Assembly: GCF_032191835.1 (NCBI RefSeq)
Contig: NC_083239.1
Location: 40,052,001 to 40,116,000 of the forward strand
Source: Heteronotia binoei
Lineage: Eukaryota
Direction of reading: 5' to 3'
Length of the DNA: 64,000 nucleotides
Each line of letters opens with the position of its first letter. Positions within the stretch are counted from its first letter, which is position 1. Position numbers and translations under genes: made by a program. Positions 1-64,000 of this stretch are shown here, one piece after another. The notes under the pieces were generated by a model. That model worked only from the letters and a program-made list of their open reading frames with translations, did no database searches and had not been told where the DNA came from.

Positions 1-843
1 ATGCTCCTCCCTTGGGGAGGAAGGCGAGGGAGAGCTTGCTTTGCCAGGCTCTCTCAATTCCACAGTGGAACTACTGAACCAAGCGTCTCTTCCTTCTACT
101 GGCTGAGGCTCCCCCCCCCATCCCCTGGGGAAGGAAGGAAAGAGCCAGAGCTTCCTTTGCCCAGTTCCCTGGATCCCATGGGAGAGATACAAAGAAAGCA
201 CCTTTAAGACCAATGAGTGCTAACTTTTTAAGCATATTTTAAGTTTTTAAAATATATATGTGTGTTTGTCTGTGTTCTTTATAAAATGTGTATCTCTGCT
301 ACCTAATCTTAAATAGGTACACCCATGACTCCGGCCTTCATAACAAACGAGTGTGACAACCCTGCTCTAAGCTGCAGAGACTTGTGAGCGAAAATTCTAC
401 TTGGTGAGCTACTGGCATTAAAAGTTGTGGGCGAGCGATTTGGCTACTGCATAAATTAGTTTGCTCTGGGGCCATCCTTCCTCAGCTAAGACAAAAAAGT
501 GTGAGCCAGAGGCTAAAAAGCTGAGCTAGCTCACACTAACTCAGCTTAGAGGGAACACTGATGGGTAGAATACGCTGTCACTGGACTCACAATCCCCACA
601 TCTGTCGTTACCTCCTTTAGTATCCAAATACCAACTTACTGCTATTTACATGTCTAACTTAATGGGTTAGCTGTATGTGTTGCTCAGTCACTCAGGCCTC
701 TTGATTCTAAGCAGCTCTTCCTGGCAACTAATCCCCGCCCCCTAATAATATATAAGGAAATCTGACATTTTGAATAAAACTTTGCTGGTCTTAAAAAGGC
801 GCCACCAGACTAAAACATTTTGTTCTGCGCATGCAAAGCAGAT

Positions 844-1055
844 GGGAGGGACGGTGGCTCAGTGGTAGAGCATCTGCTTGGGAAGCAGAAGGTCCCAGGT
901 TCAATCCCTGGCATCTCCAAAAAAGGGTCCAGGCAAATAGGTGTGAAAAACCTCAGCTTGAGACCCTGGAGAGCCGCTGCCAGTCTGAGAAGACAATACT
1001 GACTTTGATGGACCAAGTGTCTGATTCAGTATAAGGCAGCTTCATATGTTCATAT
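844..1055 (+). mobile_element. tRNA-derived SINE
   Basis: A box TGGCTCAGTGG and B box GGTTCAATCCC, followed by a non-tRNA body; related copies near 37495-37890, 41820-42035 and 58370-58560. Confidence 0.8.
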
Positions 1056-1253
1056 GCACTGTTCTTTATATCACACACTGAATCCTTAGCTCCAAGAGAA
1101 GCAGGTGTTCTACTGCGGGGCCAAGGATGGCCTATCATAAGCAATAGAATATGTCTGATCGGACTACACGGCAATGATTTCCCCACCTCACACTCCAGCA
1201 CACTTCCAACTTGTGCTGAATAATGTACTTTCCACTTTAGCTATTTGTGAGTG

Positions 1254-1441
1254 CAGGGCTTTTTTTGCAGCAGGAACTCCTTTGCATATTAGGCTACACA
1301 CACACACACCCCCGATGTAGCCAATCCTCCAAGAGCTTACAGGGCTCTTAGTACAGGGCCTACTGTAAGCTCCAGGAGGATTGGCTACATAAGGGGTGTG
1401 TGGTCTAATATACAAAGCAATTCCTGCTACAAAAAAAGCCC
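1254..1441. mobile_element. Non-autonomous hAT-like MITE (CAGGGCTTTTTTT...AAAAAAAGCCC family)
   Basis: Terminal inverted repeats and internal palindromy; many copies in the window; the copy at 36879-37060 has an 8-bp TSD. Confidence 0.75.
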
Positions 1442-1999
1442 CGCGCAAGTGGATTTTGGCCTTTGGCACCTCAAATCCAGCTGCGAAGTGCCCTGAAAAT
1501 GGATTGAAAGTGCATTATTCTGCAAGTGTGAAAGTGGCTACAAAGAAATGACTTATCTCGGCTTTGAGAACACTGCTGGCTTTTGGGCACAGCACACTGC
1601 CTTCCCTGAGTCAGGTCTAGCAAGGTCAGGATCGCCTGCTCTGACCAGCAGCAGCTCCCAGGCAGAGAGGTCGTTCCCATCTCCTCCTGCCTGGTATCGA
1701 ACCTGGCACCTTGTGAATGCCAAGCCGAGGCTCCCCCGCCGAGCCCCACAGTCCCTCGCACTGCTGGGAGAAACTGAAACTGCGGCCAATTCCGCGCTAG
1801 GCTTTTAATCCTGGTCCAGCCCTGTCCCCAGACTGATTTTCTACACCAGAAACAGAGAAGCAAAAACTCATAGAGTGGGTCTCTATGATTCCATGATTCA
1901 AGTACAGAATTTCAGTTTGGGGACAAGGCTGGACCAAGATTAAAAGTCGAGTGCGGAAGTGGCCTGTGTCTTCGCATTGCAAACCTGCAAGTTTGGGGG

Positions 2000-2560
2000 A
2001 CAGGGCTGGACCACGATTAAAAGTCTAGCGCGGAATTGGCCTTCCCGTTGCAAACCTGCAATGCCTGGGAAGCGCGGGGCTCCGCTGCAAAACCATTATC
2101 ATCATCCTCATCCCCATCCCAGAGCCAACTCTGCCGCCCAGCCCTCCTTTCAGCCCTGCCTCCGCTCCCAACTCCAGCGTCACCCGCTAAGCAGGACCGA
2201 CGCGCAGCCTTCCTTCGTCCCCGGGCTCCATGCACACGGCCGCGGTCACCTACCAAGGCGTGTCCTGCTGCAGGCCTAGCAGCTGCTGCCGCGGGCCAGC
2301 TCGGCGAGCCCTCCCGCATGATGCTCGCTGCAAGGCGGCCGGAAGCTTTCGGCCCCTCCGTTTACCACGCGCCCGCCAGGGAGCTGCGGCCACCTCCCCT
2401 TCGCAAGGGCGGGAGGCTGGGGGCGGGGAGGAAGCCCGGCTCTTCCCAAACGGCGCCCTGGGCGGCAAGGGCTGCTGGGAGTTGTAGTCCCGTCTCCTCC
2501 CACTGCAAGAGCTTTGCGACTTGCAGAGGTTTTAAAGGGGTTGATTGGAGGGGGAGGAGG
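2000..2560 (-). promoter_or_regulatory. CpG-island promoter and probable first exon of an unidentified minus-strand gene
   Basis: CpG-rich; ZNF143/SBS-type motif ACTACAACTCCCAG at 2475-2488 (minus); CCGGAAG ETS and GGGCGGGG Sp1 motifs; minus-strand donor TTG|GTAGGT at 2254/2253. Confidence 0.6.
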
Positions 2561-2684
2561 GAGGAAACGGGGGCTGAGAAGCCTACCTCATGCAAGACTT
2601 AATCTTTTAATTTCTTAAATTAATTTTTAAGAGGGGAGGAAACCCCATACACCAGTACAAAGCCAGATCTTGAAGAGGCTAGCA

Positions 2685-3092
2685 CAGGGGTGGCCAAACT
2701 TGCTTAACATAAGAACCATATAGAATAAATGTCAGATGNNNNNNNNNNNNNNNNNNNNNNNNNNNNNNNNNNNNNNNNNNNNNNNNNNNNNNNNNNNNNN
2801 NNNNNNNNNNNNNNNNNNNNNNNNNNNNNNNNNNNNNNNNNNNNNNNNNNNNNNNNNNNNNNNNNNNNNNNNNNNNNNNNNNNNNNNNNNNNNNNNNNNN
2901 NNNNNNNNNNNNNNNNNNNNNNNNNNNNNNNNCTTTAACTTTAAATGCATTCTCCAATGCACTTAAATAAGAGATTTAAAGAGAAAAATGTCTTCTCCAA
3001 GCTGGCTGATGGGGCAGTGGTGTCTTCAAGAGCCACACAGTATGTGTGAAAGAGCCACATGCATCTCTCAAGCCACAGTTGGGCCACCCCTA
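2685..3092. mobile_element. hAT-like MITE (CAGGGGTGGCCAAACT family) spanning the assembly gap
   Basis: TIR-like ends match the copies at 26930-27570, 45806-46366 and 58815-59130. Confidence 0.7.
2739..2932. other. Assembly gap (194 N)
   Basis: Run of N. Confidence 1.
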
Positions 3093-3669
3093 GGCTAGCA
3101 TAACAATGGCAACAGCTGAAATCAAATATGATAACTACAATAGTATGTGCAAGAACACAGCAAAAATAGAGCATATCCATTTTGTAACAAAGGACAGCTT
3201 TTACATAAACTAAAATCAAGATGTACAAAAATCACAATTGAAGAAGTTACCATAGGTTCAAATCCTTGACTATATTAGGGCATTCACGATGATTCAACAA
3301 GTACTCGAAAATACCTAATGCCAGACTTCTTAATGTCATTTCAGGGTTTTTAATTGCACACTTCCTTGATTTTAAAAAGTCACACAAGCAATGTTCCCTC
3401 TAAGGTGAGTTAGTGTGAGCCAGCTCACAGGTTTTTTAGCCTCTGGCTCACACATTTTTGTTTCAGCTCAGGAAAAATGGCCCCAGAGCAAACTAATTTC
3501 TGCAGTAGCCCACAACTTTAATGCCAGTAGCTCAGGAAGTAGAACTTTTGCACGCAAGACTCCACAGCTTAGAGGGAGTGTTGGTCACAAGATTCACCCC
3601 CTCCACCAACTTTTTAATAGCTGCAACAAAGCGATAACCCCGCGGCCTCTGTCTGAAATTTACTCCTGA

Positions 3670-3830
3670 GGAGGCTTTCGTTTTCACATGCCCGAATCCG
3701 CCTTCGTTTCTCACTTGCAAGCGGAAGGGGGAACAGCTGGGAAAGAAAAAAAGAAACTGCAAGGCTGTACAAAGTGCTTTGCCGTTGGCTTCAAGTTCCT
3801 GGTGTGGTTGAAACACTGGGAATTCCCCGA
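3670..3830. promoter_or_regulatory. Candidate IRF/NF-kB enhancer
   Basis: GGGAATTCCCC at 3818-3828; CTTTCGTTTTCA (GAAANNGAAA on minus) at 3675-3686; GCGGAAG at 3721; unique sequence between repeats. Confidence 0.4.
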
Positions 3831-3894
3831 AGTGGGTGGTGTTGAAGTGGCTGGGAAATAGCTGGTAGGGGTTGAATTGCCTATTCAGATTTGA

Positions 3895-4150
3895 AGGAAA
3901 GCAAAGCAAAGGTCCCCTGTGCAAGCACCAGTTGTTTCCGACTCTGGGGTGACGTCGCTTTCACATTTTCATGGCAGACTTTTTACGGGGTGGTTTGCCA
4001 CTGCCTTCCCCAGTCATCTACACTTTCCCCCCAGCAAGCTGGGTCCTCATTTTACCAGCCTTGGAAGGATGGAAGGCTGAGTCAACCTGGAGCCGGCTAC
4101 CTGAAAACACAACTTCCACCGGGGATCGAACTCAGGTCATGAGCAGCCAA
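3895..4150 (-). mobile_element. Sauria-type SINE, 5' truncated
   Basis: GTTGACTCAGCCTTCCATCCTTCC body and CCCCAGAGTCGGAAAC...CAGGGGACCTTT tail on the minus strand. Confidence 0.8.
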
Positions 4151-4198
4151 ATGCTTTGCGTATGGGCTTCCTTTTGGCTGTGATCACACACACTAAAT

Positions 4199-4410
4199 AA
4201 AGCAGGAGTCAAGTTTCACCTTTAAGACCAACCGAGTTTTATTTAGAACGTAAACTTTTGTGCGCTGTCTAAGCACGCTTCATCAGATGAGGGGATCAGT
4301 ACCTGATCCCTTTGTCTGATGAGGTGCGCTTAGAGAGCACACGAAAGCTTACATTCTAAATAAAACTTGGTTGGTCTTAAAGGTGTCACTTGACTCCTGC
4401 TTCATTCAGC
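4199..4410. mobile_element. Palindromic non-autonomous element with minimal hammerhead motifs (Penelope-like derived)
   Basis: Inverted arms of about 100 bp; the right arm has TGT-CTGATGA-stem-GAAA-GCTT-ACA at 4313-4353; the left-arm core is degenerate. Confidence 0.7.
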
Positions 4411-4989
4411 TGCTTCAGACCAACACGGCTGCCCACCTGGATCTGCACACTTGGTCTGAAGCAGTAGAACAAATTTATTTATTTATTACTTTTGTCTTCT
4501 ATCCCGCCCTCTCCGCAAGCGGACTCAGGGCAGGCTAACAATCAATTCAAAACATTTTATGATTACAATTTAAAAGGATAAAATAACAGTTAAAATGCAT
4601 TTCATGGTGCTGTTCAGCTTCGGTATAGGCGGGATCTTTCTTTCTTCTGGCAGTGGTCCTACAGCGATCGTAGTTCCTCAGCAGTGCAGGGTGTCAAAGC
4701 AGAGTCAAGTAGCACCTTTGCGACCAACAAAGTTTGATTCAGAATGTAAGCTCTCGTGTGTTAGAAGCACACGTCATCAGACTGTAGGATGGAATGGCAA
4801 GCAGTCCTAAATATAGAGAAAAGTGGGCAGTGAATCAGCATGCAAAACCATGGAAATGTCCGGTTTGTGATTCTTTCAATTTGCTAAGGGGCATTTCCAT
4901 GATTTTGCATGCTGATTCACTGCCCACTTTCTCTATCAACAGAAGTATAGTGTCCAGATCACGTGATGTGATGGTATTGGTATTACTCT

Positions 4990-5500
4990 GCTCTGGTAAG
5001 ACCTCATCTGAAGTATTGTGTTCAGTTTTGGGCACCACATTTTAAGAAGGATCTAGACGAGCTGGAACGGGTCCAGAGGAGGGCGACGAAGATGGTGAGG
5101 GTTCTGAAGACCAAGTCCTATGAGAAAAGGTTGAAGGAGCTGGGGATGTTTAGCCTGGAGAGGAGGCGGCTGAGAAGTGATATGATCACCATCTTCAAGT
5201 ACTTGAAGGGCTGTCATATAGAGATGGTGCGGAATTGTTTTCTGTGGCCCCAGAAGGTAGGACCAGAACCAATGGGTTGAAATTAAATCAAAAGAGTTTC
5301 TGCTAGAGCGATTCCTCAGTGGAACAGGCTTCCTCGGGAAGTGGTGGGCTCTCGTTCCTTGGAGGTTTTTAAACAGAGGCTAGATGGCCATCTGACAGCA
5401 ATGAAGATCCTGTGAATTAAGGGGAAGTGTTTGTGAGTTTCCTGCATTGTGCAGGGGGTTGGACCAGATGACCCTAGAGGCCCCTTCCAAATCTATGATT
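4990..5500 (+). mobile_element. CR1 LINE 3' fragment
   Basis: [27 protein letters not shown] is a CR1 ORF2 C-terminal motif; CR1-type 3' end follows. Confidence 0.9.
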
Positions 5501-5533
5501 CTGTATTTAGGACTGCTTGCCATTCCATCCTAC

Positions 5534-5572
5534 TGTCTGATGAAGTGTGCTTAGAGCACACGAAAGCTTACA
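5534..5572 (+). ncRNA. Minimal type I hammerhead ribozyme motif
   Basis: Stem I TGT/ACA, core CTGATGA, stem II GTGTGC/GCACAC, GAAA, palindromic AGCT stem III. Confidence 0.65.
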
Positions 5573-6299
5573 TTCTGAATAAAACTATGTTGGTCTAATA
5601 GGTGCTACTTGACACACTAATAATACACTTTCAGTGCACTTCCCAACTGGGTTTTACTGTGTGAGCTAGTATATTTTTAATGAGTATATTTTTTAATTCT
5701 TTAATATTTGTAAACAATATATTCATGCTTTCTATTTATAAATTCTTAATAGAAGCTTAATACTGTTCCAAAATGAAAAAGCAAATGTAAGTACTGCAAC
5801 TACTCTCATTGTTTGTTAGTTACAATTTTGACTGCAAACAATATAGCATTTATTGTACTGCTTGTTAAAATAATTAAAAAATTATATGGGGGGAAAGTTA
5901 CCCCTATTAGATGTCACTACCACCCTTACAAGGAGAAGCTCCTGTCCCAGGGGTTGCCAAACTGAGGCTTGGAAGCCACATGTGGCTCTTTCACACATAT
6001 TGTGTGGCTCTTAAAGTCCCCAACAACTCCACTGGCCAGCTTGGAGAACGTATTTGTCTCTTTAAATCACTTCTCCAAGCAAAGCCAGCAGTTTGGAGAA
6101 TGCATTTAAAGTTGCTTTCATTCTACCTCTCCCTCCCCACCTTCTATTTTCCTTCCTTTTACAGCTCTCAAACATCTGATGTTCATGTCTTGTGTTGTGG
6201 CTCTCAGACATCTGACATTTATTCTATGTGGCTCTTACATTAAGCACGTTTGGCCACCCCAGTTCTGTCCCATTCATTTTCCACTGCACATACTTGTTG

Positions 6300-6460
6300 C
6301 CATCTCGCGCATGCGCAAGAGAATCCAACCAAGCCTGCGGGGCGAACCGCCCCTGCGCCTCAAACTGCCGGCCGCAGACTGAGCATGCGCTGTCTCCAAG
6401 CCAGCGGCGCTGGCTGCTGCTATCCGCCCGCCGACGTCTTGCGCGTGCGCACTGGGTTAC
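6300..6460 (+). promoter_or_regulatory. Probable SMG9 CpG promoter with NRF1 sites
   Basis: CGCGCATGCGCA at about 6306, GAGCATGCGC at about 6381 and TGCGCGTGCGCA at about 6440; nearest CpG island upstream of the first coding exon. Confidence 0.65.
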
Positions 6461-6870
6461 ACCAACGGTGGCCGGCGAGGCTCCTTCCTCCCCTACCGTC
6501 TAGATGCGCTGATTCACAACCGACGCATCCCACCTCAACGTAAGCGAGCCGTTCTGGATACCAAACGCCACCTTCGAGCTCGAGTGACGGCCGGCCTAGC
6601 GGCTTTCCGCCATAAACGCGGGTCATCGGCCTTTCGCCTCGCCGCCGCTCAGGTATTTCACCGAAGATAGATAGTTCCGGGTTTTGCTCTGATATCCTTC
6701 CGCGGAGCGTTAAAGGAGCAGCAGTTAGACGTCTATCAGCCGTATCCGTCCGCCAAAGATATAGTGCCGGCTGCTCGTGATGACCCACTTATATCCCTCC
6801 GCAGGGCCAGATGTGAGTGCTGCGACCGCATCTGGTACGCAGAGATCTGTCCGCATATTGTTACAATCTC
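6460..6870. other. Compositionally anomalous, random-like unique segment
   Basis: Hand count over 6481-6840: about 58% GC, 36 CpG and 19 TpA, both observed/expected about 1.2; no similarity to the window's repeats. Confidence 0.55.
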
Positions 6871-7609
6871 TTGTTCCTTCAACTCTTATGATGGACAGAA
6901 GCTATGCAAAGTGTTAAGTTTTTATACAGCATTGTAAGATACCTTGGCAGTCCACGTTATTTTACTTATTTATTTACGTTATTTATAGTCCGTCTTTCTC
7001 ATATGAACTCGAGGCGGATTACACGTAGTGAGATATTTAGCAACTTGTGCATGGAGATAATTTAAGATTGGAAACCATGGCATCTGTCATATGACACATT
7101 AAGCAGTGCCAAAATTGCATAATAGGATCCTGTTTATGGCATGCGATGTACAGCAGAAAAGGCCCTCAAGTCTCAATGGTTTATTCAAGTAGGTTTGTGA
7201 AATTTTTCTGTGTGTGCAGTAGGCTTTATTACTTGTGCCAAGATTAGTGGAAAGGTGGGATCACAAAAATGCATCAAATACATCATCAATTTACCTTTTA
7301 ACATGTAACATAAATATATACATATTTGTGTATATATTAATGTTACATGTTAAAAGGTAAATTAGTTGGACAGGAAAAATGCCTTCTTTTTGACCCAGGT
7401 TTATTAGCAATAGAATAATTAACAGGCATTCTCACATTCTGACATGGCACTGTTTTATGGTTTCCCATGCTAATTCAACCCAGATCAAAGGTTTTCTGAA
7501 TTTGTTAATTTTACTATTCTGCTTTGGTTTTTAACTTTGCACCACTTGGCATTCCAACCCCCCCCCCCCCCCCAGCTATATGTGGTTCTGCTCACTGTAC
7601 CTCATTCCT

Positions 7610-7645
7610 CGTCTGAGGAAGTGCGCATGCACACGAAAGCTTACG
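7610..7645 (+). ncRNA. Minimal type I hammerhead ribozyme motif
   Basis: CGT-CTGAGGA-A-GTGCGCATGCACAC-GAAA-GCTT-ACG. Confidence 0.55.
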
Positions 7646-8039
7646 TTCTGAATAAAACTAAGTTGGTCTTAAAGGTGCAATCAACTATTTTGTTTCAGAG
7701 GCTGTTTGCCATCACTTGCCTCTGCGTCAGGACCCTGGTATTCTTTGGAGGGTGCTCATCCAAATACCAGCCAGCACTGACTTGCCAGATCTGACAAGAT
7801 TGGGCTCGCCTAGGCAATTCAGGTCGGGCCTTGAGGGACTGAAAGTCTGATTCAGTAGAAGGCAGACTGGGGATTTGAGCAGGCATTTCCCAGGGTAGTG
7901 GGAGCCCTGCGGCACAGAATGGTGAGCTGCAGCATTGCAGTCCAAGCTCTGCTCACAAATGGAGTTTGATCCCAGTGGCCCAAGGTTTACTCAGCCTTCC
8001 ATCTCTCCAAGTTCAGTGCAAACTTGCTGGGGGTAAAGT

Positions 8040-8905
8040 GTAAGATGTCTGGGGAGGGCAGTGGCGAACCACTCTGTAACATCATTAGGGTTTGTAGAAT
8101 CTTTTGGGCTCAAGTGCCGTGTTCTACTGGAGAAAGTTTTCCTTCCAGACGTTTCGTTCTCGGCTGCGGAGAACATCCTCAGTGGCGTTGCAGCCGGAGC
8201 AGGCGCTCTGACCTTCTTGGCTGCTGTGCACTGAGTGAGGCCAGGGCTGCTGGAGAGCTGCTATTTCTAGGCTGGAGGGGGTGTGGTGAAAGGGCAATAG
8301 GTTTGTGGATGTGCCCATTGTTTGGTGGGGCTTCCTGGAAGGGTAGTGATAAGGAAACTGGCTGTGGAATGTGACCATTGTTCTGTGTTAATTGCTGGGA
8401 GGGTTGGAAGGGGTGTGAAGATAAGGAAGATGGTTGTTGACTGTGCTGATTGTTCTGTGGAATGCACTGGTTGTTCTGTGAATTTCTGCAATTTATAGTC
8501 TGCAGGGTGTTTTGCAGAGCTGGATACCAAGAATGGTGGATGGAAATGCCTTCTTCCTTTCTGTTAAAGTTGTGCTGGTGTTTGTAAATCTCAATAGCTT
8601 CTCTGTTCAGGCGGGTATGATAACGTGAGGCCGCAGAAAGGACTTCAGTTCTTTCAAAGTGGATGATGTGGTCTCCTTCTTGAAGTGCATGTTCAGCTAC
8701 AGCTGATTTTTCTGGCTGAAACACGCGACAGTGTCTCTTGTGTTCGGTGAGGTGGGTGTTGATAGTAGTGCCAATGGGTGAGGTGGGTAGTGCCAATGTA
8801 GACTGCACCACAGGAGCAGGGTATTTTGTAGACTCCAGGGGTTGAAAGGGGATCTCTCATATCTTTGGCCGAGCGCAGCATGTGGCGGATCTGTAACAGT
8901 AAGTC
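8040..8905 (-). mobile_element. Penelope-like retroelement 3' fragment (GIY-YIG endonuclease plus pLTR)
   Basis: GVYKIPCSCGAVYIGTT...HLTEHKRH...SAVAEHAL...REAIEI...FNRKEEG; hammerhead downstream; frame broken by a small duplication near 8750-8800. Confidence 0.9.
8145..8185 (-). ncRNA. Hammerhead ribozyme in the Penelope pLTR
   Basis: CCA-CTGAGGA-T-GTTCTC-loop-GAGAAC-GAAA-CGTC-TGG on the minus strand. Confidence 0.7.
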
Positions 8906-9335
8906 TGCCAAGAAAACATTGTGATGTGATGTCACCCCATGGGTCATTAATGACTCAGTGCTTGCTCAGGGGACTACCTTTACCTCTCATTGTGGGGATT
9001 TGAGCATGGCCCTCCCAGGTCCTAATCCAGCACTCTAACTGCTACATGTATCACCCTGCCATCCCTCCCAGGTTTCTAAAGAGGTTTATGTTTTCCAGAG
9101 GGCAAAAGAAGAAAATCTTTGCCACGCCGCCTAAATCCTTCAAGAGCTTACAGGGCTCTTCTTACAGGGCCTACTGTAAGCTCCAGGAGGATTGGCTACA
9201 TCAGGGGTGTGTGGCCTAATATGCAAAGGAGTTCCTGCTACAAAAAAAAGCCGAGTCTCTCTAGTATCCACTTACCTTGTTTTTATTTAGCAGTTCCATG
9301 AAGTTCTCTGCCCCTCTCTCAGGTCCTGCTTCCCA

Positions 9336-9480
9336 ATGTCAGAGTCGGGACACAGGCCAGCCGGGGCTGTACGAACGCCGACGCCGCTGGAACCGTGATA
9401 AGGAACTGGGTCACCAGAGCCTGTCTGGGCCAGGCCGGGACCGGGACTATGTCCCCTGGGACCGCGATCGAGAGCGGCGG
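9336..9480 (+). CDS. SMG9: SMG9 coding exon 1 (contains a +1 frameshift)
   Basis: Acceptor at 9322/9323; MSESGH then QPGLYERRRRW in a shifted frame; donor GTAAGA at 9481. Confidence 0.9.
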
Positions 9481-12400
9481 GTAAGATCTGAAGTCTTGGG
9501 GGCCATGGTGAGAATGAAGGAGCAACCTCAGGGGGGGCCCAGCCTAACCCCTTCTCTCCTGTTTTAGGACCCCGTGGACGAGCCAATGGGATCCATGATG
9601 CAGAAGACCCCCATCATCCTGGCCAAGCCGCCCGCAGAGAGGGTAGGGCGGGGAAGTTGAAGCGGCATTCTGTGACCTGACAGGGTTCTAGCTAGGGTTA
9701 CCAGACCCCCTGGTGGAGGTGGGGGTCCTTTCCTGCCACCCAGTTGCCGATCAGCTGACTGCTGGGGGGAACTTGCCTTGCAGTTTGGTGTAGTGGTTAA
9801 GTGCGTGGACTCTTATCTGGGAGAACCGGGTTTGATTCCCCACTCCTCCACTTGCAGTTGCGGGAATGGCCTTGGGTCAGCCATAGCTCTGGCAGAGTTT
9901 GTCCTTGAAAGGGCAGCTTCTGTCAGAGCGCTGTCAGCCCCACCCACCTCGCAGGGTGCCTGTTGTGGGGGAGGAAGGAGATTGTGAGCCTCTCTGAGAT
10001 TCGGAGTGGAGGGCAGGATATCAATCCGATCTCATCATCATCAAAAGAGGGAGGTTCCACTGACACGCAACAACGTGCCTGTGTCGCTGCCCATCTGACC
10101 TGGAAGCGGTGTTCCCTCTAAGCTGAGTTAGTGTGAGCTAGCTCACGGTTTTTTAGCCTCCGGCTCACGCATTTTTGTCTCAGCTCAGGAAGAAGGGCCC
10201 CAGAGCAAGCTAATTGATGCCGTAGCTCACAGCTTTCACGCCAGCAGCTCACAAAGTTGAATTTGGGCTCACAAGACTCCACAGCTTAGAGGGAGTCCTG
10301 CCTGGAAGTAACATCACATCAGGGCGCCGCTCTGGTATTTGGGCAAAAACTCTATAGTAGAAGCCAAAGTTACCATAGTATACACCGTAGTGCAAATTTA
10401 CCGTTGTAGACATGCTTTGCCTTTTGCTTTTCGTCCTTTCCATCTGACTTGGATTTTTGGAAAACAGCTGGAGGAAGGTGGGGAATGTAGAGTCTGAATG
10501 GTAGGCCCTGCGGAACTTAGACCAGTTCCGCAGGGCCTGCAAGACTACCCTCTTTAAACAGGCGTTTATCAATGACTGAACTATGGGTGCACAACAAAGG
10601 AAACGCCAAAATAGTGTTAGATTTAGAAATGCTTTATTTCATTATTGATTGGTTTTAATGTGATGTTAATGTCTTATTATTGTATTGTTCACTTTTGAAT
10701 GTTGTTAGCCGCCCTGAGCCTGCTCCGGCGGGGGAGGGCGGGATACAAATAAAATTTTACTTTACTTACTTACTTACTTTACTTACAGTGAATGGCTTCA
10801 AGGTGTTTTAGGTGGCAAAAGATTGCCAGGCTACCCGCCCCCCTCCCCCAGTCAGAGGGACCCAGCTGTTTGGGCAAATGCAGCTGTGTGTCTGCTTGTG
10901 GCCTTGAGAAGAATCAGGTCTCAGTCTCCATCTCTTTGCAGTCCAAGGGAGCCCCCCTGCCCCCTCCCACCCCAGCGCCTGCCGCCGCCCCACCCATCGA
11001 GAAGCCCATTGTGCTGATGAAGTCCCGGGAGGAGGGCAAAGGCCCTGCAGGGGCAATGGAGACGTCTGCCCTGCCCCCCGCAGCTGTTGCCAAGGTAGAG
11101 AAGGAGGGCCAGCGCCCCACGCAGCCCGTCTATCAGATCCAGAACAGAGGCATGGGCTCAACCGCACCCAGTGGCGCCATGGACCGTAAGTACAAGGCAG
11201 CGGGGCTTTCTTTTTTTTTAAACTAGAAGAAAGTTTTTATTGATAAAATGTAAAATGATACAGGTAATTTGTTTCACGTTACAAAGGCACAGAAGGGATA
11301 TATCGCTAATATGAACGTGCCAAACAGTTCAGACATTCCTACAATTCAGATTCCCGCTGCAAAGCCAGGGGGGGTGGAGTCTAGCAGGGGTTCCTTTGCA
11401 TATTAGGCCACACACCCCTGAGGTAGCCAATCCTCCAAGAGCTTACAAGGTTCTTTTTTGTAAGCTCTTGGGGGATTGGCTACATCGTGGGGGTGTGGCC
11501 TAATATGCAAAGGAGCTCCTGCTAGAATTCCACCCCTGTATAAAGCTGTAGCATGCATTCTTAATATAATCCAATAATTGTCATATAATCATCAAAAGTT
11601 GAGCGAGGTTGTTTGCCAGAACTGAAGTCCAAAAAGAGTAATGGTTGCCACTTTCTTAGCAGGGGGTGTTGTGTGTTGCAGTCACGTTTGGTTGGACATA
11701 AGTCTGCTGTTTTATCGAGGAGAAAGTACTCCCAAGGTTTTTGGGCCCATATCTTTAATGATGGGGATTCCTTGGACTTCCAGGTAGCAGCTATTGTGTG
11801 TTTCACTGCTGTGAAGAGGAGAGATAAATTCTTGCTGTTGTTTTGGTACTGGAAAAGCACCCCATAGGTTCAATAAAATTAAAAGCGGGTTCAATGGTAG
11901 TAACACCCGTTAAACTCGTGACTTTTCTTAATATTCATTGCCAGGAGGTTTTTATAATAGGACAGGTCCGCCAATTATGGTAGAGGGTGCCTCATTCACC
12001 ATTTTTCTTCCAAGGCTGAACCGAAGCCATGATGTATGATAATTTAACCTTTAAAGCCCTATATGGCCAGGGACCTGCTTACCTTGAGGACCGCCTCTCC
12101 CCATATGAGCCCCCGGAGAGCACTAAGATCAAGTCCTCAGAATTGTGATTCCCCAGGCCAAAAGACGCTCAATTGGCTACCACCAGAGCTAGGGCCTTTT
12201 TGGTAGCTGCCCCTGCCCTGTGGAACGCTTTCTCTGAAAATATCAGGGCCCTGTGGGACTTGACACAGTTCTGCAGGGCCTGTAAAATAGAACTGTTTAA
12301 ATTAACTTTTAATAACTAACGGGGAAGCGACCACAGCACTGATATCTAAACCCATCCCAGTATAAATAGAGCGCCAAGCAATATCTGACAACATTACTGT

Positions 12401-15400
12401 CTGCAGCGCTAAATGCGAACTAATAATATTGACGCCATCTTGGATTTTAGGATTGAAAGTGCAAATGCACGTGTACAATGAATTGTAATGATTTTACTGT
12501 ATTTTATTTTAACATGATGTGTTTTTACTGTTGTTAGCCACCCTGAGCCTGATAGGGGAAGGCGGGATAGAAATGTAATAAAATAAATAAGCAGGCGGGC
12601 TTTTTTTGAGCAGGAATGCAGTGCCGGCTGGCTTGGCATTGGGGGCGTGGCCTAATACGCAAACGAGTCCTTGCTGAGCTTACAGAAAAGCCCCGTGTGA
12701 AACAATGGCGATGCCAGGGGTGTGTGGCCTAATATGCAAATGAGTTCTTGCTGGGCTTTTTCGACCAAAAAAGCCCTGCGAAGCAGCAATATGAATATAG
12801 GGAAAGGGGGGAAAGAGGGCTGCCAAATGAGACGCTCACCAGCACGTCCAAGGCCTGTGAGATGTTTTATGGTGCTGTCAAGGATGCTACATTATTTTTG
12901 AAAGCTGTTTAAAAAAAAAACCCAAAACAAAACTTGTGTTGAGTGACAAATGGGTTGCCACGATTAGTATTCTTGTCGGGACTCGTCTGTGGGACCGTCA
13001 CCTGGCCCTCTCTGTCTTTAGACCCGTTCTTGTCTTTCTAGCTGTGGTTGGCCAGGCCAAGCTTCTAGCCCCAGAGAAGATGAAGCACAGCATCAAACTG
13101 GTGGATGACCAAATGAACTGGTGCGACAGCGCCATCGAGGTACCGTGGAAGGGCCCGAGATTGCCCGGCTGCCATCTTTAACTGAGTTTCCCTTCCTCGA
13201 TCAGAGAGCCAGTTTGGCGTAGTGGTTGAGTGTGCGGACTCTTATCTGGGAGAACCGGGTTTGATTCCCCACTCCTCCACTTGCACCTGCTAGCATGGCC
13301 TTGGGTCAGCCATAGCTCTGGCAGAGGTTGTCCTTGAAAGGGCAGACTCTTATCTGGGAGAACCGGGTTTGATTCCCCACTCCTCCACTTGCAGCTGCTG
13401 GAATGGCCTTGGGTCAGCCATAGCTCTGGCAGAGGTTGTCCTTGAAAGGGCAGCTGCTGTGAGAGCCCTCTCCAGCCCCACCCACCTCACAGGGCGTCTG
13501 TTGTGGGGGAGGAAGATATAGGAGATTGTGAGCCGCTCTGAGATTTGGAGTGGAGGGCGGGATATAAATCCAATATCATCGTCATCGTCTTCTTCACTTC
13601 CTGCAGTTCTCCCTAGATACGTTAGGTAGAATGATCTCCACGAAGGATCTCTGTGGAGCTGTACTCTGTGGGAGGAAATTACATGCTACATTCGTAGCAC
13701 AAAAAGGACGCTCAAGAGCTGGGGAAAGCGCAGAGGAGTTCAACCAAGACGATTAGGTGGTTGGAGCACCTTCCGTACGAGGAGAGTCTGAAGAGTCTGG
13801 AACTTTTCAGTTTAGAAAAAGAGACAACTGGGGAGGGGGGGCATGAGAGAGGTTTATCAATCATTCACCCTCTCCCAAATGACCAGAGGGCATCCGATGA
13901 CGCTGATGGGCGGTATGTTTGGGACAGACAAAAGGAAATACTCCTTTACATAGGGAGCGGTTAGAACGTGGAATGCGCTACCAGAGAATGGCACGGCGCC
14001 TACAGGAAGAAGCAGTTTTTAGAGGGGATTAGATAGATTCAGGGAGCATGGGTCTGCCCATGGTTACTAGCTCTTGTGACTGAGGGGAACCTCCGCTTTC
14101 AGAGGCATCAATCCTCTGAATCCCAGAGCCAGAGCTATCGGTGCGTGTGTGTGCAGAGTGAGAAATAGAGAACTGTACAATAGTAAGCTCCGGAAGGAAG
14201 GTGAGCCACACACCAGCACCTAGTATTAAAACAGTGTATTTACAAGATATATACAAAGCTACTAGTGCGGTGACAAACATAGATCTGAGCGACAAAGTGC
14301 TCCGCCAGCATCCACCTCTCGAGTGAGAGAACTACATAGAAGCAATGCAGTCCTTATATATGTACATCAGCCAATCGAGGCAGTCCATATGCTTGCTGAC
14401 TCCAGCAGGTACTTTCCCTTAGTCATTGTCCAGCCAGAACCGGCTTGCTGACGAGGTTACTCTGACCTGACCTGTCAGATAGATCCACCTGCTTCCTTGT
14501 TGCTCCTGTCATGCTGTGGAAGGAGGACTCCATACACCGACAGAGGCGACATTAAAGGAAGGCCTCGGCCTCTCTGTCCCGTTGTTGGCCATCTAGAGGA
14601 ACCGGTTGGACTTTGCGTGAGACAAGATGCTGGATTTGATGGACCAGGGCTTTTCTTGTAGCGGGGACTCCTTTGCATATTAGGCCACACCCCCCTGATG
14701 TAGCCAGTCCTCCAAGAGCTTACAGGGCTCTTTGTACAGGGCTTACTGTAAGATCTTGGAGTATTGGCTGCATCAGGGGTGTGTGGTCTAATATGCAATG
14801 GAGTTCCTGCTATTAAAAAAAAAAAAAGCCCCGCGATGGACTGTCAATCTCATCCAGCAGGGCTCCAGCATGAGGAGCCCTTTCTCCAGCCCTTTCTAGT
14901 GTGCCAGTGGCTTCTTCAAAGGGGGTTGTGTTTGTAGGCTAATCCCTTTCCCCGCCCAGGGTTACAGAGAATGCTGTTCCCTGGATTTCCATTCTAGCCA
15001 GAGTTGTTACCAATAAATTCTGCCCCATTGTTTCCAATTAGTACCTCCTGGACCAAACGGATGTGCTGGTGGTCGGCGTTCTGGGATTGCAGGGTACTGG
15101 CAAATCCATGGTGATGTCACTGTTATCGGCCAATCAACCTGAAGAGGACCAGAGGTACCGGAGAGCTGGGGACTGTGAAGGAGGACAGTTGGAAATAGCT
15201 ACTCATGGGGTGCTTAAGGGAAGAGGCTGGGAGGAGGAGTTGTAGGAGGATGGTAACTGATGAGATTCTGGAAGTGTTGCATAAGGTGCTGGTGCCTGAA
15301 CTGCGGGTAGGTTGGACTTTAGGTACTTGGCCAGGTTGCATCAGGACTGGCACTGGGTAATAAAAGACCGGAAGTAACAGAAAAGGGAAAGGCTTTGTCA

Positions 15401-18400
15401 GGTGGTGGAATTCCAGCAGAAGTCCTTTGCATATTAGGCCACACCCTCTGGATGTAGCCACTCCTCCTGGAGCTTACAGTAGGCCGTGTAAGAAGAGCCC
15501 TGTAAGCTCCTGGAGGATTGGCTACATCAGGGGTGTGTGGCCTAATATGCAAAGGAGCTGCTGCTACAATTCCACCCCTGGGTTTATTCATTGCTGTCAT
15601 AACTGGGGCAGGGGGTTGGGGATTAGAAAGCCGGTGTGGTGGAGAGGGACTGAAAGCTTCCTGTCAATGAACTGGCTTGTCGGTTCAAGTTGATGCATGA
15701 AGTTGAATCCCCCCCCCTTCCCCTCTCTTCCTGCATCATATTTATTAAACGCCATTTCATTGCCTCCTAGGGCCTAGGAGAAGCTTTAACCCCTGATCAT
15801 TTCCTCTTCCCTCACGGAAACATTCTGTTAGCTTTTGGTCCCTGAGCCCTTGGGGTGTTTCTGAACATTTCCATGCCATCACGTCAATTAGCGATAGACG
15901 TTCCGCTGCCGCAAGTACCACGCGATGCAGATTTTCCAGCCTTCTTTGCTTCTTGCCTACTGTTCCGGTTTCCTGTTTTTTCAGAACCTACGTGTTTCGC
16001 ACTCAGAGCCAAGAGATCAAGGAGCGCGGGGGCAACCAGACCAGCGGCATTGACTTCTTCATCACTCAGGAGAGGATCATCTTCCTGGACACTCAGGTCT
16101 GCAAAACAGTCTCCCGTCAGTAGTTCCTTCCCTGTGTCCACTAGAGGAGCTCCCGCATAGAAGCCAGCGTGGCGTAGCGATTAAGAATACCAGAGTAATA
16201 TTTGAGAGACCCAGTTTCAAATCCTCACGTGTGCCGTGGAAGCGCGCTGGGTGAACTTGGTCCAGTTGCACTCTCAGCTTAACCAACCTCATAGGTTGCC
16301 GTGAGGATAAAAGGGAGCAGAAGGAGAATGATGTAGGTCCTCATTAGGGAGAAGGGCAAGGTATAAATGCATAAATAAGCTACCGCATTTGATCATTTCA
16401 GTTCCCCTCCTCAGAGGTTTCCTCCATCTCCTGTGGAATAAAACTGCTTGTTCTCATTCTGGGACAGAATGCATTTAATTAGGATGTGAAGCATTTGATT
16501 AAGATATTAAGATTTAATTAGGATATTAAGCGTCTAATTCGTATTTAATGAGGGTAATTAGTTCAGCCCTGGAGGCAGATAGCAATTCCTCTGTGCCAGA
16601 GGACACAGCCCCACCAGCAGTGAGTGTGCTGGATAGCCCAGGCAAGCCCGATCTTGTCAGATCTCAGAAGCTAAGCAGGTAGTAATGGCAAGTAACCGGA
16701 TGGGAGACCTTCTTGGAATACCAGAGCCGGGAGGCATGGGCAGGCTTTATTCAGCCACCTCCCTGAATATTCCTCCCGGCCCCAGTAGGAGTTGGTCCCA
16801 GAGGTCGCCATGATATCCAGGTGCAGGCACAAAAATACTAAAAAAAAAAAAAGGTGTGTGCATGTCAGAGGTCCCCATATGGGGCTCAAGGGGACAGGCA
16901 GCCTTCTGAATTTGCTGGAAAGACCGACTGAGGGAGCAAAGAAAGGGCCAGGGGGATCCCAGGTCATGCAAAGCTGCTTTATGCTGAATCAGACCCTCGG
17001 TCCGTCAAGGTCAGTAATGTCTGGCAGCGGCTCTCCAGGATCACAGGCAGAGTTCTTTCATGTCTCCTCCTTCTCTGTCCTTTTACCCCGGGGGATGCTG
17101 GGGATTTGGACCTGGGACCTTCTGCTTTTGCCAGGCGGAGGCTTTACCGCTGAGTGGCAGCTGAGTGAAGGAAGCCAGGTGCGTGCAAGGGCAGGAACAT
17201 CAACCGCAGCGGTTGTTCTCTTGCTTTGCCAGGCGTCGGAGCAGTGCTGCATCCAGGAGCTGGGGGGAGGGGGAGAAGGCAGGGAATGCCGCACCAGCGC
17301 CCTCCAAAGTCCCGCCTCTCTCTCTCTTTGCAGCCAATCCTCAGCCCCTCCATCCTCGACCACCTCATCAACAACGACCGCAAGCTGCCTCCCGAGTATA
17401 ACCTTCCCCACACCTACGTTGAGATGCAGGTAGGGATCGTCCCCGTTCTGCATGAGGTGGCCATTTGGGAGGGCGGGAGGTGGCCGCAGGGTGCAATGAA
17501 GGCTTTCACCGGGGCTCTTTTTTGTGCAGCAGGAACTCCTTTGCATATTAGGCCACACACCCCTGATTTAGCCAATCCTCCAAGAGCTTACAGGGCCTGC
17601 TGTAAGCTCTAGGAGGGTTGGCTGCATTGGGGCGGTGTGGCCTAATATCCAAAGGAGTTCCTGCTACAAAAAGAGCCCTGCGTGTCACACCTTCAACAAT
17701 TCTCTCATTTGTTGGCATCATTTCCCAGTTGAGTCAATCTAGACCTGTAGCCCTGACCTGGATGGCCCAGGCTGGCCCGATCTTGTCAAATCTCAAAAGC
17801 TCCAAAGGGTCGACCCTGGTTAGGACTTGGAGGGGCAATGGCAAGCCGCTTCTGTTCACCTTTGCCCTGCCTTGGGTAACCCATGCTAGCCCAAACTCAT
17901 CAGCTCTTGGAAGCTAAACAGGGTCGGCCCTGGTTAGGAGTTGGATTGGACACCACCAAGGAAGTCCCGGGTCGCTTTGCTGAGGCAGGCAATGGCAAGC
18001 CACCTAAAAACGTAAGAGAAGCCGTGTTGGATCAGGCCAGTGGCCCATCCAGTCCAACACTCTGTATCGCACAGTGGCCAAAAAAACTCAGGCGCCATCA
18101 GGAGGTCTATTAGTGGGGCCAGGACAGTAAAAGTCCTCACCCTGTTGCCCCTCCCAAGGACCAAGAATACAGAGCATCACTTGCCCCAGACAGAGAGTTC
18201 CAACAATACACTGTTGCTAATAGCCACTAATGGACCTCTGCTCCAGATGTCGATCCTCTGTTTACCTCTGCCCTGCCCTGGATAACCCAGGCCAGCCCAA
18301 ACTCATCAGCTCCTGGAAGCTAAGCAGCGTCGGCCCTGGTTAGTCCTTGGATGGGAGACCACCGAGGAAGTCCAGGGTCGCTTTGCAGAAGCGGACAATG

Positions 18401-19286
18401 GCAAGCTGACTCTTCATATCCTGCCTGGAAAACCCCACGGGGGTTCCCGTAAGTTGGCTGCGATTTGATGGCGCTTTCCACCACCACCACCAGCAGTCAT
18501 GTTGCATTCTTTCTTGGATTGTCTTTTGTTGTCTCGTTCAATTGATTCCTTTATCTTTGTAATGCATCTTCGGTTTTGGTGAGATAGGCAAGCTTCACAT
18601 GAAATAAAACAAACTCTACAGGAACCTTGGCTTTTAGCAGGAGAGGGGTGGGTCTCCCTATCCAAAGCATAGGAGAAAGGGTACAGTTCTGAATAGGTGG
18701 GGCCTTCCCTGTGATGTGTTCCTGGCCTATGATGGCAAAACGATGCCGGACTCCTTTTCAATCTCACTCTGCAATTCTATCCCCTGCCCCAACTTTCGTC
18801 CTTGTAGCAGATCCACTCATGTTTCTCTCCTTCCCATTTACTGCTATCCCCAGTGAATTCTAAATCATCTCCCTTCCCAAGGTGGAAACTTTTGAAACAT
18901 GGTGTAGGTCCACAGTGATGGACCTCCTGATGGCACCTGGGGGTTTTTTGGGGGGGGGAGGGGTTGGCCGCTGTGTGACAGAGTGTTAGACTGGATGGGC
19001 CATTGACCTGATCCAACATGGCTTCTCTTATGTTCAAAGATGCTCTTGGCCCTTCCTTCTTGGGACAAGAGTCCCAGAGGCCTTTTCAGAGGTCTCAGCT
19101 GGGACCTCTGAGAACCTCCTAGCATCCTTGGGACCCACGTGATGTTGCTCCCTGCCAGCTCTCCAGCTCATAGCTGCTTTCCTCACAGTCTCTCCAGATT
19201 GCCGCTTTCCTCTTCACCGTCTGCCATGTGGTGATCGTGGTGCAGGACTGGTTCACGGATCTGAGCCTGTACAGGTGAGAAGTGCA

Positions 19287-19321
<35 letters not shown>

Positions 19322-22300
19322 AAGAGAGAACAAGATACCAGCAATGGTCATAATAAGAGTCCTGTTGCACCTTAAAGACTAACAACACTTGCAGCTCATA
19401 GGCTTTCATGTGTCACCGCACACTTCTTTAGATACCTGGTATCTGAAGAAGTGAACAGTAACTCATGAAAGCTTTTGAGCCACAAATTGCGTTAGTCTTT
19501 AAAGCACTCCTGGACTCTTGCTCTTTTCTACTGCTACAGGCAGAGTAACACGGTGACCCATTTTGGTCAGAATAAGGCGTTTTAATACAGAAACAAACTA
19601 GAGGAGGAATCTTAGATTTAGTCTGGAGACCCATTTTATTCAGTGGTTCCTACTCCCAGGGAAGTGCTCTAAGGACCACAGCGTCAGTATTCTTATCGGC
19701 AAGAAAACACAAGTCAGTCCATTGCAACAAGAAATATTCCTGGAATTGTCAAATTTTGGGGGCACTCTGCCTTATAATTGGAAAACTTTTTGTTTTTGTT
19801 CCAGGCAGGGTTGCGCTTAACTGTAACCTTTGCTCATTGAGTAGCCTTTTGTGCAGGCGCACATCTCTCCCTCTGTCTCCGCCATGACGGTCTTAGCATT
19901 TCTGGGCAGCTATGGAGAACTGAGGGAAGGTTGTTGGCTCCTCCCACATCACACAATCTTTGGGCGGGAAGCGCATAGCATTGAGGGAAAAGAGCCAACA
20001 CTTGGGATACTAGAATCTTCTATTCAGCTCGCTAGCTCCTCCTAGTGGCAGGCCTGTGGAAACGTCCCCATGTATGCCTGCACAGAAGGCCACTCGATGA
20101 ACAACGGTTACAGGTAAGCGCAACCCCTGTTTTTTAAATTCCAGGCAGCCTCGCATGATTCTTGGTGAGGTGGATTGACGGGACCGGGATTCCCTGTTCT
20201 TTGGGATGTAACTGGAGACCAGTAGATGCTGGATCAAAATCCTCTAGGTGAATGCAGAAAAGGAGCTGAATGGAGGTGGAGGGTACTATTTGTTACTTAA
20301 GACATTTATTAGCTGTCTTTCTTCCTTATGGTGCTCAAGGCAATTGACAATATAAATAAAATGTATGAAATCGAGTATATAAAAATACAGAGAACCAAAA
20401 TTTAAAATCACAGTTAAGAAAAGATTTTATTTTTACCCGACCCTTCACTTGAAGTCTTAGAGCAGCTTACAATCTCCTTCCCTTCCTCTCCCTGTGGGGC
20501 AGGTGGGGCTGGGAGTGCTCTTTTGAGAACTGCTCTTGAGAGAACAGCTCTGAGGGAACTTGTGATTGACCAAAGGCCGTTCCAGCAGCTGCAAGTGGAG
20601 GAGTGGGGGATCAAACCCGGTTCTCTCAGATTAGAGTCCATGCACTTAACCACTACACCCAGGACTATTTTAGTCAAATGCAGTCTTAAGTATATTCTTT
20701 CCTAGCTCCTTTTCCTGCCTGCTAAATTCTGCATTCATCTTTGAGGTCGTCTCCAATCTCTCCCTGCATCGTATTCCTCATTGGGGATCTGTCAGACCAC
20801 AGCATTGCTTGTTTCCCTTGCAGCAGCAAAAATCAGAAAACGTAACTGCTAGCACAAAGCTTGTGCGGTTCCTTCTATTCCAGTTCCAGGGAGGGGATTT
20901 ATTACATAGCATAGCCCGTTTGTTCCCCGACTGCTCAAGCTCTCTTCTCTGTCCCTGGCAGGTTCCTGCAGACTGCCGAGATGGTGAAACCTTCCACTCC
21001 GTCCCCCAGCCACGAATCCAGCAGTGCCTCCGGCTCAGATGAGGGCACGGAGTACTACCCGCACATCGGTATGGAAGAACGCAAGGGTGGTTTTGCAAGG
21101 CGGGAGCAACAGCTGGTCTTCTCCAGTGCTCAGCCTCCGAAAGCAGTTATGTCTGGAGGAGGCAGTGGGGCTGGAAACTGGGTAATAGTGGGTTGTGGAG
21201 GTTGACCTTGGGGGTGCAGATTTGACAAAATTGTGGGGCCATGCAGAAAGAGGAAATACTCCTTTACGCAGAGAGTGATTAAAATGTGGAATTTGCTGCC
21301 AGAGGATGTCGGGATGGCCACAAGAATAAGCAGCTTTAAAAGGGGATTAGATAGTTAATGCAGGATGAGTCTAACAGTGGCAACTAGCCATAGTGACTGA
21401 GGGGAACCTCCACATTCAGAGGCACTCAACCTCTGAGTCCCAGAGCCTGGAGACAACATCAGGGGGAGGCCTCAGCCTCTCTGCCCTGTTGCTGACTGTC
21501 CAGAGGACCTGCTTGGCCCCTGCGTGAGAGAGGAGGCTGGACCAGATGGACCCCTGGGCCTGATCCAGCAGGGCTCTTCTGATGTTCTTATGACTTCCTG
21601 CAGAGTTCTACCTTCTCACCTGAGCTTCTAAACATTTTCTCTGGTGAAAGCCGCGATTCCCAGGATGTAGAATTTTACGGTGACAAAAAAAAATGCCATC
21701 GAGTCACAGCTGACTTACGGAGACCCCGTATGCTTTCAAGGCAAGAGTCGTGCAGGTGTGTCGCCATTACCTGCCTCTGCAGTGCCACCTCGGTGGTCTC
21801 CCATCCAGTTTCTAACCAGGACTGAGCTTGCTTAGCATTCAAAACCTGATGAGATCTGGACAGCCTGGGCCGTAGGGGTCAGGGCATGGGATTTTTTTTT
21901 TACTGGAGATGAACTTCCATACTTGTGCATCTTGCCTGTAAACAGCCATGTCTCTTGTTACTTCAGGAGACCAGAAGCACATTTCGCTTTCCTCTGAATA
22001 TAGCATTGGAAAAAGTGCAGAAAAGGGCAACTAGAATGATTAAAGGGCTGAAACACTTTCCCTGTGAAGAAAGGTTAAAATGCTTGGGGCTCTTTAGCTT
22101 GGAGAAACGTCGACTGCGGGGTGACGTGATAGAGGTTTACAAGATTATGCATGGGATGGTGAAGGTAGAGAAAGAAGTCCTTTTCTCCCTTTCTCACAAT
22201 ACAAGAACTCGTGGGCATTCGATGAAATTGCTGAGAAGTCGGGGTAGAACGGATAAAAGGAAGCACTTCTTCACCCAAAGGGTGATTAACATGTGGAATT

Positions 22301-25300
22301 CACTGCCGCAGGAGGTGGTGGCAGCTACAAGCATAGCCACCTTCAAGAGGGGAATGGATAAGCATATGGAGCATAGGTCCATCCGTGGCTATTAGCCACA
22401 GCTTATTGTTGAAACTCTCTGTCTGGGGCAGTGATGCTCTGTATTCTTGTGCTTGGAGGGGAGGCACAGTGGGAGGGCTTCTAGCCCCACTGGTGGACCT
22501 CTTAACGGCACTTGGGTTGTTGTTTTTTACCACTGTGTGGCACAGAGTGTTGGACTGGATAGACCATTGGCCTGATCCAACATGCCTTCTCTTATGTTCT
22601 TATGAATGCCACATCCTGGTCAGCGCTGGGGGCAGGACGGCTGGCTTGACGCGTCTTCCTTGCACTCCTGAGCAGCGGAGACAGAACATACGTCCGTTTG
22701 CGATGCTTGTGACGCTCCCGTTTTCCTCTCTCTCCAGTCTTTCTGCAGAACAAAGCCAAGAGGAAGAACTTCTGCCCCCGGAACCTGAAGCAGATGCACC
22801 TCGTGATCGATAAGATCATGATGCACTCCCATCTGAAATACAAGGGTAACGTATCTTTCCGAGTCTGCCCAAAGGCCAGAAGGCAGAGATAAATAATTGT
22901 AGCGGACAATGGGGCAAAAGGCACATGAGCCTGTCTGTGCCCCATGTGTGGTTCAGGGAGAAAAAGGGAGGTTGGGCCCGAACCTATATGGGTGTTGGTG
23001 GTTGGCCTTTAGAAGCAGTCTTCCGTCTTCCCAGAAGCAGAGAGATGGAGGAAGGGCTTGTAAGCAAGGTTTTTGGCAGGGCTTTTTTTTGTAGCAGGAT
23101 CTCCTTTGCATTTTAGGCCACACACCCCTGATGTAGCCAATCCTCCTGGAGCTGACGGTAGGCCCTGTAAGAAAAGCTCTGCAAGCTCTTGGAGGATTGG
23201 CTACTTCAGGGGGGAGTGGCCTAATATGCAAAAGAGTTCCTTCTACAAAAAAGAAGCCCTCATTTTTTTGTTGATGTTCTTCACTCTATTGTGGTATAAA
23301 AAGTTGTTCCACGCTGTATTTGTCTGTGCTGTGGCAGAGAACCGTAACTTGATTGACACTACGGTTTTGCTCGGTACCATGCAGGACAGAAAGGACAACT
23401 GCCTCATGGGCATCTTTGTCTGCTTAGACAGGTGAACAGGTCAGCTCCTTGGGACCCTGTTTATCTGCCTTATGTTGCGCAGGCCACCACATCTCACTTA
23501 ATGACAAATTATTGGGGTTTTTCGCACAGCTGCCACAGCTCAGTATTCAGTGGCAGCTGCCATCTCAGAAGAACACTCCGTCAGAAGTGCCTTGACGTAA
23601 CGACAGCCCCCGTAGCCAATACTCCCTTTAAGTTGTGGAGTCTTGTGAGCAGAAGTTCCGCTTTGTGACCTACTGGCATACAAGTTGGGAGCCACTGCAT
23701 AAATTAGCTGGTCTGTTACCGAAGAAACGACCTCTTCACCTAAAGAGGCCTGGAAGCTTCTTAACAATTTGGTTTTCAGATGCTCCCAGAATCTGGGTCG
23801 GTTTTGCCCAAAGGGCAAGGATAAAGCAGCCCTGTCCTTTATTTCTCCTCTGAACAGAAAGGCACCCCCTGGAGCACAACGGTACTTCCTTCCTTGTCAG
23901 TCTGAAGATGCTAGGACCAGTATTCCCTCTAAGCTGCAGTCTTTTTACTTTGTGAGCTACTGGCATTATAGTTGTGAGCTGCTGTGTAAATGAGTTTGCT
24001 CTGGGGCCATTTTTCCTGAGCTAAGACAAAAATGCGTGAGCCGGAGGCTAAAAAACTGTGAGCTAGCTCACTCCGCTTAGAGGGAACACTGCCTGTGGCT
24101 GTAGAGGTGGTGAACGGTGCCATCAAGTTACAGGCAACTTTAGGCAATCCCGTAGGATTTTCAAGGCAAGGGATGGAGAGAGGCGGTTTGCCCTTGCCTG
24201 CCTCTGCAGAGCAGCCCTGGAGTTCCTTGGTGGTCTCCCATCCAAGGGCTGCCCACGGCTGACCCTGCTTAGCTTCTGAGATCTGATGTGATCAGGCTGG
24301 CCTTGATCCATCCAGGTGAGGGTGCTGGAGGGCGGCCAAAATGCATCTTGAGAATCTCCATGCATAGACTTTGTCCAGCTAAGCTGTTTTTTCCCCCCTC
24401 CTGCCAGGCACCCTTTCCATGCTGGACTGCAATATATTCCCCGGCCTGCCCCCGAGTTACCTGGACACGGAGGTCAACCTGTTCTTGCTGCCTTTCATGG
24501 ACACGGATGCAGACGACGCTTTGCCCAGAGCTTGTAAGGAACCCCAGTTCCTCCCTACTCCTTTCTGGCTATATGAATGGCAGCGAATCCGAGGCGCTTT
24601 TCCTCCCACCCCTGACCTGGGCCCATCACGTTCACCTGCATAATCCAGCATTATCAGCGCCCATCACGTTTCTCTTGCATAATCCAGACCGCAGGGCATG
24701 GGGAGAGAAACTGCCCTATGAGACTGGCAGAGAGCGCTGAATGGATCACATAAGTGAGCCAAGCTGCAAAGGAAGGGTCACTAGGCAATACTGAGCCAGG
24801 TTGACTTCCCGGCTCTGTGCGTCGACTCCAGCTTCCAGGCAGCCATCTGTTGCCTTCCCTATTACTTAAGGTGGCCTGAATGGCATTGAGCGGCACCTGG
24901 GCCCTTTCCCACATCGTTCCAGCTCTGGAATGGGTTCCCTCAAGAGGTGAGGCATGGCCTCCTCCCTTGGAGATCTTCAGAAGGTGCTGCAAATCTTACC
25001 TGTTTGCCAGGGCTTTTGAGGGAGTTTGAATTGGCAGGTATCTTTGAAGGTATCTTCAAGGCAGGGAGACATTTGAGGGTCTGTTATTTTATTCTGGTTT
25101 CGTCTCTGAACTGTTGTCATAAGCCACCAAAACGAGGTATAAATGTTTTGATTAATAAATACAATTGGTTGAAAAGATCCTGGAGGACACAGCACAAATC
25201 CCGTGCGGTGCGGGGGTTGAAGAGTGCCAGACTAGGATCTGGGAGCCCCGGGTTCGAATCCCCACGCTGCCATGGAAGCTCATCAGGTGACCCTGGGCAG

Positions 25301-28300
25301 GTCACACGCTTTCAGCCTTGCCTACCTCGCAGGGTTGTTGTGAGGATAAAATAGAGCAGCGATGTAAGCCGCTTCGGGTCTCCACTAGGGAGGAAGGCAG
25401 GGCATAAATGAATTAAATAAAATCCATTTAATAAAAAAAGGAGCCCGGTGGTGCAGAGTGGTAAAGCTGCAGTACTGCAGTCCAAGCTCTGCTCACGACC
25501 TGAATTCGATCCCAGCGGAAGCTGGTTCAGGTCGCTGGCTCAAGGTTGACTCAGCCTTCCGAGGTCAGTAAACTGAGTACCCAGCTTGCTGGGGGGTAGA
25601 TGACTGGGGAAGGCAAGGGCAAACCATCCTGTAAAAAGTCTGCCATGAATAGAGATGTGAAGGCCTGGAAAAAAACCCAGAAAAATTCAGAAAAAACCCC
25701 AGAGATTGTTGCTCCATTTGTTACAATTACAAATAAATATTATTTTAAAAGTAAATTCTGTTTGTAATAATTGTTTGGCTACACTATATTTTTAATGTGC
25801 TGGTTGTGATAATTTCATGCCAAGTAAAATTGTCCATAGTCGTATTTGATGTTCCTAAAATAACAGAATGGCTTTCAATCTGGGAAAGAAAAAAGAAGTG
25901 CTAACGTAGCATTTTTTTTTTTCAATTTTTCCAAAAATGTCCGGTTTTTTTCCTCAAAAAACCTGGCAAAAAAACGAGTTCTTTTTCCCAAGCTTCAAAA
26001 TTTCCAGAAATTTTACATCTCTAGCTGTGAAAACGTCCTGATGCGACATCACCCCAGAGTCGGAAATGACTGGTGTTTGCACAAGAGTCTACCTTTACTG
26101 AATTAAAAAAAACCCAGAAACCCTGCCTTCCCCCAAACATGCACTGAGAAGACTCCCAGCCACCAAGCACTCTGTAGTTAGGGAGACCTTTCATGCCCTC
26201 TGTAGCTTTTTCCTCCTTCCCACCCCGAATCTTTGCAGTCCTCCCGGGGAAAGGAGGGCCTGTCATGTAGTGAAAAGCTTCAGGTGCTTTAACAATAACC
26301 GTAGCTAGTTCTGTCCCTTTTTCTTTTCCCTTACATGTTGTTTTGAATTTTGTTCCCCGCCCCCAGTTTGTTAATGTCAAGCTTTGTGTATTTGTTGAGT
26401 AGTTGACTAGTTGCATGCAATGTTCCCTCTAAGCTGCAGAGTCTTGTGAGCAGAAATTCCACTTTGTGAGCTACTGGCCTTAAAGTCGTGAGCTGCATGA
26501 ATTATTATGCTCTGGGGCCATTTTTCCTGAGCTAATGTGTGAGCTGGAGGCTAAAAATCTGTGAGCTAGCTCACACTAACTCAGCTTAGAGGGAACACTG
26601 GTTGCATGTATTTTTCAAAAATGCAACAGGTGAGAGTCAGTGTATTCTCTCTCTTCCGCCTGCCTCTCCTTTTCACAGCCCCGGGAAGCAGCCCACTCTT
26701 CTCCCTTCTGCCTGGCTACAAGGGGCACCCCAGCTTCCAGTCTCTGATCGCCAAGCTCCGGAGCCAGATCATGTCCATGTCTCGGCCTCAGCTCTCCCAC
26801 ACCATCCTGACGGAAAAGAACTGGTGAGCAGACAGCAACGGGAGGAGGATAGAAGGGGGCTTGGGCTGCAAAGAGCATCTGTGCAGTTTCTTGCCAAATG
26901 GAAAATAGCACCTTCAGGTTACTCTAAAGCAGGGGTGGCCAAACTTGCTTAATGTAAGAGCCACATAAACAATAGATGTTTGAGAGCCACAAGACATGAT
27001 TGCAGATGTGTGAGAGCTGGAAGGAAGGAAGAAAGGAGAAGAAGATGATACTGGATTTATATCCTGTCCTATACTCTGAATCTCAGTCTCAGAGCGGTCA
27101 CAATCTCCTTTACCTTCCCCTCCCCCACAGCTGACACACTGTGAGGTAGGTGGGGCTGAGAGGGCTCAGCTGCCCTATCAAGGACAACCTCTGCCACAGC
27201 TATGGCTGACCCAAGGCCATTCCAGCAGCTGCAAGTGGAGGAATTGGGAATCAAACCCGGTTCTCCCAGATAAACGTCCATGCACTTAACCACTGCACCA
27301 AACTGGAAGGAAGGAAGGAAGGAAGGAAGGAAGGAAGGAAGGAAGGAAGGAAGGAAGGAAGGAAGGAAGGAAAGAAAGAAAATAGGTGGGGGAGGGAGGG
27401 AGAGGTGGAAGGAAATCAACTTTAACTTAAAAATGCATTCTCCAAGTTGCTAGCTGGCTTGGCTTGAAGCGATTTATTGCTTCCTCCAAGCCGGGCAACA
27501 GGATGGTGGGGGCTTTGAGAGCCACACAATACGCGTGAAAGAACCACATGTGGCTCCCAAGCCGCAGTTTGGCCAGTCCTACTCTAAAGCGATGAGTATG
27601 TTCCAATTTCCTGGATCCAAAGAGGTAGACAAATTCTGCCTTTAAGGTGCCACAGCTTGCTGCATTGGGTTCCTATACACCACTCCCTCACCCTGCATTT
27701 GAAAGGGGGAAATGTCTTCCTTGGAGAGCTGGCATGGTATAGTGGTCAGCGTGTCAGATCAGAATCTGAAAGATTGGGCTTCAATCTGCACTCGGCCATT
27801 ATTTATTTCATTCGACTTCTTACCCGCCCTCCTGTGCCCCACAAGGCTCAGGGTGGGTCACCAATTGCTGCAGAAACTTGTGGCGTCCCCTTGTGCCAGA
27901 CACCTGCTCCTGGTGTAACCTACCTCGCAGAGTTGTTGTGAGATTAAAATAGAGATGTGAATGATGTAAACTGCATTAGACTCCCCAAATACGTAGAAAG
28001 GTGGTGCATAAACGAAGCAAATAAATATGGGGATGAAACCAATAAATAAGACAATGCATTTTTTGGAGACACCCTCTCCACCTGCCCACTTTTGAGGCCT
28101 TAACCCAGGGGTGTTGAACTCATTTGTTATGAGGGCCGGATCCGATATAAATGAGGCCACATCAGGCCGGGCCACGTGTGTTCCTATTTAAGATTAAGGT
28201 AGCAGAGATATAAACTTTTTAAAGGACACAGACAAACACGACAAAAAAAACCTCCCACCTTAAAATAAAACATGCTTAAAGCATTAGCACTTGTTGGTCT

Positions 28301-28858
28301 TAAAGGTGCTTTCTTTGTAGTTCTTCCAGGAGATCCAGGGGACTGGGCAAAGGAAGCTCTGGCTCTTTCCCGCCCTCCCCAGGGGACCAGGAGGGGGAGG
28401 AGCCTCAACCAATGGAGAAAATTGAGGTTTTGCTCTGAGCAAGCCTTGCAAAGCAATCTGAGATGAAGAAGGAAGCGAGAGAGAGAAGGAAGCAGTCAAG
28501 AGCCAGTTGCTCAGGGGCCTGATAGGAGCCCTCCGAGGGCCTGATTCGGCCCCCGGGCCACATGCTTGACACCCCTGCCTTAACCTTTCCCTCCGTATGT
28601 TTTCGAGTGGGTTTTAACAACCCAGCATAAGATGCAGAAATAGATGCAATTATATTTGATGCTGTTCACTCTGCACACCTGTTCTTTGGAGGCGCACAGC
28701 CCTGACCCAACGATACCGCAGAACCGGTCAATGGAAATGCACTGGATCTCACGGCGACATCTCTCTTTCTCTTGGGCAGGTTCCACTACGCGGCGCGCAT
28801 CTGGGACGGTGTGAAGAAGTCCTCTGCCCTTGCGGAGTACAGCCGCCTGCTGGCGTGA
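9336..28858 (+). CDS. SMG9: Nonsense-mediated mRNA decay factor SMG9; join 9336-9480, 9568-9642, 10942-11185, 13042-13139, 15042-15154, 15985-16096, 17334-17429, 19189-19274, 20962-21068, 22738-22845, 24408-24533, 26679-26823, 28780-28858
   Basis: Peptides match SMG9 as recalled (MSESGH, QKTPIIL.KPPAER, P-loop GLQGTGKS, WFHYAARIWDGV...EYSRLLA*); all introns GT-AG with consistent phases; one extra G near 9355. Confidence 0.97.
9568..9642 (+). CDS. SMG9: SMG9 coding exon 2
   Basis: DPVDEPMGSMMQKTPIILAKPPAER. Confidence 0.95.
9778..10045 (+). mobile_element. tRNA/CORE (MIR-like) squamate SINE
   Basis: TTTGGTGTAGTGGTTAAG head and CACCTCGCAGGGTG core; about ten copies in the window (13207, 20415, 27045, 38010, 41255, 45862, 52530, 53960, 59200). 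Confidence 0.8.
10942..11185 (+). CDS. SMG9: SMG9 coding exon 3
   Basis: SKGAPLPP...EKPIVLMK...GQRPTQPVYQIQNRGMG. Confidence 0.95.
11540..11900 (-). mobile_element. L1/Tx1-like ORF2 C-terminal fragment
   Basis: LLFTAVKHTIAATWKSKESPSLKIW resembles an L1/Tx1 ORF2 tail. Confidence 0.5.
13042..13139 (+). CDS. SMG9: SMG9 coding exon 4
   Basis: VVGQAKLLAPEKMKHSIKLVDDQMNWCDSAIE. Confidence 0.95.
13207..13595 (+). mobile_element. tRNA/CORE SINE with an internal 108-bp tandem duplication
   Basis: 13238-13345 is repeated at 13346-13453. Confidence 0.8.
14136..14542 (-). mobile_element. Solo LTR inserted into a CR1 3' fragment
   Basis: Ends TATCGGTG...CACCGACA (7/8 inverted); near-TSD GAGC/GAGG; ATTGG and TATATAA on minus; host CR1 resumes after it. 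Confidence 0.65.
15042..15154 (+). CDS. SMG9: SMG9 coding exon 5 (Walker A)
   Basis: YLLDQTDVLVVGVLGLQGTGKSMVMSLLS. Confidence 0.96.
15985..16096 (+). CDS. SMG9: SMG9 coding exon 6
   Basis: TYVFRTQSQEIKERGGNQTSGIDFFITQERIIFLDTQ. Confidence 0.95.
16625..16770 (+). mobile_element. 5S rRNA-derived SINE
   Basis: GCCCGATCTTGTCAGATCTCAGAAGCTAAGCAGG...GGATGGGAGACC resembles 5S rRNA but is diverged. Confidence 0.75.
17334..17429 (+). CDS. SMG9: SMG9 coding exon 7
   Basis: PILSPSILDHLINNDRKLPPEYNLPHTYVEMQ. Confidence 0.96.
18262..18480 (+). mobile_element. 5S rRNA-derived SINE with a Sauria/RTE-like tail
   Basis: GGAAGCTAAGCAGCGTCGGCCCTGGTTAGTCCTTGGATGGGAGACC followed by a GGACAATGGCAAGC tail; more copies at 17745, 17865, 21770, 24100 and 29985. 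Confidence 0.75.
19189..19274 (+). CDS. SMG9: SMG9 coding exon 8
   Basis: SLQIAAFLFTVCHVVIVVQDWFTDLSLYR. Confidence 0.96.
20962..21068 (+). CDS. SMG9: SMG9 coding exon 9
   Basis: FLQTAEMVKPSTPSPSHESSSASGSDEGTEYYPHI. Confidence 0.96.
21985..22605 (+). mobile_element. CR1 LINE 3' fragment
   Basis: ALEKVQKRATRMIKGL...RRLRGDVIEVYKIMHG...RTRGHSMKL and a CR1 3' tail. Confidence 0.92.
22738..22845 (+). CDS. SMG9: SMG9 coding exon 10
   Basis: VFLQNKAKRKNFCPRNLKQMHLVIDKIMMHSHLKYKG. Confidence 0.93.
24408..24533 (+). CDS. SMG9: SMG9 coding exon 11
   Basis: TLSMLDCNIFPGLPPSYLDTEVNLFLLPFMD. Confidence 0.95.
26679..26823 (+). CDS. SMG9: SMG9 coding exon 12
   Basis: PGSSPLFSLLPGYKGHPSFQSLIAKLRSQIMSMSRPQLSHTILTEKNW. 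Confidence 0.96.
27305..27372 (+). repeat. (GGAA)n microsatellite
   Basis: Direct tandem repeat inside a MITE. Confidence 0.95.
28780..28858 (+). CDS. SMG9: SMG9 last coding exon
   Basis: FHYAARIWDGVKKSSALAEYSRLLA then TGA. Confidence 0.96.
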
Positions 28859-29528
28859 ACGTGGTGCCTTCGTGCGTGCTGGAGCCAGACGCCTCCTATC
28901 TCGAGTCGGGCGAGCCGGAGTCCCTGTTCCCGCCGTTCAGGGATACCAAGTGGTGTGCGGAACCCAGTGGGGGAGCGTAGAGGCAGGGCCGTCAGGTGCC
29001 ATAACGAGATCAAGGAGCAGACAACCGCCGGAAGTGGAAGACGTGTCGTCGTTTCTGTGCTGGGCCGTCGTCCTGCCTGCCACCCAGCACGGATCATGTC
29101 TCTCGTTGCCGTTTCTCATTTCCATCTGCACACCTAGAAGGAAGAGCTGTTCTCTTGAGCTGCCGTATCCTTCTGGAAATGGGGAGTCTTTCAGCCCAGG
29201 TGAAGGTTCTACCAAGACCAGCTGACCCCCCCCCCCCCAGCCCTGCAGCACCAGAGAGACCCCTCTGCATTAGCTTTGGTGGGTCAAGGTCAGCGGGGAG
29301 TTAACTTTTGCGGCTTGGAGGATGCTGCTGTCTGATTCGTCTTTCCCCTGACCCCTCCCTTTCCTTCTGTACTTTTCTTGCATCCATCCACCTCAAGGGA
29401 AAGGGTATTTAAGCCTCCCCACCCTCTTTGCTATATCCTGTGTCTCTCCCAGAGCCATTCTGGGATTCCCCATTCTTCTGCCGCAAAGTGAATCGATCAC
29501 TCCCTTTTGCGCATCCGTTCCATTGTTC

Positions 29529-29534
29529 AATAAA
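29529..29534 (+). terminator. Probable SMG9 polyadenylation signal
   Basis: AATAAA about 670 nt after the stop codon, followed by GT/T-rich sequence. Confidence 0.6.
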
Positions 29535-29607
29535 GCATGTTGAATTGCTTTGTGCTTCTGTTTCAAAGGTCTAGCGCCGTATGAGGCTATCGCTAACCCT
29601 CTGTTAC

Positions 29608-29895
29608 GAGCCCCGTGGCGCAGAGTGGTAAGCTGCAGTATTGCAGACCAAGCTCTGCTCACGACCTGAGTTCGATCCCGGCGGAAGCTGGATTCAGGTA
29701 GCCGGCTCAAGGTTGACTCAGCCTTCCATCCTTCCGAGGTCGGTAAACTGAGTCCCCAGCTTGCTGGGGGTAAAGTGTGGATGACTGGGGAAGGCAATGG
29801 CAAATCACCCCGTAAAAAAAGTCTGCTGTGAAAATGTCGTCAGCCCAGAGTCGGAAATGACTAGTGCTTGCACAGGGGACTACCTTTACCTTTTT
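29608..29895 (+). mobile_element. Sauria-type SINE, near full length
   Basis: GAGCCCCGTGGCGCAGAGTGGTAAG head through a CAGGGGACTACCTTTACCTTT tail. Confidence 0.85.
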
Positions 29896-30129
29896 AACCC
29901 TCTGTCGACCTACTTTCAGAAGGTAGCCGAGCTGATCTGCAGCGGGACATCTAGATTTGCATCCGGGAGCACCTTAAGAGCCTGGTCTCGATAGCCCAGG
30001 GCAGCCTGATCTCACCACATCTCAAAAGCTTAACAGGGTCAGCCCTGGTTAGTATCTAGATGGGAAACCGCCAAGGAAGACCAGGGTTGCTATGCAGAGG
30101 CAGGCAATGGCAAGCTGCCTTTGAACATT

Positions 30130-31523
30130 TATTTATTTATTTATTCCGGGATTTATATCCCGCCCTTCCCACGAGTGGCTCAGGGCGGCTTACAACAGAC
30201 AACAAAACAATAAAATCAGAATAAATTAGTTACATTTAAAATCAAGCATTTAAAAACCTAAAACCTTAAAATTAGTATTAACTATAGAGTTATCACAGAA
30301 ATCTAAAAGCTACATTTATCCAGTCAGGGGTAGGCTAACCAGAAGAGGGTCGTCTTACAGGCCCTGCGGAACTGGGTAAGATCCCGCAGGGCCCTCACCT
30401 CTTCCGGTAGCTGGTTCCACCACATAGGGGCCGTTGTAGAGAAGACCCTGTCTCTCGTTGTCTTGAGACGCACTTCCTTAGGCCCGGGGATGTTGAGAAG
30501 ATTTTGGGTCCCAGACCTCAGTACTCTCTGGGGAACGTGTGGGGAGAGACGGTCTCTCAGGTAGGCAGGTCCCAGGCCATATAGGGCTTTAAAGGTAATA
30601 ACCAGCACCTTGTACCGGACCCGGTATGTTATTGGGAGCCAGTGCAGAGCCCGAAGACCCGGCCGAATGTGCCCCCATCTTGGGAGGCCCAATAACAGCC
30701 GGGCCGCGGCATTCTGCACCAGCTGCAGTTTCCGGGTCCGGCACAGGGGCAGCCCCATGTAGAGGGCATTGCAGTAATCCAACCTCGAGGTGACCGTAGC
30801 GTGGATCACTGTTGCTAGGTCGTCGGGGTCCAGGAAGGGGGCCAACTGCCTTGCCCGTCTAAGATGAAAAAACGCGGACTTGGCAGCGGCCGCTATCTGG
30901 GCCTCCATCTTTAGGGACGGCTCCAGTAGCACCCCCAGGCTTCTGACCCTGTCCGCTGGCCTCAGCAGTACTCCGCCAAAAGTTGGCAGGGGGATTTCCC
31001 CCCCCGGTCCCCGATGGCCCAAACAAAGGACCTCTGTCTTCGCAGGATTCAGTGTCAGTCCACTCAGTCTGAGCCACTCAGCCACAGCCTGTAATGCCTG
31101 ATCTAGGTTCTCTGGGGCGCAGACCGGTTGGCCGTCCATAAGTAGATAGAGCTGGGTGTCATCAGCATACTGGTGGCACCCCAGCCCATACCTTCGGGCA
31201 ATCTGGGCAAGAGGTCGCATATAGATGTTGAATAACATCGGGGAGAGAACCGCTCCCTGGGGCACCCCACAGTTAAGTGAGCGCCTCTGGGATAGCTCCC
31301 CCCCAATAGCGACCCTCTGTCCCCGACCTTCAAGGAAAGAGGAAAGCCACTGCAAGGCTAACCCCTGAATCCCCGCGTCGGCGAGGCGGCAAGTCAGCAA
31401 CTGATGGTCGACCGTATCGAACGCTGCCGATAGGTCCAACAACATCAGTACCGCCGAGCCACCCCGATCCAGATGCCGTCGAAGGTCATCCACCAGGGCA
31501 ACCAACACCGTCTCCGTCCCATA
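30130..31523 (-). mobile_element. L2 LINE, 5' truncated, with an open RT-region ORF
   Basis: 394-aa ORF with LLDLSAAFDTVDH, GVPQGAVLSP and YADDTQLY; (TAAA)n tail at about 30130. Confidence 0.93.
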
Positions 31524-34412
31524 GATCCAGGTAGGCTGCCATGTCTACTGTCTGTAGCAGTAGGAAAAAGCAAGAGTCCAGTAGCATCTTAAAGACTACC
31601 AACATTTGTGGCAAGGCATGAGCTTTCGTGGACCTCTTGCCTTAAACCCCTAGGGGGTCACCATAACTTGGCTGCGACTTAACAGCAAAAAAGTCCCCCA
31701 AATTATTGGGGTATAAGCTTTTGAGAGTCAAAGCTCCCTTCGTCAGGTATTCATGCTCACAAAATCTTGTTGGTCTCTTCAGGGGCCACTGGACTCCAAA
31801 ACGGATAAAAGGAAGTACTTCTTCACCCAAAGGGCGATTAACACATGGAATTCACTGCCACAGGAGGTGGTGGCGGCTGCAAGCATAGCCAGCTTCAAGA
31901 GGGGGATTGGATAAGCATATGGAGCAGAGGTCCATCAGTGGCTATTAGCCACAGTATTGATGGAACTCTCTGGGGCAAGTGATGCTCTGTCTTCTTGGTG
32001 TTTTTTTGGGGGGGCAACAATGGGAGGGCTTCTAGTGTCCTGGCCCGATCGGTAGATCTCCTGATGACACCTGGAGGTTTTGGCCACTGTGTAACAAAGT
32101 GTTGGACTGGATGGGCCATTGGCTTGATTCAACATGGCTCCTCTTATGTTTAGCTGTTCTTGTGCTTCACAGTTTCTTCTCTATGGACCTCCTCTTCTTG
32201 CAGGCGCACTTGGAGTTTTTCAGGCTGAGGAGTCTGGACTTCAAAGAACACATCCTGTAAAGAAGGGAAAAGGCGATGTACCATTCTTTCCTCCCCCTTT
32301 CAAAAGAAAGTGAGAAAAAGCAGTGCTTCTGGGTTGTGAGAAGGGCTGAGCTTGGAATTCTTGCTTCTCCTTCACATACTGGAACTCTCAGAACTTCACT
32401 TTAGCAGTCAGGCAACTTTTAGGGCAGGATAGGCTGACTCAACGTAATTGGATAATGCAGTGCACCTTACCAGCTCCACCCAAATGCGCAGGCACAATTT
32501 CTCTGGCATGTGCTGAGGGACTAGGCAAATTCCTTGCCTGTCTTGTCTGTTCCAAGATGACAGCGCAGGCCAATGAAGCCTTGAAAATTGGCCTGAAGCC
32601 CTGACTTGGCGGAACTGCTTCCAGAAGAACACCCATCTTTGGTCTGTAGCTGAAGAAACGGCCTCTTCACCTAAAGAGGCCTGGATGCTTAAAGGTTTGA
32701 TTTTCAGATGCTCCCAGAATCTGGGTCGGTTTTGCCCAAAGGGCAAGGGTAAAGCAGTCCTGTCCTCTGAACAGAAAAACACCCTCTGGAGCACAATGGC
32801 ATTTCCTTCCTTGTCAATCTGAAGATGCTAGGACCTATAACACTGCTTAGAGCAGGGGTGTCGAACATGTGGCCCGGGGGCCAAATCAGGCCCCCAGAAG
32901 GCTATCACACACACCCCTCCGAGTAACTGGCTGTCATATGCTTCCTTCTCCTTATCTCTTGCTTCTTTCTGCAGTGTCAGCAAAGGGTTCATTGACGTTT
33001 CAAAATGATCAGACTTGTCTTTGTTGAAAAAACTAAGTTGACTTTATTGATAACGACAATGTTACCCTCTACATGGATTCATTGGAACTGATAACAGATA
33101 GCTTGAACCATTGGCATTTATGAATACACTTGAAAGGGTTTGGGCTTTAAACTATTTCCCATAATAAAACTACAGTTTGTCCCTGCAAGTAACACTTTCA
33201 CATGCCTGCTTATCTTTTACAGTTGATGGTTGCATCCCCCTCCTGGTGATGTCCTTGCTTTGCTCCGGAGGCGCCAGGGAGGTTAGCTGAGCATTTTACA
33301 CTTCAAAGGCCTCGCTGGCCTTTGGAACTTTGGTAACATTTATTCTCAACCCCCCCCCCCCCTACTATGCAGGGCACCTGGGTTAGTGGCTCAGAAATCT
33401 ATTAAGCATTCATGTTAGTAAGCAGTAATTAATAAATTCAGAAAGCAAAGGCAACTTCAATGAAACATAGTCTGACATGCAGAACAGCTTGCTTTGCAAG
33501 GCTTGCTCAATCACACAAGAGCTACAGAGCAAAAACTCTTGGATGAGGCTCCTCAAGGAGGAAGGGGAGAAGGCAGAGCTTGTTTTTCCAGGCTCTTTCA
33601 ATCGCACAGCAGAGCTACTGAGCCAAGCCTCTCTTCCTTCTATTGGCTGAGGCTCCTCCCAGTCCCCTGGGGAAGGAAGGAAAGAGCCATAGCTTCCTTT
33701 GCCCAGTTCCCTGGATCCCATGGGAGAGATACAAAGAAAGCACCTTTAAGACCAACAACTGCTAAAGTTTTAATCATGTCTTAAGTTTTTTTTTTAATGA
33801 AAAAAATAATTGTGTTTCTCTGTATCCTTTATAAAGTTTATATCTCTTGCCACCTAATCTTAAATAGGTATACACATAGCCTGACCTGACACGGCCCGGC
33901 CCAATCTGACATGGCCCGACCCAACAAGGTCTCATTTATGCCAGATCCGGCCCTCATAACAAATGAGTTCGATGCCCCTGGCTTAGAGTGATGAGGCACT
34001 TAAAATTAAGGGAGAAGTCATCTGTTCAGAAGGCTTGTTGAATTCATTCCCGCTTTTCTCCCTTCACTCCCAATTTGTACGGGATGCACAGAACGCTGGA
34101 ACTCTTCTGACACTGGCTTGTTCTCGCACAGCGTAGGGTTAAGTACACATACACACGGATGCGTATGAAAATGCCTTATGCTGCATCTGACTCTCGATCC
34201 ACCACAGTCAATACCGTTTGCTGAAGGTGGGCAGCAGCACCCCTTTCACTGGAGACGCCAGGGATTGAACCTGGGACCTTCTGCACGACAAGCTGTTGTT
34301 TTGCAACTGAACCCTAGACTTTCCCCTAAACAGACAGTCCCAAAACCCGTCTCTGGAATACTGTGGGCTCTGAGCTGGTTCCTACTGAACTTGGCGGACA
34401 CACCTGAGGATG

Positions 34413-34594
34413 AACGAAGCAGGAGTCAAGTTGCACCTTTAAGACCGACCAAGTTTATTCAGAACGTAAGCTTTCATGTGAAGAAATGTGTTTTTAGCGC
34501 ACGAAAGCTTACGTTCTGAATAAACTTGGTCGGTCTTAAAAGTGCGACTTGACTCCTGCTTCAGACCAACACGGCTGCCCTCTTGGATCTAGCT
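34413..34594. mobile_element. Palindromic hammerhead-family mini element with a 13-bp TSD
   Basis: Inverted arms 34416-34562; ACACCTGAGGATG at 34400-34412 and 34595-34607. Confidence 0.75.
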
Positions 34595-35461
34595 ACACCT
34601 GAGGATGGGGCTCGGTTATGTTATTGCAGCCTGCTTCTTTGTGCATGCAACAAAATCCTTTATATAATAAAAGCATAGCGCTATTGGCAAAATGAAGCTC
34701 TCCCATTGGTTGAAACCTGATCAGAAACCATTGGCCCATCACACGTCACTCTGCATTCTTCTTGGCTCACTTCTCTCCCCCCCCCACCCACTGGAGAACG
34801 GCAGAGCCACATATTTGCTAGCAACAAGACATTTTCTTGGTATCGAAGGAAAAGAAATAGGCATAGCTGTTCCAGGATCAATTTTTATTGAGGATTACTT
34901 CTCGCCCTTGATAAAGATTTCATTTTGTTTGTCAAAACTGCTGCTGAGCAATGGAAAATGCGTGCAAACACGTTTGGGCAGTGGAGACTTTGGAGAATAT
35001 CATTCAAGCCCTTTTCAGTCTGTTGGGGTCTGGTGAAATTGATGGATCTTTAAACATACTTTTGCACACCTGAGAACCCCCTTTGGAAGACTTTGCAAGC
35101 TCTTTGTATAGGTTTGGAGAGAGTGCCTTGTTATAGATCACATTGTATATGTTTCCTATAGTTTTGTGAATGAATGGCATGCACCTTTAAGTAAACTACT
35201 ATACTTATACTCTTATTTGTTCTCAATGAGATGCTTTTTTGCTTTCTGTACCTCGATGAACTAAACACGGCGAAAGAAACAAAAATGCAGAAACCCCAGT
35301 GCTGTGATCATCCAGCATTCATAGTCTTGTGCCCCTTCCTGCTTACACCAGAAGATTACATAAGTGGTCAGCGAGCAAAGAAAGAAACAGCTACATTAGT
35401 TTGATTGGAGTTGTATTCAGAAAGGATTATTTGCCCCAGATCTTCCATCCCAAGAATCTTT

Positions 35462-36583
35462 TTAAACGTCAGACTCAAAGGCTTTGATGAGAACATTGTG
35501 AGCATCGTCTGCTACTTCATTGAGGGAACTCTGGAGCATGTGGTAGGTGGTTCCAAAGGAGATCCCCCCAGCAGCCAGAGAACCAAATATGGGCACTATG
35601 CTAGCATAATACTTAGCCATCATCAATGCCCTGTCTCCAGCCTTGCTCAGCATCTTCAACACCACATCCTTGGAGATCTCCCTGGCCAAGGGGGACTTAA
35701 TCACCCCTTTGATCTCCTCCACAGGCTTGCCCACCTTCTCTGCCAACTTCTCCAGGGTGTAGTCATCCAGGCCAAAGCTCTTGTGGTACTCCGAGAGGGT
35801 CTTGATCAGGATAGTCACGTCGCAGGCCATGGAGAATCCTGGGATGGGCACTGCTGCCACAAAACATGAGACAGTAGCAAGCTTCCAGATCTGCTTCTTT
35901 AAGGCCTCCTTCTTTTTGTGTAAGATTTCTAGAGAGACGTTGGGCAGGGCAAGGAGGAAGGCGTGTCTCTTGTGGCTCGGAAGCTCTTTCTCCAAGGTTT
36001 CCCGCAGCAGCACAAAGTCATACTTGCTCAGCTCCCAGTTGCAAAGGAGAAAGATACACGGTGATACCACTTTTTCAGCCTCCAGGCACGCTTTGCAGTT
36101 CTCACGGATCTGTCGCAGGATGTCCTCCTCATTGTAGGCATGTGGTCGACGCTTTTTGGTGGCCTCCAGGTCCGCGTCTACTTTGGAACGTACAAAATAG
36201 AAGCGTTTGCCCTGCTTCTCAATCTCTTTGGCCAGATGGGCATGGTTGGCTTTGAAGCGTTCTGAGGCGATGAGAATAAAGAAGTCATAGCGGGAGAAGT
36301 TCACCTGTTCCAGGTAAGTGTCAGACTGGAAGTTGGGTGTACCGATTCCTGGCAAGTCCCAAACCGTCACTTTGGGATGCTTGGGGTGCAGGTAGGGAGT
36401 TGGCTTTACAGTCGTCTTCACCACCCCGGTGGGGGCAGATCCATCGTCTTCATCTCCTAGGCCTCGGATGGCGTTAACAAAAGAGGACTTCCCGGAGCCA
36501 GACTCTCCTATTACTGCGATATCAAGACAAGCGTTTTCCAAGGCCTGCAAGTTTTCCATGATCTTGGAGGCAGCATCTGCCAT
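35462..36583 (-). CDS. IRGC: IRGC-like immunity-related GTPase, paralog A (373 aa from the first in-frame ATG; frame open back to the acceptor at 36690/36689)
   Basis: GESGSGKS, DLPG and SKVD motifs; IRGC-type C-terminus (GGISFG..Y.ML...LNEVADDA); single coding exon; tail-to-tail with SMG9 as in human. Confidence 0.88.
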   Translation of the reverse strand: MADAASKIMENLQALENACLDIAVIGESGSGKSSFVNAIRGLGDEDDGSAPTGVVKTTVKPTPYLHPKHPKVTVWDLPGIGTPNFQSDTYLEQVNFSRYDFFILIASERFKANHAHLAKEIEKQGKRFYFVRSKVDADLEATKKRRPHAYNEEDILRQIRENCKACLEAEKVVSPCIFLLCNWELSKYDFVLLRETLEKELPSHKRHAFLLALPNVSLEILHKKKEALKKQIWKLATVSCFVAAVPIPGFSMACDVTILIKTLSEYHKSFGLDDYTLEKLAEKVGKPVEEIKGVIKSPLAREISKDVVLKMLSKAGDRALMMAKYYASIVPIFGSLAAGGISFGTTYHMLQSSLNEVADDAHNVLIKAFESDV

Positions 36584-36878
36584 TCTCCCTCCTTCAAGAG
36601 CATCTTTAATCTCTTCAATGTTCTCAATGTCACATTCTCCTGTGAGCTCAGCCACTGGGGGCTGAACCGTCCCCGGGTCAAGTCGACGCCTGAGAGGAAA
36701 GGGGGAAAGAAAAATACAATGTTTATCATGAAACCTTTAAAAGAAACAAGTCTTTGTAACTTGTTTGAAACAAGTAATTTTTCTCCTGGCCAGATTGGTA
36801 AGGGATCCTGGAGGTTTTTGCCATCTTCTGGGCATGGAGTAGGGATCACTGTGCATGTATGTGTGGGTGGGAGGTATT

Positions 36879-37060
36879 CAGGGCTTTTTTTGCAGCAGGA
36901 ACTCCTTTGCATCTTAGGCCACACACCTCTGATGTAGCCTATCCTCCAAGAGCTTACAGGGCTCTTCTAACAGGGCCTACTGTAAGCTCTTGGTGGATTG
37001 GCTACATCAGGGTGTGTGGCCTAATATGCAAAGGAGTTCTTTCTACAAAAAAAAGCCCTG
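36879..37060. mobile_element. hAT MITE with an 8-bp TSD
   Basis: GAGGTATT at 36871-36878 and 37061-37068; CAGGGC...GCCCTG TIRs. Confidence 0.9.
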
Positions 37061-38219
37061 GAGGTATTTGTGAATTCCCTGCATTGTGCAAGGGGTTGGA
37101 CTAGATGCCCCTGGACATCCTTTCCAACTCTTATGATTAAGGAAGCCATGGCCATCATTTTGCAAGACCCAAGCAAGGCTGTTATTTAAGATGTTTTAGA
37201 GGCAGTGGTCATTTTGTAGAAAAATAGGTGGTGGAGCTCATCCAGGAATGGTTATGCAGCTGCACATACTATTCAATTGATAAGGAAGTGGAACTCTCAA
37301 AAGGAGGAGGTGGAACTCTCAGAAAGGTTCAGGAGCTGTGCTGCTGTGAGCTCCCACTGAATCTGAGGCCTGTTTAGAGGTAATCAATTCATAGAGTCGC
37401 CATAAGTTGGAAGTGACCTGTCAGTATTTAACACACATAAGTAATGAATGCACAGAAGAGTCTCGTAATAAATTAGTATCGAAACTCTCCACAGTTGCCT
37501 TTTTGGATCAGTGGCAGAACATCTGCTTGGCATGCAGAAGGTCCCAGGTTCAATCTCCGGTATCTCCACTTAACAGATGGGCAGTAGGGGATGAGAAAGA
37601 CCTGGGGAGCTGCTGCCAGTCTGAGTAGACAATACTGACTTTGATGGGCCAAAGGTCTGATTCAGTATAATGCAGTTTCATATTTCCATATGGATGAAAT
37701 TGCCTTATAAGCTGCCCTTGGTCTATCAAGGTCAGTACTGTACTCAGACTCGCAGCAGCTCTCCAGGGTGTCACGTAAATGACTTTCACGTCACCTTCTG
37801 CCTGGTCCTTTAAACTGAAGATGCCAGAGATTGAACCTGGAACTTTCTGTACGCCAAGCAGATGTTCTGCCACTGAGTCACAGCCCCTCCACAAAATAAT
37901 AACGCACATGACTCACACTTGGATTACCGCCAGCTGTTCACCTCTGTCAACTTTCTTTTCTGTAAAATACTTCTAAGAAGCCCTTGAGTCAGGGAAAGAG
38001 CCGCTTATCTTGGATGAGACTCAGAGCGGCTTACAATCTCCGACCTATATCTTCTCCCCCCACAACAGACACCCTGTGAGGTGGGTTTGGGCTGAGAGGA
38101 CTCTCACAGCAGCTGCCCTTTCAAGGACCTCTGCCAGAGCTATGGCTGACTCAAGGCCATTCCAGCAGCTGCAAGTGGAGGAGTGAGGGAACAAACCCGG
38201 TTCTCCCAGATAAGAGTCC

Positions 38220-38673
38220 TGTCAAGCTCTGTTCATTCTTTAATGCCTTAATGAAATGCTTTAATGAAATGTAATCATGTTATTAACCAGGTGCACAGCT
38301 ATGGCACATCAGAATACTAGCGTGGTGGTCAGCCCCCTCCTTTCCTACTAACAAATGTTAAAACGTATGCTTTGAAGTAGAAATTCCCTAGGCATGCAAG
38401 GTCGGCGCCCAAGGTAGTTAGCCACAAACGGAAAGAGATAAGAGAGGCTGTGTGAATTCTCACACTCCATTGTGGGACTGTTTTGAGAATGTAGATTTGT
38501 TGATAGATCCTTTGATGTGCTACTTTCAAATATGCTCTTCTGTTTCAATTGTGTATCAGTTCCAATCCTTCTCATGCTTGAGTAACTTGGATTTACCAAT
38601 AAACTGCATTTCATTGGTTTCATTGAACCAAAGGCTGGTTATTTTGGGATCTAATGAACTTTATCGCTTGACA
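38220..38673 (+). mobile_element. Solo LTR nested in a SINE
   Basis: TGTCAAGC...GCTTGACA termini; 5-bp TSD AGTCC at 38215-38219 and 38674-38678; internal AATAAA. Confidence 0.85.
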
Positions 38674-39890
38674 AGTCCGCACACTTAACCACTACGCCAA
38701 CTGGCTCTCCCTGGAGTGAGGTGCAGGAGAAGGGGAACAAGAAGATACAGAACGTTTTTCCTTTCTGCAAGTGTGGCGTAGTGGTTTGCATCTTCACTTG
38801 CCCTGAAATGTACTGGTTGCTCTTGTGCCAGTTTCTCCCTCTCTCAGCATAACCTACCTCACAGGGCTGTTGTGAGCATGATGGAAGTACGGAGAACTTT
38901 GTGCACCACCTCAAGCTGCTTGGAGGAAGAGGATGAAAAAAATATATACCAAATAAACAAAATTCTGTTTGATAGAAAATAACATTTCTTCACACAAGGT
39001 GTTTCCTAGCACCACAAATTAAGGATAAATGGACCAGAAAAAAATGGCAAGATATCCATAGATATGAGTAAAGTGTTGTCCATCTCTGCAGGGGGTTGGA
39101 AACTTTGGAAAGGGGTGAGGATTGTCTGGGAGACAAAACTAACTCAGACACATAATATTCAACCAGTTTCACAGAATTATTTATCTCATTCTTAATCCAA
39201 ACAGCTCAAAGTGCATTTATTGCAATTGAAAATGAAACAGAACACTGCAAACCACCTGTCCCAACGAAGGGTAACTTATTATGCCTCATTTCCTTGAACA
39301 TTCCAAAATGTCACTGAGGATCTTGGTAACCAGCACATGAATTTAAACTGGTTCATTAGCTGACCCACTGCTTCGAAAACACAAGATTAAACTGGTTGCA
39401 AAAAGAAAAGGAGAGCACTGCAACAAGGCCCATTTGGCAGAGGTGAGAAGGTGCCTTCGCTGGTGCAAAAATCTAAAAAGGACAAAAGCTTTGCATTCAG
39501 TCACTGCAAAAATTGCCAAGGGGGATTTTTCGTTCATGCCAACGCTACTGAGCACACACCACCGGTCTGATGTTCTGGAACAGGGGTGGCCAAACTTGTT
39601 TAATGTAAGAACCACAAAGAATAAATGCCAGATGTTTGAGGGAAGGCAGGCAGCCAGGCAAATAGATGAGAGGAGTGGAGGTTTAAAGAAAGCAACTTTA
39701 AATGCAGATCCCGCGACAGACCCTACACTCCGCAGAATCTCTGCTCTACAAAGCCCCCTTGTGACTTTTGGTGGGGAGGGGAAGAGAAAGTTGGGGAACA
39801 TTTTTGCCAAGCCGCCCGAATAGGGCTGCCCCCGATTTCTTGCAAAACTCTTCCTTTACCTTTTCCGCCCACTTGGTGCCATCTATGCAC

Positions 39891-40690
39891 CTGATCCCCA
39901 AGGAGCAGCACCAGACGTCCGCAACAAGAAAGAGGTGACGTGGAGTCTGGAGGAGTCTCAAGAGAGATCGAAGTTGCTATGGGACGTGCAGGTTTCGTTT
40001 CCTGCTTCTATTCAAACCCGGACTTGTTGCCAGGGGCGGGATGTATTAAAAACGAATGACAAAATTGTCCATAGAAAACAATGGGAGAAGCTGGATTGTC
40101 CGTAGGATATAATGGGAGAGAAGATTGTCAGTATGGGCTCCAGGGGCTACTACAATCACACACAGTAAATAATGCACTTTCAATGCACTTTCCAAATGGG
40201 TTTCGCCTGTTCACCTAGTAAAATCCAGTTGGAAAGTGGATTGAACGTACATTATTAGGGCGTCTGCCTGTGATCGCAGCCAGAGTGTATGTGCGCATGG
40301 GAGTTAAGGACTTTTGCCTGCTCTCCCCCCCCCCCGCCCCCTTAAGGCGGGCGTGGAAAGGCACGTGTTTTATCTACGTGCAAACAAACCCCATTTGTTT
40401 CCAGGGCGGACTTCGAACCGGAATCGGAGAGCGGAGCAAAGACTACTGCAGACGCTCAGAGCAATTGGAAAGAAAGGGAGGGGAAAGGGAAAACCCGGGG
40501 GGGAAATCCGCTGCTGTTCAACTTCGCCCTGCAGGTAGCTAGATAAGGATGTCCGCCGAAGAGAGACCAGGCGCAGGCAGATCCCGGCTAGATCACGTGG
40601 AATATAAGAAAGTGAAACTTGAAATGCTTTTTTTTTTGTGCGATTTCTCATCAAAAGAGAGAAAATGGCCGAAGGACCAGCTCAGATCTC
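39891..40690. promoter_or_regulatory. Bidirectional promoter P1 with the first exons of IRG paralog A (minus) and the unknown gene (plus)
   Basis: ISREs AGAAAGTGAAACT at 40607-40619 and GGTTTCGTTTCC at 39991-40002; RFX-like GTTGCTATGGGAC at 39973-39985; CACGTG; donors CAG|GTGCAT (minus, 39891) and CTC|GTAAGT (plus, 40690). Confidence 0.7.
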
Positions 40691-43388
40691 GTAAGTACCA
40701 AAGCGCGGCAGAAGGAAAGAGTCGATCTAGGGTTATTATTATTATTTAATGGTGAGAATTGTTAATATTCCACCGCCCGACCCAAAGCACTTTGCAGGAT
40801 CCCTGCAAATATTACAGCTGCAATTCCCCACCCCCGTTTGTAACTTTGAAAGGGGATCTTGCACTGGAGATGTGGTTCGCTTGGAATGCTTTCTCCCTGT
40901 ACAGAATCGCGCAGAACTGGCGCAGGCGCAGCATCCTTCAGTGTTGGGTCTACCCCACGCTGTTCTTTCGGCAGGTTTTCACTTATCCGGAAAGATTTTC
41001 ATTGAAAGAATATGCCATTTAGAGTTAATTTTGGAAAAGTTTAACGCAGGTAGGTAGTACTCTGTGTCTGTTTGGAAAGAGCTATGGATAGGATTGCCAG
41101 CTGGGAAAGACCTGGAAATGTGGGGGTTGGGAAATACCTGGAGATTTTGGGGGTGGAGCCTGAGGAGGGCGTGGTTTGGGGAGGTGGAAGGACTTTAATG
41201 GCTTATATATGGTGCCATAGAGTCCCACCTTCCAAACCGACATTTTCTCCAGAAGATATTGGATACTGGATTTATATCCCGCCCTATACTCTGAATCTCA
41301 GAGTCACAGAGGGGGTCACAATCTCCTCTACCTCCCCCCCCCTCCCACAACAGACACCCTGTGAGGTGGGTGAGGCTGAGAGAGCTTTCAGAAGCTGCTC
41401 TTTCAAGGACAACTCTTGAGAGAGCTATGGCTGACCCAAGGCCATTCCAGCAGCTGCAACTGGAGAAGTGGGGAATCAAACTCGGCTCTCCCAGAAAAGA
41501 GTCCGCGCACTTTACCACTACACCAAACTGGCTCTCTCCAAGCACACTGATCTCACCTCTCTCTCACCTGGAGAAAAGTGGTAATCCCAGGAGATCTCCA
41601 GCCACCACCTAGAGATTGGTAGCCCTGACTGTGATCCTTTTTGCCATTCGGTTCATTGGGCTCACGGTTTGCTACTCTTGGCTACTCTTGGCAAACTGGC
41701 CAAGGTACCATACAGAGAAAAGGATTTCCTGACACTTGTTACTCCGAGCATTAAGGGGATGTATGCAGTTCTGGAGCACAATTTGGGAAGGTAACGATGG
41801 AATAGGAGCAAGTAATTGAGCCAACACACCAGGCTGCCTTATACTGAATCACACTGCCGATTCAGCATAGTCAATCTTGTCTTCTCAGAACGGCAGCTGC
41901 TCTTCCGGGTCTCAGGAAAAGGTATTCTGCACCCCCAATTACCTGATCCTTTTATCTTGAGATGCCAGGGATTGAACCTGGGACCTTCTGGCGTGCACAG
42001 CAGATGCTTTACCACTGAGCCATGGCTCCACCCCCCTTATAGTGTTCTTTTGGGTATGTCAGGTGAGCAAGGAAGGTTCTCCTTCTCCAAATACTCAGGT
42101 TCTGTTGTTAGTCCCTCGGCAGTTGCATGCTAGAGAAAAAGATGGCGACCTTTCAACATTTCCTGTCACAACATTTTGTATTTACTCTAAACTTAAGCAT
42201 CCCAGGGCAAGGAGAAGTAGCTTGCAGCTTTAAAAAAAAATCAAAGTACAGAATGATGTCTTTGAATTATTACCTCCCCATTCTTTTGGGGGGGGGGGAG
42301 GAGGTTGCACTAATCTCTGCCAGTTCCCCCCTCAGGGCTTCGGAGAGTCCTCCTAAAAGGGATTGGAATGCAGTACTGATGAGTACTACCACAAAAAAAG
42401 CCCTGTTAGCTTCCAAAATTAATGTCAAATCTCCCTCTCTTCCTTCCTTTCTTCCTCCCTCCCTCCTGTTTTTAGGAACATGGCTGACCTCTTCAGAAAC
42501 GGCATCCAGTGGGCCCTCAGTGGATTCCTCCGATCCTTTCTAACACAAGTTAAGAGAATCCTGATGGTGTCCACCACAATGATTGTGGCTTCTGTTCTCT
42601 TGTCTGCCTTCTGGCTCACTCTGGAGAAGGCGGATTATTCTCTCTCAGCCTCTGGGCATGAGATGGCTGTGAACAACAAGCATAAGTGGGCCCCGCATGG
42701 GATTGTCAGCATCCTAAGGGACTTCCTGCAGTATGCATCCATCCTGTTGTCCTCCTATGAACCGCTGAGCCTTGGGAACCTCCTGAGGCACCGCGATCGG
42801 CTGAGCGGGGTGAACTATATGCTCCAGGCTTGTTTCAACGAAGCCATCGACGGCTTTAATCAGGAGCCTGTCTTGGTGCAACAGAATTCCAAAATGGTCA
42901 TCCAGTGTGACGGACAAACCGTGCAGTTCCTCGCCGGCAGCGGGGACTGCGAGATTTCAGTGTATCTCTTGCACAACGCCATCCATTTCGACGTCCGGGA
43001 GCGGACTGCCGACATGTACCTCGCTCGGCTGTCCAGACGCCAGGAGCCATTGAGTGTTCGCGATCTCCTGAGGGTGAAAAGTGAGTTACAGTCCTGGGGG
43101 GTGCTTTCGGAAGAACTGCGGGGCTGCCTGGAGTTCACGGTGCAGGAATACGCCAAGGAGCCTTTGTGCGTCCAAGACAACGCCAACCTGGTTGTAGACT
43201 GTGGGGGCCAAGTGGTGAGGTTTGCTTCCGGGCGTGAGAACAACCACATCAATGTCTTTGATGTACGGGATGGCACCATTCACTACCGCGTCAAGATCTC
43301 AAGTCTTTGGGCCAGCACCGTGCGGTTCTTCAACGGGAACAGGGACCACGCCCAAACACGGGGGATGAAGCTGTTGCAGTTAGAATGA
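40665..43388 (+). CDS. Uncharacterised 312-aa protein with an N-terminal hydrophobic anchor and two tandem ~95-aa repeats; join 40665-40690, 42476-43388
   Basis: 302-codon ORF after a polypyrimidine-AG acceptor; upstream AAAATGG exon with a GTAAGT donor joins in frame (MAEGPAQIS-NMADLF); internal repeat conserved at protein level; AATAAA at 43666. Confidence 0.85.
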
Positions 43389-45805
43389 GCCAACGTTCAC
43401 TCCTGCGTAACTTGAAATGTGTAGATATGGTGTAGTTCTTCCAGGATGACGCCACATTGGGTGCTGCGTTTGAATCTCCCATGTTTAAAAACTCCCCTAA
43501 ATGTTTTTATTCATGAAAAACTCTCTTCGGACTGCATGTGACTGTCAGTTCCATTTTGGAATTATCTTCCACTGAGGGGGGGACCCCCAGATCTTCTTGC
43601 TTGTAGAAAACGAGTACATCAAAGAGAAGGCTAGGCTTTCAACCATAAAACAGAAATTGCAAAATAATAAAGCCTTTTCCCTAGCTTTCCACAGGCAGGG
43701 GGACATTTTATACATGGGTGTGTGTTTAAATAATGGTGCAGGAAGACCACCAAGGAAGTCCAGAGTTTCAATGCAGAAGCAGGCAATGGTAAACCAGCTC
43801 TGAATGTCTCTTGCGGAATATATATATATGAGACTTGTCACCTTCCACCTGCAATTCAAAGTGGTTAAACCCAGGAAAGGAACTGGCCCCATTTCTGTAT
43901 GGTTGGGGAAACATCCTTGGGGAAACATACTTAGGTGGGACTTTGCTGTGGCCTAACTTCAGTGGTTTATTTGTTATTTAACGGTATAAATTTTGCCAAT
44001 TTTCAACCAGACATGTCCACAAAGAGGCTTATGGTGAAGAGAAATGTGGACTAATAAATGGTAAAGCTAACTGTGAACAGTAGACCATACCGTTGACATA
44101 GAAAGAACTGCCCCACCAATCAAATCCCAATCTTTTAATGCAGAAAATGCAAGAAAATGATTGTCTTTGCTCCCTCTAAGCTGCAGAGTCTTGTGAGCAA
44201 AAATTCTACTTTGTGAGCTACTGGCATTAAAGTTGTGAGCTCCTGCATAAATTATTGTGCTTTGGAATCATCCTTCCTGAGCTAAGACAAAAATGTGTGA
44301 GCTGGAGGCTAAAAATCTGTGAGCTAGCTCACATTAACTCAGCTTGGAGGGAATGTTGGTCTTGACTTGTCCCAGGAAAGCAGCCATGCTGGTCTACAGT
44401 AGAACTATAGTCCAGTCCAGTCGCTCCTTAAAGACCAACAGGATTTTGAGGGAATAAGCTTCCAAGAGACAAAGTTCCTTTTCTTAGATCTCATGGCATT
44501 TAAAAGCCAGCAAGGGTGTTGTTTAGGACACAACCAGAAATGATCCAGTGAAAGATGTGTTTTTCTGGGACATAAGAATAGCACGAAGCTGGCTGTGCAC
44601 TATGGGCTTCTCTATGTAAGCCACTGACCTTGTGATTAAAACTACTGAAGGCCAGTTTCTATGAAAAAGATCCCATGGGTTGCTGCAGTTTATCTATTCA
44701 CATTATTTATAGTTTGCCTTTCTCACAGGTTGGATTACACATAGCGGGTCAGTACAATCAACAAAACAGGGCATTTTGTAACCAGTGCATTAGGATTTTA
44801 GAAGTTGAGGACTACCAGAAAGAATTGAAGCACAGCATAAATATCCACAACACATTAAGCTAGGGTGTTGAACCCATTTGTTATGAGGGCTGGACCTGAC
44901 ATAAATGAGAGCTTGTCACGCTGGGCCATGTGTGTCATAAAATGTAATGCCAGGGGCTGATGGGAGTTGTAGACAAAAAACATCTGGAGAGCTACCGTTG
45001 GCCACCCCTGTCCTATTCCATTGTTGCCTCCCCAGATGGCATTCCAGAATTGCTGCTGTTTCCTGTAGCAACATGACTATTTGCTCTGTGTAATAAATAT
45101 TTTTTGTAGCTGGTTTTCTTGTCTTTATTTATTTTACTTCTGACATGACTTTTGGTCTTCACAAGGGAAAGGAGATGCGACTTTGAAAAAGAAGATGGAA
45201 ACATGACTGTATGCCTAGGATACACATCATCACATGACTTACATAAATGACTGACCTGTTCATTATTTTGTCGTATTAAGAAGCTTGGAACTAGATGCGT
45301 TATGTTGTAAAACTTGACTTGGAGCTTATGATTGCATTGAGTATATGCAAGCATTTGTGATAAGTTGAAGTCACGGTGTTTCCTTGTGATTCTGTATAAG
45401 GAAGCCTGGTGTGGCCGCCTCATTAATTTGGCTCAATGACTTGCTCCTATTCAATTGTTGTTTAGTCGCACAGTCGAGTCCGACTCTTTGCGACCCCACG
45501 GACCAAGTCACGCTAGGCCTTCCTGTCTTCTACCATCCTCCAAAATTCGCCCAGATTCATGTTACCTTCTCAGATTGTGTTCTGGAATCACGCAAGTCCC
45601 CTTAATGCTTGAAGCAACAAGTGGCAAGGAAATCCCTTTCTCTCTGTGATACCCTGACAGTGTTTGCCAGTAAGAGTAGCAAACAGTGAGTTCAAAGGAC
45701 TGAACAGCAAAAAGGATCACATCACTCTAAACAGATGCAGAGTATCTACAGCATAGAGTCCAGTAGCACCTTTAAGACCAACAATGTTTTATTCAAGGTA
45801 TAAGC

Positions 45806-46366
45806 CAGAGGTGGCCAAACTGGCTCAGGAGCCACACGGCTCTTTCATACATCTTGTGAAGAAGTAGACTGCGGATTTATACCCCACCTTTCTCTCTGAA
45901 TCAGAGACTCAGAGCGGCTTACAATCTCCTATATCTTCTCCCCCCACAACAGACACTCTGTGAGGTAGGTGGGGCTGAGAGGACTCTCACAGCAGCTGCC
46001 CTTTCAAGGACAACTCCTTGACCCAAGGCCATTCCAGCAGCTAAAAGTGGAGGAGTGGAGAATCAAACCCAGTTCTCCCAGATAAGAATCCCCGTACTTA
46101 ACCACGACACCAAACTGGCTCTCGTGTGGCTCTTGTCAGCTGGCTTGGAGAAAGCATTTCTCTCTTTAAATCACTTCTCCAAGCCAGCTGGTGGCTTGGA
46201 AAATGTATTTAAAGTTAAAGTAGCTTTCTTTTCACCTTTCCCTCCCTCCTCCCTCTATTTGCCTTCTTTGCAGCTCTCAAACGTCTGACATTCTTGTCTT
46301 GCGGCTCTCAAACATCTGACATTTATTCTTTGTGGCTCTTGTGTTAAGCAAGTTGGGCCACCCCTG
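45806..46366. mobile_element. hAT MITE with an 8-bp TSD, containing a SINE
   Basis: GTATAAGC at 45798-45805 and 46367-46374; SINE at about 45862-46120. Confidence 0.88.
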
Positions 46367-46481
46367 GTATAAGCTTTGGTATGATATAGTGTGTACACAT
46401 ACAAAAGCTTATACCGTGATCTGTGAATAAAACTTTTGTTGGTTTTAAATGTGCTACTGGACTCTTAACTTTGCTTCAGAC

Positions 46482-47306
46482 TGTGGAGAAACAGCATTTT
46501 GACTGGCGTTTGTCTGGGAGTTGGCTAGAAGGAGGTTGTCAAAGTGGAGACAGGCTTTGGGCCTAGTCTCTTCCTCCCCCCCTCCCCTGTCTGGGAACAG
46601 CAATTCTGAGACCTCCTAGAGCGACAGGAAGTCTTTCAGGCTGGTCTCCCAGAATGCTGCAAGAAGGTAAACCAGTTCCTGGGCGGGAACTGGATTTTAT
46701 ATTGAAGATTTTGGGTGGGAAAGTCCTCAGTTAAAAGTTGTCAGGGGAAGCAGACAGTTCAGTCTGAGTTGGGCTTTGAGTTCAGTCAGTTGGGTTGGTG
46801 AGTCAGTCTGTGCTGGATGGCATGGTCATTGCAAGTATTGTATAACAGGGAAAGAAGGAGCGTTTCCCCCTACTTTCATTTATTTCTTCTGTTCACTATT
46901 TTAAAATGCCTGTATATAGTTATAAATTTTAAATAAATGTTTTGTCTTTTTAAAAGGTGGTCCCTCTGTACCACATAGTTTTCCCCAACCACCTTAGACC
47001 ACACTACTGCAAGAGGGGAGTCCAGGGAAGGGGGAAGACATACAGTTGGCAAGGGTGTCAATCCTCCAGGGGTCTCCCAAAGAAGGACTTTGGTCTCTGT
47101 CATAACCAGGACCTTGAGGCCAGGCCTCAGAACTGGCAGGAAGGGGGATTGGGAGTCCTGTTCCTCTCGGTCAGGAGCCCCTAAATTGAGCAGGTGGTGG
47201 CAGCGTGCCCTAGTGGCAGGAAGATCAGGTCCCTTCAGGAGTTGGCAACTCAAAAGGGAGTTGACAGGACCGGGTCTGAAGCCAGAATCGGGCCGGTTCC
47301 GTCACA
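46482..47306 (+). mobile_element. Solo LTR (about 825 bp)
   Basis: TGTG...CACA termini; near-TSD CAGAC/CAAAC; internal AATAAA; interrupts a hammerhead-family element. Confidence 0.7.
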
Positions 47307-48009
47307 CAAACCAACACCGCTATCCACCTGGATCTATCTTTGTAGAGTATGTATGTGCAGCAGTTTTAAAATTAAATGTCAGTGGCATATTCCTTCAAGG
47401 AAAATCAGTCTAAATAACCGACAATCTGCTATAGGAACGATGTGGATGTACCCACACTAACAGCAGTTATGGATGCGGGTCAGTGTCCCCTCTAAGCTGA
47501 GCTCACACATTTTTGTCTTCACTCAGGGAAAATGGCCCCAGTGCAAACTGATATATGCAGTAGCTCACCACTTTAATGCCAGTAGTTCAAGAGGTATAAT
47601 TCTTGCTCACAAGACTCCACAGCTCCATCCTGCTTCGTGTCTGGTCACTGCAAAAAACGCAGAGGGAGTTTTTTCAGCCATCCCAACGGTGCTGAACACA
47701 CACTGCCGGTCCGGTATCCCTCCCTGTTGTTCAGTCGCACAGTCGAGCCCGACTCTTTGCACTCCAGGCCTTCCTGTCTTCTACCATCCTCCCAAGTCTG
47801 CTCAAGTTTGTGTTAGCTACATCAATAACACTGATAGCCACCTTCAAGAGGGGTTTAGATAAAAATATGGAGCACAGGTCCATCAGTGGCTATTAGCCAC
47901 AGTTTGAGTGTATATATAAAAATTTTTGCCACTGTGTGACACAGAGTGTTGGACTGGATGGGCCGTTGGCCTGATCCAACATGGCTTCTCTTATATTCTT
48001 ATGTTCTAA

Positions 48010-48500
48010 CACTGTCCATAAGAATATAACATAAGAGAAGCCATATTGGATCAGGCCAATGGCCCATCCAGTCCAACACTCTGTGTCACACAGCGGCCAA
48101 AAAAAAAGGAGGCTCACAAGTGGGGCTAGAAGCCCTTCCACTTTGCCCCCCCCCCCCCCAAGCACCAAGAATACAGAGCATCACTGCCCCAGACAGTTCC
48201 AATAATATGCTGTGGCTAATAACCACTGATGGGCCTCTGCCCCATATTTTTATCCAAACCCCTCTTGAAGCTGGCTATGCTTGTAGCCGCCACCACGTCC
48301 TGTGGCAGTGAATTCCACATGTTAATCACCCTTTAGGGGAAGAAGAACTTCCTTTTATCCGTTCTAACCCGACTGCTCAGCAATTACATCGAATGCCCAC
48401 GAGTTCTTGTATTGTGAGAAACGGAGAAAAGGACTTCTTTCTCTACTTTCTCCATCCCATGCATAATCTTGTAAACCTCTATGATGTCACCCCGCAAGCG
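48010..48500 (-). mobile_element. CR1 3' fragment that truncates the third IRG
   Basis: LRGDIIEVYKIMHGMEKVEKEVLFS...RTRGHSM and a CR1 tail; tail-to-tail with another CR1 end at 47850-48005. Confidence 0.9.
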
Positions 48501-48821
48501 ATTGCAAACAACAAATATGAAGAAATCGTATTGGCTGCCATTTACCCTTTCTAGATATTCCTCAGCTTTGAAATTAGGTGGCCCAATTCCTGGTAGGTCC
48601 CATATTATTACATCTGGAACGGTGGAGTGTGGGTAGCCCACTGGCTCCATTGTAGTTTGCATCGCACCCGTTTCAGCGGCCCCCTCATCATAATCTGACA
48701 GACCTTGCAGGGCACTGACAAGGGATGATTTACCAACACCCCACGTCCCTGTGATGGCAATGTCGAGTGTGGTTTGTTCAAAAGCTTCCTGTCTTTGTTC
48801 CGTTGAGTTTTTACCACCCAT
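48384..48821 (-). pseudogene. Truncated IRG-family GTPase fused in frame to a CR1 ORF2 tail (145 aa)
   Basis: MGGKNS start; LDIAITGTWGVGKSS, TTMEP..YPH, IWDLPGIG and YDFFIF; no G4 motif or C-terminal helical domain; acceptor at 48847/48846. Confidence 0.85.
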
Positions 48822-49214
48822 GATGGCTCTTGAATATTCAGTTGATCTGAAAAATAAACACAAATATTGGGTCTGTTAACTCTGACTGCTACGTAATATT
48901 TACATGTCGTTTTCCTCATACAATCTAGATTTAGCTGTGGGGAAGGGATCAGTTTACTTGAGGTGTTTACCATGGGTAGAACAATTTCTACCCATTTCTT
49001 TGTTATATTATGGAAAGCCCTATATGGTATGGGACCAGATTCAGTAGGAGCTTACAGGAGCACAGCTCCTGAAACTTTCTGATGGTTCCCCTTCTCCCTC
49101 CCCACCTACCTTGTCCATTGAATAGTAGGTGCAGCTGCATAACAATCCCTGGATTAGGAGAGCAGGCAAGCAGCCAGCCATCAGGAGCTTTGCCACACCC
49201 CCAGCAGCCCTCAC

Positions 49215-51300
49215 TAAGAACGTAAGAGAAGCCATGTTGGATCAGGCCAATGGCCCATCCAGTCCAACACTGTGTCACACAGTGGCCAATATATGTGTGT
49301 GTGTATATACACACACACATATATATACTGTGGCTAACAGCCACTGATGGACCTCTGCTCCATATTTTTATTCAATCCCCTTTTAAAGCTGGCTATGCTT
49401 GTAGCCGCCACCACCTCCTGTGGCAGTGAATTCCACATGTTAATCACCCTTTGGGTGAAGAAGTACTTTTTAAAATCCATTTTAACCTGACTGTTCAGCA
49501 ATTTCATTGAATGCCCACGAGTTCTTGTATTGTGAGAAAGGGAGAAAAGTACTTCTTTCTCTACTTTCTCCATCCCATGCATAATCTCGTAAACCTCTAT
49601 GTCACCCCGCAGTCGACGTTTCTCCAAGCTATAGCACCCCAAGCGTTTTAACCTTTCTTCATAGGGAAAGTGTTCCAAACCTTTAATCATTCTAATTACC
49701 CTTTTCTGCACTTTTTCCAATGCTATAATATCCTTTTTGAGGTGCGGTGACCAGAATTGTACACAGTATTCCAAATGAGACCTCGATTTATACAGGGGCA
49801 CTATGATACTGACTGATTTGTTTTCAATTCCCTTCCTAATAATTCCCGGCCTTTTTTATTGCATTGCACACTGCCTTGACATTTTCGGTGAGTTATCTAC
49901 CACGACCCCAAGATCTCTCTCTTGGTCAGTCTCTGCCAGTTCACAACCCATCAACTTGTATTTGTAGCTGGCATTCTTGGACCCAATGCGCATTACTTTG
50001 CACTTGGCCACATTGAACCTCATCTGCCACGCTGTCACCCACTCGTCCAGCCTCAACAGATCCCTTTGGAGTGCCTCACAATCCTCTCTGGTTCTCACCA
50101 CCCTGAATAATTTAGTGTCATCTGCAAATTTGGCCACTTCACTGCTTACTCCCAACTCCAAATCATTAATGAACAAGCTGAAGAGCATGGGACCCAGTAC
50201 TGAGCCCTGCGGCACCCCACTGCTTACCGTCCTCCACTGTGAAGACTGCCCATTTATACTCACTCTCTGCTTCCTATTAATTAGCCAGTTTTTGATCCAC
50301 AAGAGGACCTGTTCTTTTGCTCCATGACTCTCAAGCTTACTAAGGAGCCTTTGATGAAGAACTTTATCAAAAGCTTTCTGGAAGTCAAGGTAAACAACAT
50401 TTATTGGGTCCCCTTTGTCCACATGTTTGTTCACCCCCTCAAAGAACTGTAACAGATTAGTGAGGCAAGCTCTTCCCTTACAGAACCCATGCTGAGTCTT
50501 CCCCAATAACTTCTCTTCATCAATGTGCCTACTCATTCTGTCCTTGATAATGGTTTCTACCAACTTTCCCGGTATTGAAGTCAGACTGACTAGCCTGTAA
50601 TTTCCCGGATCTCCTCTGGAACCCTTTTTAAAGATGGGGGTGACATTTGCTACCTTCCAGTCCTCAGGAACAGAGGCAGATTTCAATTAAAGATTACATA
50701 TTCTTATCAGGAGATCCACAAGTTCAACTTTGAGTTCTTTAGAACTCTTGAATGTATGCCATCCGGAACTGGTGACATTAGTTTTTAATTCATCAATCAG
50801 TTGTAGGACCTCCTCTCTTGTCACCTCAATCTGACTCAGGTCTTTCAGCACCCCTTCCAAAATTAGTGGTTCTGGAGCGGGCAAACACTTCTCATCTTCC
50901 ACAGTGAAGACGGAGGCAAAAAATGCATTCAGCTTCTCAGCCATTTCCCTATCCTTCAGTAATCCTTTTACCCCTTGGTCATCCAAGGGCCCCACTGCCT
51001 CCCTGGCTGGTTTCCTGCTTCTAATATATTTGAAGAAATTTTTATTGTTGATCTTTATGTTTTTTGCAATATGCTCCTCATAGTCCGTTTTTGCCTGCCT
51101 GATCATAGTCTTGCATTTGATTTGCCACAGCCTGTGTTCCCTTTTATTAATCTCACTTGGGCTAGCTTTCCAGGGCTTAAAGGAGTCCTTCTTACCTTTT
51201 ACAGCTTCCATTACTTTGTTAACCATGCAAGCCTTTTCTTATACCTGTTTGTGCCTTTCCTAACTTGTGGTATATATTTCATCTGAGCTTCTAGGAATGT
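49215..51300 (-). mobile_element. CR1 LINE (RT region to 3' end, disrupted)
   Basis: DWKVANVTPIFKKG..DPGNYR.VSLTS, YLDFQKAFDKV, GVPQGSVLGP, FADDTKL; split across three ORFs. Confidence 0.95.
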
Positions 51301-51429
51301 AGTTTTACATATCTGCACGGATTCTGCAAATTGGGTTAAAGGCCACGATGGGCCAGACGGTGAAATTTTAACAACACTCAGCATTATGAAATTTTAGAAA
51401 TTCCGTTTAAAAAAAGAAAGAAAGAAACC

Positions 51430-51924
51430 TTTCTGCAACAGAATCTGAGCCGCCCTTTCGGCTATTTCCTCTCATTTGATAAGAAATCACTCCCCCCCCC
51501 CCCATCATTTTAAGTTTCACTTTCTTGTATTTCGCTTGATCGAGTGGGAAACCGGCCGCAGCAGTCTTGGCCGCGGACTTCCTTATCCAGCTAATGGCAA
51601 GGCGAGGTTTGCAGGCAGCGGGCTTTCCCCGGGTTCTTTCCAAGGGCACTTTTGCAGGAGTCCATCCTCGGTTCGAAGTCCGCCTTGGGAACAAAAAGGG
51701 TTTTCCCCACGCAAGATAAAAACACGTGCCTTCCAGCAGGGGTCAGGCGAGCGCCGCCATCTCTTGCGCACGCATTTACACGCGCCCCAAGACAGGAAAG
51801 TGCCTGTTTTCGGAGAAGCAGGAAGCTGCACCGGCTTGGGCGTCCTAGCAACTTCATTCTCTCTCGAGAAACGCCTTCCGAACCCACCCCTTTCCTCGTA
51901 GCCGAGTTGCTCCTTGCTGCTCAG
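51430..51924 (+). promoter_or_regulatory. Promoter P2 and non-coding first exon of IRG paralog B (inverted copy of P1)
   Basis: ISRE AGTTTCACTTTCT at 51513-51525; CACGTG; CCTAGCAAC; donor CAG|GTGCCT at 51924/51925; reverse-complement similarity to 39890-40700. Confidence 0.72.
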
Positions 51925-54841
51925 GTGCCTGGATTGTTACACACGGGTGGAAAAGGTAAAGGCGGAGGAGGGTTGGGGCAAAGGACGAGGCCGGGATGGG
52001 GGTTGCAAAGCTTTTGCAAGAAATCGACAGGCAGCCCCTTTCGAACGGCTTTGCGAAAACCTCCGCCTTCCCCAAAAAATCACAACTAGGCTTTGCAGAG
52101 CAGTGATTCCGCGGAGTAGAGGGATTGGTGGCGAGATCTGCCCGGGAGTTTCGGGACGGTCGTAGGCGGGTCTCCAGATTGCATGTTGCAAGCGGCCGGC
52201 GGATGAACAAGTCACCGAGGGGCTTCACGGGTCGTTGGAAAGGAAAGGTCCCTTGTTCAAGCACCAGTCGTTTCCGACTCTGGGGTGACGTCGCTTTCAC
52301 AGCGTTTTCACGGCAGACTTTTGATGGGGTGGTTTGCCATTGCCTCCCCCAGTCATCTACATTTTCTCCCCAGCAAGCTGGGTACTCATTTTATCCACCT
52401 CGGAAGGATGGAAGACTAAGTCAGCCTCGAGCCGGCTACCTGAAAACCCAGCTTCCACCGGGGATCGAACTCAGGTCGTTAGGAGGGGACGAAATGTGGG
52501 TTTCGTGCCTGTTTGCTAGCCCTGTTTAACCAGTTTGGTGTAATGGTTAAGTGTGTGAACTCTTATCTGGGAGAACCCGGGGTTGATTCCCCACTCCTCC
52601 CCTTGCAGCTGCTGGAATGGCCTTGGGTCAGCCATAGCTATCTCAGGAGTTGTCCTTGAAAAGGCAGCTGCTGTGAGAGCCCCTCTCAGCCCCACCCACC
52701 TCACAGGGTGTCTGTTGTGGGGGGGAGAAGATAAGAGTCCGCACACTTAACCACTACACCAAGCTGGCTCTCAGTTCCCCTGAAGAAAAGGGATTGTTTG
52801 GAGGGTGGACACTACAGCATTGTGTCCCACAGAGCTCCCTGTCTTCCCCAGGTTCCATTCTGAGATCTCCAAGAGTTTCCCAACCCTGGAGCTGGCAGCC
52901 CTAACCCCCCCCCCCCCATTCCCTGCCAGGGGCCAGAAGACACCTGGCAACCCTAGGAGCAGGAGGGGTTGCATTTCTGGATGAGAGGGAGGGATACATC
53001 CATTTTGTTGAGGCAAAGGGTTACGTGGGTTACGATTAGAAGTGATCTGAGGAGAAGATCCACATCTCTCCTATACAAGGGGCCCTTCAGTGGCTTTGAA
53101 AGGACCTAGGAAAGAGGCTGATTTGAGGCCTAGAACAAGATGGCTGCCGAGGCACCTGATGAACCAGAGTTTAGTGGAAGCCGCTCTAAAAAGTGATTTG
53201 AGATTTCTTTACGTGATGTTGAGGGGACACTGTTCCCTCAGTGGTTTTGAGGCTGAGGAACAACTGTGGGGCACTATCAGCTGTTCACTGCTCTCTGTAT
53301 TTCTCTGTGGGATTATGAAATTACATATTTATGCTTCTTAACCAAGGCTAATTGTTTAGATTATAATTTTTGCCCTTCCCCAGAGAGCAGAGCACTTGAT
53401 TTTGTTGGGGTAGTTGACTCTGTCGTCAACATGCTTCACCCCCTTGAATTTACACATAGATGTGGAGGGTCTGGTTCTCCCCTCAGGATAAAGCGGGGAA
53501 AGCCATACCTGAATAATACCGCATTCAGTTTGGGAGTCCATAGTGACTTAATCCAGATTAGTTATCCCCTTAATGCTATATGTACCAATGGTGGTTCAAG
53601 AATGGGCTTTCCTTCGGTATGGATTAAGGCGGTGAATGTGAATATTTGTATCCCCAAAGGAATAAAAAAGAGACAAATGTTGAGAGAGGTTGTATGATGT
53701 AGAAGCAGGAGCTTTGAACTATGACTGGAGAAACCTGAGTTCTAATCCTTGCTTGGCCATGAAAGTCACTGGGGAACTGGGATCGGCCATATGTGTTTAG
53801 GCCTAAATCTACCTCACAGGATTGTTTTAAGGAACAGGGGAGGGAGAACCAAATGCGTTCTTTGAACTGTTTGGATGTGGAATGGGATAAATAATACCTA
53901 AAACTGGTTGAATTTCATGTGTCTGAGTGAGTTTTGTCTCCCAGACAACCTTCAATGGAGAGCCAGTTTGGTGTAGTGGTTAAGTGTGCGGACTCTTATC
54001 TGGGAGAACCGGGTTTGATTCCCCACTCCTCCACTTGCACCTGCTGGAATGGCCTTGGGTCAGCCATAGCTCTGGCAGAGGTTGTCCTTGAAAGGGCAGC
54101 TGCTGTGAGAGCCCTCTCCAGCCCCACCCACCTCACAGGGTGTCTGTTGTGGAGGAGGAAGGTAAAGGAGATTGTGAGCCGCTCTGAGACTCTTCGGAGT
54201 GGAGGGCGGGATATACATCCAATATATCTTCTTCTTTTATCTTCTACCCCTTTCCAAAATTTCCAACCCCCCTGCAAATATGAAGACAACACTCCACTCT
54301 TGTCCATGGGTTCTTTGCCAGGATTTATCTGGCCCATATATCCTCAGTGTGTGGTGCTTGGAAACACCCTGTGCTTGGAAACATTATTTTATATCAAACA
54401 CAGATTTTTTATTTATTTGGTGTATTTTCTTCATGCTGTTTCTCTAAGCAACTTGAGGCAGTGTACATAGTTCTCCCATTTTACCCTCACAGTAAGCTCT
54501 GTAAGAAGAGCCCTGTAAGCTTTTGGAGGATTCGCTACATTAGGGACGTGTGGCCTAATATGCAAAGGAGTTCCTGCTACAAAAAAAGCCCTGAGCTTTC
54601 TTATCCTGGGTCTGTGTTGATCTGAACGTTGATGTAGTTTTAGCTCTAGTATAAAAGATGGCTGATCTCTGCAAAGGCGAAGTTTCCTTGTATCTGAGAA
54701 AAAGCTTCAAATGTTGCTGAGTGGAGGAATACGATGCAGGCTAGTGTTCCCCAAACTGAGAAAGGAAGGTCTGTTTTTAAATGTTTCACAGTAAGAGTTG
54801 TATACTCTCTCTCCTTTCCTCTCAGGCCTCGACTTGATCCA

Positions 54842-56077
54842 ATGGCGGTTCAGCCCCCAGTGGCTTTGCCCAGCAGGGCTGAGCTCATAGAAGAATATGA
54901 CATCATTACCGAAGAGGACATTGAAGAGATTAAAGATGCTCTCGAAGGAGGGAGAATGGCAGATGCTGCCTCCAAGATCATGGAAAACTTGCAGGCCTTG
55001 GAAAACGCTTGTCTTGATATCGCAGTAACAGGAGAGTCTGGCTCCGGGAAGTCCTCTTTTGTTAACGCCATCCGAGGCCTAGGAGATGAAGATAATGGAT
55101 CTGCCGCCACCGGGGTGGTGGAGACGACTGTAAAGCCAACTCCTTACCCACACCCCAAGCATCCCAACGTGACGGTTTGGGACTTGCCAGGAATCGGTAC
55201 GCCCGACTTCCAGTCTGACACTTACCTGGAACAGGTGAACTTCTCCCGCTATGACTTCTTTATTCTCATCGCCTCAGAACGCTTCAAAACCAACCATGCC
55301 CGTCTGGCCCAAGAGATCCAGAAGCAGGGCAAACGCTTCTATTTTGTACGTTCCAAAGTAGACGCAGACTTGGAGGCCACCAAGAAGCGTCGGCCACACG
55401 CCTACAATGAGGAGGACATATTGCGGCAGATCCGTGAGAACTGCAAAGCGTGCCTGGAGGCTGAAAATGTGGTATCGCCCCGTATTTTTCTCCTTTCCAA
55501 CTGGGAGCTGAGCAAGTACGACTTTGTGCGGCTGGAGGAGACCTTGGAGCAAGAGCTTCCGAGCCACAAGAGACACGCCTTCCTCCTTGCCCTGCCCAAC
55601 ATCTCTTTAGGAATCTTACACAAAAAGAGAGAGGCCTTACAGAAGCAGATCTGGAAGCTTGCTACCGTCTCGTGTGGTGTGGCAGCTGTGCCCATCCCGG
55701 GTCTCGCTGTGGTGTGTGACGTGACTATCCTGGTCAAGGCCCTTTCAGAGTACCGCAGGAGTTTTGGCCTGGATGGTGACTCCCTGGAGAAGTTGGCAGA
55801 GAAGGTGGGCAAGCCTGTGGAGGAGATCAAAGAGGTGATTAAGTCCCCCTTGGCCAGGGAGATCTCCAAGGATGTGGTGTTGAAGATGCTGACCAAGGCT
55901 GGAGGCGGAGCATTGATGATGGCTGAGTATCTTGCTAGTGCAGTGCCCATATTTGGTTCTTTGGCCGCTGGGGGGATCTCCTTTGGAACAACCTACTACA
56001 TGCTCTGGAGTTCCCTCAACGAAGTAGCAGACGATGCTCACAATGTTCTCATCAAGGCCTTTGAGTCTGACGTTTGA
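54842..56077 (+). CDS. IRGC: IRGC-like immunity-related GTPase, paralog B (411 aa)
   Basis: Acceptor at 54825/54826, ATG at 54842; G1 GESGSGKS, switch I TGVVETT, G3 DLPG, G4 SKVD, G5 SNW; about 89% identical to paralog A by hand alignment (42 differences in 373 aa). Confidence 0.92.
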   Translation: MAVQPPVALPSRAELIEEYDIITEEDIEEIKDALEGGRMADAASKIMENLQALENACLDIAVTGESGSGKSSFVNAIRGLGDEDNGSAATGVVETTVKPTPYPHPKHPNVTVWDLPGIGTPDFQSDTYLEQVNFSRYDFFILIASERFKTNHARLAQEIQKQGKRFYFVRSKVDADLEATKKRRPHAYNEEDILRQIRENCKACLEAENVVSPRIFLLSNWELSKYDFVRLEETLEQELPSHKRHAFLLALPNISLGILHKKREALQKQIWKLATVSCGVAAVPIPGLAVVCDVTILVKALSEYRRSFGLDGDSLEKLAEKVGKPVEEIKEVIKSPLAREISKDVVLKMLTKAGGGALMMAEYLASAVPIFGSLAAGGISFGTTYYMLWSSLNEVADDAHNVLIKAFESDV

Positions 56078-57559
56078 AAAGATTCTTGGGATGTTGTATG
56101 GAAGATCTGGGACACATCCTCTCTAAATAGAACTCTGGTCAAACGAATGGAGCTTTTTCTTTCTTTGCTAACTGAATTCCTGTCTCGTCTTCTGGTGTAA
56201 GCGGGAAGGGGTACAAGACTACGAATGCTTGACGATCACAGCACTGGGGTTTGGTCTTCTGAATTTCTGCTTCTTTTGCCGAGTTTAGTTCTTGTGGATT
56301 CCATCCCCGGGGTCCTGAAAATGAAGTGGTGTGGTGGCTAACAAACCTCTAAAATTTTTCACCGGCGCTTCTGCAAATTAGCCCATTTCCAAGACTCTGT
56401 GAGCTTACACCTGTATGAAATTCCTTTTATTTGTTTGTTCTTTCTATTTCTATTCCAGTTGCCTCTGCTATTGTTGCATAGAGGTGCTCGAAACTCGGTG
56501 CTTCCCGGATTTAGCACTTAGAAGTCTTGGTTTTGGTCCAGAGATCTCCTTGCAATGGCCTAATCCATTGACAAGGCAGAACATCACTTTTTAGTACGAT
56601 TTCTCTAGTGATTTTTAATTAAAATAGAGTTTGTTAGATAACCTAACTTATGGTGCTGAACTTTTGCAGAAAATTCAATTGGTTTGATTAGTTCTTGTGG
56701 ATTCCATCCCAGGGATCTTGGAAAAAGGAAATAGTGTAAGTGGCTAATGAACCTCTAAAACTTCTCACTGGTATTTGCAAATTTGCCCATTTCCAAAGCT
56801 CTTTGAGCTTACACCAGTGTGAAGTTTCTTTATTTGTTTTTTCCTTTACAGTTTATTAGATAATCTAGTTTATGGTGCGGAAATTTTGCAGAAGACTCCA
56901 CTGGTTTGATTTCGTGGGAGCGGCATTTACTTATACAGGACTGTATTAGAGGACTTAATTTGTGACCAGTTGGGCTAGAAATTAATTCTTCTCAGGCCCT
57001 GAATTTTCAGTCCACCATTTTGAGCCACTTGAACCTTAAGGCCTTCTCCCTCGCACGTCATTCTGTGAGAAGGCCTTGAGCATACTGATAGGTTGACCTG
57101 GCAGAATGATACTCTCCCCCCCCCCCTCCTCCCGGAAACTAAATCTTCTGGCTTCTATGAAGGGAAAAGTTAATGCCAAAACCTGTTTCCATCCTGTCTT
57201 CTTTCTAGTTCTTGGGAACTTTTTAAAAAGATACTCTATTTTTTAATGGGAAAAATTAAAAGACTGTGAAAATCATTTTCGAGATGAAGGGCCTTTGCTT
57301 TCACAAATCAGTTTGCCAAGTCGCAGGTAGATCTCCAAAAGTCCTTAAATAAAGCATTCCTTGATAGGTGGTTGCAGGGGGGTTTTTGTAGCGGGAACTC
57401 TTTTGCATATTAGGCCGCACCCCCCTGATGTAGGCAGTCATCCTGCAGCTTAGAGTAGGCCCTGTACTAAGAGCCCTGTAAGCTCTTGGAGGATTGGCTA
57501 CATCAGGGGGTGTGTGGCCTAATAGGCAAAGGAGTTCCTGCTACAGAAAAACTCCTGGG

Positions 57560-57910
57560 TGGTTTTAAGATCAAGGTTGGCCATTAATCACGCACTAGAA
57601 ATTCTAGCTGATTTTTTGGGGTCATTGAAAATCTACTGACGCTGCCCTTGACCCAGCAATTCCAGCAGTGGACCAGGCGATCTGCTTTATTGAGATCCGG
57701 AACTCGTTTTGTGTTTTGACTGGAAAGGTTGTTCGCCCTCAACTTTTTAAAAAAACTTAAATTCACATAAAATTTGTTTCTGTACTACTGAGTCCAGTCT
57801 GGAAATTTCTTTCACATTTATGAAATACGTTGTAATCCAGCAGTAGGTTTCTTTAGGCAAGGAAGAAGTTCTACAGCAATACAGCTTTGGGGGAAACTCC
57901 CAGATGTTGG
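57560..57910 (-). mobile_element. Degenerate L1/Tx1-like ORF2 fragment
   Basis: Weak resemblance only, including an RSPGP motif; multiple stops. Confidence 0.35.
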
Positions 57911-60900
57911 ATCTTGACTGCTCTCTCAGCCCCACCTATCTCACAGGGTGGCTGTTGTGGGTAGGGGGAAGGTAAAGGAGATTGTGAGCTGCTCTGAGAT
58001 TCAGAATATAGGGTGGGGTATAAATCCAATATCATATTATTATTTCACCTTCAGTTGCAGGCATAGAGAAGCAGGCCTCGGTAGCATTACTGGGCACCAT
58101 CTTCTGATCTGTCTGCTGAGTTCAATAGGTTCTAGCTCACAGTCCAAAGTATTCAAGAGAGCCAGGGGTGGAATTCTAGCGGGAGCTCTTTTGCATATTA
58201 GGCCACACACCCCTGATGTAGCCAATCCTCCAAGTGCTTACAAAATTCTTTTTTGTAAGCTCTTGGAGGATTGGCTACATCAGTGGTGTGTGGCCTAATA
58301 TGCAAATGAGCTCTTGCTAGAATTCCACCCCTGCAAGAGACAAAGGGTTTATGGGGCTGTCCGTACAGTGGGAGGGGCTGGGGTTCAGTTGCCAAACATC
58401 TGCTTGTCACGCAGAAGGTCCCAGATTCAATCCCTGGGCATCTTCAGGGAAAGGATCTGGCAGTAGGCAATGGGAAAGACCTGTGCGTGAGACACTGGAG
58501 TGCTGATTAGTGCATCAAGGGTCAGATTCAGTATAAAGCAGCTTCATAAGTGTTCATGTGGAGATGTACTTACTAATCCCTGACAACGTGCAAGAAGAAG
58601 CCAGTGTGCATCCTATAGGAATTGGGAGTGAAGGGAGAAGAGCGGGGAAAGAACTCAGCAACCCTCTTTGTGTTTGAATTAACACTTCTGAGCCGATGAT
58701 CTTCTACCTACTTTTTAACTGCTGCGTCGCCCTAAGCAGTAGGGAAGGTTCTAACATCTTCAGATTGCATTCCCATGTCTGTGGTCAAGGAAGGATGCTC
58801 TGTCGCACTCCAGAGCAGGGGTGGCCAAACTTGCTTAACGGAAGAGTCACGTAGAATAAACATCGGATGTTTGAGAGCCACGAGACACTAATGTCAGATC
58901 TTAGAGAGCTGCAGGAAGAAAGGGAGGAAGGGAAATAGAGGGGAGAGGTGGAAAGAAAGCAACTTTACATGCATTCTCCAAGCTGCTGGCTGCCTTGACT
59001 TGGAGAAGTTATTTAAAGAGACAAAGGCCTTCTCCAAGCCAGTCATTGGCTCAGTGGGGGCTTTGAGAGCCACGCAATATGTGTGAAAGCGCCACATGCA
59101 GCTCCTGAGCCACAGTTTGGCCATCCCTGTTCTAGAGGGTGTGTATCTGTGCAAAGTTCAGCTGATTTTCAGGGTAAATGAGGACAGAGGCGGAATAAGG
59201 AAGATGAAGATACTGGATTTATATCCTGCCCTCCACTCCGGATCTCAGAGCAGCTCACAATCTCCTTTATCTTCCTCCCCCATAACAGACACCCTGTGAG
59301 GTAGGTGGGGCTGAGAGAGTTCTCCCAGAAGCTGCCCTTTCAAGGACAACCTCTGTGAGAGCTATGGGTGACCCAAGGCCATTCCAGCAGCTGCAAACGG
59401 AGGAGTGGGGGAATCAAACCCAGTTCTCCCAGATAACACTTAACCACTACACCAAACTGGTTCCAGAAGGGCAAGACAGCTTTGTCCTTGCTCTTCGGGC
59501 AAAACCAACCCAGATTCTGGGGGCATCTGAAAACCTAGCCTTTAAGACGCATCCAGGGCAAGAACCCTCTTTAGGGTAAGAGGCCATTTCTTCAGCAACA
59601 GACCAAAATGGCTGTTCTTCTGGAAGTGTTCCCACTAGGTTGGGAATTTAGGCCAATTTAAGGTGAAAGAATCAAGGTTTTATTGGCGTGAGCTGCCATT
59701 TTGGGACAGACAAGATAGGCAAGGAACTTGTCCCTATGCACATGCCAATGCAGTTTTGACTACATTTGGGTAGAGCTGGCAAGATGCCCCACATTGCCTA
59801 CATATCTTGAGCCAGCCTAAAGGTAAAGGTAGTCCCCTGTGCAGGCACCAGTCATTTCCAACGCTGGGGTGATGTCGCATCATGACGTTTTCTCAGCAGA
59901 CTTTGTGCCGCTTTACCACTCTGTGCCACGGGGCGCTGCTGTCTCCTGCTACAGACAGACTAACACAGCTACCCATCTTGATCTATCCCTGCAAATGAAA
60001 ACTAATCCTGCAGGAAGCAGGCTAAGCCAAAGCGTGTCTCCTTGATATCTAATTGTTTTTAACTCTTGCAGAGTTTGTAAGGGAGCACTTAAAAATGTGA
60101 GCAGAGAGCTTGGACTGCAGTACTGCAGCTTTACCACTCTGTGCCACGGGGCTGCTTGAGCCAGCCTACACTGTTGTAAAAGTTGCCTGAAAAAGAAGTT
60201 AATTCCCCACAACCCCAAAGCACTATTTTTTCTCACTGACAACATGTGACTGGCCCAAGGGGAATTCAGACCTGGTTCTCTAAGGTCCTCATTCAGCACT
60301 CTTACCACTATACCACTCTGGGTCTTGGTAGGCCAAAAGTAGCACTCAGTATAAGAAAGCTGAGTTAGCGTGAGCTAGCTCACAGATTTTTAGCTTCCCG
60401 CTCACACATTTTTGTCTTAGGAAGAATGACCCCAGAGCACAATAATTTATGCAGTAGCTCACAACTTTAATGCCAGTAGCTCACAAAGAATTTTTGCTCA
60501 CAAGACTCTGCAGCTTAGAGAGTACATTGGTTTTCAAGTGTCTCCACAGATTGTATTTAGTGTTTCCCTGAAAATGGTCACCTCACATTCTGAGGACGGA
60601 CAGTGTCCTATTCTCCCTAACCTTTGTTGAGTTAATTCACTATCAAGTTCACAGCCAAGAAGGAAACTTTGCAAACAGTTAAATGTCAACGAAAGATGTA
60701 TCACGCAGGGAGCATAATATGAGATTTCCTTTTTGTTCCTTGGTTTCAGTTTTGTGAATAAAGCTCACCCATCAGGAAACTCTGTTCAAGTCACTTTTCT
60801 CCTCTGATGATATCTAAGGGACACTTCACCTACTGTGCCTGTTTGTCTCCTCTAGAGACAGTAGCAGTTTTTCCTGCTGAAGAATGAAATTTAGGTTATG

Positions 60901-60961
60901 GAGAAGGCTGAGGGGATGGGATTGAAAATCCGCTCCGTGTTCCTTATCTGAGAATTGGAGA

Positions 60962-61260
60962 AGCCCCGTGGTGAGGAGTGTTTAAGCTGCAGTACTGCAG
61001 TCCTAAGCTCTGCTCACCACCTGAGTTTGATCCCCGGTGGTAGCTGGGTTTTCAGGTAGCCGGCTCGAGGTTGACTCAGCCTTCCATCCTTCCGAGGTTG
61101 GTAAAATGAGTACCCAGCTTGCTGAGGGGAAAACGTAGATGACTGGGGAAGGCAATGGTAAGCCACCCCGTAAAAAAATCTGCCATGAAAATGTCGTGAA
61201 AGCAAAGTCACCCCAGAGTCGGAAACGACTGGCGCTTGCACAGGGGGCCTTTCCTTTTCT
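60962..61260 (+). mobile_element. Sauria-type SINE
   Basis: Same consensus as 29608-29895. Confidence 0.85.
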
Positions 61261-61654
61261 TTCCTGGCATCCTGAGGAACACCTGTTTGACAAACTGTCT
61301 TTGGTTTTGGTGTTATCTTGTTTCAAGTAAAGATTGGTTCACATTTGCCTAGTATCCTGCCTCCAATAAATGGGGGTTGCCATTTTGTATACATTTGAAA
61401 TGAGGCAGCCATTTGGAATTCAAATGTTGAAACTGTTCATTTTTGAAAATTTCATGGGGCAAAAATGAATAGATTGGAAGACAGGTCTTGATGTTTGCAG
61501 TGTTACGCACCAACTTAAGAACATAAGAGAAGCCATGTATTTTTATCTAACCCCCTCTTGAAGCTGGCTATGCTTGTAGCTGCCACCACCTCCCGTGGCA
61601 GTGAATTCCACATGTTAATCACCCTTTGGCTTGCCAGATTCTGTCTTGTGTTAT

Positions 61655-61905
61655 GCCCCGTAGCACAGAGTGGTAAGCTGCAGTACTGCAGTCCAAGCTC
61701 TGCTCACGACCTGAGTTCGATCCCGGCGGAAGCTGGGTTGAGGTAGCCAGCTCATGGCTGACTCAGCCTTCCATCCTTCCAAGGTCGGTAAAATGAGTAC
61801 CCAGCTTGCTTTTGGGGGTAAAGTGTAGATGACTGGGGAAGGCAATGGCAAACCACCCTGTAAAAAAGTCTGCCATGAGTCGGAACGACTGGCACTTGCA
61901 CAGGG
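61655..61905 (+). mobile_element. Sauria-type SINE
   Basis: Same consensus. Confidence 0.82.
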
Positions 61906-62082
61906 CATTAGCTTTATGGTATTTTCTAACATCAAACCTCGTTATGAGACGTTGCTAGAAATGTTCCTTTTAAAATGAAGGATTAAAGCAAATTCAAGAA
62001 AGAAGCTTGCTGCAACCCCCTGCCCCACCCGGGACACAGCTTTAGTTGGGAGGGCCACGAGCATCTTTAAAGGTTAACACAC

Positions 62083-62370
62083 AGACCCCGTGGCGCAGAG
62101 TGGTAAAGCTGCAATACTGCAGTCCAAGCTCTCTGCTCACGACCTGAGTTTGATCCCGGCGGAAGCTGGGTTCAGGTAGCCAACTTAAGGTTGACTCAGC
62201 CTTCCGAGGTTGATAAAATGAGTACCCAGCTTGCTGGGGGGAAAGTAGAGATGACTGGGGAAGGCAAGGGCAAACCACCCCGTAAAAAGTGTGCTGTGAA
62301 AACGTCGTGATGCATCGTCACCCCAGCGTCGGAAACGACTGGTGCCTACACAGGGGACTACCTTTACCTG
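62083..62370 (+). mobile_element. Sauria-type SINE
   Basis: Same consensus. Confidence 0.85.
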
Positions 62371-62559
62371 TCTTTAGGGCTGACTGAGAAGGAACCCTCC
62401 GGAAAAGTTACCAACATTCCAGTCTTCTCTATAACCTTCCACTGTGTTTTACTGCATTTCTACTGTGTTTCTAAGCATTTGGCAGCCCCCCCCCCCCCAA
62501 TAAAATTTTTAGGCACGGCAGCAGGAGGCTGCCCCACTCTGCCACTGTAAATGGAAGAA

Positions 62560-62790
62560 ACCTCTTTGCAGACATCTCTCCTTCCTCCGGGGCTGGTAGT
62601 CGTTGCAGGGAACTACATTTCCCAGATAGCCTTGCAAACCCCAGTAAGGTCAACCCCGCCTTTGGGTTTTGCATCGAGGCAGAGAGGGAAATTTGGGGGA
62701 AGATGGAGTTCCGTGGGGCTTCTCTCCTCTCGCCTCTCCCCGGGCTGGAGGGAGAGTTTGGCTTTTGCAAGGGTGCAGGAAAGGTGAGTG
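62560..62790 (+). promoter_or_regulatory. Probable promoter and first exon of the next gene
   Basis: ZNF143-type ACTACATTTCCCAG at 62612-62625; CCCCGCC; donor AAG|GTGAGT at 62783/62784; CpG-enriched flank. Confidence 0.5.
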
Positions 62791-63519
62791 GAGGAGGTCC
62801 TGCAATCGGTTTGGGGCCGGAATAGGGGACGGGAGAGAAGAGATGCATGAATGGGAGAGGTGGCCGGAGGGAGCATCCAGACAGCCTTCCCGGTCTGTTC
62901 CAGCAGGGTTCTTTGTTTGTCTGGCCTTGCTGGGTCTCCTGAGCTGGCTGCCCGCAAGCGGTATTGTTCTTTTTTGCACGGTGCACAGACCCCTTGCCAT
63001 TTGGCCCTGCTTTGATCTTGGAGTTAGATTTTGACTAAATCTTGTTGCTTTTCTCTGCTTTGTCTTGTGATCCCCAGGGAGCCTCATCCGTGCAGGAGGG
63101 AATCGGCGCCGCTCCCCCGGCTTGTGCCACCTCCCCCTGCCTGGCTTCTCGGGAGTAAACCGTCTTTTCGGTTGCAAAATGCTAGAGGGGCTGTTGTCGT
63201 CGTTAATCTTGCCAGGATGTGTCCATTCCAGTGTTCCCTCTAAACTGAGTGTGAGCTAGCTGGCAGGGTTTTTTAAGCCTCTGGTTCACACTTTTTTTTG
63301 TCTTATTCCCGGGAAAATGGCCCCAGAGTAAATTGATTTAGGCAGGAGCTCACAACTTCAATGCAGGAGCTCACAAAGTAGAATTTTTGTTCACAAGACC
63401 CCACAGCTTAGAAAGAGTATCCATTCCCTTCCTTTTTGGTAAGACAGCTGCCACAATCATCCTGAACCCAGTACTGAGGCTTCTATCATTTATTTTGTTT
63501 TTGTAGATAAATAAACCGC

Positions 63520-63800
63520 CATATAAGCATAAACAGCTTCAAGAGAGGATTGGATAAGCACATGGAGCAGAGGTTCATCAGTGGCTATTAGCCACAGCAT
63601 ATTGATGGAACTCTGTCTGGGGCAGTGATGCTCTGTATTCTGGGTGGTTGGAGTCGGCAACAATGGGAGGACTTCTAGTGTCCTGGCCCCACTGATGGAC
63701 CTCCTGATGGCACCTGGTTTTTTTGGCCACTGTGTGACTCAGAGTGTTGGACTGGATGGGCCATTGGCCTGCTCCAACATGGCTTCTCTTACGTTCTTAT
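63520..63800 (+). mobile_element. CR1 3' end
   Basis: Matches the CR1 3' UTR seen at 22330-22605. Confidence 0.85.
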
Positions 63801-64000
63801 AAGCTGCGCCCCCCCCCCCCAATTTAGTAATCGTTATGGTTGTGTTGAGGTGTTTCTATTCCGTGAAATCCAAAATAGAACAAAATCTATGATGAGCTAA
63901 TTTAGGCCAGTTTATGTTTACAGATCTTTAGACTAACACAGAAAGCCTCTGTGTTAAAACATATTTAAAGTGGGAACCTTCTCTGGAAAAAAACCAATGT

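What the first reader, a model, noticed from the sequence alone, without database searches (positions are those of the whole stretch)
39891..43388. Candidate new interferon-induced module: a bidirectional ISRE promoter pairing an IRG GTPase with an unknown membrane protein
Seen: two divergent first exons lie about 650 bp apart, one with a minus-strand donor at 39891 towards IRG paralog A and one with a plus-strand coding mini-exon at 40665-40690. Each has an adjacent ISRE (GGTTTCGTTTCC at 39991; AGAAAGTGAAACT at 40607, 45 nt before the ATG). Known: these match the IFIT-type (AGTTTCACTTTCC) and Mx-type (AGTTTCGTTTCT) ISREs, and IRGs act on pathogen-containing membranes with partner proteins. 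Inference: the two genes are co-induced by interferon and may work together.
Basis: partly seen in the sequence, partly recalled or inferred. Interest (0 to 1): 0.85.

Follow-up and report, generated by a model that had tools for sequence, protein, structure and literature searches.

The report
Conserved lizard IRG / unknown-protein divergent pair
A real, previously uncharacterised reptile gene for a membrane-anchored protein sits head-to-head with a conserved IRG GTPase gene in every lizard lineage examined, and the two share a short control region with conserved interferon-type DNA motifs, but neither interferon induction nor any joint function has been shown.

Summary
Both ISRE motifs are at the stated coordinates. 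The two-exon model of the unknown gene (40665-40690 joined to 42476-43388) is confirmed by an RNA contig that joins 40690 to 42476, and by a 26-nt mini-exon kept in three other geckos and a cordylid.

The head-to-head IRG arrangement holds in five further squamates. So does the layout of minus ISRE, E-box plus plus-ISRE, and exon 1.

Corrections:
- The IRG A exon ends at 39860 (AAAAG|GTAAAG), not 39891, and carries an ATG at 39882.
- The observed transcript starts at or before 40499, so the plus ISRE lies inside its 5' UTR.
- The partner IRG belongs to the slow-evolving clade that sources name "interferon-inducible GTPase 5-like", not to a fast-evolving immune paralog.
- IRG A has lost the ancestral start exon. 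IRG B, behind an inverted relic copy of the promoter, keeps it.

The protein has an N-terminal transmembrane helix and two copies of a confidently modelled alpha/beta domain. It has no Pfam family and no structural relative, and homologs were found only in non-avian reptiles.

Interferon induction and partnership remain untested. In two RNA libraries that hold most of the unknown gene, IRG A is barely held.

The parts
35462..36689 (-). IRG paralog A, large coding exon (acceptor AG at 36691-36690; stop at 35462-35464)
   Evidence: PF05049 IIGP, E 3.5e-117. Residues 8-416 of NCBI protein P0093 map here at 100% identity. The acceptor was read.
39860..39882 (-). IRG A first coding exon, 3' part: ATG at 39882-39880, MAPSGRK plus AG, donor GT at 39859-39858. 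The transcription start lies upstream at an unknown position.
   Evidence: Translation. N-terminus of P0093. The donor AAAAG|GTAAAGG is conserved in Gekko kuhli and in the window B copy. No RNA coverage.
39991..40002 (-). IRG-side ISRE-like element (GGAAACGAAACC on the minus strand)
   Evidence: Kept at the same relative place and orientation in Gekko kuhli, Hemicordylus and Zootoca, weaker in Rhineura, degenerate in Paroedura and in the window B copy.
40040..40330 (.). Lineage-specific insertion, probably a repeat element, that splits the shared control region
   Evidence: Absent from Gekko kuhli, Paroedura and the window B copy in alignment A3. It matches a repeated inverted element in L001. 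Contig depth is high in the bin 40000-40199.
40340..40430 (.). Conserved block with a GC box (TTTCCAGGGCGGACTTCGAACC)
   Evidence: It is 83% identical to the B copy and conserved in Gekko kuhli and Paroedura. A role as core promoter is inferred.
40499..40690 (+). Unknown gene, exon 1 as seen in RNA (minimum extent). It holds an upstream ATG at 40549, an E-box CACGTG at 40594-40599, the ISRE at 40607-40619, and the start codon at 40665 with a 26-nt coding part.
   Evidence: X1 contig record 6 covers 40499-40690 and is joined to 42476-42599. The E-box plus ISRE composite is conserved. The 26-nt mini-exon and its GT are conserved in Gekko kuhli and Paroedura and in Hemicordylus.
42476..43388 (+). 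Unknown gene, exon 2 (302-codon ORF from 42480; stop at 43386-43388)
   Evidence: Omega is 0.28-0.39 against orthologs.
51430..51980 (-). Inverted, diverged second copy of the control region upstream of IRG B. The ISRE GAAAGTGAAACT is kept at 51513-51524; the mini-exon ATG has become ATA and its donor is lost; the IRG-side ISRE is lost. IRG B non-coding exon 1 ends at 51955 (plus strand).
   Evidence: There is no second copy of the unknown gene's large exon.
53140..53192 (+). IRG B ancestral start exon (MAAE..., 17 codons plus 2 nt)
   Evidence: The homologous exons are present in Zootoca, Hemicordylus, Paroedura, Gekko kuhli and Rhineura. It is absent from IRG A.
54826..56077 (+). IRG paralog B, large coding exon
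   Evidence: PF05049, E 2.8e-114. The acceptor was read. It is 92% identical to Gekko japonicus 'interferon-inducible GTPase 5-like'.

Best explanation
This is an ancient divergent gene pair of squamates.

One member is a slow-evolving IRG GTPase of the type that sources name IIGP5/IRGC-like. The other is a reptile-restricted gene with two coding exons. Its protein has an N-terminal transmembrane helix (about residues 27-48 of the 302-residue ORF) followed by two tandem copies of a roughly 95-residue alpha/beta domain with no known family or fold relative.

The two genes share a control region of 0.5-0.8 kb. It carries an IRF/ISGF3-type element next to the IRG first exon, and an E-box plus canonical ISRE composite about 50 nt before the other gene's start codon.

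Most likely both genes respond to IRF/interferon signalling through these elements. The E-box factor and a GC-box promoter would give basal transcription that starts upstream of the plus ISRE.

Shown here: the gene model, the splice, the conserved synteny, the motif conservation, purifying selection and a confident domain model. Inferred: interferon or IRF responsiveness, use of the elements in both directions, and any functional link between the two proteins.
For: Gene model and selection:
- A spliced RNA contig joins 40690 to 42476.
- Orthologs with the same 10-residue N-terminal extension and the same 26-nt mini-exon exist.
- Omega is 0.28-0.39.

Synteny:
- An IRG lies on the opposite strand directly upstream in Gekko kuhli, Paroedura, Hemicordylus, Zootoca and Rhineura.
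- In Paroedura the two annotated start codons are 197 bp apart.

Motifs:
- The canonical ISRE is enriched, 3 against 0.27 expected.
- TCACGTGG...GAAAGTGAAAC is conserved in three geckos and Hemicordylus and recognisable in Zootoca and Rhineura.
- The minus-side element is conserved in place and orientation.
- The ISRE core (15 of 15 bases) survives in the decayed promoter copy upstream of IRG B, in a background about 69% identical.

IRG side:
- P0093, the NCBI protein matching IRG A, starts in an exon inside the shared region.

Protein:
- The internal repeat scores E 3e-15.
- The domain model has pLDDT 94.5.
Against: - No interferon or poly(I:C) data were available.
- The one transcript seen begins at or before 40499, so the plus ISRE is at least 108 nt inside the 5' UTR. 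An upstream ATG at 40549 precedes the start codon.
- No RNA was seen over the IRG A first exon.
- Word shares in the same two libraries are 0.80/0.75 for the unknown gene and 0.10/0.18 for IRG A. That argues against tight co-expression at steady state, though contigs measure expression poorly.
- The IRG is the conserved type whose mammalian namesake is not interferon-induced (PMC9232189).
- The run of 15 matches in the relic copy is only mildly unlikely once all positions are counted (my estimate is about 0.2).
- Turtle, alligator and snake family members that were checked have no IRG within 10 kb.
Confidence: 0.55

Rival explanations
1. The adjacency is regulatory or historical baggage. The unknown gene lies at the edge of the IRG cluster and stays next to the conserved IRG only because overlapping control elements are hard to separate. 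The two proteins have unrelated functions, and the ISREs may serve only one of the two genes.
For: - Own-genome paralogs of the unknown gene all lie on another contig that has no IRG.
- Turtle, alligator and snake members are not next to IRGs.
- RNA word shares of the two genes are unequal in the same libraries.
- After the duplication in this gecko, the intact IRG (B) kept the promoter relic but not the partner gene.
Against: - The head-to-head order, the spacing and both motif blocks are kept in the gekkotan, cordylid, lacertid and amphisbaenian genomes examined.
- This rival is fully compatible with co-regulation. It disputes only a joint function.
Confidence: 0.3
2. The pair is not an interferon module. 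It has a tissue-specific programme, for example germline expression like mammalian IRGC. The GAAA-repeat elements are bound by constitutive IRF-family or PRDM1-type factors, and the E-box drives expression.
For: - The IRG is named IIGP5/IRGC-like and is the gecko IRG most similar to a bat IRGC entry: 50-55% identity, against 37-43% (up to 48% over one stretch) for six other own-genome IRGs.
- It evolves slowly (omega 0.15; short branches).
- Mammalian IRGC is testis-enriched and not interferon-induced (PMC9232189).
- Both genes are nearly silent in two deep raw-read libraries.
- A conserved E-box lies next to the ISRE.
Against: - The plus element is a perfect match to the canonical ISRE and is kept in the squamates examined.
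- The tree did not place the bat IRGC with this clade, so orthology with IRGC is not shown.
- The clade has 57-66% identical members in frogs, caecilians, lungfish and coelacanth. PMC9232189 reports IRGC1 as not found in Xenopus or zebrafish.
Confidence: 0.12
3. The motifs are chance matches without function.
For: The minus-side motif alone is not rarer than chance in the window.
Against: - The canonical ISRE count is 3 against 0.27 expected.
- Both elements recur at homologous positions in up to five other species.
Confidence: 0.03

Closest known systems
Bidirectional interferon-responsive promoters (BST2/BISPR, PMC4311693; also TAP1/PSMB9, from my own knowledge)
   Same: Two divergent transcription units share a control region of less than 1 kb that holds ISRE/IRF elements.
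   Different: Induction is not demonstrated here. One element lies inside the 5' UTR of the observed transcript. The partner is an uncharacterised protein-coding gene, and the pairing is conserved in the squamates examined.
IRG (p47) GTPases, in particular IRGC / 'interferon-inducible GTPase 5'
   Same: - Full-length PF05049 match with a GKS-type P-loop (GESGSGKSS).
- Gene structure of short 5' exons plus one long coding exon.
- Slow evolution like IRGC.
   Different: - Orthology with mammalian IRGC is supported only by names and best hit, not by the tree.
- It sits at the edge of a cluster with at least 45 IRG matches.
- It has ISRE-type motifs. Mammalian IRGC is not interferon-induced (PMC9232189).
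CIITA promoter IV type E-box plus IRF-element modules (from my own knowledge, not tested)
   Same: A CACGTG E-box lies close to a GAAAGTGAAA IRF element, which suggests cooperation between a USF-type factor and an IRF.
   Different: No GAS site was seen beside the E-box. Binding was not tested.
NMI / IFI35 (interferon-induced proteins with two tandem domains of about 90 residues)
   Same: Two tandem domains of about 95 residues in a candidate interferon-regulated protein.
   Different: No Pfam match to their domains, no structural match, and an N-terminal transmembrane helix here.

Membership tests
ISRE-driven interferon-stimulated gene | Canonical ISRE (GAAANNGAAACT) present | tested here: met
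   GAAAGTGAAACT at 40608-40619, with 3 matches against 0.27 expected in the window. It is conserved in other squamates.
ISRE-driven interferon-stimulated gene | Element lies in the proximal promoter, upstream of the transcription start | tested here: inconclusive
   The only transcript seen reaches 40499, which places the ISRE at least 108 nt downstream of its 5' end. Contigs cannot show starts, and a second start site downstream of the ISRE is possible.
ISRE-driven interferon-stimulated gene | Transcript induced by interferon or viral mimics | not testable with these tools
   No treated and untreated RNA runs were offered.
Bidirectional promoter | Head-to-head genes whose starts lie less than about 1 kb apart | tested here: met
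   The IRG A ATG at 39882 (minus strand) and the unknown gene's RNA 5' end at or before 40499 are about 620 bp apart or less. In Paroedura the two start codons are 197 bp apart. The IRG start site itself was not seen in RNA.
IRG / p47 GTPase (PF05049) | Full-length IIGP domain with P-loop | tested here: met
   E 3.5e-117 for A and 2.8e-114 for B. GESGSGKSS is present in both.
IRGC (IIGP5) orthologs | Groups with mammalian IRGC to the exclusion of other IRGs | tested here: inconclusive
   It is the gecko IRG most similar to a bat IRGC entry and is named so by sources. The tree leaves the bat sequence on a long, unresolved branch outside this clade.
Pfam DUF5507 (only Pfam hit of the unknown protein) | Score above the gathering cut-off | tested here: not met
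   12.2 bits against a cut-off of 27, E 0.15. None of 35 family members matched it.
Any solved protein fold | Structural match covering a domain | tested here: not met
   For the domain model (pLDDT 94.5): Foldseek against PDB gave best E 0.02, VIA-align wide gave best Z 4.6, and the ESM Atlas gave TM of 0.36 or less. AFDB clusters returned only uncharacterised proteins.

The most novel reading that the evidence does not exclude
The unknown protein founds a reptile-restricted, interferon-induced family of membrane-anchored proteins with a new alpha/beta repeat fold. Turtles have expanded it to about 20 repeats. It acts together with the conserved IRG GTPase at an intracellular membrane, and the two have been co-regulated from one shared ISRE-bearing control region since the squamate ancestor.
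Probability: 0.12. Interest if true: 0.8.

Novelty: new variant of a known kind. Interest (0 to 1): 0.55.

Why it matters
Cell-autonomous immunity in reptiles is almost unstudied, and IRG partners are known only from mice.

A conserved pairing of an IRG with a protein of unknown fold, with interferon-type motifs kept in the squamates examined, gives a concrete and testable candidate for a lineage-specific innate-immunity gene.

It also names a new domain family that has no annotation: all homologs are 'uncharacterized protein LOC...'. Finally, it corrects the local gene models, namely the IRG A start exon and the relic promoter of IRG B.

Tried and rejected
- Complex prediction of IRG B with the two-repeat module gave no verdict: score 0.00, and the partner itself folded poorly in that tool. 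It is no evidence either way.
- Read laying was dominated by SINE-like repeats in the introns. The joint table was filled by repeat artefacts, and the IRG A junction could not be assessed.
- The ESM Atlas feature search gave no usable hit.
- PDB sequence searches found nothing significant.
- The profile search through the word index added no new taxa.
- The LOC identifiers of the orthologs occur in no paper of the library. Searches for reptile IRG or ISG literature found nothing on this family.
- Own-genome paralogs on contig C5 were scanned for ISREs. Only a weak IRF-like site lies 4 kb upstream of one, which is inconclusive.
- Logan contigs of two other species proved to be unspliced or genomic and gave no 5' UTR information.
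- Membrane orientation is unresolved. The positive-inside rule predicts the N-terminus in the cytosol and the repeats outside or luminal. Against that, seven orthologs checked have no N-x-S/T sites after the helix, cysteine positions are not kept pairwise between repeats, and the long turtle members show no signal peptide or transmembrane helix.
- The search of earlier findings returned nothing.
Full report
**What is in the sequence**

The window is lizard DNA, very probably Heteronotia binoei. An NCBI protein labelled with that species (P0093) is 100% identical to IRG A over residues 8-416.

The second is a perfect canonical ISRE. GAAANNGAAACT occurs three times in 64 kb against 0.27 expected, and two of the three lie in two paralogous copies of the same promoter. 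The first motif is not rarer than chance on its own.

**The unknown gene is real**

- The ORF 42480-43388 (302 codons) has orthologs in geckos (70-82% identity), other squamates (53-60%) and turtles (about 47%). All are called 'uncharacterized protein'.
- The leopard gecko, Hemicordylus and Paroedura proteins carry a 10-residue N-terminal extension. That is exactly the length the mini-exon 40665-40690 would add.
- The 26-nt coding part and its GT donor align base for base in Gekko kuhli and Paroedura and are present in Hemicordylus.
- In Zootoca and Rhineura the same exon is recognisable, but its ATG is ACG. This fits their annotated start in the large exon.
- In another gecko the large-exon ATG is ACG instead, so either ATG can serve.
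- An RNA contig of run X1 joins 40499-40690 directly to 42476-42599, and a contig of X2 starts matching exactly at 42476.
- Omega against three orthologs is 0.28-0.39.

**Corrections on the unknown gene's promoter**

The X1 contig reaches 40499. At least this transcript therefore contains the E-box (40594-40599), the ISRE and an upstream out-of-frame ATG at 40549 in its 5' UTR. The ISRE is not upstream of that start.

A conserved GC-box block at 40340-40430 is a plausible core promoter for it. An additional start site downstream of the ISRE cannot be excluded, because contigs do not show starts.

**Corrections on the IRG side**

The exon runs on to 39860 (AAAAG|GTAAAG), a donor kept in Gekko kuhli and in the window's second copy.
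- That exon holds an ATG at 39882. Its seven codons, MAPSGRK, are the N-terminus of P0093, joined in phase to the large exon at 36689.
- No read or contig covered 39800-39999 in four runs, so this exon rests on comparison and on the NCBI model.
- IRG A is also unusual. The ancestral start exon (MAAK..., 17 codons plus 2 nt) is present in Zootoca, Hemicordylus, Paroedura, Gekko kuhli, Rhineura and in window IRG B at 53140-53192. It is absent from IRG A.
- IRG A has the longer branch (0.12 against 0.026; dN to Paroedura 0.094 against 0.068).

**A second, inverted copy of the control region**

Positions 51430-51980 are a roughly 69% identical inverted copy of 39850-40690, lying upstream of IRG B.

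- In this copy the mini-exon ATG is ATA and the donor is gone.
- No second large exon of the unknown gene exists in the window.
- The IRG-side ISRE is lost.
- AAGAAAGTGAAACTT is kept 15 of 15.

This hints that the 'plus' ISRE also serves the IRG. The run length is only mildly improbable once all positions are counted (my estimate is about 0.2).

**Conservation across species**

- An IRG lies on the opposite strand directly upstream of the ortholog in Gekko kuhli, Paroedura, Hemicordylus, Zootoca and Rhineura.
- In Paroedura the two annotated start codons are 197 bp apart.
- The composite TCACGTGG, 3-8 nt, GAAAGTGAAAC about 50 nt before the mini-exon is kept in three geckos and Hemicordylus. 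It is recognisable, partly degenerate, in Zootoca and Rhineura.
- The minus-side element recurs 340-420 bp away in the same orientation.
- In the window a 290-bp lineage-specific insertion (40040-40330) widens the spacing.
- A painted-turtle ortholog has a perfect ISRE 2 kb upstream but no IRG within 10 kb. Alligator and garter-snake family members also lack an IRG neighbour.

**Which IRG this is**

The window is the proximal edge of a cluster with at least 45 IRG matches on one contig. IRG A and B, however, belong to a slow-evolving clade:

- 92% identity to Gekko japonicus;
- about 80% to lacertids, skinks and iguanians;
- 73-75% to turtles;
- 60-66% to amphibians, lungfish and coelacanth.

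The clade is named 'interferon-inducible GTPase 5(-like)' or 'cinema' by sources. A and B are the gecko IRGs most similar to a bat IRGC entry, but the tree leaves that long branch unresolved.

Mammalian IRGC is not interferon-induced and is testis-enriched (PMC9232189).

**The protein**

- The full model has mean pLDDT 86. It shows a long N-terminal helix that includes a hydrophobic stretch at about residues 27-48, a linker, and two repeats.
- The repeats are related at E 3e-15.
- Modelled alone, the two-repeat module reaches pLDDT 94.5 and pTM 0.82. Each repeat is three helices, a four-stranded meander and a helix.
- No Pfam family fits. The DUF5507 hit is noise.
- No solved structure matches: Foldseek best E 0.02, VIA-align best Z 4.6. 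The ESM Atlas gives TM of 0.36 or less.
- AFDB clusters return only uncharacterised reptile proteins and a few weak uncharacterised entries.
- An exhaustive search found 52 relatives. All those looked up are from squamates, turtles and alligators, including turtle proteins with up to 20 matched stretches.
- The own genome has further paralogs on another contig, away from any IRG.
- Orientation in the membrane is unresolved. This matters, because luminal repeats could not touch a cytosolic GTPase.

**Expression**

Two metatranscriptomic libraries of the same species label hold 80% and 75% of the unknown gene's sampled words, but only 10% and 18% of IRG A's. Two deep raw-read libraries show almost no reads on either gene.

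This fits low basal expression. It does not support tight co-expression. No interferon-treated material was available.

**Verdict**

- The gene and the conserved divergent arrangement are real, and the motif conservation makes IRF/interferon control the best single reading (about 0.55).
- Co-induction and partnership are untested, and several details weaken the simple picture: the ISRE inside the 5' UTR, the IRGC-like nature of the IRG, and the unequal RNA signal.
- Bidirectional interferon-responsive promoters are a known kind (PMC4311693).
- What is new is the conserved pairing and the unannotated protein family with no fold relative.

Noticed in passing
window 1770-1781: A third canonical ISRE (GAAACTGAAACT) lies far from any recognised gene in the window. 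Nothing obvious is nearby.
   Followed up: partly
window 48486-48839 (-): A fragment of a different IRG subfamily, about 45-51% identical to IRG A/B over roughly 100-120 residues. It is probably a pseudogene piece between the unknown gene and the relic promoter.
   Followed up: no
window 30324-31508 (-) and 49856-51226 (-): Long ORFs with reverse-transcriptase-like sequence (LINE remnants). SINE-like repeats, for example at 41263-41536 and 38013-38219, dominate RNA read depth.
   Followed up: no
G000 contig C17, 40.087-40.776 Mb plus 41.88 and 43.08 Mb: At least 45 matches to the IRG family on one contig. This is a very large IRG expansion in this gecko, and the window is its proximal edge.
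   Followed up: partly
P0015 (Chrysemys, 1934 aa), P0016 (Pelodiscus, 1281 aa), P0017 (Platysternon, 934 aa): Turtles carry giant proteins made of up to 20 matched stretches of the same domain, about four cysteines per repeat, with no transmembrane helix detected. The Chrysemys gene (LOC135974678) appears to lie next to the turtle ortholog (LOC135974679): the LOC numbers are consecutive, and a second weak match to the unknown protein lies about 4 kb downstream in L005.
   Followed up: partly
window 40549: An upstream ATG in the long 5' UTR opens an out-of-frame reading frame that overlaps the main start codon. It is also present in Gekko kuhli. It could damp translation of transcripts that start upstream of the ISRE.
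   Followed up: no
L026 124-126: In another gecko (82% identical protein, Logan contig) the large-exon ATG is ACG, so translation there should depend on the mini-exon ATG. This is the mirror image of Zootoca and Rhineura, where the mini-exon ATG is lost.
   Followed up: partly
window 2739-2932: A run of N (assembly gap or masked), left as it is.
   Followed up: no

Follow-up and report, generated by a model that had tools for sequence, protein, structure and literature searches.

Tetherin/BST2 and CD74 are interferon-inducible single-pass type II membrane proteins, and IRG proteins are cytosolic and membrane-associated. The gene described here comes from the gecko Heteronotia binoei, where it lies in a 64-kb stretch of DNA that was analysed as a whole (the window). 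Its product resembles tetherin and CD74 by analogy only: a short, probably cytosolic N-terminus, a signal-anchor, a Cys-containing part predicted to be extracytosolic, and an ISRE-type promoter element. Where BST2 and CD74 have a coiled coil or a thyroglobulin/CLIP region, the putative ectodomain consists of a tandem alpha/beta module, and no solved structure was found to be similar to the protein in sequence or fold. With the IRG (IIGP) GTPases (PF05049) it shares a genomic array, one of them being placed head-to-head with it, and possibly an ISRE-bearing control region; yet it carries no GTPase domain and has no sequence relation to them, and the domains of the two likely lie on opposite sides of a membrane.

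The true orthologues and paralogues are predicted, uncharacterized LOC genes of squamates, turtles and alligator, such as Eublepharis LOC129343098, Zootoca LOC118086966, and Chrysemys LOC135974679 and LOC135974678. They share its repeated unit (E down to 1e-157), and the orthologues among them also share the N-terminal anchor and the two-unit layout. All of them lack a name, a Pfam domain and a described function; they carry from 1 to about 20 units and differ in their membrane-targeting parts. Reptile innate immunity is poorly charted, and a squamate member of this family locked in an IRG array with a conserved ISRE is a concrete candidate, open to testing, for a partner that the IRG resistance system has in this lineage.

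An expressed two-exon gene under purifying selection

A 302-codon open reading frame occupies 42480-43388 on the plus strand of the Heteronotia binoei window, and spliced RNA contigs from two samples (X1 and X2) show it to be part of a two-exon, expressed gene encoding a 312-aa protein. The 631-nt record 1 of X1 covers 40499-40690 and then continues directly with 42476-42912, thereby skipping a GT..AG intron at 40691-42475 (+). Its donor, after 40690, reads CTC/GTAAGT and its acceptor, ending at 42475, reads TTTTTAG/G (slashes mark the splice sites). Exon 1 (40499-40690, +; the 5' limit is a minimum) contains the 5' UTR and, as read from the sequence, 26 coding nucleotides (40665-40690) beginning with the ATG at 40665; the two upstream ATGs in this exon, at 40549 and 40625, are both in other frames. 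Joined in frame to exon 2, the 26 nt extend the product to 10 + 302 = 312 aa. Exon 2 (42476-43800, +), delineated by records 1 and 7 of X1, records 11 and 12 of X2 and the reading frame, holds the coding part 42476-43388, which ends with the stop codon 43386-43388, and a 3' UTR that extends to 43800 or beyond. The match of X2 record 11 begins exactly at 42476, with 34 letters of that record placed elsewhere. Gekko kuhli and Paroedura picta were aligned with the window (A4), and all three geckos agree in exon 1: its coding part starts with ATGGCC, is 26 nt long and ends at a GT donor. The transcript level is low in the transcriptomes sampled, as seen from the read depth. SINE-like repeats lie within the intron at about 41119-41586 and 41938-42054, with very high repeat depth and loose ends.

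Orthologues, all called "uncharacterized", are found in geckos, other lizards, an amphisbaenian and turtles with identities of 45-80% from geckos to turtles, and an alignment of 12 species spans the full length. The dN/dS ratio is 0.28-0.43 overall (about 0.3) and about 0.2 in the units (mostly 0.16-0.39, reaching 0.52 for unit 1 versus turtle), so that the gene is under purifying selection. A first-pass annotation, made from the sequence alone, had proposed a real and old gene here, and the spliced RNA, the orthologues extending from geckos to turtles and the dN/dS of about 0.3 bear this out.

A tandem unit found among non-avian reptiles

The protein begins with an amphipathic segment of net charge +3, followed by a hydrophobic stretch at residues 26-47 (302-aa numbering, used throughout; 42555-42620, +) with a Kyte-Doolittle peak of 2.0 and an acidic flank behind it. 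This predicted signal-anchor is delimited by hydropathy and the orthologue alignment, and the transmembrane (TM) segment is kept in all full-length orthologues. Two units then follow, unit 1 at residues 84-176 (42729-43007, +) with Cys118, Cys143 and Cys157, and unit 2 at residues 177-275 (43008-43304, +) with Cys216, Cys230 and Cys241. The C-terminal tail (43305-43385, +) forms a helix and a strand in the secondary structure of both models, in which it mimics the first elements of a third unit. When one half of the protein was compared with the other by BLASTP, 29 of 93 positions were identical (31%, E 3e-15) in a register equal to the 95-aa period. The repeats first marked, 42732-42998 and 43017-43295, span residues 85-173 and 180-272 and have this same period, and the motif they were said to share is visible both in the half-against-half alignment and across the 12 species. 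The originally proposed layout of a signal-anchor with a tandem Cys-containing domain thus agrees with the hydropathy profile and the BLASTP of the halves.

A profile search of 1.8 billion proteins returned 65 representatives, 33 of them at E<=1e-30. About 24 of the 65 relatives carry an organism name, and all of these are non-avian reptiles except two weak matches. The named vertebrate matches are squamate, turtle or alligator only, with no named bird, mammal, amphibian or fish match in the family searches. This fits the earlier proposal of a lineage-restricted gene, as far as vertebrates are concerned, and judging from the match list a loss in mammals, also suggested before, would be compatible with it. 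Individual proteins contain between 1 and about 20 copies of the unit. On another chromosome, the Heteronotia binoei genome has at least 6 loci that are paralogous to the gene. In an alignment of 88 units, two Leu, a Cys, a Glu-Pro, a Phe and a Gly are near-invariant. The unit HMM finds both window units, and the protein shows the residues characteristic of this module of about 95 aa (L..L, the helix Cys, Glu-Pro and F..G). By these sequence comparisons, the window gene belongs to an unnamed family that is limited, among vertebrates, to non-avian reptiles.

The domain itself is probably older than this vertebrate spread, because a hemichordate match reaches an hhalign probability of 95% and fold-level matches occur in coral, scallop and oyster. 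Used as a query in turn, the hemichordate unit recovered only itself. Two further matches were set aside: a Penicillium protein (P0069), whose seven short matches fall on one strand region of about 38 columns, was regarded as spurious, and an alligator "fusion" with an Ig domain (P0083) as a likely merged gene model.

The unit matches no described family or solved structure

The first-pass annotation was unable to assign a family, and neither a Pfam family, a PDB sequence nor a fold neighbour was found here. Scanning the whole protein and the 88 units against Pfam gave sub-threshold noise only; DUF5507 (PF17612) scored 12.2 and 14.5 bits against a gathering threshold of 27 and matched 1 of the 88 units. 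PDB sequences searched by phmmer and by profile yielded nothing at E<=10, and Foldseek with the full model yielded nothing in the PDB. Since the long N-terminal helix of the full model filled the match list of a VIA-wide search, the unit was refolded alone, giving a model with a pLDDT of 94 and a pTM of 0.87. Compared by VIA-align with 48,161 solved-chain representatives, this model reached a best Z of 4.3, with none at Z>=5. Foldseek found nothing significant for it in the PDB, the Swiss-Prot AFDB or BFVD, and its matches in the ESM Atlas had a TM of at most 0.42. A protein-atlas feature search gave no usable match, and literature searches turned up nothing relevant. The family of roughly 95-aa units is an undescribed domain family, and its confidently predicted unit, lacking a solved-chain neighbour, is a candidate new fold for structural work.

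Among the weakest rows of the fold searches, DHHA1 domains (family II pyrophosphatase, NrnA, GdpP, AlaRS C-Ala) and OTU domains recur. They share with the unit a look of helices plus a beta-meander, but the scores remain at TM <=0.42, probability <=0.44 and E>=0.04 with no Z>=5, the defining motifs are absent and Pfam gives no match. DHHA1 (PF02272) was rejected on an Atlas TM of 0.36-0.42 (criterion TM>0.5), a Foldseek E>=0.16 and a VIA Z<5.

In view of the recurring OTU entries, a thiol enzyme was considered: every unit, or unit 2 at the least, would be an OTU- or papain-like hydrolase using the invariant helix Cys216 and the strand His268. In favour, the unit Cys41 is at least 90% conserved family-wide and His268 is invariant among the 12 orthologues; the His, however, is conserved only in the orthologues' unit 2 and is kept neither in unit 1 nor across the family. 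All OTU rows have E>=0.04, probability <=0.14 and a TM of about 0.1-0.25. Pfam gives neither an OTU nor a peptidase match on the protein or on the 88 units, and Cys41 and Cys66 occur together, which is what a structural pair would show. With the His not conserved and no significant match, we rejected the enzyme, which we consider very improbable. A module for binding or scaffolding would fit better, since conservation across the family is limited to hydrophobic, Cys, Pro and Gly positions.

Membrane topology and pairing of the cysteines

The flank charges, the glycosylation sites of paralogues and a position-dependent Cys pattern lead us to infer a type II topology, in which the units would lie outside the cytosol and be linked by disulfides. 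The flanks carry +3 before and -2 after the TM segment, and the alignment shows these charges to be kept in orthologues. In a paralogue subgroup with the same N-terminal TM layout, 34 N-glycosylation sequons are present versus 18 expected, and two sequons 48 aa apart stand at or near the start of unit 1 in at least 6 of its 8 members. Other family members begin with signal-like segments. With regard to the cysteines, Cys41 co-occurs with Cys66 across units, and the beta3 Cys is present in 72 of 113 non-last units versus 8 of 56 last units. The beta3 Cys of one unit is associated with Cys55 of the next (odds ratio 5.5, p 3e-4, a value that ignores kinship). The rule has exceptions, and the window protein displays exactly this complementary pattern across its units. 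A Cys41-Cys66 pair may pin each unit, and Cys157 and Cys230 may link the two.

The units could instead face the cytosol. Anchored in an endomembrane, the protein would then be an adaptor or regulator working directly with the surrounding IRG GTPases, for example by marking or guarding an organelle membrane, with its conserved Cys as free thiols or metal ligands. Its gene is embedded in an array of cytosolic IRG proteins in six squamates, the 12 orthologues have no N-glycosylation sequon where about 13 would be expected in sum, and Cys157, Cys216, Cys230 and Cys241 could form an inter-unit metal site. Some relatives, including multi-unit turtle proteins, have neither TM nor signal, and others start with Met-Gly and a nearby Cys (MGGCAS, MGNCWCSC, MGACIPK), as is typical of N-myristoylated or palmitoylated cytosolic proteins; such N-acylation-like starts would put the domain in the cytosol. 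The TM-less gene models, however, often start inside a unit and thus probably lack part of their N-termini. Because these models may be truncated, N-myristoylation was kept only as part of this alternative. By the positive-inside rule, all orthologues would be oriented the other way, the paralogues of the same layout have conserved and over-represented sequons in their units, and the dependence of two Cys positions on first or last place fits a structural pair. A cytosolic orientation is, in our judgement, unlikely.

Position in an IRG gene array and a conserved ISRE

The gene lies in an IRG gene array. An IIGP coding exon at 35462-36655 (-; Pfam IIGP E 3.5e-117) stands head-to-head with it, and another follows downstream at 54734-56077 (+; E 2.8e-114). 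The array comprises at least 40 IIGP matches, and the window gene sits between the first and second members. Membership of the protein itself in the IRG/IIGP family (PF05049) was rejected: it gave no match, while the neighbour genes match at E ~1e-114 to 1e-117. The orthologue likewise has IIGP neighbours in Rhineura, Zootoca, Paroedura, Gekko kuhli and Elgaria, placing the gene among IRG genes in 6 of 6 squamates checked; in Paroedura the annotated starts of the gene and its IIGP neighbour are about 200 bp apart, head-to-head. Chrysemys and alligator have no IIGP gene within 10 kb. The window had been taken for the SMG9-IRGC locus; the IRG part of that name stands through the Pfam IIGP matches, and the SMG9 part stays a suggestion, a Pfam Smg8_Smg9 scan of the genome having matched on another contig only.

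A perfect ISRE consensus, GAAAGTGAAACT, is located at 40608-40619 (+), 46 nt upstream of the start codon and downstream of 40499, the 5' end seen in one RNA contig. The 64-kb window contains 3 ISRE matches versus 0.27 expected, and the core GAAAGTGAAA is invariant in the three geckos. A turtle and a lacertid have loose ISRE look-alikes only, and the element was not found in Rhineura. The previously suggested role as immune effector or receptor remains circumstantial, its basis being the position in the IRG array and the conserved ISRE-like element, and linkage to IRG genes does not by itself show a functional link.

A further alternative is a conserved housekeeping or tissue-specific membrane protein outside immunity, whose location among IRG genes and ISRE match would have arisen by chance. 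It would agree with the low read depth in the sampled transcriptomes, the paralogues on another chromosome, and a turtle and an alligator lacking an IIGP gene within 10 kb. It has to reckon, however, with IIGP linkage kept in six squamate lineages, the closely spaced head-to-head starts in Paroedura, and a perfect ISRE whose core does not vary in three geckos; lineage restriction, variation in copy and unit number and a fairly high dN/dS are moreover typical of immune families. We regard such coincidence as improbable. Even if the immune link fails, there is still an undescribed domain family to be named and modelled.

The explanation that we prefer as a whole, and to which we give slightly better than even chances, is a single-pass type II membrane protein of an unnamed family, a non-enzymatic binder responsive to interferon. 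A short amphipathic N-terminus would lie in the cytosol, followed by one signal-anchor helix and, in the lumen or outside the cell, two tandem copies and a capping fragment of the alpha/beta module of about 95 aa. The conserved ISRE would make transcription interferon-responsive, and the head-to-head IRG gene would probably respond along with it; because of this presumed response, the protein may be a binder or receptor on a membrane that serves cell-autonomous immunity. A bolder version, a new fold in an interferon-regulated family of membrane proteins that is confined, among vertebrates, to non-avian reptiles and is co-evolving and co-regulated with the expanded IRG array, strikes us as quite doubtful. 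Here the protein would possibly be a luminal or surface partner sensing or marking compartments that contain pathogens, with IRG proteins then attacking these from the cytosol.

A generic GAS pattern (TTCNNNGAA) was not enriched, with 30 occurrences versus 22 expected. An E-box, CACGTG (40594-40599, no strand assigned), lies in the 5' exon/promoter region, and its block TCACGTGGAAT is invariant in the three geckos of alignment A4.

A spliced gene with a likely 312-residue product

A 302-codon open reading frame (ORF) lies at 42480-43388 on the plus strand. As read from the sequence, an upstream ATG at 40665 opens 26 coding bases that run to a GTAAGT donor after 40690; on the acceptor side, a polypyrimidine tract and an AG end at 42475, so that exon 2 opens at 42476 and the ORF's own ATG follows after four bases. 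The two exons are in frame at the junction (TC/G AAC ATG), and the ten residues gained give the 312-residue protein proposed by the first-pass annotation (residue numbers below follow the 302-residue ORF). RNA contigs from two separate samples bear out this structure. Record 1 of sample X1 (631 nt) matches 40499-40690 and continues uninterrupted into 42476-42912, and the match of record 11 of sample X2, preceded by 34 unmatched letters, starts exactly at 42476. The remaining coding sequence and the 3' UTR to at least 43800 lie under further RNA contigs. Because a spliced contig excludes contaminating DNA as its source, the gene is transcribed and processed.

Several annotated orthologues carry a ~10-residue 'MA....N' N-terminal extension from an upstream exon, and the second Met is absent in the Hemicordylus orthologue. 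The exon-1 region shows 79% mean identity among the window, Gekko kuhli and Paroedura, and all three conserve the ATGGCC start, a coding length of 26 nt and the GT donor. The extensions and the conserved exon point to the 312-residue form as the likely product. The transcribed leader contains upstream ATGs at 40549 and 40625, neither of which is in frame with the main ATG (40665); the ORF opened at 40549 would extend over the splice into exon 2, which makes translational control through these ATGs possible. Two interspersed repeats in the intron (41119-41586 and 41938-42054) reach a summed RNA-contig depth of 1e4-1e5, with many loose ends and back-joints, and lie outside the gene's mRNA; the latter has a tRNA-like SINE head.

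Conserved repeat units define an unnamed family

A hydrophobic segment (residues 26-47) precedes two copies of a ~95-residue unit (~residues 84-176 and 177-275), the layout first described; the two protein halves align in the same register as proposed, with 31% identity (E 3e-15). A word-indexed protein search returned 14 relatives at E 1e-69 to 1e-157, all annotated 'uncharacterized' or hypothetical, from the geckos Gekko kuhli, Eublepharis, Paroedura and Sphaerodactylus, and from Rhineura, Elgaria, Zootoca, Hemicordylus, Anolis and three turtles. An alignment of 12 sequences is colinear over the full length, and its 59 invariant columns fall almost all within the two repeats. Nei-Gojobori comparison of the window gene with five orthologues yielded dN/dS values of 0.28-0.43 for the whole protein. 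Most unit values fell at 0.16-0.39, with a maximum of 0.52 for unit 1 versus turtle, and the linker ranged over 0.3-1.9; these values indicate purifying selection on the domains and fast-evolving connectors. With spliced RNA, orthologues from geckos to turtles and these ratios, the view of a real, old gene is upheld.

A profile built from the 12 orthologues and run against 1.84 billion representatives retrieved 65 proteins at E ≤ 0.001, 33 of them at E ≤ 1e-30. Of 30 that were looked up, every protein with an organism name came from squamates, turtles or Alligator, except for one Ptychodera (hemichordate) and one Penicillium protein. The latter matched repeatedly to one strand region only. The Ptychodera match was weak in this search; aligned by hhalign with the unit profile, its segment gave 95% probability and retained both core cysteines. 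Foldseek against AFDB clusters also matched uncharacterized coral, scallop and oyster proteins at E 5e-8 to 5e-4, and in view of these invertebrate matches the domain is probably old in animals. Among vertebrates, the named matches place it only in non-avian reptiles, in agreement with the suggested lineage restriction.

According to the unit HMM, family proteins contain from 1 to about 20 units. The maximum is found in Chrysemys picta LOC135974678 (locus L003:10001-15805), ~20 kb from the turtle orthologue, whose single-exon 5.8-kb ORF encodes 1,934 residues with 19-20 consecutive units; its N-terminus starts within a unit, which casts doubt on the annotated start. At least six further family loci lie on another chromosome of the Heteronotia binoei genome. 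An older Alligator model, P0083 (704 residues), joins Ig V-set domains and a two-unit family member in one protein; this is probably a merged gene prediction and, if real, would be an Ig-receptor/unit fusion. In databases, the family consists of unnamed predictions only.

The unit as a proposed structural or binding module

The first reading could assign no family, and our searches led to the same result. Pfam gave nothing above threshold for the whole protein or any consistent subset of 88 units, and PDB sequences gave no match at E ≤ 10. The full-length AlphaFold model is confident at residues 90-290 (pLDDT 85-94), and a single-unit model (residues 176-296, 88-sequence alignment) reached pLDDT 94 and pTM 0.87. 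It comprises a helix, a short strand, two long helices, a short helix and a four-stranded meander, after which come the next unit's helix and strand. With this model, Foldseek yielded no hit at E ≤ 0.001 among PDB, Swiss-Prot or viral entries; VIA-align, run over 48,161 chains, gave a best Z of 4.3 and none ≥5, where its own note gives Z 7-8 as usual even for models without clear matches; ESM Atlas gave TM ≤0.42. DHHA1 and OTU, which recurred as weak rows, fell far short of significance and were rejected as fold relatives. Pfam, the PDB and the literature open to search yielded no account of the family.

Over the 88 units, near-invariance is limited to Leu, Leu, Cys, Glu-Pro, Phe and Gly, and conservation of His268 is confined to unit 2 of the orthologues, a pattern that suggests a structural or binding module rather than a conserved active site. 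Four cysteine positions were scored per unit: helix Cys41, Cys55, strand Cys66 and a beta3 Cys. Unit 1 of the window protein has Cys41, Cys66 and the beta3 Cys (Cys157) and lacks Cys55; unit 2 has Cys41, Cys55 (Cys230) and Cys66 and lacks the beta3 Cys. Paralogues with glycosylation sequons have Cys41 and Cys66 only. Across the family, 72 of 113 non-last units have the beta3 Cys versus only 8 of 56 last units, and units that have it tend to be followed by a unit with Cys55 (odds ratio 5.5, p 3e-4, uncorrected for relatedness). The simplest reading would be a cysteine pair within the unit and a link between units.

Predicted membrane topology

In every orthologue, Lys/Arg precede the anchor and acidic residues follow it (+3 before and -2 after in the window protein), which, by the positive-inside rule, would orient the protein N-in, C-out. 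One paralogue subgroup combines a conserved N-terminal '[DEK]PLL' dileucine-like motif, a transmembrane segment and two units, and contains 34 N-glycosylation sequons versus 18 expected; in six or more of the eight members, a pair of sequons with 48-residue spacing falls at the beginning of unit 1 or close to it. These sequons, together with signal-like segments at the start of other family members, argue that the unit acts outside the cytosol. However, the 12 orthologues contain no N-glycosylation sequon, and some relatives lack any transmembrane segment or begin with acylation-like MG..C motifs. Several gene models of these latter types visibly start partway through a unit and are possibly truncated. 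One paralogue has three units and a long acidic tail at the C-terminus (G000:C5:34915394-34916140, locus L008, on another chromosome of this genome; also Paroedura P0026); its conserved N-terminus, MGACIPKP, resembles an N-acylation motif, which is at odds with an extracytosolic domain, barring a missing upstream exon.

The gene lies in an IRG array and carries a perfect ISRE

Coding exons matching Pfam IIGP (PF05049), the domain of IRG GTPases, lie at 35462-36655 (minus strand) and 54734-56077 (plus strand). An IIGP fragment at 48384-48863 (minus), covering profile positions 29-142 only, sits beside a LINE-type reverse-transcriptase ORF (49856-51226, minus) and is probably an IRG pseudogene broken by the retroelement; a second reverse-transcriptase ORF lies at 30324-31508 (minus). 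A genome-wide six-frame search placed at least 40 IIGP matches at 40087483-40776241 of the window's contig, an array of ~0.7 Mb in which most have open frames of ~400-460 residues and a few have stops. Outlying matches lie near 41.88 and 43.08 Mb. The gene is positioned between the first and second matches of the array. An IIGP gene also adjoins the orthologue in Rhineura, Zootoca, Paroedura, G. kuhli and Elgaria, and in Paroedura the two are head-to-head with annotated starts ~200 bp apart; in Chrysemys and Alligator, no IIGP gene was found within 10 kb.

A perfect ISRE (GAAAGTGAAACT) occupies 40608-40619, and a three-gecko alignment shows no change in its core or in the CACGTG box beside it. 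The ISRE pattern occurs three times in the 64-kb window versus 0.27 expected. Chrysemys and Zootoca have ISRE look-alikes ~2 kb upstream of the coding exon, which are unalignable and weak evidence. The IRG setting and the ISRE leave the earlier suggestion of an immune effector or receptor plausible but circumstantial; on these grounds we favour an interferon-regulated membrane-bound binder as the product, the least secure part of our interpretation. The two further perfect ISRE cores are at 1770-1781 (plus) and at 51513-51524 (minus), the latter flanked by the disrupted IRG copy and the IRG gene at 54734, where it may serve an IRG promoter.
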